In this document: positions 1-64,000 of the stretch, piece by piece | Layout: each line of letters begins with the position of its first letter | Position numbering within the stretch: the stretch's first letter is position 1 | From: Mobula hypostoma | Taxonomy: Eukaryota | Length of the DNA stretch: 64,000 bases | NCBI RefSeq assembly: GCF_963921235.1 | Contig: NC_086108.1 | Coordinates: forward strand, 44,146,001 to 44,210,000 | Direction: 5' to 3' | The notes under the pieces: generated by a model | What the model was told of the DNA's origin: nothing | Seen by the model: the letters and a program-made list of their open reading frames with translations, nothing else | The model's database searches: none | Position numbers and translations under genes: made by a program

Positions 1-771
1 AATGACATTTTGGTGACACTATTGAATTCATATTTTGGGCCACTATAACCTCCTCCACAATGAATCTTGCACTTATGAAGAAAGTATTTCTTGCAGTTGA
101 TAGGAACTATTTTCCCATTTTGTTGCCACTAATTCCTTGGGTTAATTGAGCCACTAGAAATTACCCTCAGCAGCTTGATGAGTGAAAGAATCTGGAGGGA
201 GTCGAAAGGTGTGCAGAGAGAATAGCTGTCAGAAAAAACTTGTGGGGGAATGGATTGCTCTATGAGTGGCATAGTGTAAGCTGGCTGAAATAGCTTCCAA
301 TGACAATATGGTAAAGGATAGGAGGGACAAGGAGGCAGGGAAGACAACTTTCTCTAATGAACTCGTAATAAGATGTGATGAAGTCATTAAAATCTCCAGT
401 ATACATCAATGAATGTACACTTTACTCAGCAGATCCCATTATTACATTAATTTCCACACAAGGGCTTTTTCTGGACCAGCAATTTTAGTTTGGCTAACCA
501 AATACATGAACATTTGTGAAGATGATTGGAGCAGGTAACTGTTGTATCCTGAGCTGGTACAGCTGCACAGACAGAGGAGAAGTCTTTTTGCTGCATTTCT
601 CTGGGTCTTGTCCACTTTACAGCCAATGAATCACTGCTTTCACTTTCTATAATTACCTGAGCTCAGGTTCATTCTATATAGTTAAACATTGTAAGGGTTT
701 GGATAGGTTGTAAATCTGAAGACATAAACCCAAGCATATCATATAAATGCTCTTATTTCAATTTCTTAAAG

Positions 772-1436
772 GGAACGCTGGAGGAATGCTCGTCCTGAAT
801 GTGAAGAGTAAAATCGGTAACATTCTGTTGGTGGAAAGTTCCAAACCTGGATCAGATTTCCTTTTGGAAGAGGTTCTATATCAGGTCTTACGTTCATCAA
901 ACCAGTGGGGCGTTCACCTAAAGATAAAATCCACTCAGGCACTAGCTCCAACTCTGTATCTGCTTTATGATCTTTACACACAACACCTTCTCCACATACC
1001 CGTCTGGATCAGCATGGATGTCTCTTACGGCAGCTTCAGCACACCCGGGTATATTGAAGGAAGCCAATTCATCAATACCATCAATAAAATATTTCCTTTT
1101 GTAACTATAGCTCCAAGCTGGCCAGCTGAAGCACTTAACCATGGTTACACAGAATCCTTGGTGGAAGACATGCTGAGTCTTTGTCAGGGGTTGTGGCAAA
1201 TGTTGTCCTTCCAGCTCCAGGCTATTCCGTTGTCTAAATCATGGCAGGCGACCTTCAAACTGCTGCAGGCTTCCCCCAGCTACACTCTGACAGTGGAACA
1301 CCTACATACACAGGGCACATATGTGGATGCGTTTCGAGGACTGATCAACATGCGAATGCACAGCAGCCGTCGGGTTTACTACCGTTTACCTCCAGATTAT
1401 AGAAATAATTTTGAGATTGATATTTTTACTTCATAA
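772..1436 (+). CDS. FAM151A: FAM151A terminal coding exon (second DUF2181/menorin-like domain)
   Basis: Acceptor ...atttcttaaag|GG at 770-771. Translation WGVHLKI..PVWISMDVSYGSFSTPGYI..TIAPSWP..DMLSLCQGLWQ..RVYYRLP* matches the vertebrate FAM151A C-terminus. Lies convergent to ACOT11, as in mammals. The ATG at 747 is intronic. Confidence 0.93.
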
Positions 1437-1514
1437 ATCTGATCCCCAACTCTCTGTATTCATAGTCACGTATTCCTGCTACTTGGCAAGCAAATCAATT
1501 ACAAGTTCCAAATC

Positions 1515-1520
1515 AATAAA
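1515..1520 (+). promoter_or_regulatory. Candidate polyadenylation signal for FAM151A
   Basis: First AATAAA after the stop codon at 1436. Confidence 0.4.
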
Positions 1521-2039
1521 TTCTTGAATGGAACCACTGAGCTGGATGGTTAGAACCCAGCACAGATGTGAGCTGCACTCTTCTTAACTTTTGTTTCTCA
1601 TTACTTTAATATACATCAGTATTCAAGCTTTTGATACAAAAGTTAATTTTCTGGACATTGATTGTAAAAGCCTGATGAATAGTCTGCTAGGTTTAAAGGA
1701 TGATGTACATTTTAATGATTTATCCAGACAGATTTACTTACTCATCTAGTTGTAATCCCATTAGACAAATTGTTCTACCCTGCAGACCTCGGTTGCTTGC
1801 TCATACTGCCCATGTCAAGAGTCAGGATTGTTTAATGTCATGTCCAGTACGCACGTGCAGAGCAGACAAAATCATTGTTACTGTGGATCCAATGCAGCAC
1901 AAAAAGAACACATGCATTAATAAAAAAAAACAATAAATATAAATACATAAGATGGTTTATATACAGTACATAGCTTATTTGTATTTCCATAGAGTGATAC
2001 TAGCCCACAGAAGTGCCTGTACATAGGGTGACTGATAGG

Positions 2040-2360
2040 AAACGATAAAGTAGTGGTGGTTAGGGTGGATTAGTGGGTGGAGGTGTTGATCAGCCTTATT
2101 GTTTGGGAAAGGTGACTGTTTTTGAGTCTGCTGGCCCTGGCGTGGATGCTACGTAGCTGTCCCACTTCCATCAGGGAGTAAAACAAGTCTATAAACAGGG
2201 CAGGTGGGATCCTTAATGATGTTTTCCAGTACCTTTCTGTATACATGTCTTTAATGGTGGGTAGGCTAGTGCCGGTGATGCATTGGGCGGTTCTGACTAC
2301 CCACTGTAGAGCCTTCCTGTCTCACAGTGCAGTTTCCATACCAAGCAGTGATGCAGCTTT
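2040..2360 (-). mobile_element. Decayed Rex/Babar-type LINE 3' fragment
   Basis: Reverse complement resembles the C-terminal RT region of the copies at 5590-6150 and 16484-17338; heavily degraded. Confidence 0.55.
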
Positions 2361-4189
2361 GTACTGCGCATCTGAGAATGACATTGGCATAGTCCAGCTG
2401 TCTTCAGTAGAGGCATTGGTGAGCTTTCCTGATTGAGAGAGGCTGGGCAAGGTGTGCACTCCCAGGAGTTTGAAGTTGCTCGCAGGTTCCACTGCTGTGT
2501 TGCCAATGTAAAGAGCGGTGTGATGTTGCAAGTTGCAGATGGACAACAAATTAAAATAAAGAGATATTGTGTCATGAACTTTAATTTGCAGCAGGAATAA
2601 CTGAATGGCCTCTCCTCCTCCAAAAATTCTATCCTGTAGAACACGCCAAAAGCTACAGCTGGGCAGAGTGTTCATCTTTCCTGGATCTAACATATTAGAG
2701 AATACTGGATTCATACTTCTTTAATAAGTGATATTCTTCTAGTTCTTGACATCCAGCAGATGTATTAATAGCAATCGCATGGTTCAAACACCAAGTCATA
2801 TTGCACAAAGCTATTTAAGATAGTAACCAGTGAGATTTTTTAAATATTCGGAACATTTTAGAAGCTAGTTTCTGAAGTGCTCTCAACAGTCTCCATGGTT
2901 TTAAAAACCCACCTAGTTCCATTTTGAATGCCTCCCAAAACTGTTCCTACCCCAGTTATTTGCCACATTTTCCTTTTCATCTTTAATGTGTCCAATCCAA
3001 AATCAACCTAGATGACCACTCATCTTCCATTCACTGCAAATCTCTGCTCATTAAAAATCTCCAACCGTTTGGGATCTCCATTGACTCCACTGGACCGTCG
3101 CCTGTCACCCTTCTCCTTTCCAGTCCTTGCAACTTCTCAAACACGTGGTTCAGATTCTGTGCTTAACTCCATCTTGGCCTCACCACTCACCCAGTCGAGG
3201 TTTCTCCAGTGTGATACCCACCCGCACTCTATCCCTCCACTGTACTTCCTAACCCTTTGTCCTTTTGTCCTCATCTATTGGCAGCTATCTGGACTGTCAA
3301 ACTCAAACTCCCCAGATCTATCTAGTTTCCTTCCTTGAAAACCTTTTTACACCTGAGGCCCTAAAATGAAATAGTGACTAGCTATTCACTGCAGGTGTCT
3401 GGGTACCTTGAGACCCCGTTCAGTTCTTATAAGTTGCTAAATGGTACTTCCAAACAACTACACCAACATAACTTTTCTCTTCAGCCACATAGCTCCTCAT
3501 CTCCAAATCCAGATTTTAAACCAGAGGTTCTTCCTGATTGTTGATTGAAATTGCAAATTGTTGATTGAGCCAGTGGTTCAAGCCAAAGAATTGATACAGA
3601 ACTAATTGGCATTTTCCCAAATGCACACCTTCCAAAAATGATCATGCACAGGAGGTTCTTATAGCAGTATAAAAATAATTAAGAACATTTACATTTCATT
3701 AGTTCAATGTTGTCTTTTATTCAATCACTTCTCACATAACTATCAACTTGTCAGTGCTGCAGAATAGCATCGAATGTTCAACTTGTTTTAAATATCTACA
3801 CCTTTGTTTTTAAACAGGAGATTTATTTTTATAGTTGATCAGTGCAATTTGTTCCTGTTTTAGAAAGGCAGTGATTTCATATTTTTAGTAATCAGTAAAT
3901 TACACAATTAAGGTCAAATATTTTACTCCAGATTTTTAAAATGATACACATTCATTCAGTTTCCATCATCACCAAAATGAACCCTTACACTAAGCAATGT
4001 GATCAATTGGTAGCTTTGCTTCAGCATTACAGGGTTTTGCATTTTGTGTTTCCCTGTGAAATTGCATTGTCAACACTATCATTGTGTGCATGCTGTTGAA
4101 AGGAAATGATGATTAAGTACACCAGAATGAAAATACAACTTTACAAACCCACAATCTCAACTAAAATGAACAGAAAATTGGCTTGTGTT

Positions 4190-4195
4190 TTTATT
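4190..4195 (-). promoter_or_regulatory. Candidate polyadenylation signal for ACOT11
   Basis: AATAAA on the minus strand ~580 nt after the stop, followed by T/GT-rich sequence. Confidence 0.45.
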
Positions 4196-4775
4196 ACAAA
4201 AACAAGCATACACCACAAGCTCATTGATTGATTACAAAAAATTAAAAGCTTATCATAAGCACACAAAGCTGACTGTTGCTGACAATTGCTTGGTATCATC
4301 AATAGAATTATTTTTCTTTAAAAGGATCCCTTGTTAAAAATCAGAAATACTCTTCTTTTAAAATCCTCATACAACCATTTTTCTAGTAAAATCTTATCAA
4401 AATTAATGTAAAAATATGGATTAAATTTGTTCATTTGCAATAAAATGCTGTACATCATATGTTTTATACACAAAAATTAATGAAATTTATACACAGAAGC
4501 TAATGGCAGCAAACACAGCTCTAAACAATTACAAGGCAGTGACCAAGGGCCGCAGTGTTCTTCCACCACTGTTAACTCAATAAGCCTCCCTTGATACAAC
4601 ACTCACATACAAATGCAATGCACTCTTCTGATTTCAAAGATCATATGCTTAACTAGAAGTCCCGGTGCTATTTGTTCACAACTAAGCTTTCGCCTTTTTT
4701 TTAATTTTTATCTAAAAACATTCTCTTCATGAGCACCAAAGCCAGTGGGACAGCAAAACATGATGAGGATCTGTG

Positions 4776-4943
4776 TCAAGTCCCACCCAATGTCACACTG
4801 CCAAGTGGATGGACGGTATCCTTATTTTGTTCAAGAAATTCATTACAAGCCTCAACAATTTTGCATACATCTGATGACAGTCCAGTGATGTCACGCGTGA
4901 GGTAAGGGAGAACTTGAGGGGTTGCCTGGATGTAATAGGCAAT
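4776..4943 (-). CDS. ACOT11: ACOT11 terminal coding exon (end of START domain)
   Basis: ttttcag|IAYYIQATPQVLPYLTRDITGLSSDVCKIVEACNEFLEQNK...*, homologous to the ACOT11 C-terminus (VSYYNQATPGVL...); phase 0. Confidence 0.93.
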   Translation of the reverse strand: MAYYIQATPQVLPYLTRDITGLSSDVCKIVEACNEFLEQNKDTVHPLGSVTLGGT

Positions 4944-5589
4944 CTGAAAAAGTAAATCAAGTAGTTGTATTATGCATGGCAGAAGCACTCCACCCTACAG
5001 CCTATCCATTCATATTCACTTATTTATCTGTCCATATTGTTGGGAAATCACCCCAATGGTTTAATTGAAAACTGCAAAAGAACTGAAATAATGCAAAATA
5101 CCAATGCCCAAGGATAAGTCCAAGTTTCTTACAGGGTAGGTCTCTTACTGCTGGTATCAAATACACTGACATCTGCCCCTCCACTTTCAGCTGGGGGTGA
5201 GATGGGGAAGGGGGTTGAGGATCAAGGAGAAGAGGAGAACCCAGCTACAATGCCTTTCACTCCGCTCTTCTTTCTGTGACACAGACTGAATAATGTGTGC
5301 AAGATGTGTGCACACCAGTTCATGCCCAAGCTGCAAGTCTACATTATAAAAGTTTGCTCATGAAGAACAGGTACCAGCTTCTCTGAAACCACAAGGTGGT
5401 CCCTTCAAGAATTGTGCCCTAAAGTATCACAGCAGCAATTGCACCAGGTATCAATTGTCAACATCAAATGTTTGTTTTCTTTTAGTGTTAATCTTATAGG
5501 AGAGAAAGTGGATGCAAGTTTGAAAGAAGAAAAGTTGAATTAAATATAACACTGTATTATGCCCCTTAATGTCTGACGTGGTCTGCACA

Positions 5590-6150
5590 CACCAGCTGTG
5601 TGGTGAAAAAGGCACAACAGCGCCTCTTTCACCTCAGACAGTTGAGGAAGTTTGGTATGGGCCCCAAAATCCTAAGAACTTTCTACAGGGGCACAATTGA
5701 GAGCATCCTGATGGCTGCATCACTGCCTGGTTTCAGAATTGTACCTCCCTTAATTGCATGACTCTGCAGAGAGTGGTGTGGACAGCCCATCGCATCTGTA
5801 GTTGTGAACATCCCATGATTCAGGACATTTACAATGACAGGTGTGTAAAAAGGGCCCATAGGATCACTGGGGACCCAAGTCATCCCAACCACAATCTATT
5901 CCAGCTGCTACCACCCGGGAAATGGTATCACAACATAAAAGCCAGAACCAACAGGCTCCGGGACAGCTTCTTCCACCAGGCCGTCAGACTGATTAACTCA
6001 CACTGATTTGAGTGTACTCTATATTACATTGACTGTTCTATTTATTATAAATTACTATGATTGCACATTGCACATTTAGATGGTGATGTAACAAAGAGTT
6101 TTACTCCTCATGTATGTGAAGGATGTAAAGTCAATTCAATTCAATTCCCA
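5590..6150 (+). mobile_element. Rex/Babar-type LINE 3' fragment
   Basis: KAQQRLFHLRQLRKFG..TFYRGTIESIL..LQRVV..FQLLP.GK..RTNRLRDSFFHQAVRLIN (DUF1891-type RT C-terminus); (CAATT)n tail. Confidence 0.8.
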
Positions 6151-7521
6151 AAGCAATAGGAGTGGAATGAGGGTATGGAGTAATCTGACATGCACTGAAT
6201 TATAACTATATAGACACAGAGACATGTTGTCCACGTCATTGAAATCTGCAAATAGTAATGCAATATAAACTCATGTACAGAACTTGTGTTTAATCAAAAT
6301 TGTACCATGTTACCCACACTAGTAATCTCAACCTAGCGTGCTTCACATCAATATAAGAAAATTTATTGAAGAATTGTTTTATGAGAAGCATAATGCCACA
6401 TTGTATTATTCAGCAGAGGATTTGAATTGGGTTTCCTTTAAAGCCAAACAATTCTTATGGCGAAATCCAATCCCACTTAGAGGTTAATTGTTGTTTAGGG
6501 AGGAGATCAGAATGCTGATGTCTGTGGGAAAACCAATTGCAGACACTGTGGCTCCAGTCCTTTCCTTTCCTGAACGGTGTTTCCATAGATGATGAACACA
6601 AGAGGTTGGATGGAAGCAAGCTCATTTCTGCAGTTTTCCTGTGCCAACTGTGCATACCTGGGATGTCTCCAACTTTGACCTGGACTCTTAGATAATTTAC
6701 TAAAATAGATGAGCATTGGATCCTGGCTCTCTTTGGTTCTCTCTTCTAAATTTTCCCTCACAGTGCAAATCATGGCTTGTATGCAGCCTATGAAACTGCC
6801 AACCACAAATCTGAAGAGTGGCCAACATCTGGACTTGCCCCATTGTTAAATTACACTTCAAACTTCTTGACAAATTGGCACAGATGGTTAGCAGAGTCTC
6901 AAGGTCAACTAAAAGGAAATATTCCTAAGGTGCAGACTCTGTAAAGGAATGGTTCAGTTCACATGATGTAAACCCACATGGTGATACTTCATTTTATGTC
7001 ATACCAGCAGCAGCTGAGAAATTGCTTAAAGTACTGTATGTCATTTGGAAAAACAAGAAGCAACTGGAGAGCACAAAGATTAACGAGGGAAAAATATAGA
7101 GATTCTGTCAGAGTTTGAAGTATGAAATTACATTTCAGAAAACCAAGTGGCTTTTTGTTCTTTGCTGGTCAAATCTATGTCATCTTTTGTAGCTATTTTA
7201 GTGGGTGTGTGGAAATATTTCTGGTGGAGTGTGTGAGAACAGAGGGTTGCGATGTTGTCTGGTTAATACTGCTAACAAGTTCTGATGTGAAGTCCAAGAT
7301 CAAGCCAGGGTAAGAGATTGGCTTTATTTGGAGTCAATTGAAACCACATCTAGGAAAATGGCCAAAGTCAGAAAGTGTAATGGTATTCCATCACTTTGCT
7401 TAGATTTGCTCCTATCAATTATAGTCATTTTAGTTTTTTTTTAAATCAAAGCCATGCCCCCTTTCACATATTTGAATAGTATTTTTTGAAGGAAGACTGA
7501 CTGAGTTGTAATTTCATATTA

Positions 7522-8580
7522 CAATGGATTCCAGTTAACTAGGCCATTGGTTCATCAGGGCAGCTGCTTATTTGGGGGCAACTCTTAAAGAACATAAACA
7601 AATCAAGAAAATAGGCTGGATTTCCTTCATTTGGGACACTGTGACACTTAATTTGGGGTAGGAGACTGTTGCAAAACATTTTCTAACTACCATCAGTCGC
7701 GCTCACATCCTGTGGTTGATAGATACCACACTGTATTTAGAGAAAGCAGTTTTTAAATAGCATCACTTGTGTGTTTGTGTTCAAAAAGCAATAATTTTTG
7801 TCACTGATAGATGCAAATAATAAACAACAAGACAATTCAGAACGGTTTTTGCTTACCACGATTTCAAGCATTTAGGCTTGGAGATGCTAGAACTGGCCGG
7901 GAGGGAAAATGAAGCAATTTTACTACCTTAAACAAGTTAGGGACTATGAAGAATTCAAAGGTATCCACAATCATCTTGTATGTAACAATGAAAATACAGT
8001 TTTGGATGATGAAATCATTGAAACCATTGTTTGAAGGCAGTCCATTATCTGCACAAGGTGTCTATGTTGATTTGTTCATTTACAGTCAATCAAAAGAACA
8101 TTCAACAACACACTGGAGGAACTCAGCAGGTTGGGCAGCAACTGTGGAAAAGATTGGTCGACGTTTCGGGCCGGAACCCTTTGTCAGGTTCTGGCCCGAA
8201 ACGTCGACCGAACTTTTCCACGGACGCTGCCTGACCTGCTGAATCCCTCCAGTGTGTTGTCAGTGTTGCTTTTACCCCAGCATCTGCAGATTATTTTGTG
8301 TTTACGAATCAAAAGAACATGTTAGCATACACTGAATGAATTCCTCCGTCAATAAATATTAGGAACTAATACAGTTTTATAGTACTATAGTTGTTAGGTA
8401 GCATTCTCATTTGTTCTATATTCAATTTAAGTACTTAATTTGTTACTCAGTTTATTTCTGTAGTTTCTTTTTTTATACCCTTTTAAATGATTTTCATGAA
8501 GCTTTGACTAATTGGGGTAGCTGCTTAATGGGGCCAGAATGTACTGGTCCTAATGTCTCCTAATTAACTGGAATCTATTA
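7522..8580. mobile_element. Non-autonomous pogo/Tigger-like DNA transposon
   Basis: ~22-bp imperfect TIRs CAATGGATTCCAGTTAACTAGG / CCTAATTAACTGGAATCTATTA flanked by TA on both sides; second copy at ~36976-38505. Confidence 0.75.
8102..8306. mobile_element. Short palindromic Penelope-like terminal element with hammerhead remnants
   Basis: 14-bp TSD AATCAAAAGAACAT (8088-8101, 8307-8320); inverted arms containing GCCCGAAACGTCGACC. Confidence 0.75.
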
Positions 8581-9629
8581 TATATGTTTCTTAAAATATG
8601 CTTCCATATAGTCCAATAATTCACATCACTATGAATACCCACTAGCCCGATCCAGCCAACAATCCTTTTTCCTCACCTCTGCAGCAGAGAAGGTCAGGGA
8701 GGGATAGTTAGAACAAAGGGAGTATTTTTATAGGGTGAGATTAGAAGGCTTGATGTGGCAGTAGAAGTACAGATTAAGCTCACATTAAATTCACGTCTGC
8801 ATTCAGTGTTATTTATAAGGTGGTAGGACATGCCTTGCAGGCCTGACTATACAAAAAGGAAAACCTGAGCCAAAATGATGACAGGCAGAAATTCTGAACC
8901 AGACAGTTCTGATTCAAACACAATTGAGTCGAGAACTTTGCAACATGACCAGACATAGATGAGGTATTGTTCCTAAGTTTGTGCTGTTTCTCATTGCTAC
9001 TTCAGATTTCCAGCATCTGCAGTTTTTTTTAAATATATACATTTCCAATTCAGTTTAATACTGGGGAAACAACAAAGAATATGGGGTCAATTGAAACCAG
9101 GTCTGGGAAGATAGCCAAAGGCCATCACACATATGAAACAGTGCTTGTTGCAGAGGAGACAAAAGTCCCAAGCAATGGGCCAAAGAGCAGATATGCAAGG
9201 TTAGTTGGTACTGAAGAATGCTTAGAATTCATAAACAACAGGGATTAACGATCCAGGAACACCAGTCATCAGCTACCACCTTGCAGATGCAAAAGCAATC
9301 AAAACTATACTGCATCTACAACCGTGGTGAGCAAAACATTTCAGAATTGTCTTACTGTTTATTACTCGCTATCTATCCATGACAAAAATCACTGCTTTTT
9401 GAACAGAAACATGCAAGTGACGCTATTCAAAAGCTGTATTCATGCAAAACATACATAAGACATCGCTTGCAATGCCATGCTCAATTTTGGGTAATTCAAT
9501 CTAGATACTGGTTTTAGCGAAAAAACGCATCATTTCATTAGGCTGCAAATGGGGATGAAAAGACTCAACTATGAGACAAGACCAGTAAACTTGGATTGCA
9601 AATCACTGGAAATCAAAATCTGGTTATTA

Positions 9630-10990
9630 TAACTGTAATATGTTGTGAAATTTGTTTTGCGGCAGCAGTACTGTACAAGACAAAAATTACTATGTTACAA
9701 ATACACAAATGAATTAATAGTGCAAAAGAGGAAAGTGAGGTAGTGTTCATGGACTGCACAGAAATCTGATGACAGAGGGGAAGAAGCTGTTCCTAAAACA
9801 TCGCGTGTGGTTACCTCCTCCCCAGTGGTAGTAATGAGAAGTAATGTCCCAGATGGTGAGGATCCTCGAAGCACTGCTTTTCCATGGTGCTGAGGGCTGT
9901 GTTGGTAATGAGACCACAGCCCTCTGCAGTCTCTTTCGATGTTGCACATTTCAGGTGAAGCAACCACTCAGAACACTCTCCACCGTACATCTGAAGAAAT
10001 CTGCCTGAGTCTTTGGTGACATACCAAATCTCTTCAAACTCCAAATGAGTATAGCCAGTGGAGTGCCTTCTTCATGATTGCTTCAATGTGTTGGGCCTAG
10101 GATAAATCCCCTGAGATGCTGGTGCCCCGAATTTAAAGCTGCTCACACCTCAGTGAGGACCGGTGTGCGATTTCCTGACTTACCCTCCCTGAAGTCCACA
10201 ATCAATTCCTTGGTCTCACTGACGTTGAGTGCAAGGTTGTTGCTGTGACCCCACTCAACCAGCTGATCGACCTCACTCCTGTACGTCTCCTCATCACCAT
10301 CGAGATTCTACCAACAACAGTGGTGAACATACAGATGATGTTTGAGCTGTACCTAGCCACACTGTCACGAGTGAGAGTAGACTAATGGGCTAAACATGCA
10401 TCCTTGAGGTGTATGCGTTGACTATCAGCAAGGAGATGTTTCTAACCTGCGCAGACTTGGTCTCCAGGTGAGGAAGTCAAGAATCCAATTGCAGAGGAAG
10501 GTATAGAGGCCCAGGTTTGAAGTTTGTTGATTAGTACTGAGGGGAGGATGGTGTTGAATGCCAAGCAGTAATCAATAAACAGCAGCCCAATGTATGTATT
10601 GCTCTTGTCCAAGTGCTCCAAAGCCATATGGAGAGCCAGTGAGATTGCATCCATCGTAGACCTGTTGTAGCAGTAGGAAAATTGCAGTGGGTCCTGGCCC
10701 TTGCTCAGGCAAGAGTTAATATTCATCCTCTCACAGCTGCAGATTGATGCAGGTAGGAACCTTTGCCTGCAGCTGTGAGAGGTCGAATTCGTCCTTGAGC
10801 AGTCCAGCCAATCGATCAGCATAGGCTTTCAGCACCCAACCAGGTAGTCTACTTGATGACTCGTGGGGGTTCACCCTCTTGAACAATGTCCTGACGCGAG
10901 CCTCTGAGACAGAGATCGTAAAGTCACCCACCAGTTGCTGCAGTGATTTGTACAGGTGTAGTGTTACCACCCCTTTCAAAGTGTGCATAA
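9630..10990 (-). mobile_element. Decayed Rex/Babar-type LINE (RT)
   Basis: Minus-strand peptides DPLQFSYCYNRSTMDAISLALH..LLFIDYCLAFNTILPSVLINKL and FRNSFFPSVIRFL. Confidence 0.8.
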
Positions 10991-11249
10991 ACAGAAAAGG
11001 TAAAAGAATAGTCTGGCAAGAGTATCAAAGGAGCACCAAAGAGAACATCAGAACACTCTGCTACAGGACTGCAGAGTAACAGGCATACATTTGCTTGAAA
11101 TATGATGGGAATGTTAGTGTTAAGTTCGCCAGAACATTAAATATTTGACTGGAATAACCATTCAATTTCATCATTCAAACAATTTAAACCTAACGCAATA
11201 TTTTAATTTTTATGCCTAATTCCCCCTGCGTTCCTGATGTGGTTGAATC

Positions 11250-14200
11250 CTTACTGTTAGTGCTTTACAGCATTACAGTGTCCTTGATGACAACACCCAC
11301 AAGTTGTGCATCCGCCTGCAGCTTCTTACAGACCACATCGGAGAACTGGAGCAGGCACTGGATGACCTGTAGATCATTCAGGAGTCAGAGAGGTTGATAG
11401 GTGGGAAGGCAGTTGTTCCTAAATTGTAGGAAGCAAATAACTGGGCGACCGTCAGGATAAGGAAAAGGTATAGGTAGTGAGTGCAGGGTACCCCTCTGTC
11501 TGTTCCGCTCAATAGCAAGTATATTGTTTTGGATATTGTGTGGGGTGGAGGAAGGGGGTTCCTAGCAGTGGACATGCACAGCAAACAACAGGAATTCTGC
11601 AGATGCTGGAAATTCAAGCAACATACATCAAAGTTGCTGGTGAACGCAGCAGGCCAAGCAGTATCTGTAGGAAGACGTTTCAGGCCGAGACCCTTCGTCA
11701 GGACACGCACAGCAGTCAGGTCTCTGACACTGTCTAGTTCTGTGGTTCAGAAGGAAATAGGAGAGAAGAGGTGAGCAGTAATGATAGGGGTTCACTGTTT
11801 AGTGAGACGGACAGGAAATTCTGTGGAAGATATCAAGAAGGATGGTATGTTGCCTCCCATTGCCAGGGTCAGAGATATTTCTGATCAAGTCCTTAGCTTT
11901 CTTAAGGGGGAGGGGAAGCAGTCAGAGGTCCTCGTCCATATCAGTACTAATGACATAGGCAGGAAGGCTGGTGGGGCTGGTGGTGGCGAGTTCAGGTAGT
12001 TAGGTGCTAAGTTAAAAGTACAAGAACTCCAGGGTGCTGATCTCAGGAGGCTATTCATTCCATGTGCCTGTGTGGCTGGAAATACAGATGTAATCCAATT
12101 TAACACATAGTGAAGGAGATGGTGCAAGAGTGAGGACTTCAGATTTTTGGATCATTGGGCTCTTCCAGGGAAGATGGGACCTGTACAAATGGGACAGCTT
12201 GGACACGAACTGGAGGTGGACTAATATCCTTGAGGGAAGGTTTGCTAGTGCTGCTCTAGGAGGTTTAAACTACAGTTGCAGGGGGATGAGAATCAGAGTG
12301 GCTGGTCAGCAGGTGGAGTGGCTATGGGGAAAGTAGATGTTAAACCTGCATGCAAAGAGAGGAATTGAAAGGCTGAGCACATTTCACCGCATGGAGTATT
12401 GTAGGTAAGGCAGATGAACTAAGAGCATAGATAAGCACATGGAATTATGATTGTTGTAGCCATTAGTCAGCCAATTGTGGGAGGGGCAGGACAGGCAGCT
12501 CAATGTTTCAGGGTTCCTTGGTTGTAGATATAATAGAGGGGGGGTACTAAAGGGGAAGAGGTGGCATTTCTAGGAAAATGTCATGGCAGTGTTCAGAGAG
12601 GGCATGCTGAATGGCTTGTCTACTGAGACAATAACAGTGGAGCCGAGAAATAAGAAAGGGATGAGAACGTTAATGGGTGTATGTCTATAGACCTCCCCAT
12701 AGTCAATGGGATTTAGAGGAGCCAATTTATCGTGAGCTAGCAGATGCAAAATAAAAGGTTGTGATAGTAGGTAATTTTAGCTTTTCAAATATTGACTGGG
12801 ACTCCCTTACCGTAAAAGGGCTGGATGGGATAGAGTTTGTCATACACGTTCTGGAACATTTCTTTAATCAATATGGAGAGGTCCTAACCTGAGAGGGCAT
12901 GATACTAGATCTCCTCTTAGGGAATGAGACAGGTCAGATGGCAGAAGTGTGTAGGGGAACCCATTGGATCTAGTGATCATAGTTCCATTAGTTTCCAGAT
13001 AATTATGGAGAAGGATAGGACTAGTTGTTGGGTTGAGATTCTAAATTGTAGAATGGCCAATTTGTTGGCATCAGAGGAGATCTGGGTAAGTGTGCATTGG
13101 GACAGGTTATTTTCCATCAAAGGGATGCTTGGCATATGAGAGGCCTTCAAAAGTGAAGTACTGAGAGATCAGGCTTTGTATGTGCCCGTTGGAATAAAAG
13201 GCAAGTCTAGAGAACCATGGTGTTCAAGAGATATTAAGACCCTGGTGAAGATGAAGATTAAGAAGGAGGAGGAGGATGAGGCACATATCAAGTATAGGCA
13301 GTTAGGACCAAATGAGGTGCTTGAGGAGTACAAGAAATGAAAGAAAACACTTAAGAAAGAAATCAGGAGGGCTAAAAGAGGAGTTTGCTTTGGCAGACAA
13401 GATGAATTAGAATCCTAAGGACTTCTATAGATATATTAAGAACAAAAGGACAGCAAGGGTCATAATTGGTCCTCTTGAAGATCAAAGTGGTTATCTATGC
13501 ATGGAGCCAAAAGAAATGGGGGAGATCTCAAATGTTTAGCATCTGCATATACTTGGGAGACAGATAACAGAGGAACAAAAGAGTGTGAGGTCATGAATTG
13601 CACCTGGATTACAGAAAAAAAGGTGCTAGCTATCCTGAGGCCAATTAAGTTGGATAAATCCGTAGAGCCTGAAGAGCCTAAGAACCCATAGAGCCTGGCA
13701 GAGACATTTAAACCATCCTTAGACACGGGTGAGGTGCATTAGGATTGGAGGATAGCAAATGTTGTTCCTTTGTTCAAGATTAAGTCACTTGGTATTCAGG
13801 ATAGAGTAGTAAATTGGATTCAGTATTGGCTGAGCAGGTGAGGACAGAGAGTGGTTGTAGATGGCTATATCCCTTACACAAGTTGTGTGGCTAGTGATGT
13901 GCTACAGAAATCGGTGATGGGTCCGTTTCTGTTTATCACCTATATACATGACTTAGATGATAATATGGTCAACTGGATCAGCAAATCTTTGATGACATCA
14001 AGATTGGAGGTGTAGTGGACAGCAAGAAAAACTATCGAGAGTTTGCAGCAGAATCTGGAACAGCTGTCTGAAAAATGGCAACGTAATTTAATTCAGACAA
14101 ATGTGAAATGTTGCCCATTGTCAGGACAAACCAGGGTAGAACTTACACAGGGAATAGTAGGGCACTCAGGTGTGAGGTGGAACAGAGGCATTTTGTAGTA

Positions 14201-14545
14201 CAGATCCACAGTTCCTTAGAAGTGGTATTGCAGTAAGAAGGTGAGGTGCTCGGACACAATGGACACTTCGGATCTCATCAAAAGTGTATTTGTTCATCCT
14301 GTACATCCTTTTTATGGTCACAAGTCACTGCTAGATACTAAGAACATAAAGTACTGCGGGACTCTCCCATCAGTGAGTTGCTTGACAGCGATGGACCTGC
14401 ATACTGCATAAGGGGTTGTATAAGGGGTAAGGGGTCATTGTATAAGGGGTCATGGTACAGGTGCAGGTAGACGGGTCTAGGGAGTAAAACAGGCTGGCAC
14501 AGACTGGATGGGCCAAAGGGCATGTAATTGTGCTGTATGACTATT
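11250..14545 (+). mobile_element. Decayed near-full-length CR1 LINE (ORF1 esterase-like, APE, RT remnants, 3' tail)
   Basis: VLVHISTNDIGRK and WDLYKWDSL..NWRWTNILEGRFA (ORF1); GEPIGSSDHSSISFQIIMEKD (APE end); RT remnants; many stops. Confidence 0.8.
11584..11700 (-). mobile_element. Penelope-like terminal fragment inserted in CR1
   Basis: Imperfect TSD GGACAYGCACAGCA (11570-11583, 11701-11714); minus strand reads CTGACGAAGGGTCTCGGCCTGAAACGTC. Confidence 0.75.
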
Positions 14546-14893
14546 AGAAACAAGTAGTCACTCCAGACCCAAGTTTTAAAGATATTGGTGGTTTATTCAT
14601 GATAACATTTGGAATCCTTGTGATCAGAGCATTAGTGCAGTCTGAGCATGCAATATTTACATCTGCCACAGTCCTCTGAGAGTTTGAAACCCACATTTTA
14701 AAAACAGATTTCATTTTGGAAGCAAGCCAAACAGCCTATAAAAATTGAAGGAAATCTTACTCCACACCCTCTGAAAGGCTCCATTTAATCTAGTTAGAGG
14801 AAAAAAGTATTTATTCTGGTCTTTCAAACTTCTATAAACATTTTTGTGCATGTTCAGGTTATTTGATTATTCATTAAAATGAAGACCACTTAC

Positions 14894-15020
14894 ATTGGTG
14901 CATGCCTCTCCTTTCTGACAAAGTTTAAACCCAGCGCAGGATATTTCGCCCCTATCAAGGCCCTCGGTTGGTGGAGCTGCAGGAAGACTTACCGATCGGA
15001 GGGCTATCAGATAGGGGTCC
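14894..15020 (-). CDS. ACOT11: ACOT11 exon, 127 nt (START domain)
   Basis: tttccag|G DPYLIALRSVSLPAAPPTEGLDRGEISCAGFKLCQKGEACTN|gtaagt; phases match the neighbouring exons. Confidence 0.95.
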
Positions 15021-16483
15021 CTGGAAAGATAATTTATTTCAGTTAACCAAATAATGGGTGTTAAGTTGCATGTTATTGGACTCTAAATTATATCATTTGT
15101 CACACATATTTTGATCCGTGAAAGCCAGCAGTGAACTAGAAATTGAGCATAAATTCAACAACCCTTGTGGATACAAGTTCTATTGTGATAACTTGGACTT
15201 TCTACTTAGCTAGTTAGAAGTCAATATACAGTATATCAAGAGTCAAAACTAATATCTGATCCCTTCCAATACAGAGAGGCACATGTTTGCAGGCTGTTCA
15301 ATCTCCTTCAGAATCTGCCTGGAAGATTCAAGACATTGACAAGCAACACAAGCTGACAAGCTGTGCACCATTGTTTGGCATGTGGTCCTTTTCAATAGTT
15401 TCATTCTGTGTCAAATTCCATAAACTAACACCTAAATTTTGTAATATGTTGGGTACTGCGAGTCATCAAGTTTTCAAAATGAATACTAATGTTAGTACGT
15501 CAGTGCAGCATAACCCCTGCATGACCCAAGCATGGAAAAGTACTGAATGACCTGACAAATTCTATCAGAGTGTCAGATGTGTAAAGATAGGGAATAGATC
15601 AGCAATGTAGCCCAGATAGGGGAGCCGACTACAGTGATGTGTTTTCTTCAATGTAACGGAAATAATCTCCTTCCAAATGAACGAAATGCAAACTTTTTAT
15701 TCCAGAATTAATTGTAATCTGTCAGAAAATCAAAATCAACAAAAAAAAACGAGGGGAGGTAATTACTGGTTTTATACCGTGGCTGGACAGAGGGAAAGTG
15801 CAAAAGCTTACTTCACCATGGAAAGAGAACAAGTTAATTGTAAGCACTAATCTAAAGATGAGTTGGGCAAACTCAGGCCGAGGTGGTTAAAACATCAATA
15901 AAGAAACCAGATATTAAAAATATTAATGTTGCAAAGAAAGATTGATGAAAGAAGTAGGAAAATTAAAGTTTGCTGGCCTGGAGCCCAGTCTGAATTGGAG
16001 CAGATCCCACAGCAGGAAAGGGAGAAACTATCTGCCCTTGAGCCTCATTTTATTCAAACAGACAGGCCACGAATGCTGGCTCTACACCCACAGGCAACTC
16101 AGTGTCAAAGACAATTAGAACTTTGGGTCACTGCATCACTGAGGAAACATCGTGCATCAGGATCAGGTTTTACAATCAGTAGCAAAGAATCCCACTGCCA
16201 AGGTTGAACTTGATGGGGGCAGTTCTGACCAACAAGGATTGAATCCCAGTTCTGTACTGAATGACCCTAGAAAGGAATTGTTTTTCCGAAGATATTTATG
16301 GTCCAGAATGTGTAGTGAGTGGTGAAATTCCCACTCTTGTCACTGATTGCTGAAGAAAATTTAAACTTGCACAGTAAGCTTGCAGTCTGACACTGGCTTC
16401 AGGGGCAGCAGAGAGCCTGTGTGTAGTATCTAGGCCTTTGCAGCACTCTGCATCTTTTGGGTGGGGACAGAACAAACTCCACA

Positions 16484-17338
16484 AGGTTGTTGGTAGAATC
16501 TCAGGTGGTGACGAGAGGGTGTACAGGAGTGAGATATGCCAACTAGTGGAGTGATGCCGCAGCAACAACCTGGCACTCAACGTCAGTAAGACGAAAGAGC
16601 TGATTGTGGACTTCAGGAAGGGTAAGACGAAGGAACACATATCAATCCTCATAGAGGGATCAGAAGTGGAGAGAGTGAGCAGCTTCAAATTCCTGGGTGT
16701 CAAAATCTCTAAGGATCTAAACTGGTCCCAACATATCAATGTAGTTATAATGAAAGCAAGACAGCGGCTATGCTTCATTAGGAGTTTGAAGAGATTTGGC
16801 ATGTCAACAAATACACTCAAAAACTTATATAGTTGTACTGTGGAGAGCATTCTGACAGGCTGCATCACTGTCTGGTATGGAGGGGCTACTGCACAGGACC
16901 GAAAGAAGCTGCAGAGGGTTATATATCTAGTCAGCTCCATCTTGGGTACTAGCCTACAAAGTACTCACAACATCTTTAGGGAGCGGTGTCCATTATTAAG
17001 GACCTCCAGCACCAGGGCATGCCCTTTTCTCACTGTTACCATCAGGCAGGAGGTACAGAAGCCTGAAGGCACACACTCAGTGATTCAGGAACAGCTTCTT
17101 CCCCTCTGCCATCTGATTCCTAAATGGACATTGAATCTTTGGACACTACCTCACTTTTTTAAAAAATTTACTGTATTTCTGTTTTTGCACATTTTAAAAA
17201 ATATCTATTCAATATACGTAATTGATTTACTTGTTTATTTTTTTCTCTGATAGATTATGTGTTGCATTGAACTGCTGCTGCTGAGTTAACAAATTTCACG
17301 TCACATGCCGGTGATAGTAAACCTGATTCTGATTCTGA
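16484..17338 (+). mobile_element. Rex/Babar-type LINE 3' fragment
   Basis: LNVSKTKELIVDFRKGK..VERVSSFKFLGVKIS..KARQRLCFIRSLKRFG..VESILTGCITVWYG; (GATTCT)n tail. Confidence 0.88.
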
Positions 17339-17339
17339 A

Positions 17340-17940
17340 ATAGCATTGAGGTACAGAGGGATCTTAGGGTCCAAGTCCATAGCTCACTGAAAATGGCCAT
17401 GCAAGTGGAGAAGGTGGTAAGGGTGACATACAAACACATGTGTTCAGTGGTAGAGGTGCTGAGTGTAAGAGTAAGGAGGTTATGCTGTAGCTATATAAAA
17501 CTTCTGTGCAGTTCTGGTTGTCCCTCTATGGGAAGAATGTGGAGACTGTGGAAAGGGTGCAGAAAATGTTCACTGAGGATGCAGCCTGAATTAGAGGGTA
17601 TGAGCTGTGAGGAAAGTCTGGACAAACTTGGATTGTTCTTCATGGAGTATCAGAGGCTGGGGGGAGACCTGATAAAACATTTTCAAATTATGAGCAGCAT
17701 AGATAAGGTAGACAGTCAAAATCTTTTCTCCAGGGTAGAAAAGTCAGCCACAAGAAGACCTGCTTTTAAGTTCAGAGGGGGAAAGTTGAAATCTGACACG
17801 AGGGTTTTTTTTAAATACACATAGCGGTAGACACTTAGCCCGGGTTACCAGGGATTGCAGAGGAAGCCTGTAGTTTGGTGAAGCTTACAAGACTTTCAGA
17901 TAGATGCACGAATATGAAGGGAACAGAGGAAAATGATTGT
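17340..17940 (+). mobile_element. Decayed CR1 LINE 3' fragment
   Basis: EESLDKLGLFFMEYQRLGGDLIKHFQIMSSIDKVDSQNLF. Confidence 0.8.
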
Positions 17941-18829
17941 TTCTCAGGATGTGGACATTTAGTATCAGCTAGCATCAAGATCAGCACATTATTCTATGCT
18001 TGGGCATTGTTCTCAGTTCCACTATGCACTCCTGCAATATTTTCCCACCCTGCAATCTCCAAGCCATCTTAACCACATTGCAGCTTGCACAGGTCTTGGT
18101 GGACGGCCCACAGTAGCAGAATCTTGTTTGTGACAGCAACAACCACAGCAGATCACGATAGGAGGAATGCCATTGGGGCTCATTAACTTAGCCATGCAAC
18201 ACCATTCCCTGCTCCTATATTACAAACTTTAAAGCTTCAGAGTAAAGTTTTAAAAACTATTTGCTACTTGCTGAAACTAGAACATTCAGACCAAGTCATT
18301 CACCATGAAGCCTTGTATATCTACAGAACCTCCTGTAGCTATAAAACCATCACATGGATGTGTTAATAACAGCTCTTGCCATAAAAACTGTCTAAACTAA
18401 GTACTTTATCATTTTGAAAGGGTGGTCTATTTGCCATCACTGGTCACTGACAGTTTCCATGAAGTTTATGCAAACTTTTAAACAGCTCCTTGCTGTCACC
18501 GGCTATGTAATTCAAGAGGACATTTCCTACAAGATACTCATGACAACTAATCAGGAAAAGTACAGCAGCTGTCTGAGTATTTGAAAATCCAAGTGATAAA
18601 GCCTTACAGTGATAAAGGATGCACAAATCTCATACAGTGCACATTGGAGACACCCATTTCAGTAATATGTTGCTGGACATCCATCGTCTGTATATTAGTG
18701 CAAGTCATATTGTAGACATCAAAACTGATGTGGTTCATGTCAAGACTAAAAACTAAAGACTATATTTCTAGGAGAATGTTCAAACAAAAATTAACAGACA
18801 ATTCACTTGAAAAGTGAAAATTAAGTTAC

Positions 18830-18961
18830 CCATCAGCACATGGTACTCTCCGAGATGCCAGTAGAACAAAATCCTGAAAGTTGCCGGCCTTGTTGACAGA
18901 AGGAGAGATCACATGATAGATGACATCATCCTCATCCACTTTTTGTATCAACTTAAATTTT
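18830..18961 (-). CDS. ACOT11: ACOT11 exon, 132 nt (START domain)
   Basis: ttccaag|A KFKLIQKVDEDDVIYHVISPSVNKAGNFQDFVLLASRRVPCADG|gtaact. Confidence 0.95.
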
Positions 18962-19629
18962 CTTGGAAGGAAAAACAAGATGAATCAAAATCCTAAAATG
19001 ATGCATTTGAAAAACTACAGTTAAATTTCTTAATTCTTACTTCACATTCTTACTATTGAGAAACCCTCACTTGTGAAAGCAAATATTTTGGGGAAAGTCC
19101 TTCAAAAAAGGAATTCTTTCACATGAGGTTGAGCAATATCAACACTGGAAGAGACTATTCAGCTGACTAGACCCAGGAGCTATCTCTGAGAAATTATCCG
19201 CCTCTTTTCACTTTCTGCATTTACCTTTACAATCTTGATGAATCCTGCTACCGCCACTGTTTCTGGTTGGCACCTCAACTCTCAACGGCCAAATATATTG
19301 TAACTTCTCACTTGTTCCACAGCAACTTAAGTATAGGTCATCTGGTTATCAACTCTCCGATTCATGGAGATGGATTTTTTTCTGCTCTGTTTTCTAAAAG
19401 AAAATCCTTAAAGGGATAATAGGTTTACCCTTCTAAGCTCTAAGTATTCCACGAAATATAAACAGATTGGAGGAATTTTCTTTCCCTCTACAAAGCTGGT
19501 GTGTGATCTCACAGATATTAAAGATTTCCCTTTAGTATACCATCCAGTGGGTCTGAGACACAGGAATTACTAGTTGGTTTGACTGCAAGATTCATCTCAT
19601 TTCCTCCTTCAGCAGCGTTTTGTTTTCTT

Positions 19630-20480
19630 ATGTGATGATTATGGAGGAAGATTAAGGCACATGGGATCCACAGAGACTTGGTAAATTAGATTCATAATTG
19701 ATGGCCGCAGTTGTGGTGAAGTGATGTTATTCTGACTGGAGGTCTGTGACAGTGGTTTTCCACAAGGATCAGTGCTAGGCCCTCTGAGTGATTTAGACTA
19801 AAATACAGGTGGTCTGATTTGAAATAGTAGTGGAGTGTGAGGAAAATTGTCAAAGGGTTCATCAGGACATAGACACTATTAGAAATGTGGGTGGGGTAAT
19901 GCCCCTTGGGAGGTCACATTTTAGAGATAACTGTACAGTAAATGGCAATACCCTTCGGAGCATTAATATACAGAGGGGAATCTTGGGGAGCTGGAACATA
20001 CTTTCCTGAAAGCGGCAACACAAGTAGATAGGGCAGTAAAAACAGCATGCAATACACTTGCCTTCATCAGTCAGGGTGTTGAATATAAACTTGTGAAGTC
20101 ATCCTGCAGTTGTATAAAACTTTGGTGGGGTCACTTTGGAGTGTTGTGTATGGATCTGGTTGCCAGGTTGCGGAAAGAATGTGGAGGCTTTGGAGAGGGT
20201 GCAGAAAAGGTTCACCAGGATGTTGCCAGGATTAGAGAGCATTATCTATTAGGAGAAGTTGGGAAAGCTGGGACTGTTTTCTCTGAAGCAAAGGGTGACT
20301 GACAGAAATATATATAATGATGATGAGAGCCATCGATGGAGTAGATGGTCAGAGTCATTATCTCAGGGTGGCAGTGTCATGTAGGAGAGAGCACAGCTGT
20401 AAAGTGAGAGGAGTTTTGTTTAAAGGATATATATGAAGGGATATAGACCATGTGCAGACAGGTGTGATTAGTTTAAACTG
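19630..20480 (+). mobile_element. Decayed CR1 LINE RT fragment
   Basis: Nucleotide similarity to the CR1 RT of 22438-23850 (GFPQGSVLGP-like, LYKTLV, LERVQKRFTRML). Confidence 0.75.
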
Positions 20481-20515
20481 ACATCTTGGATCAAAGGAAC
20501 TGTTCTTATACTATA

Positions 20516-20729
20516 AACAAGAGAAAATCTGCAAATGCTGGAAATCCGAGCAACACACACAAAACGCTGGACGAACTCAGCAGGCCAGGCAGCATCTATG
20601 GAAAAAGTATAGTTGACTTCCTGCAGAAGGGTCTTGGACTGAAACATCAACTGTACTTTTTTCCCCATAGATGCTGCCTGGCCTGCTGAGTTCCTCCAGC
20701 ATTTTGTGTGTGTGTGTGTGTGTTGCTTG
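20516..20729. mobile_element. Short palindromic Penelope-like terminal element
   Basis: Inverted arms GCTGGACGAACTCAGCAGGCCAGGCAGCATCTATGG / CCATAGATGCTGCCTGGCCTGCTGAGTTCCTCCAGC around a decayed hammerhead core; ends in (GT)n. Confidence 0.75.
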
Positions 20730-21336
20730 TTCTTGTTCTATGTAGTGAACTACAGTATGTTTTATGCAGAAAACCAGTTGATCCTTTCCTCCATGGTCCA
20801 GAGAGACAGGAAGACTGTTAGTCTTTGAGCTGTGATCATCTGAGGCGTCCCTGATCTACATTAGACAACTACTACCCAAGTTAGTTGGACCCTGCTGGAA
20901 TGTTCACTGTGCATTGGCTGCAGCTGATTCCACTTTAGTCGGTCAGTTATTAATAATATTCACTTTCTTTCTGGCTGCATCTACACATGCAGGCCTGGGA
21001 ATGGCTGGGAAATAACTAGTCTGCCGGTGATAAAGTTTAGTGTCCTATCAATAACCTGATTACATTCAGGCTCCCCCATTGACAGGGTGCTTCTCAGTTA
21101 AGCTAACACCACAAAGCCATAGGGAAGGTGGTCCAACCGATGTGCCTTGGGGGAGCTGATCACTGAGAAACTGAGAAGAGAAGCAACCCTCCATTTAGAA
21201 TGGGAGGTCCATCAGATTTAACGTGTCCCTTAATAAGAGAGAGAGAATTAAGTCTCCTTATTTCTTATGCTGCATCAGCTTCTACCCCCTCCACTGTTAC
21301 GTGAGTTCAATCGATAGTTCCGGTGCCTGTTCTTAC

Positions 21337-21470
21337 TGGTAGTGAGTGTCCCACTCATGTCGACGGCTCATATCAGACAGCAGGAGGAAGACTTGCTTGA
21401 TGTTTACAGAAACAGTCATTTCTGCTTTGAAGAATATTAACTGATCCTCTTCTAGCGTAAAAAGTTTTGC
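21337..21470 (-). CDS. ACOT11: ACOT11 exon, 134 nt (START domain)
   Basis: ctttccag|AKLFTLEEDQLIFFKAEMTVSVNIKQVFLLLSDMSRRHEWDTHYQ|gtaaga. Confidence 0.95.
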
Positions 21471-21558
21471 CTGGAAAGAGAAAATTGAGAACATTTTCCA
21501 GAAAAGCTGGTTAGCCGGAAGTCTTGAACACTTTGTGTTGCCGCTGATTTAAACTTGC

Positions 21559-21642
21559 CTTCTTCCGTGTGCAGCTCAGTACCCAGTTTTGTTTTGCAGC
21601 CAGGGTTTTTAGTGCAGAGATATTATTGTAGCTGAGGTAAAC
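21559..21642 (-). CDS. ACOT11: ACOT11 exon, 84 nt, with GC donor
   Basis: attaaag|VYLSYNNISALKTLAAKQNWVLSCTRKK|gcaagt; phase 0 at both ends. Confidence 0.92.
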
Positions 21643-21972
21643 CTTTAATAATAATAAAAAAAAGACAAACTTTTAATATGCCAAATGGTTAAGGGAAACA
21701 CCTCTTTACCACTGGCCTATGAGAGTCACCTTAGCACATAAACACGTCTTTAGTCACTGGTACAACATACTAGCAGCGCTGTACTGTGTCCCACTTCCGA
21801 AGTTTGGTTCCGTCACAGCTGCAGACCGTGGAGCATGGCTCACTACCAGTACAATATTCTACTTCCGGTATATGAACAAGCACGCCTAGCTCAACATGCT
21901 CTACCGATCTTTCCCATTACTGCTGAGTGCAGATTAGACATTCCCAGGTGAGGTGCAGTTGGCTATCTCACT

Positions 21973-24035
21973 TAGGGGTGCCAACTGTCCCGTATTAGCC
22001 AGGACATCCCGTATATTGGGCTAAATTGGTTTGTCCCCTGTGGGACCGCCCTTGTCCCGTATTTCTCCCACTAAGGTGGAGTGTTCCTATGAAACCGTTC
22101 GTAAGCCGAAATGGCGTAAAGCGCAGAAGCAATAACCATTAATTTATATGGGAACATTTTTTGAGCGTTACCAGACCCAAAAAATAACCTACCAAATCAT
22201 ACCAATAACACATAAAACCTAAAATAACACTAACATATAGTAAAAACAGGAATGATGTGATAAATACACAGCCTATATAAAGTAGAGATAGTGTATGTAC
22301 AGTGTATCAGAATCGGGAAGATTAAGCCAAAACCAATTTGTGGAAAAAAAAATTGGCACGTACATGCATGCGCACACAGGTGCCCGCACAAGGCTTCATG
22401 GTCATGGTAGTCTTTATCATGATAGTCATTATCATTAGTGATAATTTTTCAAAACTCGTTAGATTCTGGACTAGTTCCTGAGGATTGGAGGGTGGCTAAT
22501 GTAACCCCACTTTTTAAAAAAGGAGGGAGAGAGAAACCGGGGAATTATAGGCCGGTTAGCCTAACGTCGGTGGTGGGGAAACTGCTGGAGTCAGTTATCA
22601 AGGATGTGATAACAGCACATTTGGAAAGCGGTGAAATGATCGGACAAAGTCAGCATGGATTTGTGAAAGGAAAATCATGTCTGACGAATCTCATAGAATT
22701 TTTTGAGGATGTAACTAGTAGAGTGGATAGGGGAGAACCAGTGGATGTGGTATATTTGGATTTTCAAAAGGCTTTTGACAAGGTCCCACACAGGAGATTA
22801 GTGTGCAAACTTAAAGCACACGGTATTGGGGGTAAGGTATTGGTGTGGGTGGAGAATTGGTTAGCAGACAGGAAGCAAAGAGTGGGAATAAACGGGACCT
22901 TTTCAGAATGGCAGGCGGTGACTAGTGGGGTACCGCAAGGCTCAGTGCTGGGACCCCAGTTGTTTACAATATATATTAATGACTTGGATGAGGGAATTAA
23001 ATGCAGCATCTCCAAGTTTGCGGATGACACGAAGCTGGGTGGCAGTGTTAGCAGTGAGGAGGATGCTAAGAGGATGCAGGGTGACTTGGATAGGTTGGGT
23101 GAGTGGGCAAACTCATGGCAGATGCAATTTAATGTGGATAAATGTGAAGTTATCCACTTTGGTGGCAAAAATAGGAAAACAGATTATTATCTGAATGGTG
23201 GCCGATTAGGAAAAGGGGAGGTGCAACGAGACCTGGGTGTCATTATACACCAGTCATTGAAAGTGGGCATGCAGGTACAGCAGGCGGTGAAAAAGGCGAA
23301 CGGTATGCTGGCATTTATAGCGAGAGGATTCGAGTACAGGAGCAGGGAGGTACTACTGCAGTTGTACAAGGCCTTGGTGAGACCACACCTGGAGTATTGT
23401 GTGCAGTTTTGGTCCCCTAATCTGAGGAAAGACATCTTTGCCATAGAGGGAGTACAAAGAAGGTTCACCAGATTGATTCCTGGGATGGCAGGTCTTTCAT
23501 ATGAAGAAAGACTGGATGAACTGGGCTTGTACTCGTTGGAATTTAGAAGATTGAGGGGGGATCTGATTGAAACGTATAAGATCCTAAAGGGATTGGACAG
23601 GCTAGATGCGGGAAGATTGTTCCCGATGTTGGGGAGGTCTAGAACGAGGGGTCACAGTTTGAGGATAGAGGGGAAGCCTTTTAGGACCGAGGTTAGGAAA
23701 AACTTCTTCACACAGAGAGTGGTGAATCTGTGGAATTCTCTGCCACAGCAAACTGTTGAGGCCAGTTCATTAGCTATGTTTAAAAGGAAGTTAGATATGG
23801 CCCTTGTGGCTACAGGGGTCAGGGGGTATGGAGGGAAGGCTGGGTTCTGAGTTGGATGATCAGCCATGATCATAATAAATGGCGGTGCAGGCTCGAAGGG
23901 CCGAATGGCCTACTCCTGCACCTATTTTCTATGTTTCTATGTTTCTATGTAGTCTTTCTTGGGGTAAACACAAGTGTCCTGTATTTGATTGCTACTTTTG
24001 CCCCTTATTTGGGAGTGAGAAAGTTGGCAACCCTA
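21973..24035. mobile_element. Non-autonomous hAT-type DNA transposon interrupted by CR1
   Basis: 14-bp TIRs TAGGGGTGCCAACT / AGTTGGCAACCCTA (one mismatch); perfect 8-bp TSD ATCTCACT (21965-21972, 24036-24043). Confidence 0.88.
22416..23948 (+). mobile_element. Young 5'-truncated CR1 LINE with uninterrupted RT ORF (22438-23850)
   Basis: NYRPVSLTS, YLDFQKAFDKVPH, GVPQGSVLGP, KFADDTKL; (TTTCTATG)n tail; TSD GTAGTCTTT (22407-22415, 23949-23957). Confidence 0.95.
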
Positions 24036-24239
24036 ATCTCACTCCATGTGCCTTTATTGGCCATATTGGTTTTAGTTGTGAAGATTCTCAAGATGGAATA
24101 GCTGATGAGCTTGCGCGTGAATAATCACCATGCTGCTGAGTCGATGTTGTAGTTGTTGCTACTGTACAAGCAGTAACACAACATGAGGCACCCCTCCATT
24201 TAAAGGGTGGAGAGGAAGGAAGCAAATGTAATTTGTAAT

Positions 24240-24745
24240 GGTGAGACGCTGAGGCTTTATCAGGCATTGGTGCATTATGAGCACATCTGGAGCATTATGA
24301 GCAGTTTTGGGTCCCAGATCTAAGGAAGGATGTGTTAGCATTGGAAAGGGTCTGGAGGAGATTTACGAGAATGATCCTGGGGATGAAAGGGTTACTGTAT
24401 GAGGAGTATTTAATGGCTCTGTGCCTATATTCACTGGATCTAATAAGGATATTGAAAGGCTTGAATAGAGAGGATGTGTAGAAGATGCTTACAGTAATGG
24501 GAGGCCTCTAAGACCAGAGGGCATGTGCATCTGAATAGAAGGATGTCCCTTTAGACCAGAAGAGGAACTTCTGTAGCCAGAGGGTAGTGAATCTTTGGAA
24601 GTCATAGTCATACTTTATTGATCCCGGGGGCAAATTGGTTTTCCCATTGCTACAGAAGGCTATGGAGGAGATCATGGGGGGTTGATAGGTTCTAGATTAG
24701 TTAGGATGTCAAAGGTTATAGGGAGAAAGTAGAGAATGGGGTTGA
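24240..24745 (+). mobile_element. Decayed CR1 LINE 3' fragment
   Basis: Similarity to the 3' part of the CR1 RT (HLEHYEQFWVPDLRKDVLALERV). Confidence 0.7.
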
Positions 24746-25632
24746 AAGAGAAAAAGAGAGTTCAAAGTTCAAAATAAATTTATTATCAAAATACATATAT
24801 GTGAACATATACAACCCTGAGATTCATCCTTTGTGGGCATACTCAATAAATCCATAATAGAATAATAACCATAATAAAGTCAATGAAAGACCACACCAAC
24901 TTGGGTGCTCAATCAGTGTGCAAAAGACAACAGACTGTGTAAAATAAAAAAAAGAAAGAAATAGTAATAATAAATAAATCAGCAATTAATAAAGAGAACA
25001 CGAGATGAAGAGCTACTGAAAGTGAGTCCATACATTGTGGGAGCATTTCAATGATGGGGCAAGTGAAGTTGTGTGAAGTTATTTCCTCTGGGTCAGCAGG
25101 GATGTTTGCGGGCTAATAGCTCATAACAGGGAAATCAGCTACGATTGAGTAGGACCAGAATCAATGGGCTGAATGGCCTAATTCTGCTCCTGTGTCATAT
25201 GTTGCTAAAACATAGAGTGCTAAAGCAAAGAAAGAACCAGGACTTGAAGTCTGTCTATCTGATTAAGGTTGATCTTGGTGAGTGCTTAGACACAGAGGGT
25301 GAAAGTTTCATGAATAACCAAGCAAACAAAAGACAGAATTAGGCAGATTCTATCCTGGTTGTTAATTTTCACCAACACATGAAGTTTAAACTCAACTCTT
25401 CTTTGGCATTCAAGACAAATGGAGATTCCAGGGATGCAATTTCCAGCTTTTTGGATTTATGTATAGAGAGGAGAGTACAAATAATAATTAATCAAATAAT
25501 TCCTTTCTCAAAATAATCGAACTGTAAAATAATGTAAACATGAGGAATTCTGCAGATGTTGGAAATTCAAGCAACACACATCAAAGTTGCTGGTGAATGC
25601 AGCAGTCCAGGCAGCATCTCTAGGAAGAGGTA

Positions 25633-25670
25633 CAGTCGACGTTTCGGGCCGAGACCCTTCGTCAGGACTA
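25633..25670 (-). ncRNA. Minimal type I hammerhead ribozyme (Penelope-type), intact core
   Basis: Minus strand: TAGTC-CTGACGA-A-GGGTCTCGGCCC-GAAA-CGTC^GACTG; stem I AGTC/GACT; loopless palindromic stem III. Confidence 0.8.
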
Positions 25671-26654
25671 ACTGAAAGAAGAGCTAGTAAGAGATTTGAA
25701 AGTGGGAGGGGGAGGGGGAGATCCAAAATGATAGGAGAAGACAGGAGGGGGAGGGATGGAGCCAAGAGCTGGACAGGTGATTGGCAAAAGGAATATGAGA
25801 GGATCATGGGACAGGAGGCCCAGGGAGAAAGAAAAGGGAGGGGGGGGGAAATCCAGAGGATGGGCAATGGGTATAGTCAGAGGGACAGACGGAGAAAAAG
25901 GAGAGAAAGAGAAAGAATGTGTGTATATAAATAAATAAATAATGGATGGGTTACGAGGGGGAGGTGGGGAATTAGCAGAAGTTAGAGAAGTCACTGTTCA
26001 TGTCATCAGGTTGGAGGCTACCCAGAGGGAATATAAGGTGTTGTTCCTCCAACCTGAGTGTGGCTTCATCTTTACAGTAGAGGAGGCCGTGGATAGACAT
26101 GTCAGAATGGGAATGGGATGTGGAATTAAAATGTGTGGCCACTGGGAGATCCTGTATCAGAATGGGAATGGAAATGCCACACATTTTAATTCCACGTCCC
26201 ATTCCCATTCTGACATGTCTATCCACAGCCTCCTCTACTGTAAAGATGAAGCCACACTCAGGTTGGAGGAACAACACCTTATATTCCCTCTGGGTAGCCT
26301 CCAACCTGATGGCATGAACATTGACTTCTCTAACTTTTGCTAATGCCCCACCTCCCCCTCGTACCCCATCCGTTATTTATTTTTATACACACATTCTTTC
26401 TCTCTCTCTCTCTCTCTCTCCTTTTTCTCTCTCTGTCCCTCTGACTATACCCCTTGCCCATCCTCTGTGTTTTTCATCCCCCTCCCCCTTTTCCTTCTCC
26501 CTGGGCCTCCTGTCCCATGATCCTCTCATATCCCTTTTGCCAATCACCTGTCCAGCTCTTGGTTCCATCCCTCCCCCTCCTGTCTTCTCCCATAATTTCG
26601 GATCTCCCCCTCCCCCTCCCACTTTCAAATATCTTACTAGCTCTTCCTTCAGTT

Positions 26655-26691
26655 AGTCCTGACGAAGGGTCTCGGCCCAAAACGTTGACTG
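26655..26691 (+). ncRNA. Decayed copy of the minimal hammerhead ribozyme
   Basis: AGTC-CTGACGA-AGGGTCTCGGCCC-AAAA-CGTT-GACTG; GAAA>AAAA and GTC>GTT are CpG-type changes. Confidence 0.65.
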
Positions 26692-26855
26692 TACCTCTTC
26701 CTAGAGATGCTGCCTGGCCTGCTGCGTTCACCAGCAACTTTGATGTGTGTTGCTTGAACTGTAAAATAAGATGCCTTCAAAGAATACAGCTGACAAACAT
26801 AGGAATAAACCTAAGAAAATAATTCCACTTAGTGAATTGTCAAATGACAGGTTAC

Positions 26856-26922
26856 CTGGTTGCTGAGGTCCCAGGGAACAGACAATGGTACTTCAGTTTG
26901 TTTACATGAAATGATATATTTT
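26856..26922 (-). CDS. ACOT11: ACOT11 exon, 67 nt
   Basis: aatttcag|A KYIISCKQTEVPLSVPWDLSNQ|gtaacc. Confidence 0.96.
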
Positions 26923-27956
26923 CTGAAATTAAACAATAGGATTGAGATGTGAGATTACACATTGACAATTGATATAAAGAAATACTAATATAATCACAGC
27001 AATAATTACTGATTAACCTCTCTGTATCAACATTTTATGTTGGCAAGGGTATTCCTATACTTTATTGTCCTGAGAAGATGATGATGAGATTCTTGAGCTG
27101 TTATAGCTCTTCTGGTGAAGGACATTTAGTGTTGCTGGACATGAACACCCAGTGACAATGAAAGAATCTCCAAGTCAGGATGGTACGTCACTTGATTGGG
27201 AATTTATAGGTGACATTCCTATCCATCTGTTACTATTGCCCTCCTAGGTGGTGAGGGTGATGAATCTGGCGGGTTATGCCTATATTGTCATGCAGTATTT
27301 TGTGTTATACCAGTGGTGAATGGCTGCAGGTCAAGAGGGAAGAAAAGGGCATGATTCAAGGCAGTTCCTTGGACTTTAAGCTTCAAAAGTTGCTGGAGAG
27401 CCACTTATCCAAGCAAATGGAAAGCGGGCAGAAGTGGAACAGAGTGGACAACTTAACCCAAAGAGGATTCAGATTTACACACCCGGAAGGCTTCAAATGT
27501 CCGCTTGGCAAGAACTAGCATTTGTGTAGTACCTCTCCAAAGAAAAAAAACTCGAAGGCACTTTGTGATGTCAACATACACATTAGGCAGTAAGCTTCAT
27601 CGGCAAGAACCTCAATGGACTCTTTTGTAATAAATAGAGTTGTGGGCTGCTGTGGTACATATGGGGTGATGTTAGAGAGTGAGTTAGTAGCAGGCCAAGT
27701 TTATGCCCATCAGAGACTATTAACAGGTCAATGTGCACAGCAGTGGCCTCTAGCTTGTGGCAACAGGTGCTTAACATAAAACATTAATATTTATGGTAGC
27801 TTTGCTAAATGTTCACAAAGCAGTTTATTGTTTAAAGAAAATATCCTGAGACCGTGTTATCATGAAGACTACATAAAGAACTACTGTGATGTCCAAAGCT
27901 GCTGGTCACAAAAGCTGTCACAAAATCCATGAGATGAAGCATTTAAGTTTGCTGAC

Positions 27957-28012
27957 CTGTCAAGTCGGATTTTCTTCCGTGCACTTGCTTCACGGTACCT
28001 TCTTTCTCCATC
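27957..28012 (-). CDS. ACOT11: ACOT11 exon, 56 nt
   Basis: ggacag|DGERRYREASARKKIRLDR|gtcagc. Confidence 0.96.
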
Positions 28013-28554
28013 CTGTCCATGAAGCAGAGTCTGCGTTACAAAGGATCTTTTCCTACTAGTAGCTTCTCCTAGGGATCCACTTCCCTTATGTGTCGCTAGG
28101 CCCATCCATCCTGACAACACACACCTTTCCACAGGCCACTGCACCCTCAGCTGCAATATCCCACCTTATCTGGAATTCTCACAGTGAAATCTCTTCAGCT
28201 CTTCACCTTTAAAGTTGTGCCTTTAAAGCCATCTATTTGGCCAAGCTTTCTGTTACCCCTGTGAAATGCTTTATTCCATGTTAAGAATGCAGTCCAAGTA
28301 CAGGCAACAGTTGGTATTATTAACTGAGCATGCAAGGAATCAGCATTCACTGGTGTTTACTGTTGGTACCGTGCAGTTTATATAGTATGTTTAATATATA
28401 AAACAGACCACTCAGTACAATTAGACACAGCTGGTTAGTGCAGATCAACTAAATGGTCAGCTCTGCGACAACATTAATGGAACAAGAGTTCCATAAAACT
28501 AGATAATCAGAGAACTGATACTTGTTATCTGCTCAATGCTAAATTTAAAAAAAC

Positions 28555-28900
28555 AGAATCAGATTTAGTACCGCTAGCATATGTCATGAAATTAGTTGTT
28601 TTGCAGAAGCAGTACATTGCAATGCACAATAATAAAAACTATAAATTACAATAAGTATATATAAAAAGAGAAAATTAAGTAAGTAGTGAAAAAGGAGAGA
28701 AAAAATACTGAGGTAGTGTTCATGGGTTCACTGACTATTCAGAAATCTGTTGGTGGAGGGAAAGAAGCTGTTCCTGAAACACTGAGCATCTTCAGACTCC
28801 TGTACCTCCTCCTTGATGGTAGCAATGAGAAGAGGGCATTTTCTGGGTGATGGGGGGTCCTTAATGATGGATGCTGCCTTTTTGAGGCATCTCTTTTGAC
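28555..28900 (-). mobile_element. Rex/Babar-type LINE 3' end
   Basis: Reverse-complement similarity to 16980-17338. Confidence 0.7.
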
Positions 28901-29593
28901 AGACAGGTCTTCAGCTGTTTAGACTGTCTTTAAGGCAGGAGCACATGTTGTGGCACATTTTAAATGGTGGCCACACTCCAATAGCTCACACAGAAGGTGA
29001 TTTTTAATTCCAATGCCATACAAAGAATGTTTAGGGGCTAACGAACCGTGAGTGTTGGGAGCCACAATACAGAACGATCATGGTTACAAACGAGCACTTT
29101 CTAACACGGGTCACTAGGTAACAAGCTGGGACAGGGCGGGATCATTTTCTTAGCCCAGCAACACTGAAGCAAATACAAGTACCTGCTTCATTGCCCTGGT
29201 TGTACCATCTGGCTCAGTGGATATTACAATTGGGCAAGTCTGGTCTATTTTTTTTTAAACAAGCTCTGTAATCAAACTGACCTAATCTTCCAAGTGAAAA
29301 AGTACAAATTTATCTGTTCCATTGCGCTTGCTGTTTGCTCCTTTTGTACGTTTAGTTACATTAACAAATTTAACCTACAGTAAATATATTTCATGTTGTG
29401 CTCACCAATAAGGGCAACTTCTACACAACAGAAAAAATTCTTCTACAAACTCTTGGCATCAAACACAAGATCAGAGAAAATTATTTTAGAAATAGAACAA
29501 GCTAAGGCAGTTATACTAATATTCAAAATTTATGAAGTAACCTTTTATATATCTTGTACACTGGGAACTAAATCCTTATCAACCAATTTCAAC

Positions 29594-29629
29594 ACTGGAG
29601 AATGCACCCTAACAGGTGTATGTAACAAG
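29594..29629 (+). repeat. 36-bp terminal direct repeat, 5' copy
   Basis: ACTGGAGAATGCACCCTAACAGGTGTATGTAACAAG, identical to 35602-35637. Confidence 0.95.
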
Positions 29630-31260
29630 TAGTTTCTGGTCTGTACCAGTGGCTTCCAGGAAAGACTGGATGGCAACCGAGGAAGGTCGGTGACGCTGGA
29701 GAGACAGCTGCCCTCCAGGAAGGACTGGCACAGGCTCACAACGCTAGCAACCTTGTGGGCAGCATTCGCAAGAGGGCACCACTCAAGCTACAACTGAACA
29801 CGAACAGCAATACCCCCAGATTCTCCCAAGAGGGGGGGAGGATGAGAGACTCAACGGGACGGTCATACCGGCAACGGCCAGGACAGGAAACACGACTACG
29901 AGGAAGCTAAAGCAAACAACACTGATCGGAGAGGAATTCTTGGTAAGGTGTCGTTGCGGGAAAGTCTGCAAAAACATCAGAGGGCTCAAGATATACCAGA
30001 GCAGGTCTAGATGTGGGTCAATGGTGACCCACGTGCAGCGCACGGACTTAGTATCCAGTGAGACGAAGGAGAATTCCAGCCAGGAAGCTCCCCACAGAGC
30101 TGAAGATCTCTCCACAGTTGAGTCGCCTCAGCATCGAACAACAGACCTAGTGAGTTCCTCTTCCACTACCCCAATCCATTCATCAAGGAAAGACAGGATC
30201 AAATAGCATAGATCGTCAGACAACGTCACCTGGATGCAGTTCGATGATGATCTAGACGGATTAGCAGGTCCAGTACACAGAAAGATCAACTCACTCACAG
30301 CCACAGCGTACAATCTAGCAAAGGAACGATTTGGCCCAATGGAGCGGAGAAGCCAGCCGGAGTTACTGTGGCAACCAAATAGGAGGGAAACGAAGATTCG
30401 TCGCTTGAGAGGTGAATTAAAGACGCTCAACAAGAAGTTTAAAACCAGCTCACCGGCTGAAAAAGAAGGTATCAAGGACTTAACCAGTATTCTGCGGGAA
30501 AAGCTGTGCAAACTCCGGAGGGCAGAACACCTGCGACAGCAAAGAAGGAAGAAAGAGAAAAGGCGAGCACAGTTTGTGAGAGATCCATTCAGCTTCACCA
30601 GGACTCTTCTTGGCCAACAAAAATCTGGTATACTATCCAGCTCGAAGCCAGAGGTAGAGGAGTTCCTGTGGGAGGCACACAGCGACCCACAGAGGGGTCA
30701 GGGACTAGGAACCAATCGGGCTGTGTGTAGACCAGAAAAACCATCGATTGAGCTGAATGTGAAGGAACCTACATGGCAGGAAATCCAGGACATCTTCCGG
30801 AAAGCTAAAGCATCAGCTGCCCCAGGCCCAAGCGGCATACCTTATAAGGTGTATAAGAAATGCCCAAAACTTCTTTGGAGGCTGTGGAAGGTCATGAGAA
30901 AGATCTGGGTCAAAGGTACCGTTCCATCAAGTTGGAAATTGGCAGAGGGATGCTTTATTCCAAAGGAAGAGGTTTCTTCCACAATTGCCCAGTTTAGGAC
31001 AATTTCTCTCCTGGATGTGAAATGTAAGATTTTCTTTTCTGTGCTCACAAGAAGGCTGACTTGTTACATGACACAATACCGCTATATCAACACATCCATC
31101 CAGAAAGGCAGTATTCCAGGCTTTTCAGGGTGTCTGGAACACACCTCATTGATTAGCCATTTGATCTGTGAGGGCAAGCAGAAAAAAGGCGACCTAACAG
31201 TTATCTGGTTAGACCTCGTGAACACCTATGGGTCTATTCCACATGACCTCATCAGGGAAA

Positions 31261-33548
31261 TGTGCTATGGACATGTGGTCGATGTTTAGAGATCTCTTGC
31301 AGGATGTTAGGGATAAATTTTTCCCGGTGAGGAAGATAAAGAATGGTAGGGTGAAGGAACCATGGGTGACAAGTGAGGTGGAAAATCTAGTCAGGTGGAA
31401 GAAGGCAGTATACATGAGGTTTAGGAAGCAAGGATCAAATGAGTCTATTGAGGAATATAGGAAGGCAAGAAAGGAGCTTAAGAAGGGGCTGAAAAGAGCA
31501 AGAAGGGGGCATGAGAAGGCCTTGGCAAGTAGGGTAACGGAAAACCCCAAGGCATTCTTCAATTATGTGAAGCAAAAAAGGATGACAGGAGTGAAAACAA
31601 CAGGAATTCTGCAGATGCTGGAAATTCAAGCAACATACATCAAAGTTGCTGGTGAACGCAGCAGGCCAGGCAGCATCTATAGGAAGAGGCGCAGTCGACG
31701 AAGGGTCTCGGCCTGAAACGTCGACTGCGCCTCTTCCTATAGATGCTGCCTGGCCTGCTGCGTTCACCAGCAACTTTGATGTATGTTGACAGGAGTGAAG
31801 GTAGGACCGATTAGAGATAAAGGTGGGAAGATGTGCCTGGAGGCTGTGGAAGTGAGCGAGGTCCTCAATGAATACTTCTCTTCGGTATTCACCAATGAGA
31901 GGGAACTTGATGATGGTGAGGACAATATGAGTGAGGTTGATATTCTGGAGCATGTTGATATTAAGGGAGAGGAGGTGTTGGAGTTGTTAAAATATATTAG
32001 GATGGATAAGTCCCTGGGGCCTGATGGAATATTCCTCAGGCTGCTCCACAAGGCAAGGGAAGAGATTGCTGAGCCTCTGGCTTTGATCTTTATGTCCTCG
32101 TTGTCCATGGGAATAGTACCGGAGGATTGGAGGGAGGCGAATGTTGTCCCCTTGTACAAAAAAGGTCGTAGGGATAGTCCAGGTAATTATAGACCAGTGA
32201 GCCTTACATCTGTGGTGGGAAAGCTGTTGGAAAAGATTCTTAGAGATAGGATCTATGGACATTTAGAGAATCATGGTCTGATCAGGGACAGTCAGTATGG
32301 CTTTGTGAAGGGCAGATCGTGTCTAACAAGCCTGATAGAGTTCTTTGAGGAGGTGACCAGGCATATAGATGAGGGTAGTGCAGTGGATGTGATCTATATG
32401 GATTTTAGTAAGACATTTGACAAGGTTCCACACGGTAGGCTTATTCAGAAAGTCAGAAGGCATGGGATCCAGGGAAATTTGGCCAGGTGGATTCAGAATT
32501 GGCTTGCCTGCAGAAGGCAGAGGGTCGTAGTGGAGGGAGTACATTCAGATTGGAGGATTGTGACTAGTGGTGTCCCACAAGGATCTGTTCTGGGACCTCT
32601 ACTTTTCGTGATTTTTATTAACGACCTGGATGTGGGGGTAGAAGGGTGGGTTGGCAAGTTTGCAGACAACACAAAGGTTGGTGGTGTTGTAGATAGTGTA
32701 GAGGATTGTCAAAGATTGCAGAGAGACATTGATAGTATGCAGAAGTGGGCTGAGAAGTGGCAGATGGAGTTCAACCCGGAGAAGTGTGAGGTGGTACACT
32801 TTGGAAGGACAAACTCCAAGACAGAGTACAAAGTAAATGGCAGGATACTTGGTAGTGTGGAGGAGCAGAGGGATCTGGGGGTACATGTCCACAGATCCCT
32901 GAAAGTTGCCTCACAGGTGGATAGGGTAGTTAAGAAAGCTTATGGGGTGTTAGCTTTCATAAGTCGAGGGATAGAGTTTAAGAGTCGCGATGTAATGATG
33001 CAGCTCTACAAAACTCTGGTTAGGCCACACTTGGAGTATTGTGTCCAGTTCTGGTCGCTCACTATAGGAAGGATGTGGAAGCATTGGAAAGGGTACAGAG
33101 GAGATTTACCAGGATGCTGCCTGGTTTAGCGAGTATGCATTATGATCAGAGATTAAGGGAGCTAGGGCTTTACTCTTTGGAGAGAAGGAGGATGAGAGGA
33201 GACATGATAGAGGTGTATAAGATAATAAGAGGAATAGATAGAGTGGCTAGCCAGCGCCTCTTCCCCAGGGCACCACTGCTCAATACAAGAGGACATGGCT
33301 TTAAGCTAAGGGGTGGGAAGTTCAAGGGGGATATTACAGGAAGGTTCTTTACTCAGAGAGTGGTTGGTGCGTGGAATGCACTGCCTGAGTCAGTGGTGGA
33401 GGCAGATACACTAGTGAAGTTTAAGAGACTACTAGACAGGTATATGGAAGAATTTAAGGTGGGGGCTTATATGGGAGGCAGGGTTTGAGGGTCGGCACAA
33501 CATTGTGGGCCGAAGGGCCTGTACTGTGCTGTACTATTCTGTGTTCTA
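31261..33548 (+). mobile_element. 5'-truncated CR1 LINE nested in the Hero-like element
   Basis: RT motifs NYRPVSLTS, GVPQGSVLGP, KFADNTKV; frameshift near 33060; flanking GAAA duplication (31257-31260, 33549-33552). Confidence 0.93.
31596..31786. mobile_element. Short palindromic Penelope-like terminal element nested in CR1
   Basis: 13-bp TSD TGACAGGAGTGAA (31583-31595, 31787-31799); perfect 70-bp inverted arms 31631-31700 / 31719-31788. Confidence 0.9.
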
Positions 33549-35601
33549 GAAAGACTCGACCACTACTACATCCCATTGGCTATTCGAGGCATGATCACCA
33601 GCTACCTAGGGGGATTCAAACTCAGATTTACATCAGCCCATTTCACAACTAGTTGGCAGGACCTCCAGAAGGGGATTCTAACAGACTGCACCATCTCCCC
33701 CATTCTATTTATTATGGGAATGAACGTCCTATTATCAGCAGCAGAAGATGTAACCCGTGGCCCGACGCTGGAGTCAGGCATTGTTCAGCCGGCTCTATGA
33801 GCGTTCATGGACGACATCAATATAACAACTGTGTCACATGTCCAAGCAAGATGGGTATTGGAAAGCCTGGGTAATGTAGCCACTTGGGCGAGGATGTCCT
33901 TCAAGGCCAAGAAGTCCAGGTGCACGGTGATCAGAAAGGGCAAAGTTATTAGCAAGTTTAGCCTCCAAGTTCAGGGAGAGGTCATCCCTTCCATCGAAGA
34001 TAACCCGATAAAATGCTTGGGGAAGTGGTTTAATGTGTCACTGACAGATGGGGCCAATGTCACCAATGCTGTGAAGCAGACAGACGAATGGCTGAAGAAG
34101 ATCGACAAATCCAGACTTCTGGGTAAATTCAAGACCTGGCTGTACCAATACAGCATTCTGCCCAGGCTCCTCTGGCTCTTCACACTTTATGAGTTCCCCA
34201 TGACTGCCGTAGAGGGCATCGAGAGGAAAATCAACAAGCACCTGCGGAGATGCTTGGGAGTTCCCCCAAGCTTCTCTTCAGTGGGGCCTCTACATTTGTT
34301 CTGGGCAACTGCAGCTTCCCCTGTTGTGGAGGAATTCAAGGTGGCAAAATGCAGAGCCTTATTAAGCTTGAGAGATTCCAATGACATCTTGGTAAAGCAA
34401 GCAGGTGTTGTAACCAGATCTGGGCGCAAGTGGGCAGCCAACGCAGCTGTGGAGCAGGCAGTGTGTTCTCTGAAGCTGCGAGATATCATCGGCAACCCCT
34501 GCATCGGGCGGCAAGGCCTCAACTCAGTTCACTTCCAGTGGTGGGGAAACGCAAGCACAAGGAACAGGCGAGACATGGTACAGGCAGAAGTACGGATCCG
34601 TGAGGAAGTGAAGTGGATGTCAAAGGCAGTGGAAGAAGAGTCCCAGAGTGCCTGGACAAAATGGGATCTGCCTCAGCGCAAGATCTCATGGGCAGAGTTA
34701 TGGAGACTGAAGCCCTTCCGTATTTCCTTCCTCTTGCGATCCGTGTATGACACCCTTCCTTCACCACTACATCTGTACACACGGGGAATGAGAGAGGACC
34801 TGTACTGTAAGCTCTATGGTCAAAAGGGGACACAGGCTCATATACTGTCTGGGTGTAAAACAGCTCTAACTCAAGGACGGTATAGGTGGCGCCATGATAA
34901 GGTGCTTCTGGCTCTTGCTGACACACTAGAGTGGGAGAGATGCAAGAAGAGGACGGCTGGCACAGATTTGAGGAAGGCCATCACCTTCATCAAAGAGGGA
35001 GTCAGGCCTTTCGTAACCAAACAACCAAAGCCCAATCTGCTGCTAACGGCCAGGTCCTGGGAGATGAGGGTCGACATGGGAAGGAGGTTGCAGTTCCCAG
35101 ATGTGGTGCACACAACCCTACGCCCGGACATTGTACTGTGGTCAACCGAAGACAAGAAAATAATTCTGGTTGAGCTGACTGTGCCGTGGGAGGAGGGATG
35201 GGAAGAGGCCCACGAGAGAAAGGCCTTAAAGTACCAGCCCTTATTGCAGGAGTGTAAAGACAAGGGATAGCAGGCATGGTTTTTCCCTGTGGAGATCAGC
35301 TGCAGAGGTGTCCCAGCCAAATCAGCATGGCAGTCGTTGTCAGATCTGGGCCTGGACGAAAGGAGCAAAAAACAAGCAGCTTGTAGGATGGGGAAAGAGG
35401 CAGAATGAGCCTCTTGTTGGATTTGGAGTAGGCAAGAGGAGGGAAGCTGGAAGCCAGGAGCAGATGGGCAGTGATTTGACCACCACTGCCAGCCCACCAA
35501 CTGCAGAGTGTCGTGTTTAAGGGTCGAAACACTCTGTGAAGGTTGGGAACCACCTGATGACATCTGCTCCTGGCTGAAGGCTATGGTTACCTTATAAGGT
35601 A

Positions 35602-35637
35602 ACTGGAGAATGCACCCTAACAGGTGTATGTAACAAG
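35602..35637 (+). repeat. 36-bp terminal direct repeat, 3' copy
   Basis: Identical to 29594-29629; overlapped at its start by the perfect palindrome GTTACCTTATAAGGTAAC (35586-35603). Confidence 0.95.
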
Positions 35638-35798
35638 CAACACTGAATCTTAAATTGTCAACTATAAATCAGGATTTTAGATACTACATATTTGTAAGAC
35701 AATTAATTGTGAGTCAGCTATAAATCTTGCGCTGAATTACTTACAACAGAAAATTCAAAATTTCTAATATCAACCAAATGACCTGCACAAGTTTTACG

Positions 35799-36050
35799 TT
35801 TTTCACACAGAGAGTGGTGAATCTGTGGAATTCTCTGCCACAGGAAACAGTTGAGGCCAGTTCATTGGCTATATTTAAGAGGGAGATAGATATGGCCCTT
35901 GTGGCTAGGGGGATCAGGGGGTATGGAGGGAAGGGTGGTGCAGGGTTCTGAGTTGGATGATCAGCCATGATCATAATAAATGGCGGTGCAGGCTCGAAGG
36001 GCCGAATGGCCTACTCCTGCACCTATTTTCTATGTTTCTATGTTTCTATG
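35799..36050 (+). mobile_element. CR1 3'-terminal fragment (same family as 22416-23948)
   Basis: Near-identical to 23705-23950, including the (TTTCTATG)n tail. Confidence 0.9.
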
Positions 36051-36529
36051 TGACAGAGTATATCAATCAAGGCAGCCAGGGAAGCTGCTCCTACTGCCAC
36101 AGATATTCAATGCTACAATATTAACAAAATATTTTCATTTAGTGCCCACGATGTGTATAAACATCAGAAGGGATTTCACAGGATCATGATGCCAAACACA
36201 TTTTAAAAAAATTAAGGAAATATCGCTTCAGGTGACTTACAGTGTATTTTATAAGAGAAAAGAAATTTAGAGTGTTTTAGCAAGAAAACTACTTCTTTCA
36301 CAGAGATTGCAGCCACCAATTATAAATTGAAATGTGCAAGAATCCAAATTTGGGAGATATACAAGGATTTCGTGGATTTAGTTTTATTTTCTAGCAGCAA
36401 TTCTTGTATTATCATGAAACATTTCCATTAACTAAAATGATTCCACAGTGATAATCTGGTCTACCAGTAAGTAGTTTAAAACTTGCCTTTAGCAACCATG
36501 TTACAGGTTACAAACACTGGGCTTCCAGA

Positions 36530-36950
36530 GACTCATCAGATCAAAATTATTATCACTGACATACGACTTTAAATTTGTGGTTCTGCAGCTGCATTACGGG
36601 GTAAAGATTAAAACTTCTATGAACTAAAAAATTAAATTAAGTAGTGCAAAAAATTAATAATGAGGTAATGTTCATGGACTGTGCAGAATCTGATGGTAGA
36701 AGGAAGCAGCTGTTCCTGAAATATTGAGTATGGGTAGTAACGGGGAGGAAGCATGTTCCCAACGCTGAGGAATGTCACCCTCCAGAAGCATGGCCATGTG
36801 AAGATTACCTCAATGGTGGGGGGGGGCCTTGATGGAATTGGCTGAGTCTTTAACCCTCTGCAGACTCTTGCAATCCTTTGCACTGAAGGTTTCACATGAG
36901 GCTGTGAGGTGGCCAGTCAGAATGCTCTTCACCGCACACACACAGAAATG
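36530..36950 (-). mobile_element. Decayed Rex/Babar-type LINE 3' fragment
   Basis: Similarity to 9630-10000 and 28555-28900. Confidence 0.65.
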
Positions 36951-37430
36951 TGTTCCTGTGCTACACTGTTACATACAGTGGATTCCCATTAATTTGGCCA
37001 TCGGTTAATTGGGTCAGCTGCTTCTTTGGGACAACTCATAAAGAACAAAAACTAATCGAGAAATGAGCCAGGACTCCCTTCATTTATTTGGTATGCCATG
37101 CTGCCTAATTGGGACAGGAGACCGTTGCCAAATTTTCTAATCAGTGTTGGTCGCATGCACTTGCGTGGCTGTTAAGCACTACATTGCACTTAGAGTGAAC
37201 AGTTTTTAAACAGTGTCAGTTACATGAGTTTGTGTTTAAAAAGCAATGATTTTTGTCACTAATAGTCAGCGAGAAATAAGCAGTAAGACAGACTGAAACT
37301 GTTTTGCTCAGTGCACTTTCAAGCATTCTGACTTGGAGATGCCAGAAAGGGCCTTGGAACAATTTCACAACTTCAGCAAGTTAGGAACTATGAAGAATTT
37401 GAAGGTATCAACAATCATTTTGAGTGTTAC

Positions 37431-38168
37431 TTTTGGTCCTCACCGGACACTCAGCTCTCACACGTGGCTCCAAGTAGCTGTCTGCATGTGATAGCGGCCA
37501 CCAGGAAACCTAACAAGGAGGAACCTGGCTCTACCATCTGTCTTCCCTAAATTTCTGGAAGGATTGCCAGGATGCTGAAGAAATACCGGATTAATACCAT
37601 CCACAAATCCGTAAGGAAGCTCAAATCACAGCTTATGCGGGTCAAAGATGACCTGGGACTCAGGTTGGCTGGCGTTTACAGGATTCCCTCTGGCTGCCGA
37701 GCAGCGTAAATCAGTCATTCAGGACGAACAGTGGAAACGTGCATGAAGGAGCACAGGAGGTGTATCCATTTGGTTACCCAGAGAAATTGGCGGGAGCAGA
37801 ACATTGCGTTCACAATGGTTGTAGGACTGAATTTGACGGCACAAAACTACTGTGCGGCTCCAATGGCTTTTGGGACCGTCTGGTAAAGGAAATCATTGAA
37901 ATAAAACTAGAGAAAAAGAATCTTAACAAAGACAAAGGACTCATGCTAAGAAAGAACTGAAATTCGGTTGTAAACAAGGTGGTACAGTGGAAACGTGATT
38001 GGATAAGGACTGACCAATCAGCAGGGATGGACATCGGGAGTCAAGTATATGTGCCACCAGACTAGACATGCCCAGGCATTATCCCTGATGAAGATGGCAG
38101 AGTTTGTCATCGAAACATCGGTTAAAATCAATACCTGTACCTGGCTGGAAGCCCAAGGAGAGTTTATT
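37431..38168 (+). mobile_element. Penelope-like element of a second family (GIY-YIG 3' fragment)
   Basis: GVYRIPSGC..GRTVETCMKEHRRCI..AEHCVHNGCRTEFDGTKLL..RLVKEIIEIKLEKKNLNKDKGL; imperfect TSD AATCATTTTRARTGTTRC (37413-37430, 38169-38186). Confidence 0.82.
38079..38125 (+). ncRNA. Minimal hammerhead ribozyme motif (Penelope-type)
   Basis: TTATCC-CTGATGA-A-GATGGCAG-AGT-TTGTCATC-GAAA-CATC-GGTTAA; 8-bp stem II; CATC is probably decayed CGTC. Confidence 0.72.
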
Positions 38169-38822
38169 AATCATTTTAAATGTTGCAATAAAAACGAAGA
38201 TTTGGTGGATATAATCATCAAAAGCATTGTTTGAAGGCAGTCCATTATTGGCACTAGGTATATGTGCTGATTTTGCTCATTTACAGTCAATTAAAAGAAC
38301 ACGGCAGCGTATGCTTAATGAATTCCTCTGTTGTAACTATTAGGAACTACTGTTTTATAGCACTGTAGTTGTAATGTTAGTGTTCTAATTTGTTCTGTAT
38401 TTCATTTAAATACATAATTTGTTAAATGATAGTTCGTCTTTTTTATATGTATGTTTTTAACTATTTCCATGAAACCACCTAATTGGGCAGTTGCTTATTT
38501 GGGCAGACATTCAGCTAAGGACTTGTATCTTCTAGCTTATTAGCTTAGCTGGATAGTCACTACCTCAGCACTCCGCAAAAAAAAGTAGTTCTAACTAGCA
38601 ATTGATATATTCCAATCTACCTAGCTCAATTAGAATCTCAACCCTACACCACACCACTTAACTTTATCTGTTGTGATATAGTCCACAACTCTCAGTAAAA
38701 TAGCTTTGCTTGCAAGCACAACTATGAAGGTGTATTACGCAGCAATGTAAAAACTGACTTGCTTGATAGAGCTTGCACTCTGAAGTAAAAACACATTAAC
38801 AACAAAAGGTGCTGGGGCTTAC

Positions 38823-38967
38823 CCCTGGTTCTGGCTTGACACAGGGGAACGTGCTGAGCTGCCCATCCTTATCCAGTACCACAAAGGTCATGAACGCACT
38901 GTTGATGTGTGTCTTCCTTTCCCAGCCTTCTTGATGGTAAGCTTCTGCACAGACACCAACTTCAAAG
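38823..38967 (-). CDS. ACOT11: ACOT11 exon, 145 nt (second hotdog domain)
   Basis: ttttcag|C FEVGVCAEAYHQEGWERKTHINSAFMTFVVLDKDGQLSTFPCVKPEPG|gtaagc. Confidence 0.96.
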
Positions 38968-39664
38968 CTGAAAATTACCAAAGAAATTTAGAAAATCTCA
39001 TAAGGAACAATTACTACATAAGCTTATCACAATTTAAGAAATAAAAAGGACATTTTTATATTTCACAGCAACCATGATCTATACTGTGCTTTCATGTCAC
39101 CAATGTATAGACTACCAATCCAAACATTATTAAAGTTTAATTAATACATTTTCCACATTATTATAAAAGGTACAATTGTCTCAAATCACCTGCTCACTTT
39201 ACCATATAACCATAATATTATTATCCTCTGCCCCCTCAATCCCATCCAAGTCACTAAAGTCCCTTCCATCTTCCTTCCCTCCTCACTTTTTATCCACCCG
39301 CTCAACAAACTGATCCTGGAATAGTTCTTGGCAATCACTAGCATATCACACAACTTATTAGTCAAATGCTAGCTTAGACAGTAGACATCAATAAGCAGTC
39401 ATATAAGTTTTGGTTTTAAACCTCTTAGTAACTGATCAATGAAAATACTCACATTTCTGCAGCCCATTTTGTAACCTCAAGATATTCCAAACCACTTCAA
39501 AGTTAAAAGCAAATTTATTACTAAAATACGTATATGTCACCATATGCTAAGATTAATTTTCTTGCAGGCATTCACAGTAGAACAAAGAAATACAATGAAA
39601 TAACTGTAGGGTAATAACTGTTCCTAAACCTGGTGGTGTGTTATCAATAGGGTGCTAACACCTT

Positions 39665-41336
39665 TTTTTTTAAATCGGGTTTTTGCACCCAAGGGGGGGA
39701 CGTACTTTCGTAGTTGGCCACAATCTTACGGTGGTCAATCCAGCACCCAGCACCTCTCATGGCAGGGGTGATGAGAACATCCTTGAAGTCACTACGTCTC
39801 ACAATGATGAAGTCGATCATGTGCCAGTGTTTCTGTTGCTGGAAAGGTCCTGGCTAAGGTGATGCTTCCGAGACTCATCAGCAACATCACCGAGTCAATG
39901 CTGCCTGAATCACAGTGTGCATTTAGGAAGAACAGGAGCATGATCGACATGATCTTTACAGCCCGGCAGCTTCAGGAAAAGTGCCGGAGCAACATCAGGA
40001 CCTGTTTATGGCCTTTGTCGACCTCTCCAAAGCATTCGACACTGTGCAAAGATAGCTCTTATGGGATGTCCTTCTCAGGTAGCATCCTCCGCCAGTTCCA
40101 CGATGGGATGACTGCTCGGGTGACCATAGGAGGACAAGAGCCTGAGCCCTTGCTTGTATGTACAGGGGTGAGGCAGGGGTGTGTACTAGAGCCAGTGTTC
40201 TTTAACGTCTTCCTCTTGTGTGTTACCAAGCTTCTCCACAACAAGATTGAAGACAGCAGCGGTGTGGCAGTGGACGTCAGATTAGATGGCAACCTCTTTG
40301 ACATCAGAAGGCTCCACGCAACCACCAAACTCCATAGAGAGCAGGTCCTGGAGCTGCAGTATGCAGACAACTGTGCTCTTGTGGCCCATACTCCAGAGGA
40401 TCTTCAGATTGTCCTTGCTGTGGCGGTGAGAGCGTACAGCAGGATGGGGCTGACTGTCAATACCACCAAGACAGAAGTGGTTTGCCAATGGAGTACCAGT
40501 GTCACACCCACTCTACCTGCCTTCACTGTTGGTGATGAAAAGCTGTCAGTAGTGCCATCTTTCAAATATCTGGGGAGCATTCTCTCTGAGGATAGCAGCA
40601 TTGATGACAACATCCAGAGCCACATTAAACAGGCATTAGCTTCCTTTGGGAGACTTCAGCATAGAGTCTTTCAGGACAGGACCCTTCGTCCCTCCACAAA
40701 GGTCGCCGTATACCAAGCGGTCTGTGTCACCACCCTCCTTTACAGCTGTGAAGCTTGGGTAACCTACAGCTGTCACATCAAGTCCTTGGAGCGCTTCCAC
40801 ATAAGCTGCCTCCAGCGCATCCTGGGAATTACCTGGCGTGAGCGGGTGCCTCACACTGAAATACTTGTAAAGACCAACTGCAGGAGTATTGAAGCCATGA
40901 TCACCCAGTGTCAGCTGCAGTGGCTGGGGCACGTGATAAGGATGCCCCCATGTTGGCTACCCCGCAGAGTGTTATACGGCCAGCTACATCATGGAAGGCT
41001 GAAGAAGTGCTATAAGGATCAGATGAAGAATGCTTTAAGGAAGTGCAAGATCAGACTCGAGGACCTGGAGGATGTTGCTGCTGACCGTATCACGTGGCGA
41101 CGGCTGTATAGGGATGGGGTTCGTGTTCTGGAGATGGAAAGAACAACCAGAAGACAGCAGAAGAGAGCTAGGAGAAATGCAGCCATGGTTGCCACCACTA
41201 CTAGATATACATGTCCCACCTGCAATAGAGCTTGTGGGTCCAGGATAAGACTGTATAGTCATCAAAGATCTCACCGTTAAAAGGAGTGGACATCGTCATC
41301 GGATTTTGATGGGCAACGAGAGAGAGCGAGAGAAGA
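39665..41336 (+). mobile_element. RTE-clade LINE, 5'-truncated with 5' inversion
   Basis: LPESQCAFRKNRSMIDMIFTARQLQEKC, GVRQGCVL, ELQYADNCAL, LQWLGHVIRM, C-terminal CPTCNRAC..SHQRSH; GA-rich tail; TSD GCTAACACCTT (39654-39664, 41337-41347). Confidence 0.92.
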
Positions 41337-42324
41337 GCTAACACCTTGCTATCAATGGAAAATCTTGATGCATAGAGGCATGTTTTAACGTGTAAAATGT
41401 GACACCCACTTTTACCAGAGTAAATTTTTCAAAGCGCCTGGAGCAATTTCAATGTCACCCAGCTCTGCCTCAACCGATAGCTAAGCAGAATTTTCTACAG
41501 ACAGCAGTTAAGGTTTTAATTTAATGTTCCATCTGACATTCATAACAAGTGGCAGCATCAGACGCAGTCAGTACTCAATTCTGTGGATTGCTAACTTTAA
41601 ATTACAATCTTCTGACACAAAAGGGGAGTGTAGACACAATGTATATTGATCAATTCACTTTCCAGCTGTTATCAGACAGCTTAATGCAGAGTTGTGCAGT
41701 TATATTTTTAATGTAACACATCATTTACTGATTAAAACCACAGATAGATATTATCCTGCTCCACCCCAACACAGTTATGTGGAGGAGCGAACAGATACTG
41801 CAATTAATCTCCATAACGGGTAGGCCCTTGATAAGCTCAGTTCTTTTGGGAACACAAGATAAACTTACACACAGTGTTGAAATACCATTTATCAGTTCTG
41901 AATTTGAATAAAGCTTCTTCCCAATCTCATGTTTTTAAATCTTGAAAATGGCAGGAAGATTGAATTCAAGGCAGATTTTACACATAGAAAGACTTCGATA
42001 ATCTTCTAAATTTTATAACAAAAGCATTATCTTGGCTATCAGTCTTCAACAGAAAAACAGTCATCATCTACAGTGCATGTAATTTACTGTGACCCTCTTA
42101 CCCTGAATACACTGGAGACATGGCAACTTAAACAGCAGTCCTTAGCTAGAAGCAGGCAGTGTAATATCCCTCTTATCACACACTTTATCATCAACCAAAG
42201 CTTGGGTCAAATTCCAGAAAAGTTTTCTCAGATAAACAAAAGAACAATATCCTTAATTATTCCAGCCCAACAGAGAAAAAACAATTGAATTTGAATTTTT
42301 TGGCACCTTTAGCAAAGTGAAATT

Positions 42325-42403
42325 TGGGGTTCCCAACCTTTATTATGTCATGGACCCTCACGATGAATTGAAGGGTCCGTGGATCCCAGGAAGGGAATCC
42401 CTG
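42325..42403. mobile_element. Possible ~80-bp hAT-type MITE
   Basis: Imperfect terminal inverted repeats GGGGTTCCCAACCT / AGGAAGGGAATCCC and internal TGGACCCT / AGGGTCCG. Confidence 0.4.
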
Positions 42404-43571
42404 CACCCAATTACTTCAAATTTTCACTGGATGCTGATGGCATCCACTTCAAACCTTCCATCCACTTTTCTAGATCTTTCTGCTTCTCACTGCTGCAAAA
42501 TGTTCACTAAGAACTTTATCTTCCTCTTTCAGCTCGACAAGCGGGTTATCTTTTTGCTCCCAAGTGTACACAACTTTCCCAAGTTATGTTTGTTCTCTAT
42601 GTAGATATCAATAATTAGTTTTCTTTCATTTAGCATTGGTTCCCTAATTTCACTCCTATTCTTTCTAAAGTTTTCAAGGTTTTCTGAAATATTCTGCTCA
42701 GCATCTGACACAAGTTTCCTCCATTTCCTTTCATACATCTTGTAATTCAGAATTGCTCTAGATTTGCCTATCTGTTCCTTTCACTTGTTCAAACCTGTTT
42801 ACCCCAAACCCATCGCATCTCCTTTTTAAGGTGTCTCTCGTTGCTCCAAGACTGATTTGCTTCTCCTGTGTATGTTTTTAAAATAACTTCTCAGTCAAGG
42901 AAAACTAACCCCACTCCAATTTAGAACTTTACCCCTATTTTATCCTTTTGACATTTTGCATTACATTGAGAAATGTAATTGAATTGTGAATACTTTGTCA
43001 AAATGGTCTACCTCTAATACTCCTTCAAACAACCCAGCTTCATTCCCTAAAGAAATCTTTACAACAGACCTATGATGTGACTGTCTCTTTTTGTTTGCCC
43101 TTTAATTCAACCTATATAGCCTTCTTTAGGATCCTAACATAACATCCCTCTTCAACCAATATTGATTGCCAACTCCCCTTCTTCATTTTGTCTAAAACCT
43201 TGTGAGCAGGTACATCAAGCTTCCAGCCCAGAGATACCACCTTCTACTCTCAGAACACTTCACCCTTCCTAAAACAAAAACACAAAGGTGAACCATCCAA
43301 TACCTCACCCAAGTGGAATTCAACATGTGTCATCCAACACCACATGCAGCATGAACCCTGCCCCTGGGAATATCAATTAGAACTCTGCTTCTTAACTACA
43401 AAGATGAAAGTTAAACTAGCTTCAACACCATACTCCAGTGAACCCAACTACACAGTTTGTCTTCTAAATTTAATTTGATTTGTTGATAAGAAGTTATTAG
43501 TTGTCATGGAAAAGTTCTAGGTTTAAAATGGAGTTTTCAAGCAAAGTTAAAAATATCTGCTCTCCCCTCAC

Positions 43572-43691
43572 CTTTTTTTAAATGCATTGTTAACTATAGC
43601 CTTCAATGTTATACGGTCTCCAACTTGTGAGGGTCCCCTGAAGTGAAACATTTCAATAGTCTTCAGCACTGGATGTCCTTTGCAGAAACGG
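43572..43691 (-). CDS. ACOT11: ACOT11 exon, 120 nt (second hotdog domain)
   Basis: gttgtag|C [40 protein letters not shown]|gtgagg. Confidence 0.96.
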
Positions 43692-44369
43692 CTACAACCA
43701 GGAGTTTAAACAGAAGAAATTACATTGTCACAGATTAATCAGCAAAGGAGCATATCTTCAGATGAGCAAAACATGTGTCATTCTGCTGTCCATTGATCCC
43801 TTCCAATCAAATGCAACATGAAAAATATGAACTGATTTAACTAAACATGGAGTACATAGTTTTGAACAAGACTATATTAAAGGAGCAGAATTCTACCAAA
43901 AGTCTGTCATTTCTATCTAACACTGTTTCTATTTCAAATAATGCCCTAAAATGATCAGTTGTGAACCTTCAGGTTACATTTCTTTACCAAGCATCAGCTT
44001 CACACCGGAGGTTAATTGATACAAGTGCAGCGTAGCATGGCTTAGTTAGATTCAAATTGCCCAAAGCAGAGCTGATCTTCAGAAGTAATAGGAAGCTTTT
44101 CAACTTTCAGCAACTACACTCCAGAACCAAAGTGATCTAAACCTCAGAAGCTGAGCAGCAACCCGCGCATAATGATTGCATTTGCTTCATCTTCAAGCCA
44201 TAATTAACGCTTGAATTTTCAACCGAATCAGATTTTGACCTCTTTCAATGGCTCTACATTTAACGTAATTCCTAAACTTACACTGGATTTATTGAAATTC
44301 TGCAGAGAAAGCAGAAGCTACATTATATTTCACTGAAGTAATTTCACTGCAGGTTAGCAGGTCTTTTCA

Positions 44370-44910
44370 GCAAGTCAGGCAGCATCTATGGAGGTGAATA
44401 AATGGATGACGTTTTGAGCTGATACTCTTCATCAGGACTGGAAAGGAATGGGGAAGATGCCAGAATAAGGTGGCGGGGGGACAACAAGTTAGAAGGTGAC
44501 AGATGAAGCCAGCTGACTGAGGGAGGGGTGATGAAGTAAGAAGCTAGGAGGTGAAAACTGGAAAAGGGAAAAGGGCTGGAGAAGGAGTCTGGTAGGAGAG
44601 GAGAGTGGATGCTGGGAGAAAAGGAAGGAGAAGGGGCAATAGGGGGAGGAGATAAAACAGTTGAAGAGGGAAGAGGCCAAAGTGCAGAAATTAAGAAGAG
44701 GGGAGGGGGAGGGGAAACATTACCAGAAGTTGGAGAAATCTATGTTCATGCCATCAAGTTGGAGGCTACCTAGAAAGAATACAAGAAGTTGCTTCTCCCA
44801 ATCTGAGAGTGCCGTCATTGTGACAGAAGAGGAGGCCATGGATTGACATGGAACGTGAATGGAGAAAGGAATTGAAATGGATGGCGACCTTTAAATTTCG
44901 CTTTTTGCAG
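44370..44910 (-). mobile_element. Decayed Penelope-like 3' fragment with hammerhead remnant
   Basis: Colinear with 25605-26150; minus strand reads AGTCCTGATGAAGAGTATCAGCTCAAAACGTC. Confidence 0.75.
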
Positions 44911-46199
44911 ATGGAGCTATCTCTACAAAGTTGGCAGTGTTCCCAGCAGTGTCTTTCTTTCCCCTCAGATTCAGCAGCTTCAAGGCTAGAGGGACAAATT
45001 ACAGAAGGGGGAAGAAAATCGTTTCATAAATTTAACGCTTATAGTGCAAATGTTGATACCAGGGAAGTAAATTGAAGGAGCCCCCACAGGCCATGTAAAA
45101 CAGAATGTTTGTTTCTGGATGCAAGGATTAAATAATAATGCCACAACTGCAGGGTGCCCCAAGGTGCTTCACAGTGATGCAACAAGACAGAAAAATGATG
45201 CCTTAATCAGAGGTTGGTTTTAAAAAGTACTTGAAGGAAGAGTGGAGAACAGAGTAGGTGGGAGGTTTCTGATTAGATTTGTCACGTCCATCAAAACATA
45301 CAGTGAAACGTGTCGTGTGCAATCTGAGGATACGTCAGGGGCAGCGTACAAGTGTTGCCGGTGCCGCCGGTGCCAACATAGCCTACAACTTAATTTCTAT
45401 ACATCTTGGCAATATATGTGGGAGGAAGTTGAAGTTCGATCATCATTCAACCATACTGAATACAGCAAAGTGAAACAGCGTTCCTCTGAGGCCAAGATGA
45501 AAAGCACAGTAACAACAGTCACACATAGTACACAGCACGTATAGCATATATAATTATTATAGCAGAAAAATGTACAGTTACATTAAAAAACAGCCGAGAG
45601 TCATGGCCTGTAGATTGATGGTGCATGGATGGATGTTGTCCTGGAGTCCCGTTTCTGCAAGAATGCCCACGGCAGTTCTCATCTCATGCGAGTGCAACCA
45701 CAGACAAAGGCAATCCAGCCGGTCTTCCTCCGAGTGATTACTAGAGGGCAGCACTGATGAGAGGGACCAGCCCACAACCAAGTACTGAATCCAGCGGCAC
45801 ATGGCCAGCTCTGGCATCTTCTTCCCCGGCGGCTGCGGCAGGCACCCCTGAGGCATGAGGGGCCTTGCCTGCGTGATAACCGAAGCAACGCAGCTCGCCT
45901 CTTGTCAGAGCCAGTGAATCAGACTCTCAGTATACTGTTACCAATGTCCAACAGGGTCTTGGGAGCATGACAAAAACATCCAAGACGATCACCCACACCG
46001 AACATTGGACCACGCTCTGTTCACCGCCTCCGACGCCTTCTCCCCTGGGTGGCTGCAGCAGTCCAACTCCGAGAAATTTGCAAGTGGGGTAGACCTGCTA
46101 AACGATGTTCTTAATATCCAGCAGAGTCTTGCCATCTTTAAAGGGCCATAAAGGGTGAACAATTACACCTTTGGTTGGACTCAGAGAGGCCGTTGCCAT

Positions 46200-46317
46200 C
46201 ATTCCAGAGGAACCCATATAAGTCACTATCAAACTCCTTGCAGTCAGCAACAGGAATTGAACCCTGATCACTGGCACTATAATAGCCTTACACTTACCAC
46301 TGCACATCTGTGCCACC
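46200..46317 (-). mobile_element. tRNA-derived SINE head
   Basis: Minus strand GGTGGCACAGATGTGCAGTGG (A-box-like) ... GGTTCAATTCC (B box). Confidence 0.6.
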
Positions 46318-47049
46318 AGAATTATTATTGAATATATAATATAGGGGTTTAAACATGTGGCTCCCCACAAACATAAAAGACAGGATGCAGAAGAAAAGAA
46401 GATTCAGGGATGAGGATTTAATGCAAATTGACATGCAGAAAGTGAAGTGTAAGGCTCTGAAGGGATTAAATACACATCAGGGTCATGGGCACACAAACCT
46501 TGATGCAGAAGGAATATTTATAGAGGAGAGTGGAGAATGGGAAGCCAGGTAATGATTCTGTCTGGATTTGAGAAAGCTGTGGATGAGGGCTTTGTGGCAG
46601 ATGGGCAGGGTTTGAGTTGGATACAATTAAAAATTAATCCTAATGAACCTCACTGTGATTAATTAATCCTAACAATCACTGTCACACGCAGCAAGATGAA
46701 AGTATAATTCACTGATATCAGAATTTAAAATTTCATCAACTATCAAGACTTCTCTCAAGCTTAAATTCTACACCTCTCTTCTTCATTGTCACATGGGTCC
46801 ATCTGGTGGACAGTCTTAGTAGCAACCGATTTATGAATCACAAGAATTTATTGCTGAGTGATGGCTATTGTGTCCAAAGCAACTGACAATAAGCCATCTA
46901 ACCTCAACCTATTTTCCAGTTCTTAGGGTGTAGCCTTGCAGGTCATTAAGAAATCAAGTCCTTGCCCATTAGGATTTTTAAATTCTAATGAGAATTTTAA
47001 CCTTCTACCAAGGGTTCGATAGTCAAGTTCAGAGAATAGCATCCAGGGA

Positions 47050-47340
47050 CACATGTTCAAATCCTTCGATGGCAGTCAGGGAATTTAAATTCAAATAAGT
47101 AATTTTATCTGGAACTGAAAATCCAGTATCAGTAATGTTAACTATGAAACAAATCAGACCGTCATAAAATCCTATATGAATCATTAACATTCTTCAGGAA
47201 AGGAAATCTTTCATCTTTACCCCACATGGCTAACAAGTGATTCCAGACCCTCAGTAGATTGGTTGACTTTAAATTTCATTAGTTAAAGAGCAATTTGGAT
47301 AGATAAAAATGTCCACATTGCCTGTGATTCCCACGTTCTT
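47050..47340 (+). mobile_element. Decayed SINE-like element
   Basis: B-box-like GTTCAAATCC followed by a body resembling a common elasmobranch SINE (recognised from memory, not searched). Confidence 0.45.
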
Positions 47341-47889
47341 TTCGCTAGTGATTTCAAACTCTTCATGCTCTGGGGAAAATAATTTCATCTCATATGTATG
47401 TTCTAAAATTCCTTTCAGTAATTACTTTAAAACCATAGTCCCTAGTTGTTAACTCTCTGCAAAAGGAAATGCATCCCTCCAATTCACTTCTGTCTGAATC
47501 ACTTAATAAAATTAAAACAGTTAATAGTGGCAACCTGACTGTAGCAATATCTCCCAGGATATCTCACAAAAGTATGACCAAACCAAATTTGGCACCAAAT
47601 TAATTAAGAAGATATTAAGGTAAATGAAGTCAGATTTTAAGAACATCTTAGGAGGAAAGAGAGATGTGTGTGGGGGGAGGAACTCCAGAACCTGGGGTCT
47701 AAGAACAGCTGGCCTGACCATCATATTGCAAATTGTGAGGATAGGCATCTAACCTCAACCTGTTTTCCAGTTGTTAAGCGTGTAGCCTTGCAGGTTATTG
47801 AGAAATCAAGTCTTTGCCCATTAGGATTTTTATAATTAATCTTTGTCACAATTATTCTCAACACTCATGCCCCACAATATTGTGTCCTC

Positions 47890-48430
47890 AGACCCCCTTC
47901 TCTACCCCCTACACACTCACAATTGTATAGCCAGATTGGTGAATCACCGACCTGGTATGGCAACTATTCTGATTGTGACCGCAAGGAATGGCAGTGAGTG
48001 GAATGTGAAGCAGCTCATCACACAACAGAAACCAGCCCTCCCACCCCCCACGGACTGCCTACACTTCTCACTGCCACAGTGAGGCAGCTGACACCATAAC
48101 CTCTCCCTCTTCTCACCCCTCCCGCTGGGCAGAAAACATAAACACCCGAAATTACATACTACCAAGCTCAAGTGACAGCTTCTATCACACTGTTACAAGA
48201 ATTAAACGGTTCGCTGGCATGATAAGACGAACTCTTGACCTCACAATCTTCCTCACCTTGCACCTTATCTGCACTGCCTTTCTCTGTAACTGCAATATTA
48301 ATTCTGCATTTTGTTATTGTTTTACCTTGTACTATCTCAACACACTGTTGTACTGAAATGATCTGTTGGGACAGTGTGCAAGTTTATCACCTTACCTTGG
48401 CATATGTGACCATAATAAGCCAACTGACCA
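47890..48430 (+). mobile_element. Decayed Rex/Babar-type LINE 3' fragment
   Basis: PLLYPLHTHNCIA and 3' region similar to the other Rex/Babar copies. Confidence 0.55.
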
Positions 48431-49199
48431 ATGACAGATTGCATTGGAGATCAGAAATGTAGGGGCTGAGATAACTCAATGGGTCATAGGGGTTGGAAGT
48501 GGCACAACAACTTGGAAAGGAAAAGCTTTGTGATTAGAAATTCAGGATATTTTTACTTTTAAGATGGATGTTTAACCTGAGCCAACATGGGTGAAGGGTG
48601 GATGAGCAGAATAGGAGGATGGGTGGGACTTAGTGCTAAAGGATACTTTATATTTTGGAGATCATAGCTTTTTTCAATTTTCCCAATACTTTTCCAAATG
48701 GTGTTTCATTATCCCAAAATATTTCTAAGGGATTCGACTTTTAAAATATGAACTCGACATCCTGTTAAATACAGAAGTTCCAAAGGTCACAAAGAAGTCT
48801 GACCCTCTTCATTCTTTCTTTGTGAACTGCCTGCAGTGTTGGCTAGTAAGTAAAACAAATAGACACAAGGAACTGATTGAGGGAAGAGTAGAAAATGAGG
48901 AGCAGTTAGAGAGACAACCAGGGGTTACAGAAGATGAATGAAGTAAAGCAATTTGGTAGGTGTAGTCATCAAACAAGTACATAATCTAATGGAACTGGGA
49001 AGATTGCAGTGCAGTTTTGATGAAGGGTTCCAGAATGAAACATCAACTGTTTTCTGTTCTACAGTTGCCGCCTGCTAAAATTTTCTTTTCGTAACTTAGC
49101 TGTAAATTCTGACAGGTCAGATAACAATAGAATCAGAAAATAAACCTGAAATAAAGGGCCAAACATGAGCATCACTAAAGCTGCTTTTTTAAAAAAATT

Positions 49200-50272
49200 A
49201 ATCGATTACAGCCTGGAGTTCCATACCGTTATCTCTTTGGTACCGATCACCAAGCTTCAAAACATGGGCCTCTGTACCTCCTTCTGCAATTAGATCCTCC
49301 ATTTTGTTTTTGGGAAACCAGTCACTGTGGATAAGTGATAGTACTTCCTCCTCACTGGCTAGCAACACAGGTGGACCCCATGGATGTGTGCTTAATCCAC
49401 TGTTTTACTCTCTCCACACTTATGACTGTGCGGCTAAGCACAGCTCAAACACCATCTATAAATTTGCAGATGGTACTATCATTGTTTGTAGGATCTCAGA
49501 TTTCAAGGAGGCATACAGGAGCAAGGCCGATCAGCTGGCTGAGTGATGTCACAACAACAATGTCGTACTCAATATCAGCAAAACCAAGGAACTGATTGTG
49601 TACTGTAGGAAGGGAAAGTCAGGACAACACACCTAGCTCTCACTGATGGGTCAGCAGTCGAAAGCTGTGAGCTGTTTTGAGTTCCTGGGCATAAATTTCT
49701 CAGGGGAGCTATCCTGAGCCCAATGCATTGATGAAATAATGAAGAAGGCATGCCATCAGCTCTACTTTGTTATGAGTTTGAAAATATTTGGTATGTCACC
49801 AAAGACTCTTATAAATTTCTATACATCTGTAGTGGAGAGCATTCTGATTGGTTACATCATAGTCTAGTATGGAACCTCTAATACACAGGATTACAAGAAG
49901 CTGCAGAGTTATAGACTCAAACAGATCCATGACGGGTATAGCCCTCCAAACCATTGAGGACATCTTCAAGAGCTGATACATCGATCGCTAAGGGCCTCAC
50001 TACCTGGGACATGCCCTCTTCTCATGACTACCATCCTGGAGGAGGTACAGGAGTCTGAAAAACAACACTCAACGATTCAGCAACAGTTTCTTAGCTTCCA
50101 CCATCAGATTTCTAAATGATCCGTGAAACCATGAACACTACCTCGTTATTCCTTTCCTTTTGCACTATTTATTTATTTAGTAATTTATAGATTTGTGTCT
50201 TTGCACTGTACTGCTGCTGCAAAATAACAAATGCCATATAATTCAGTGATAATAAATCTAATTCTGATTCTG
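49200..50272 (+). mobile_element. Rex/Babar-type LINE RT fragment
   Basis: NTGGPHGCVLNPLFYSLHTYDCAAKHSSNTIYKFADGTIIV; AATAAA followed by an (ATTCTG)n tail. Confidence 0.85.
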
Positions 50273-50908
50273 TTCCTAATCAAAAACCAGGAGGTGAGCA
50301 ACAACCATCAATAAATAGAAAAGGGAAGGTGAAACAATCAAATTGATGAAAAACCTTTTAAACAATTCTGCTGACTTGGACAAGGCAATTATTGATTACA
50401 GACTGTACATCTGGACAAGTTCCCAAAATGTTATTAAATTCAGAACTCCAATATGTGCATGCATACACTCATTCCTATGAATGGCAGCACTAGTTTACTC
50501 TCTCTCTCTCTAACTCATTTTTCTTTATTCTCTTAAGTGCTTTTGATGCCACTCTTTACAACACTGTGTAAGCAGGATTACCATAACGAATGATTTTGCG
50601 CATTATCTGACTCTTGGACAAAAATCAACCAATGGACATCTGTAAAAACAGAAGCCAAGGACGGCCTGTATAGTTTCATCATCAGTACTTGGAGAGCGGG
50701 ATTGAGAAGTAGTTGATGGGTGAGAGGCCAGGTGTACAGGACTGAATGGGATCTGGGATCAGCCAGGATTAAATGTCCCAGCAGACTCGATGGGCTGAAT
50801 GGCCCAATTCTGCTCCTATGGCATATGGTCTTATGGGAAAAGGCACTCTATTTGTTTTTGCATGCCCCAAGTCTGACAGCATAGATGATACATTGGAACC
50901 AGAACACA

Positions 50909-50933
50909 TAGATAGATAGATAGATAGATAGAT
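50909..50933. repeat. (TAGA)n microsatellite, tail of a ~62-bp minus-strand retroelement 3' end
   Basis: Tandem TAGA followed by ACTTTATTAATCCCGAGGGAAATT; AACACAT on both sides (50903-50909, 50972-50978). Confidence 0.7.
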
Positions 50934-50993
50934 ATACTTTATTAATCCCGAGGGAAATTTGGTTTCGTTGAAACACATTGAAACAATATATTA

Positions 50994-51224
<231 letters not shown>

Positions 51225-52031
51225 TCAGCTTCAATCGATCCTGCATTGCAACTTATAGACTTGCATGAGCCTTTGATGAAGCAAAAAACTATTGAATTTG
51301 CAAATATAGGATAAAAAGCTTTGGAACGCTAATATGCTGCAGTGTTCAAATCTTCCTTTCCTACAGTACCACATTTGTGTGACCCTACTTTGTACTCTAT
51401 GTTTTAAATATATGCACGCTGCAAATTCACTCCTTGTCACAGTTACTCTGAATACAGATGTTGATTTATAGGCGTACTGACATATCTTCACTGTATTATT
51501 AAATAAAAGAATTAAGAATCAGGGACAAAAGTCATAGGAATATGAATATGTGATTATCAACAACATCATTACAACTTTCTCTCACCTACGTGTTATGAGA
51601 TGTTATTGCCGGATAGCTTTGTTACATTCTTGGATTTCTTCTTTAGTCCAGCAATTAAAAATTTTAAACAATTCTTTCTACATTACAAAACATAATAAGA
51701 TGTAGCCAAAGACATCAGTAATTCTGCAGGCTCAAATTTGACTTGGATGGTTGCTTGAACTTCTTGAAAAAAAAATGTATTGAGGCGTCATATCATAAAT
51801 ATTTGCATGTCAAATTCCTGATACAATGAAAAGACTACCAGACCTGAAGCAAAACATATCTCAGGGCATCATTCCTAACATCTCATTGCAGAGATCAAGG
51901 AGATAGTTAGGAGTCTCAAAAATACCAGAGAGATGAGCATAATAAAGTTGCTCATATGGCCGAAAAGTTTGGTATTGCAAATGTGCATTAGTTTCTTGGT
52001 GGAAAGATGGAGAATTGAGTAAACCAATTAC

Positions 52032-52167
52032 CTTTTTGAATTGTGCTCGAGGAGACCAGATCTTTGATGGTTTCCAAATGGAGCAACCTCATTCGGCGAC
52101 GTTCAACAGCAATACTGTACTCAATCTTCTCCTCAGGTGTTCTTGGAACAATGGGCTTCAGCTGCAC
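52032..52167 (-). CDS. ACOT11: ACOT11 exon, 136 nt (most 5' exon found in the window)
   Basis: ctcgtcag|VQLKPIVPRTPEEKIEYSIAVERRRMRLLHLETIKDLVSSSTIQK|gtaatt; upstream exons not found in the window. Confidence 0.95.
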
Positions 52168-53315
52168 CTGACGAGAGCAGGAAATCAGATATTCATAAAG
52201 AGCCGAGGAAATTTTATTGTCCTTTCCTGAACTTAGTCCAGATAAATTGTTAAATGTGTTACTGGGACCAAACATGAAACCTCTAAATTCAAAGCTAGTA
52301 AGAAGGAAAGCGTGGAAGATTATAACAGAGGTCATGGCCGGATCATGCTATTGAACAGTATTCTACGATTCGACTGGTCTGACAAAATACAGTTAAGATC
52401 AGGACTGTATGGGTTAATGATCTAATCAATACAGTCATGGGTTGATTAGACATGAAAGATGGCTGTTTTTGTTCCTTGGAACCGTAATGTATTTAAAGAA
52501 ATATTTAATCATGCTGATAAACAGGAATGGGGGAAGAAAAATCAACAGAATGAGAAAAAAAAAATGAGGGAAGAGTGGCTAAAACAAAAATTTCCTTTAA
52601 AAGCAGCAAAGCATCAATATTTATAGGAATTACCCGACTCCAGGACAAGCAGGACTGGGAGAAGCAGATGTCACCCTGGGTCATCACACAACCAAATTAC
52701 TGGCCTCCACTACACTGGCAGGAGAAATGCAGATGTTTATCACAGAGGGGAAAGAAAAACTGCCTCTGACACATTGAAATAGAAAGAGAAACAGTTGTCC
52801 TATAAAGGTTATTAATCAAGCACATTTCTGTGATAAAACTGCGTTGGTGCCAGCAGAGGCAAAAGCAATGGTAAAATATTCAAAATTGTGGACACAAGGG
52901 TACAGTATGCTTTGACTGTGACTGAGTCACTGGAATTTGGAAGCTGGTAGATATAAATGATCTTTATTAATCACAAGCAGGTCTTCTGGAGAATGTTTCT
53001 CCTCTCCCCACAATCAACAGTATAATAATGTTTTATACTTTTTTAAATACAAAAACAGGAATAAGTTATTACCTGGTTCCAATGACGATACTTGCTTATT
53101 TCTACAGAATTGCACACTTACAATGGAAGGGTATCCCAGCTGGCAGAGTCTCTTTGCAAAGAGGTGGTAAAGGGATTCCTGGCACAAAAACACCAAGACC
53201 CCCCCCCCAAAATATAACTTTTTTGTTACGGGGTTGAGGGACAGCTCCCCAAATAGCCAGAATGTTAAGTAACAAAACAGTCATGTCCTGAACTGTATAA
53301 TAAGTGCAGGGATAT

Positions 53316-56300
53316 TGTTATGTTTGGGGTATTGGGAAACAGGGTGGCTGTGAATAACAGACACGAGAGACGCAGAGGTGAGGAACAAATGTACAGCTGT
53401 TTATTTTGCTTGTAAGTCATCTACCCGGAATGCCCTCTCACATTACATTCAGTACATAAAACAAAGGGAAGCTTGACATCTACCCATAAAGGTCAAAATA
53501 TACATGAATACACAACATATCTCTCCACTTTCCCACACACAGACAAGCTGTTGAACTATTAACATTTAATGGAGTAATCATCACATTCAGCCGACAACCA
53601 AAAACACTTTTTTCTGAACTTGCGAAAGAGAGTAGACTGCCTCTATTCCCAGACATAAACCTGAGCATTATTATGCCCCATGTGTTGAGGGTTGGTCACT
53701 AAACTACAGACAACCTGGGGATGTTGCCAAAGTCATTTTATCTCTTGGTGGTGTGAGTAGAGATCTTGGGTACTGAATTGTCAGTAGGGGACACCTTAGA
53801 AAGCACAGGTGATGGTGAAGCACTGGCTGTGTCATTTGGTCTCAATGGAAATTCTGCAATCATTGTCTCAGAATCCTGTCCCATTTTTATATCTGGATCT
53901 GGATCTGGACTGGTCAGTTTGTGTTGGTTTTCAGTAGCCTCAGAAATGGGTAACAGCTGATCAACACGCCTTCTCCCGATGTTGTAGTTATCAATTTGCA
54001 CTGTGGACAACACAAGACCAGCTTGTATCACCACCATTATAGGTATCCACTTTGTTCCCGAGTCATTGTTCTGGGCAAGTACCTTCTCTCCTGCTAGAAA
54101 TTTCTATACTTCGCTGTTGCACATCTCTCTGCTTGGGTTTCCTGTTCATTCAATACAATTCGTTTTGTGTTTGGGGGTCTAATCAGTCAAGCCGGATGCA
54201 AAGCTGTCTGTTCATCAGTGCAGTGGCTGAAGCCATTTTGGTGGTGGTGTGAGGTGTGTTGCAGAATATCAGCAAGAAAGTGCTAAGACACTGGTTGAGG
54301 GATCCACTTTCCAATTAATTCTTGAGGGCTTCTTTTATTGTACGAATCATTCAGCAAGGCCATTAGTGGCTGGGTGATATGGTGCTGACTTACATGCCTT
54401 GAACTCTTCAGAAAGGAGTTGTGGGCCATTATCACTCAAGCTGTTGAGGAAGCCTAAAACGGCCAAAAATGGAACAGAGCTCCTCAATGCATTTTTCAGA
54501 CGTAGGGCTCTTCATGATGGCAATCTCAGGCCACTTGCTTGTGCATCCATTATGACCAAGAGCATGTGGCCTTCCACAGGTCCTGCAAAATCTGTGTGCA
54601 TCCTCTGCTATGGTTCTTTGGGCCACTCTCATGGATGCAAAGGAGTAAGTCACTGGCAACGTGGGCATGCTTTGGCCTTCTCTTCAATGGTTACATTCAG
54701 TCCAGGCCCAAAAGTAAATACATGTGATTTCTTTCATGCAGACTATGCCACAGAGTCCTGCATGTTCTACGCAAGCACTTGCTTTCTTAATGGTGGAGGA
54801 ATGACAACACGGTATCCCCATAGTAAACGTGCTTAGACTGTGAGCACCTCCTATCGAGCCTGATAATGTTTCAATCCTATGATTGGTTCTTCTTTCCATT
54901 CGTGAGTTACCACGTCCATTGCTTTAGATAGAACAGTGTCAGTACATGTGTGCTCTGGACCTCCACCACAGTTATCAGCGCTGTAGGTACTTCCTTGAAG
55001 TAAGAGGTCTCTTTCGGTGATGGCTCTAGAGCTGTAACGGTCAAGGGAAGTCTGGATAGTCCATCAGCATTCGAGTGGTGCTCAGACCTCGTGTGCTTTA
55101 TATCATACTGATGTGCAGATCATAACAGAGCTCAACGTTGCTTCCGACTAGCAGTCAGGAAAGAAATGCCCGCATGTGAACCGGAAATTGACGACAAGGG
55201 GCAGTAGTGTACTGATGACAATCTGTCAGTAGTGTAAATCATTGATCAAAGAGGAATTGATAGAATTTATTAACTCCAAAAACAATTGCAAGTGCTTCCT
55301 ACCCAATCTGGGCATCGTGGCTTTCTGCTTTGCTTAAAGTCCTTAATGCGAAAGCAACTGGACGTACTTCACCCGGTGGCATGATGTGTGGGATAACAGT
55401 TCCCCCACCATAGGGTTGATGCATCACAGGCCAACGGTATGGGCAATGACGGGTTGAAATGTGTGAGTGCTTTGTCACAATGTGACAATGTTGTTTTGTC
55501 CTTTTTAAAAGTCTCTTCATAGCTTTTAATTTATTTAAAAGTTCATGAAATGGGTTCAGCATGCTTGCTAAGTTAGGAATAAACTTTGGGTAGTATGTTA
55601 GTAGTCCGAAGAAAGATGTTAATTGACATATTCAGTGGTGATGGAGCCTCTATAGTTGCCTTCACCTTTGACTTATGCCTTCTGAAGCCGAGTTGTTGAT
55701 CGCATGGCCCATATATTCAATCAAAGTTCAAAAGAACAAATAACCATACTTATGGATCCGTGGCCCATATTCCCAGAGTCTCCTTGAGTTTTGTACATGC
55801 TTATGCTCATTCTTCCCAGTAATGAGTAAGTCGATCAAAGAGCATTGCACCCTGTCAACCTGTTCAGAATCTGGTTCACTGCTCATTGAAAAAGCTGAAG
55901 TGATGTCAATTGGAAGCCTTCGCTATCTGAACATCTCTTGTGGGTCACTATAATCAACAGTTCCTGTGACTCTGGCTCCATACGCACCTGCAAGTACGCT
56001 TGTCACAAGGCAATCTTCCTCAATGTCTGTCCTCTGGCCAATAATGTAAAAAAGGTCATCAAAGAGGGGAAGAGGGTGTTGTTCAGCCATAAGAACCAGG
56101 TTAATGGTTACCTTGACATCTGCACAAAGCTTCAAAGACCCATCCCTTTTTAGAACAGGAACCACCGGAGTAGCCCATTTACTTACATACACTGGTTCCA
56201 ATACCTTACTCAGATCAAGTCTTGAAGGTGAATGGAACGGTCTTGCCTTCAGACATTTGATTGTTGTGTCAGACATACAAGCCAGTTTAACAGTGATTCT

Positions 56301-57366
56301 TTTCATACTGCCCAGTTCTCCACTGAATACTTCTGTGTATTTCTTCAATACCTCTTGTAGTCCAGTGCTCTCAACGATCAAGTGCACTTTGTGCCAGTTG
56401 AGTTTGAGCTACTCTAAGCACGAGTGGCCCAGAAGGACTGGATAATTTCCTTTAACAATGTACAACAGAAGTTAATCTCCACTGTAACATGTCCTACTCC
56501 CCTCACTGGAACAACCTCACCAGCGTACGCCTTTACAATCAACCTTGCCCCTTCTGGGGTGAGATGTGGTAATTTCCCCTTGTAAACTGGCTCAGACACC
56601 AGTGTGTGTCCACCTGCATCCTCACTGCAGCCCCATCCAACCATGGGGTCACCCAGTAGCTGTCTTTATGTTCTGAAACAGGTAAAACATGCAAAGCTTC
56701 TCCAACCACAGAGTGAGAGTCACTCAGGCCTACCTGGTTGCACTAGACTGAGTTTTTAGCTCCTATTACAGGAAGAAAAGTTGAAACACAAATATCATCT
56801 GAAATTTGATTTGCCAGTGCAAAATAATTAACCCTTTCAGTAAATGAACTCCATTGTTCTGTTGCTTCGTCATACAGCCACATCCTTCCAAACACCCAAA
56901 CACTGTTGCCTTTTTCAAACATAATCATGTTCCAGAAAGGTTAACGAGTCTCACCCATCTCTCTCTCTCTCTCTCTCCTTCTCTGATTTGTTTTATTTAA
57001 TTGTCCTGTTCTCGTTCTCTCCCCTCAGATTCTTCACTCAGCACACTCCCTCAGTCCCTGCAGCCATTTCCACGTCGCTCACCCACATTCCACAGCGGTA
57101 CTCTGCCAGTAATGCACACAGATGTTCCTCGCCGACGAGAACCAAACTATAAATACCGCATGAGGATTTGTCACCTCATCACGTTTGTGATACTGGGAAT
57201 CCGGGCGGCCGTGAATAAAACTCACCAGACACGGAGAGGTGAGGAAAAATGTGCAGCTGTTTATTTTACTTGTAAATAATGCTCTCTCACATTACGTTCA
57301 GTATGTAACACACAGGGAAGTTTGACAGCAACCTGCAAGGGCCAAAATATACATGAATACATAACA
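53316..57366 (-). mobile_element. Decayed Gypsy/Ty3 LTR retrotransposon
   Basis: Diverged ~200-bp LTRs (53316-53517, ~57177-57366); 5-bp TSD GATAT; minus-strand polypurine tract ~53520-53534; remnants in gag-RT-RNaseH-integrase order (QWSSFTERVNYFALAN; WATPVVPVLKRDGSLKLCADVK; RPVAFALRTLSKAE; ELCSIFGRFRLPQQL). Confidence 0.9.
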
Positions 57367-57619
57367 GATATGACTTTAATGCCTTCCCTCTCATCAGTGT
57401 GAGCCAATTAACATGAATATTCATCTATTGTCTCTCCCTGCATAGATACAGTGGTACAGAAACAAAATCTCCCCCACCGGACGACTGGCTTCTTATCAGT
57501 TGGTGAAAGTTAAATAGTGAACAGGATTCTTTTTGAAGACTGGCTTTTGTTTGACAGAAAGCTCCATAACTCATGAATAACACAAGTAGTAAATTTGCAG
57601 ATGTCAAATTTACTAAAAT

Positions 57620-58014
57620 AGGCGGCATCCTTCAGAGTGAAAATGGTTATCAGGTTTTAGAGAGACCTTGAGGGCAAACAGACCAAGGAGTGGCAGAGCT
57701 CTGAGATGCGTGTGAAAGAGTGAAGCACGAGCACATGGTTCACTTCAAGTGGCATTGCAGGCGGATAGGGTGAAAGGAGGCAGCTTTTGTAAAACAAGGA
57801 TCTGAGTTAAGAAGTTTGGATGTTATGTTACAGTTGTACAAGATGTTGGTGAAGCCATATTTTGAATATTGTGTTCAGTTTTGGTCCCCCTACTATAGGA
57901 AAGATGCTATTAAGCTGGAAAGAGAGCAGAGAACATTTACAAGGATGTTGCAGGGAATCGAGGAACTGAATCTTCCCCTGCATAGTTACAGAGGTTGAGC
58001 AAGTTGGGACATTT
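57620..58014 (+). mobile_element. CR1 fragment, 5' part (split by L1)
   Basis: DVMLQLYKMLVKPYFEYCVQFWSPYYRKDAIKLEREQRTFTRML; continues at 63846. Confidence 0.85.
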
Positions 58015-58567
58015 TTTTATTTTATTTTTATTTGGATAAGGAATTCACAAATATCATGTACTTTTTTCACACATATAACCTTTTCCATTTTTTTATATGT
58101 ATAAAACTACAATTATTTATACATTCTTAAGTACACATTGAGATGATATAAAAGGAAAATAAACACTTAAATAGATAATTATGTACTGTGGTAAATCTAA
58201 CCTATTAGGCCAAGTAATGGAATTAGTTGTTAAGAAAAATGGTAATAATAGTTTCCATATAACCCTTCTGGACCATTTCCACTGGTCCAAAATGTTGTAT
58301 ATAAGCCTATGTAACAACCATTGTAGGTGTTTATATCCTAATTTGTTCATGCTTGCTCCTGCCCGCAGACATAATTATCCAATCCCTATGTACTTATTTA
58401 CTTAATTTTTTCATTTTTTTATCCCTTTCCCAAATCTTTCCCTTTACTTGTGTTAATTCTCTATTTTCCAAAAGAAAACAAAAAAAAAACAGACATTTAG
58501 ACTAGGGGTGCTTACGTTAGCAATATTACTGTGTTGATGAGAAGAGCAGTATAAATCATTAGGAGAG

Positions 58568-61500
58568 TCATCTAAAGTCTGCTCGCATTGGGGTTATATA
58601 TTCAATCCATTTATTCCAGATTTGATAAAATTTTTCTTTTTGAATTCTCAGGGCGTAAGTCAACTTTTCCATTTTAAATATTCCCAAAATAATTTCGTAC
58701 CAATCTTCTAATGCAGGTGGTATTGGATTTAGCCATTTTCTAGTGATTGATTTCTTACTTGCCGCTAAGAGGGCCTGCAGCAACTTTATATCTTCCTTCT
58801 GTTCAGGAAACAATACATGCCCCAAATAGAGCGTCTCAATGTTCAGAGGTATCTGGGACCTAAGTACCTTAACTAATGTTCTATGAATACCTTCCCAAAA
58901 TAGACTTAATTTAAGGCAATCCCAGAAAATATGAAAATGATTTGCCTCCTTGGAGCCGCACCTTCTCCAACACATCACATTTGTATCTTTATATTTTTCC
59001 TGATATGGGGTCTTGAAGTATCTTATAATGTTCTTCCAACAATGTTCTCTCCAAGTCAAAGAATTAGTCGAGGACCATTGAAAGCTGCAGATTTTCCCCC
59101 AAGCCTCCTCTGAAAGTACCAACCCCGCTTCTTTCTCCCACTTCTCTTTAATATACAGTGTATTTACATTTTTAGCATGGGAGAGTGCATTATATAATCG
59201 AGAAACTGATTTACTAGGTATTGAACTGCAAGCCGAATTCAGAATCTTGAAAAATTCTAATTCTACTGTTGATAAGTCTGTATATCTACAACTCTGGTTA
59301 ACATAGTTTCATACTTGAAGGTACCTAAAAAAGTCATTATGTTCTAGGCCATGTTTGTCCTGCAGGATTTGGAAACTTTGTAATACTCTTTTATCTATAA
59401 ATGAGAGGTAGGTTGTAAGACCTTTCTTTATCCACAGCTCAAATCTTTTATCTCCTCTGTTGGGAAGGAATTCGGTATCATATGCACACCATCTAAAGAG
59501 TTTTAACATGTTATTAATTCCACATGAATTAACCACCTTCTGCCATACTTTTAATGTAAGATTTATCCAACTGTTTTTAAATTTTTCCAACTGGACCATC
59601 AATCCTTTGTCAGCTATTGAGGCCTGTAGAGGAAAACTGTCAACTAATCCAAATTCTATTTCCTTCCATCTAGCCTTATATTCCCTATTACACCAATATA
59701 ACAGAGGGGTTAATTGTGAGGCATAAAAATAATTTCTCAGGCAAGGAAGAACCATACCTCCTCCTTCCTTCCCTAACTGTAAGGTGTTATATCGAATTCT
59801 AGGTTTCTTTCCTTGCCAAATGAAGCGGGAAATCCATTTGTCCCATTCCCTGAATTGATTATCATCCACCTCCACCAGTAAAGTACGGAAAAGATACAAT
59901 AACCGAGGAAGAATATTCATTTTTATAGTATTTATCCTTGAATTTAAACTTAAAAAGGGGATAAGATTCCATCTATGCATATCTGCTTTTATCTCTGAGA
60001 TTAATGGTCCATAATTTACCTGTGACAGTGTTGAAAGATCCTTTGGCAGGGTTATTCCTAAATATTTTAATGATTTAGCTTCCCACTTAAGATCGTATGT
60101 ATCCTGCAATTTTTTGGATGGTGTATAATTTAGGGACATAACCTGCATTTTCTTTACATTTATTTTATAACCTGATATTTTCCCAAAGTCATCCAACAGT
60201 GTAAACAATCCTATAAATGATTTTTCTGGTTCACTCAGATAGACCAAAACATCATCTGCGAATAACGCCACTTTCTGTTCAATCCCTGCCACCTTGATAC
60301 CTTTTACGATTTCACTCTGTCTTATTAGTTGGGCAAGCGGTTCAATATATAGCGCAAAAAGGAGAGGAGAAATTGGGCATCCCTGTCTAGTGCCTCTCTC
60401 TAAGATGAAGGAGTCAGAGAGGTCCCCATTTATCTTAATTCGGGCTGTAGGGCTGTCATATAGAGTCTGAATTACTTTAATAAACTTTTCTTGAAAGCCG
60501 AATCTTCCTAACACTCTGTATAGGAATGCCCAACTAACCGAATCAAAAGCTTTCTCAGCGTCCAATCCTACTACCATTGTCTCTGTCTCGTTCTTATTAA
60601 CCTGTTCTAATATGTGCAGAGTTCTCCTTATGTTGTCCTGTGTTTGTCTTTGTTGAATAAATCCAGTCTGGTCTAAATGGATTAGGCCAGGTAAAAGCTT
60701 TTCCAATCTGCGCGCTAATATAGATGTAAATAGTTTGTAATCTAAATTAAGAACACTAATTGGCCGATAATTGCCATATTCTAGTTTATCTTTACCCTCT
60801 TTAGGAATAAATGAAATAATCGCTTCTCTCCAGGAAGGTGGAGTTTCTCCTCTCTGCAAGATCCAATTAAAGGTGTTAAGTAGTAATGGGGCTAACTGTG
60901 TCTTCAGGGACTTGTACCACTCTGAGGTAAACCCATCAGAACCCGGGGACTTTCCAGCCTTTAACCTAGAGATGGCCACGTTCAGTTCTTTGACAGTTAC
61001 TGGTTCTAATAAACTTTCATTTTGTAAATCTGTATGTTTAGGTAGATCTAAAAAATTCAATACACTGTCTATATAGGACTCATTGGGGGCCCGGGGTTGG
61101 GAGTACAGCTCTCGATAATATGTTTCAAAACTCTCTTGAATTTTCCCTATTGTACTCTCCACAAGCTTTGTCTTTGATTCTTTATTTTATGAATTGTATT
61201 GTCTGCTTGTTGTTTTCGTAATTTATATGCTAATAATCTAGCTGATTTACCTCCTACTTCATAATTCTTTTGTCTCAGGTAAAGAAAATTTCTTTGAGTT
61301 TCCAACGTATAAATATCGTTAATTTCACTTTGCAATTTCCTAATTTCCTGTTTTCGATTTGAATTACTTTTGTTGCTATCTACAACTTGAAGTTGTTTTA
61401 ATTTTCCTTGAAGGTCTGCTAATTTTTGTGCATTGATTTTTTTCATGTGAGTGGTAATGGAAATAATTTTCCCTCTCAGTACAGCTTTCAATGTATCCCA

Positions 61501-62363
61501 TAAGATCACTGGTGACGTTTCTCCCGTGTCATTAAGGTCCAGATATTCTTTGATTTCTCCCCTTAATCTCTCCATTACTTTCGGGTTATTGAGTATATGT
61601 GAGTTTAGCCTCCATAGTGTTATAGTGTTTTCCTCATTTTCCTTTCCAGGATTAGAGACATAGAGACTGGGCTATGATCCGACAGATCAATTGTTGCAAT
61701 ATTACAGTTTTTTATCCTGAGTCTATCTGTATTAAAGATAAAGAAATAGTCTATCCTTGAATAGGCTGAATGAGGGAAAGAGTAATATGTATAATCTTTA
61801 CTAGTAGGGTGTAATTCCCTCCAGACATCTATAATTCCCAACTCCTCCATCAATGAATTCACTTTCCGAGTCAGAGGTTTATTCTGAGTAACTATTCTTG
61901 AAGAATCTAATATAGGATTTAATCTAATATTAAAATCCCCTCCACAAATTACTACCCCTCGAGAACTGACCATTAGGTCAAAAATGTGTCTATAAAATGA
62001 CCATTCACTACCTGGAGGAGCATAAACATTCAGCAATGTTACTTCTGTACTTTCTATTCTTCCTGTGATTTTTACAAACCGTCCTTCTTTGTCTCTAGTC
62101 TCTGAAATATGTTCATAATTAAGAGTACTTGATATTAAAGTAGCTACCCCTCTTTTGTGACTCAATTTATATGATGAATAAAATACATGCTTAAAGCCCA
62201 TTCTTTTTAATTTTCCATGTTCAGATTGGCTCATATGTGTTTCCTGGAGGAAAGCTATTTGTGCCCTCTCTTTTTTCAATATAGACATAATCTTATTTCT
62301 TTTAATTGGATTCAAAACCTCATTAACATTATAGGAAATTATTTTTACCAATTCAGTTTGCAT
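58568..62363 (-). pseudogene. L1 ORF2 (endonuclease-RT-C-terminal Cys-rich region), three frameshifts
   Basis: SYNVN, FLQETH, GGDFN, SRIDY, SDH, GKSPGSDG, NYRPISVLN, LDAEKAFD, GTRQGCPISP, LFADD, CWRRCG..HIFWDC. One frameshift is an 8-bp tandem duplication ATAGTGTT at 61614-61629. Confidence 0.93.
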
Positions 62364-62761
62364 TTTTCTCTAGTAGAAAAAAAACACTCTCCTTTTCTAA
62401 CCAAACAGTAAGCAATCCCTTCTCAACAGTAAACCAAGACATATAACCACACCCCAGACATTTTTGAATGTGTAACATTTGAAAATTTTTCCCGACTTCC
62501 CACAGTGAGGCCTGAGCACCAACCCGCCTCAGTTCAGAGGGATAACCTCTATCTTCACCCTGTGTTAGAGGGCCCTCAGCAGTTTGAATAATCATAGAGA
62601 ATTTTCTCCTATTTATGTCTCGACCAAATTGCTATCATTCAAGTTATTCCGCCTAGTTTATTTTCAGTTACCAGTTTTCGTTTTACCTTTAAGTCCGATT
62701 TACTCTTTTCAGTCATTTCTCTTAATTAATCTGTATTCTCTGTACATTCGCGTCTGAATAT

Positions 62762-63712
62762 TTACAGCTTTTCCTTGTAGTTTGACACTCTGGTTCGTGT
62801 GGAGCGTCCTCGCCCCACTAACTGCCACGACTTCTGCCGAATCCTCTCCAGTAGCGACTCCGGTTGGGTGATAACTTTAATAGGTAGTCTCCAGTCCGCC
62901 AGGTCCGACGTTGCCTCCTCCACCGTTGCGTAAGTTTTTGTCCCTTCGTCGTAAAAGACTCTCAGCCGAGCTGGATACAGGGTCTGGAATCTGATGTTGT
63001 TTTCCTTCAGGACTCTCCGTGTTTCCGTATATTCCTTCTGTCTGGCAAGAATCCCCGGTGCGTAGTTGTGGTCTAAACTGATTTTACAGTTGTTCCATAT
63101 GAAACCTTTCTTTTGCCATGCCCTTTTAAGCACCTCTTCCTTCGTTCTGTAACTGAGAAATCTGACCAGAATCGATCTGGGCTGGGCACCTGCCGGAGGC
63201 TGTGGTGCCAACGTGCAGTGAGCCCTTTCTATCTGTAGGTCTTTTGCGGCCGGTATATCAAGGTTCTCTCTAAGCAGCTTCTCCACGAAGGGAATCATCA
63301 ATCCGGGTTTACCTTCAGTTCCTTCGGGAACTCCGTAAATCCTCACATTTTCCCTTCTCGAGCGGCCTTCTTGGCCTATGAGCTTCCACTGGAGCTGGTC
63401 TTGCAGCTTCAGCATTTCTGCTATCACTTCCTCAGCGTTTTGTAGTTTCTCTTCAATTCGAACAATCCTCGCTTCGGTTTCATCTATCCACGAGTTAGTT
63501 TTTACTATTTCTCCTTTAATATCTTCCAGCTGTTTGCTGTTATCTTGTCGGAACTCGCGAATCTCTCCGAGAATCAAAGACAGAGTCACCGATTCCCCCT
63601 CATTATCTCCGTCCTGGCTTGCCATGGGGGAGCTAGGCCTGTCGCCTTGCTGCGTCTCTTTATGTTTATCAGCCTTCGGAGCGGACTTTTTAATCTTGTT
63701 CTTAGACATCAT
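62762..63712 (-). CDS. L1 ORF1 protein (coiled coil, RRM, CTD)
   Basis: EGRSRRENVRIYGVPEG, IERAH, PRSILVRF, LYPARLRV. Confidence 0.9.
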   Translation of the reverse strand: MMSKNKIKKSAPKADKHKETQQGDRPSSPMASQDGDNEGESVTLSLILGEIREFRQDNSKQLEDIKGEIVKTNSWIDETEARIVRIEEKLQNAEEVIAEMLKLQDQLQWKLIGQEGRSRRENVRIYGVPEGTEGKPGLMIPFVEKLLRENLDIPAAKDLQIERAHCTLAPQPPAGAQPRSILVRFLSYRTKEEVLKRAWQKKGFIWNNCKISLDHNYAPGILARQKEYTETRRVLKENNIRFQTLYPARLRVFYDEGTKTYATVEEATSDLADWRLPIKVITQPESLLERIRQKSWQLVGRGRSTRTRVSNYKEKL

Positions 63713-63845
63713 CCTTGCCCCTTTTATTAATATAGTTATGCAATATTAAGTATTTGTCCAAATTCGATTTTGGGGCAGTTTACCTTCTTTTTTGTCGAGA
63801 GACCTTTTCCTTACGCCGCCATTCCCTTGATGACCCGGAAGTCCC

Positions 63846-64000
63846 GCAAGTTGAGACATTTATCATTGCAGCAGAGTGAACTTAAAGAGATGTATAAAAT
63901 TATAAGGAGCATAGATAGGATAAGGGGACTCAGCCTTTCTCCCCCAGGACTGGGGAATCAAGAACTAGGCGACGTAGACTTAAGGTGAGAGGAAAGAGAT
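63846..64000 (+). mobile_element. CR1 fragment, 3' part (split by L1)
   Basis: LKEMYKIIRSIDRI continues the CR1 RT from 57620-58014. Confidence 0.8.

Follow-up and report, generated by a model that had tools for sequence, protein, structure and literature searches.

The locus analysed here raises the question as to how a non-LTR retrotransposon comes to begin with a copy of its own 3' end. In the window, the whole 64,000-nt stretch of DNA that was analysed, a unit of 6,056 bp is bounded by a 36-bp direct repeat, the two copies of which (29594-29629 and 35602-35637) are identical and which is absent elsewhere in the window on both strands. Comparison of the two copies shows that flanking bases do not lengthen the match. 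As a first-pass annotation of this DNA had noticed, a separate 8-bp duplication, CAACACTG, lies at 29590-29597 and 35638-35645 and has ACTG in common with the left copy of the 36-mer; this 8-mer occurs 11 times in the window and is therefore informative by position only. A single target-site duplication (TSD) encloses the entire unit, terminal repeats included, and the element's 3' end has neither a poly-A tail nor a tandem-repeat tail. The features at the two edges are these:

29590..29597, forward strand: left TSD CAACACTG, its last 4 bases being microhomology with the element
29594..29629, forward strand: the element's final 36 nt repeated at its 5' end, a truncated pseudo-LTR that corresponds to +90 to +125 counted from the predicted cut
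29630..29635, forward strand: spacer of 6 nt at the 3'-to-5' junction; in 6 families, the 3' ends of insertions map 5-7 nt short of the hairpin that follows
29636..29710, forward strand: conserved 5' hairpin array, CUGG-loop-CCAG followed by repeated GUGAC and GAAA-loop hairpins, from an 18-locus alignment
35585..35604, forward strand: hairpin with an 18-bp palindrome; the 5' repeat copy begins at its 3' foot
35602..35637, forward strand: 3'-terminal 36 nt, with a terminal stem-loop at 35610-35629 (GCA...UGU) kept in relatives
35638..35645, forward strand: right TSD, an exact duplicate of the left 8-mer

The 36-mer folds in the manner that had been proposed (-9.4 kcal/mol, z -1.94), 9 of 200 shuffles folding equally well. 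The palindrome at 35586-35603 is perfect over its 18 bp and is the longest of three palindromes of at least 14 bp in the window. Hairpins of other sequence stand in its place in loci L001, L013, L016 and L043; the palindrome is a family hairpin with a loop that is self-complementary by chance.

The unit is a dead HERO/Zebulon-type element with reverse transcriptase (RT) and REL endonuclease, split by a 2.3-kb nested CR1-type LINE. Its initial description as a non-LTR REL unit was right in that both RT and REL are found, but it overlooked the nested LINE. The REL element proper is ~3.75 kb long and is broken by stops and frameshifts:

29781..31253, forward strand: 5' half of the HERO ORF, with an N-terminal zinc-finger-like region and the start of RT; broken
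31254..33545, forward strand: nested CR1-type LINE, 5'-truncated, a later insertion (RVT_1, E 2.9e-34)
33546..35474, forward strand: 3' half of the HERO ORF, with the rest of RT, a decayed CCHC and a PD..D/ExK REL domain

Contigs from three of four runs (X1, X2 and X15) join 31253 directly to 33546 without the insert, which we take to belong to the CR1 clade. The RT, recovered as RVT_1 pieces, is of the R2 group, the best PDB matches of its profile being R2 proteins (E 3e-45). There is a single ORF with the REL motif RPDIV..ELTVPWE..K and no APE domain; the C-terminal CCHC is intact in A1 and lacks its second C in the window copy. No Pfam match to a GIY-YIG endonuclease or a telomerase-like RT was found in the window, and searches of viral and prokaryote sequence collections returned nothing useful (two short fragments). 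The window protein is 45% identical over 498 aa to the Tetraodon polyprotein Q7T1J8, which groups with the motif-bearing loci L010, L012, L029 and L048 (100/99) in a protein tree of relatives only, built without outgroups or Repbase sequences. We take Q7T1J8 and Q76IN1 to be Zebulon and HEROTn, and use these names for the accessions AAN12398 and BAC82599. With the Zebulon/HERO clade the window element shares a single ORF of RT and C-terminal REL and a partial tandem structure; the window copy differs in being dead and split by CR1.

The first-pass annotation held that REL elements normally lack terminal redundancy. The Tetraodon element described in 2003, Zebulon, reportedly has a partial tandem structure, and R2 elements are not known to be terminally redundant. 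Novelty of the redundancy itself is not supported, as the title of Bouneau et al. 2003 (PMID 12805276) already speaks of a Tetraodon non-LTR element "with tandem structure".

Other copies support the suggestion of the first-pass annotation that the template was terminally redundant. The element's 3'-end sequence precedes the start of the 5' UTR in 18 of the 20 non-window loci in which that start is intact (full RNA motif in 12, the motif's 3' blocks in 5, the tail alone in 1); the other two, L006 and L058, have no demonstrable 3' sequence there. In L016, a homologue of the 5' repeat copy precedes the 5' UTR, with 78.7% identity over 1,677 aligned bases from repeat base 7. Some REL clades produce long TSDs and the two 36-mer copies are identical, but a homologue of the 36-mer lies inside related elements, at their 3' ends and junctions, and the separate 8-bp duplication lies outside it. 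The 36-mer is accordingly element sequence and CAACACTG the TSD, and the notion that the 36-mer is itself a long TSD is scarcely credible.

The R2 RT is capable of template jumping, and the junction could be remade each time by end-to-end jumps or by new copies inserting at the 5' ends of old ones. L001 speaks for such an origin: two families just 68% alike follow one another there in head-to-tail order, and the change from one to the other comes after the RNA motif, at or beyond the junction. Against it, insertion 3' ends lack the 5-7-nt junction spacer, the spacer of the window is homologous to that of L016, most intact 5' ends carry the junction, and one TSD surrounds the window unit. We regard this origin as very unlikely, and a one-off jump is disfavoured in particular, since the identical junction type recurs across families with near-fixed spacing. 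In all eight junction/end comparisons, drawn from 6 families as pairs in which both a junction and a 3' end were available, the 3' terminus lies 5-7 nt before the hairpin. These fixed termini inside the junction fit internal initiation by RT; a processed RNA end would look identical. The 5' hairpin array, immediately downstream of the presumed RT start, is a putative site of protein binding.

What could generate a junction-spanning RNA with defined ends? The 3' UTR takes the fold of a hammerhead core that is wired in a new way and may be self-cleaving. In the window copy it is laid out as follows, all on the forward strand:

35452..35575: the rearranged hammerhead-like RNA as a whole, from covariation, fold and motif parse
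35452-66 and 35561-75: 5' and 3' strands of helix X
35467-90: hairpin H0
35491-95 and 35521-25: 5' and 3' strands of stem II
35497-501 and 35542-46: 5' and 3' strands of P0
35506-12 and 35529-34: 5' strand of stem III with H17, and its 3' strand
35512/35513: predicted cut, after NUH
35513-18 and 35548-53: 5' and 3' strands of stem I
35526-29: GAAA
35554-60: CUGAUGA

The HERO stop codon (35472-35474) falls within the motif. The fold of 35452-35575 has a z of -5.7; that of 35470-35645 is unremarkable (z -0.22) because helix X is cut off. In the window copy some bases of stems I and II are mismatched, and other family copies have a G at 35516 that pairs in stem I.

Across relatives, the hammerhead core (NUH, GAAAC, CUGAnGA) could be parsed in 36 of 38 3' ends, and a motif score of at least 18 was reached by 35 of 38 real, 2 of 380 shuffled and 0 of 38 reverse-strand regions. 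Locus L057 lacks the motif because its sequence is cut before the ORF end. Mutual information, computed with no structure supplied, placed all of the top 20 pairs and 25 of the top 30 within the proposed helices. The six helices covary (90.1% paired, versus 62.1% when shuffled and 34-43% when slid), with two-sided changes in 35 of their 38 base pairs. Stems I and III sit directly against the core and in register, at 95.7% and 96.1% paired and with two-sided changes in 4/4 and 5/6 pairs. Among 29 non-redundant copies, GAAAC is present in 26, U16.1 in 28, a base other than G at position 17 in 28 and C11.1 in 26, counts that are inflated because the parser selected on core motifs; the equivalent of the 10.1-11.1 pair is G-C in 24 of 29 filled rows. 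U is the commonest base at position 17 (12/29), and NUU sites cleave slowly.

The hammerhead-like motif that had been suspected at the 3' end is present in the 3' UTR, but, as the first-pass annotation did not see, it is not of an ordinary type: stem II pairs upstream. After CUGAnGA no stem II forms (48.7% paired versus 46.4% when shuffled, with 93 of 500 shuffles as high), and the strand before GAAA instead pairs upstream (92.5%). A type II reading was rejected for want of stem II after CUGAnGA. So was a type SGC reading: the S, G, C order is there, but Block C is not intact and stem II fails after CUGAnGA. A second strict-descriptor match in the window, at 17528, falls within a fragment of an unrelated LINE; it was taken as chance.

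Type SGC (Eckert et al. 2023, PMC10085705) is nonetheless the closest published comparison, as it shares the order of cleavage-site block, GAAA block and CUGAnGA, the short linker between stems I and II, and an extra helix beside the 3' strand of stem I. HERO differs in that Block C is split, its stem II 5' strand and the strand pairing with the extra helix being located upstream, and in that helix X and hairpin H0 occupy the A9/G10.1 position; Eckert et al. (PMC10085705) assume that Block C cannot be interrupted. According to the same paper (PMC10085705), type-SGC hammerheads have not been found in the genomes of known organisms and cleave at 0.007-0.13 per min. Three HERO core 12-mers are absent from the text of the Eckert 2023 supplement (PMC10085705). 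The A9-G10.1 backbone link is missing from the HERO motif, and we found no report of insertions between these positions in the literature. Hammerheads tolerate one extra base there. In the literature that was searched, we found nothing that links HERO with the hammerhead, and for this clade no mention of a ribozyme, of a fixed 3' terminus inside the element or of a 5' end set by a cut.

The motif might instead be a non-catalytic RNA, a protein-binding or termination element that has kept hammerhead-like bases, the redundancy then stemming from tandem templates that are not cleaved. The absence of a stem II continuing CUGAnGA points that way, as do several copies with altered core bases (L026, L037, L051, L055, L066 and L027) and an Rfam search that, at E up to 10, gave 5 weak matches and no ribozyme. 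Rfam models are, however, unable to represent such a block order, and core-altered copies may be decayed insertions. All core positions and the exact register of stems I and III are kept across proteins 35-86% identical to P0002, and in L008 the host flank joins the element at cut+2. A non-catalytic role is thus improbable in our view.

The L007 contig likewise begins at cut+2; these are the only two 5' ends located at the cut, one of them a contig end. Contigs of L010, L015 and L016 begin 22-39 nt upstream of the predicted cut. In 12 loci, the ORF end, 3' UTR and 5' UTR follow one another within one contig; contigs that look tandem in this way could be collapsed repeats. A contig of X15 begins 27 nt into the repeat and enters the 5' UTR with 16 differences, falling short of the 31-nt bridging rule. 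From X21, only 27 reads aligned. Contig and read joints were dominated by CR1, and the 15 inspected out of 1,955 included neither the tandem joint nor the empty site, which is no evidence either way.

These contigs bear on another explanation, in which there is no circle: read-through transcripts of tandem master arrays would be cut by the upstream ribozyme and left uncut at the downstream one, RT would run from the downstream junction to the RNA 5' end, and dispersed copies would mostly be dead ends. The 12 spanning contigs agree with this, L001 may be a genuine mixed array, and what is predicted for 5' ends at the cut and for 3' termini does not differ from our preferred reading below. Partial cleavage is plausible, type-SGC hammerheads being slow (PMC10085705). 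The contigs are, however, unable to separate true arrays from collapsed pseudo-LTRs, and arrays do not account for the four helices that hold both product ends together. We consider arrays without a circle unlikely, if a serious alternative.

Our preferred reading, to which we give a probability of roughly 0.55, is that an RNA presumably cut by the ribozyme, and end-joined or clamped, would serve as template for RT starting internally. The window locus is one insertion, from a template RNA carrying the element's own 3'-to-5' junction, as seen family-wide. The hammerhead core would cut after NUH, here at 35512/35513, and from a pseudo-LTR or a tandem transcript would release a unit RNA that runs from cut+1 round to the cut, with the element's last ~125 nt at its front. 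Helices X, II, P0 and III, joining both product ends, would clamp this RNA as a nicked circle, or it may be re-ligated. The RT-REL protein would bind the conserved junction hairpins, and target-primed synthesis would begin internally at the observed end position, 5-7 nt before the CUGG hairpin. RT would copy the tail, pass the cut, continue through the ORF and 5' UTR, pass the junction and copy the tail a second time before halting; if it halted at the RNA 5' end, a pseudo-LTR beginning near cut+1 would result. In the window copy, RT may have stopped after 32-36 nt at the hairpin foot, the target being joined through the ACTG microhomology; CR1 then inserted, and the copy fell into decay. Several observations count against this reading: the A9-G10.1 link is missing, U is frequent at position 17, few 5' ends lie at the cut and three other contigs start upstream of it, tandem-looking contigs could be collapsed, L006 and L058 have no demonstrable 3' sequence at the 5' end, the Penelope PAc results given below point the other way, and a single circle does not yield a joint of two families like that of L001.

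A wider proposal is more tentative and falls somewhat short of even odds: that fish, lancelet and bivalve HEROs carry an active pseudoknotted hammerhead of hitherto undescribed topology, in which a helical branch replaces the A9-G10.1 link, that it cuts and rejoins their RNA into a circle, which is copied by the R2-like protein from an internal start, and that this explains the pseudo-LTRs.

The analogy with Penelope drawn in the first-pass annotation is apt, given the pseudo-LTRs from partial tandem structure, as a resemblance and not as membership. The combination of pseudo-LTR, hammerhead and internal RT start has its precedent in Penelope-like elements (Frangieh et al. 2024, PMC11167929): they too have partial-tandem pseudo-LTRs and a hammerhead in the repeat, and in them RT initiates within RNA that spans the junction, as is proposed for HERO. 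They differ in their GIY-YIG endonuclease, telomerase-like RT and conventional hammerhead (PMC11167929); the window element has an R2-like RT-REL protein. In Penelope PAc, insertion in vitro was unaffected by hammerhead mutations, and RNA-seq gave no ends at the cut (PMC11167929). R2 elements with a 5' HDV-like ribozyme, as described in PMC13580325 and PMC12222951, are of the same REL superfamily and also free the element RNA from a longer transcript by a ribozyme, which differs in lying at the 5' end and in being of another class. Retrozymes are alike in that hammerhead-processed tandem repeats give circular RNA that is thought to be reverse-transcribed; they are non-coding, with type I hammerheads in animals, whereas HERO is autonomous (bioRxiv 10.64898/2026.07.22.740005).

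If true, our reading would place a non-circularly permuted hammerhead, hitherto reported outside organismal genomes, in a widespread clade of animal retrotransposons, with a wiring beyond the six permutations enumerated by Eckert et al. (PMC10085705). Descriptor and Rfam searches would miss the motif, and many animal genomes may therefore hold unrecognised ribozymes. The tandem structure of Zebulon-type elements, known for 20 years, would gain a mechanism that can be tested. The reading also suggests that pseudo-LTR, hammerhead and internal RT start arose twice, in Penelope and in a retroelement lineage unrelated to it. As R2-family proteins are under development for gene insertion, a possible start inside structured or circular RNA would be of practical interest.

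The nested CR1 itself contains an insert, with a 13-bp duplication at its ends:

31583..31799, no strand assigned: ~204-bp inverted-repeat insert inside CR1, with 70-nt perfect arms at 31631-31700 and 31719-31788

The unit at 29590-35645 is bounded by two identical copies of a 36-mer (29594-29629 and 35602-35637); the match cannot be extended, and the window holds no third copy. It is flanked on both sides by CAACACTG, with which the left 36-mer copy shares ACTG. These ends, the separate flanking duplication, the ACTG overlap and an 18-bp palindrome had been described in the first-pass annotation, and all were confirmed in the window sequence. The same annotation treated the interval as a single REL element; its account of the repeat and target-site duplication (TSD) stands, but the 6,056 bp comprise two elements, a CR1-type LINE being nested within the other. 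Contigs or reads from two sequencing runs carry the left junction with 0 differences (X2) and the right junction with 3 (X1), and the site is therefore occupied in both runs too. The terminal repeat is real, and it is a known kind of feature for the HERO/Zebulon clade. A tandem structure has already been reported for a Tetraodon non-LTR element.

In contigs of three runs (X1, X2 and X15), the LINE (31254-33545; RVT_1 E 2.9e-34) is absent and 31253 is joined directly to 33546. We take its clade to be CR1. Without it, about 3.75 kb of broken RT+REL ORF remains, the two halves of which are 57% and 64% identical to protein P0002; identity to Tetraodon Q7T1J8 is 45%. Q7T1J8 is presumably Zebulon, and its cluster mate Q76IN1 presumably HEROTn. 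Relatives among the matches listed (120 of 283) come from teleosts, lancelets and bivalves, and R2 proteins are the best solved-structure relatives of the element's profile. Both X1 and X2 contain the family in multiple copies, with summed depth in the thousands versus 14-46 in the left flank. Three proteins of the P0002 cluster (P0126, P0128 and P0129) have near-consecutive accessions on one loach chromosome, a hint at neighboring, possibly tandem, copies. A bacterial genome record also contains HERO fragments, on two short contigs (L068 and L069) that are likely animal DNA in the assembly.

A metagenome scan yielded 354 related stretches, the best 80 of which gave 67 loci. Junctions were counted in the 20 loci that keep the conserved 5′ UTR start, with some 10 other N-terminal matches lacking that start excluded. 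Element 3′ sequence immediately precedes the 5′ UTR in 18 of these 20: 12 are continuous from the ORF end through the whole 3′ UTR, 5 start within the 3′ UTR, and 1 has the tail only. The other two with an intact 5′ UTR start (L006 and L058) have no demonstrable 3′ sequence ahead of it. Full tandems in contigs can arise from collapsed assembly, but the junction itself cannot. In the nearest full-length relative (L016), the junction is homologous to that of the window (78.7% from repeat base 7 onward). From the count and this homology, the 36-mer is not a TSD, and it is not a one-off either. Whether other copies carry 3′ sequence at the 5′ end had been posed as a check; they do, as a family trait, which disfavors a one-off template jump. 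Fresh template jumps as the source of the junction fit less well and are improbable; a 36-mer that is itself a long TSD also fits less well, and we give that reading almost no weight.

In eight comparisons across six families, chosen by eye and limited to families with both a junction and an insertion end available, the insertion ends 5-7 nt ahead of the CUGG hairpin with which the 5′ UTR begins. This would place the hairpin array, the most conserved non-coding part of the element, directly downstream of the RT start in junction-bearing RNA. At 29636-29710 the 5′ UTR is a repeated module of GUGAC plus a short GAAA-loop hairpin, highly conserved in 18 aligned loci, which could provide protein-binding sites or an internal promoter.

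The hammerhead-like 3′ motif suggested at first pass is borne out across the family. Downstream sequence of 100 nt or more was available for 38 ORF ends, the window's among them, and a core in the order NUH, GAAAC, CUGAnGA was parsed in 36; the two misses (L051 and L027) show, by eye, the fold with an altered core. Scores of at least 18 were reached by 35/38 real regions, 2/380 shuffles and 0/38 reverse strands. A strict descriptor applied to 503,674 locus bases found two additional matches, both HERO-like 3′ UTRs. After removal of 7 copies at 80% identity or more, the 29 left were aligned, together with the window copy, from sequence only. With no structure input, the top 20 mutual-information pairs all fell within five of six proposed helices, and 25 of the 30 strongest within the six. 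Over 38 base pairs, 90.1% of cells are paired, versus 62.1% when shuffled and 34-43% when slid, and 35 pairs show two-sided changes. Relatedness among copies may raise these counts, but motif-bearing loci are distributed over the entire protein tree (35-86% identity to P0002).

From 5′ to 3′, the 5′ strand of helix X, hairpin H0, and the 5′ strands of II, P0 and III, the last with NUH, precede the predicted cut (35512/35513). The 5′ strand of stem I, the 3′ strand of II, GAAA, the 3′ strands of III, P0 and I, CUGAnGA and the 3′ strand of X follow. Stems I and III keep the exact core register, the 10.1-11.1 equivalent is G-C in 24 of 29 filled rows, and helix X begins directly after CUGAnGA and closes the entire motif. 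In its block order the motif matches type SGC (Eckert 2023, PMC10085705). That paper reports finding type SGC in none of the genomes of known organisms, and assumes the stem I strand-CUGAnGA-stem II strand block to be unsplittable. Assignment to type SGC was rejected, since pairing between the strand preceding GAAA and the bases that follow CUGAnGA stays at shuffled levels (48.7% versus 46.4%; 1.14 versus 1.05 pairs); the partner of that strand lies some 20 nt ahead of the cleavage triplet. Because stem II pairs upstream and the block is split, against that assumption, we keep the HERO motif apart. Judged from sequence, it looks like a putative hammerhead core in which a helical branch replaces the A9-G10.1 link.

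This conserved, covarying hammerhead-like RNA of HERO 3′ UTRs has a new topology and is the main value of the analysis; its proposed role in making the terminal repeat is directly testable. Searches of the open literature found no HERO/Zebulon-hammerhead link, and subscription papers, Repbase or Fell 2025 could contain an earlier mention. The window copy is mismatched in stems I and II; a G that pairs in stem I stands at 35516 in most family contigs. In most copies (35452-35474 in the window, and the loci) the stop codon of the ORF is inside X or H0 or near them, so translation could gate folding.

We regard the single TSD, the family-wide junction, the fixed 3′ terminus and the covarying fold as established. 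For the origin of the repeat we favor, at a probability of about 0.55, a ribozyme-cut unit RNA with clamped or ligated ends and an RT start at the junction. Cleavage would leave a unit RNA beginning at cut+1 with the element's last ~125 nt; its two ends, nicked or ligated, would be clamped to each other by helices X, II, P0 and III; and RT would begin at the junction, pass the cut, copy the unit and then recopy the tail. In the window copy, synthesis would have halted between +90 and +94, where the palindromic hairpin has its foot, and ACTG would have served as microhomology. Host DNA joined 2 bases past the predicted cut in one locus (L008), and a contig starting at the same position (L007), are suggestive of cleavage there. 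A non-catalytic RNA structure fits less well and seems unlikely. Against the favored cleavage model, three contigs begin upstream of the cut, and in L001:88-7300 one HERO family runs head to tail into another that is 68% alike. The first motif there is in both halves that of the first family, placing the switch at or after the junction; it is either a real mixed dimer or an assembly chimera. PMC11167929 reports pseudo-LTR, hammerhead and internal RT start as all demonstrated for Penelope, and, also against the model, the Penelope PAc hammerhead as dispensable in vitro. Tandem master arrays with partial cleavage would account for the same DNA, and we hold them a possible but lesser candidate.

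The window contains further features:
747-1436: probable host exon, an open frame encoding a Menorin domain (PF10223, E 2e-42)
25566-26758: 1.2-kb fold-back; its nested inverted arms measure 281 nt (95%) and 278 nt (87%)
31583-31799: short inverted-repeat element inside the CR1, its arms perfect over 70 nt, with a 13-bp duplication; further copies near 8105, 11580, 20515, 25533 and 26661
53322-53520 and 57183-57369: diverged direct duplication, ~3.85 kb spacing, 79-83% in two blocks
58568-63745, minus strand: near full-length but broken L1-like LINE with Transposase_22-like ORF1, APE endonuclease and RT
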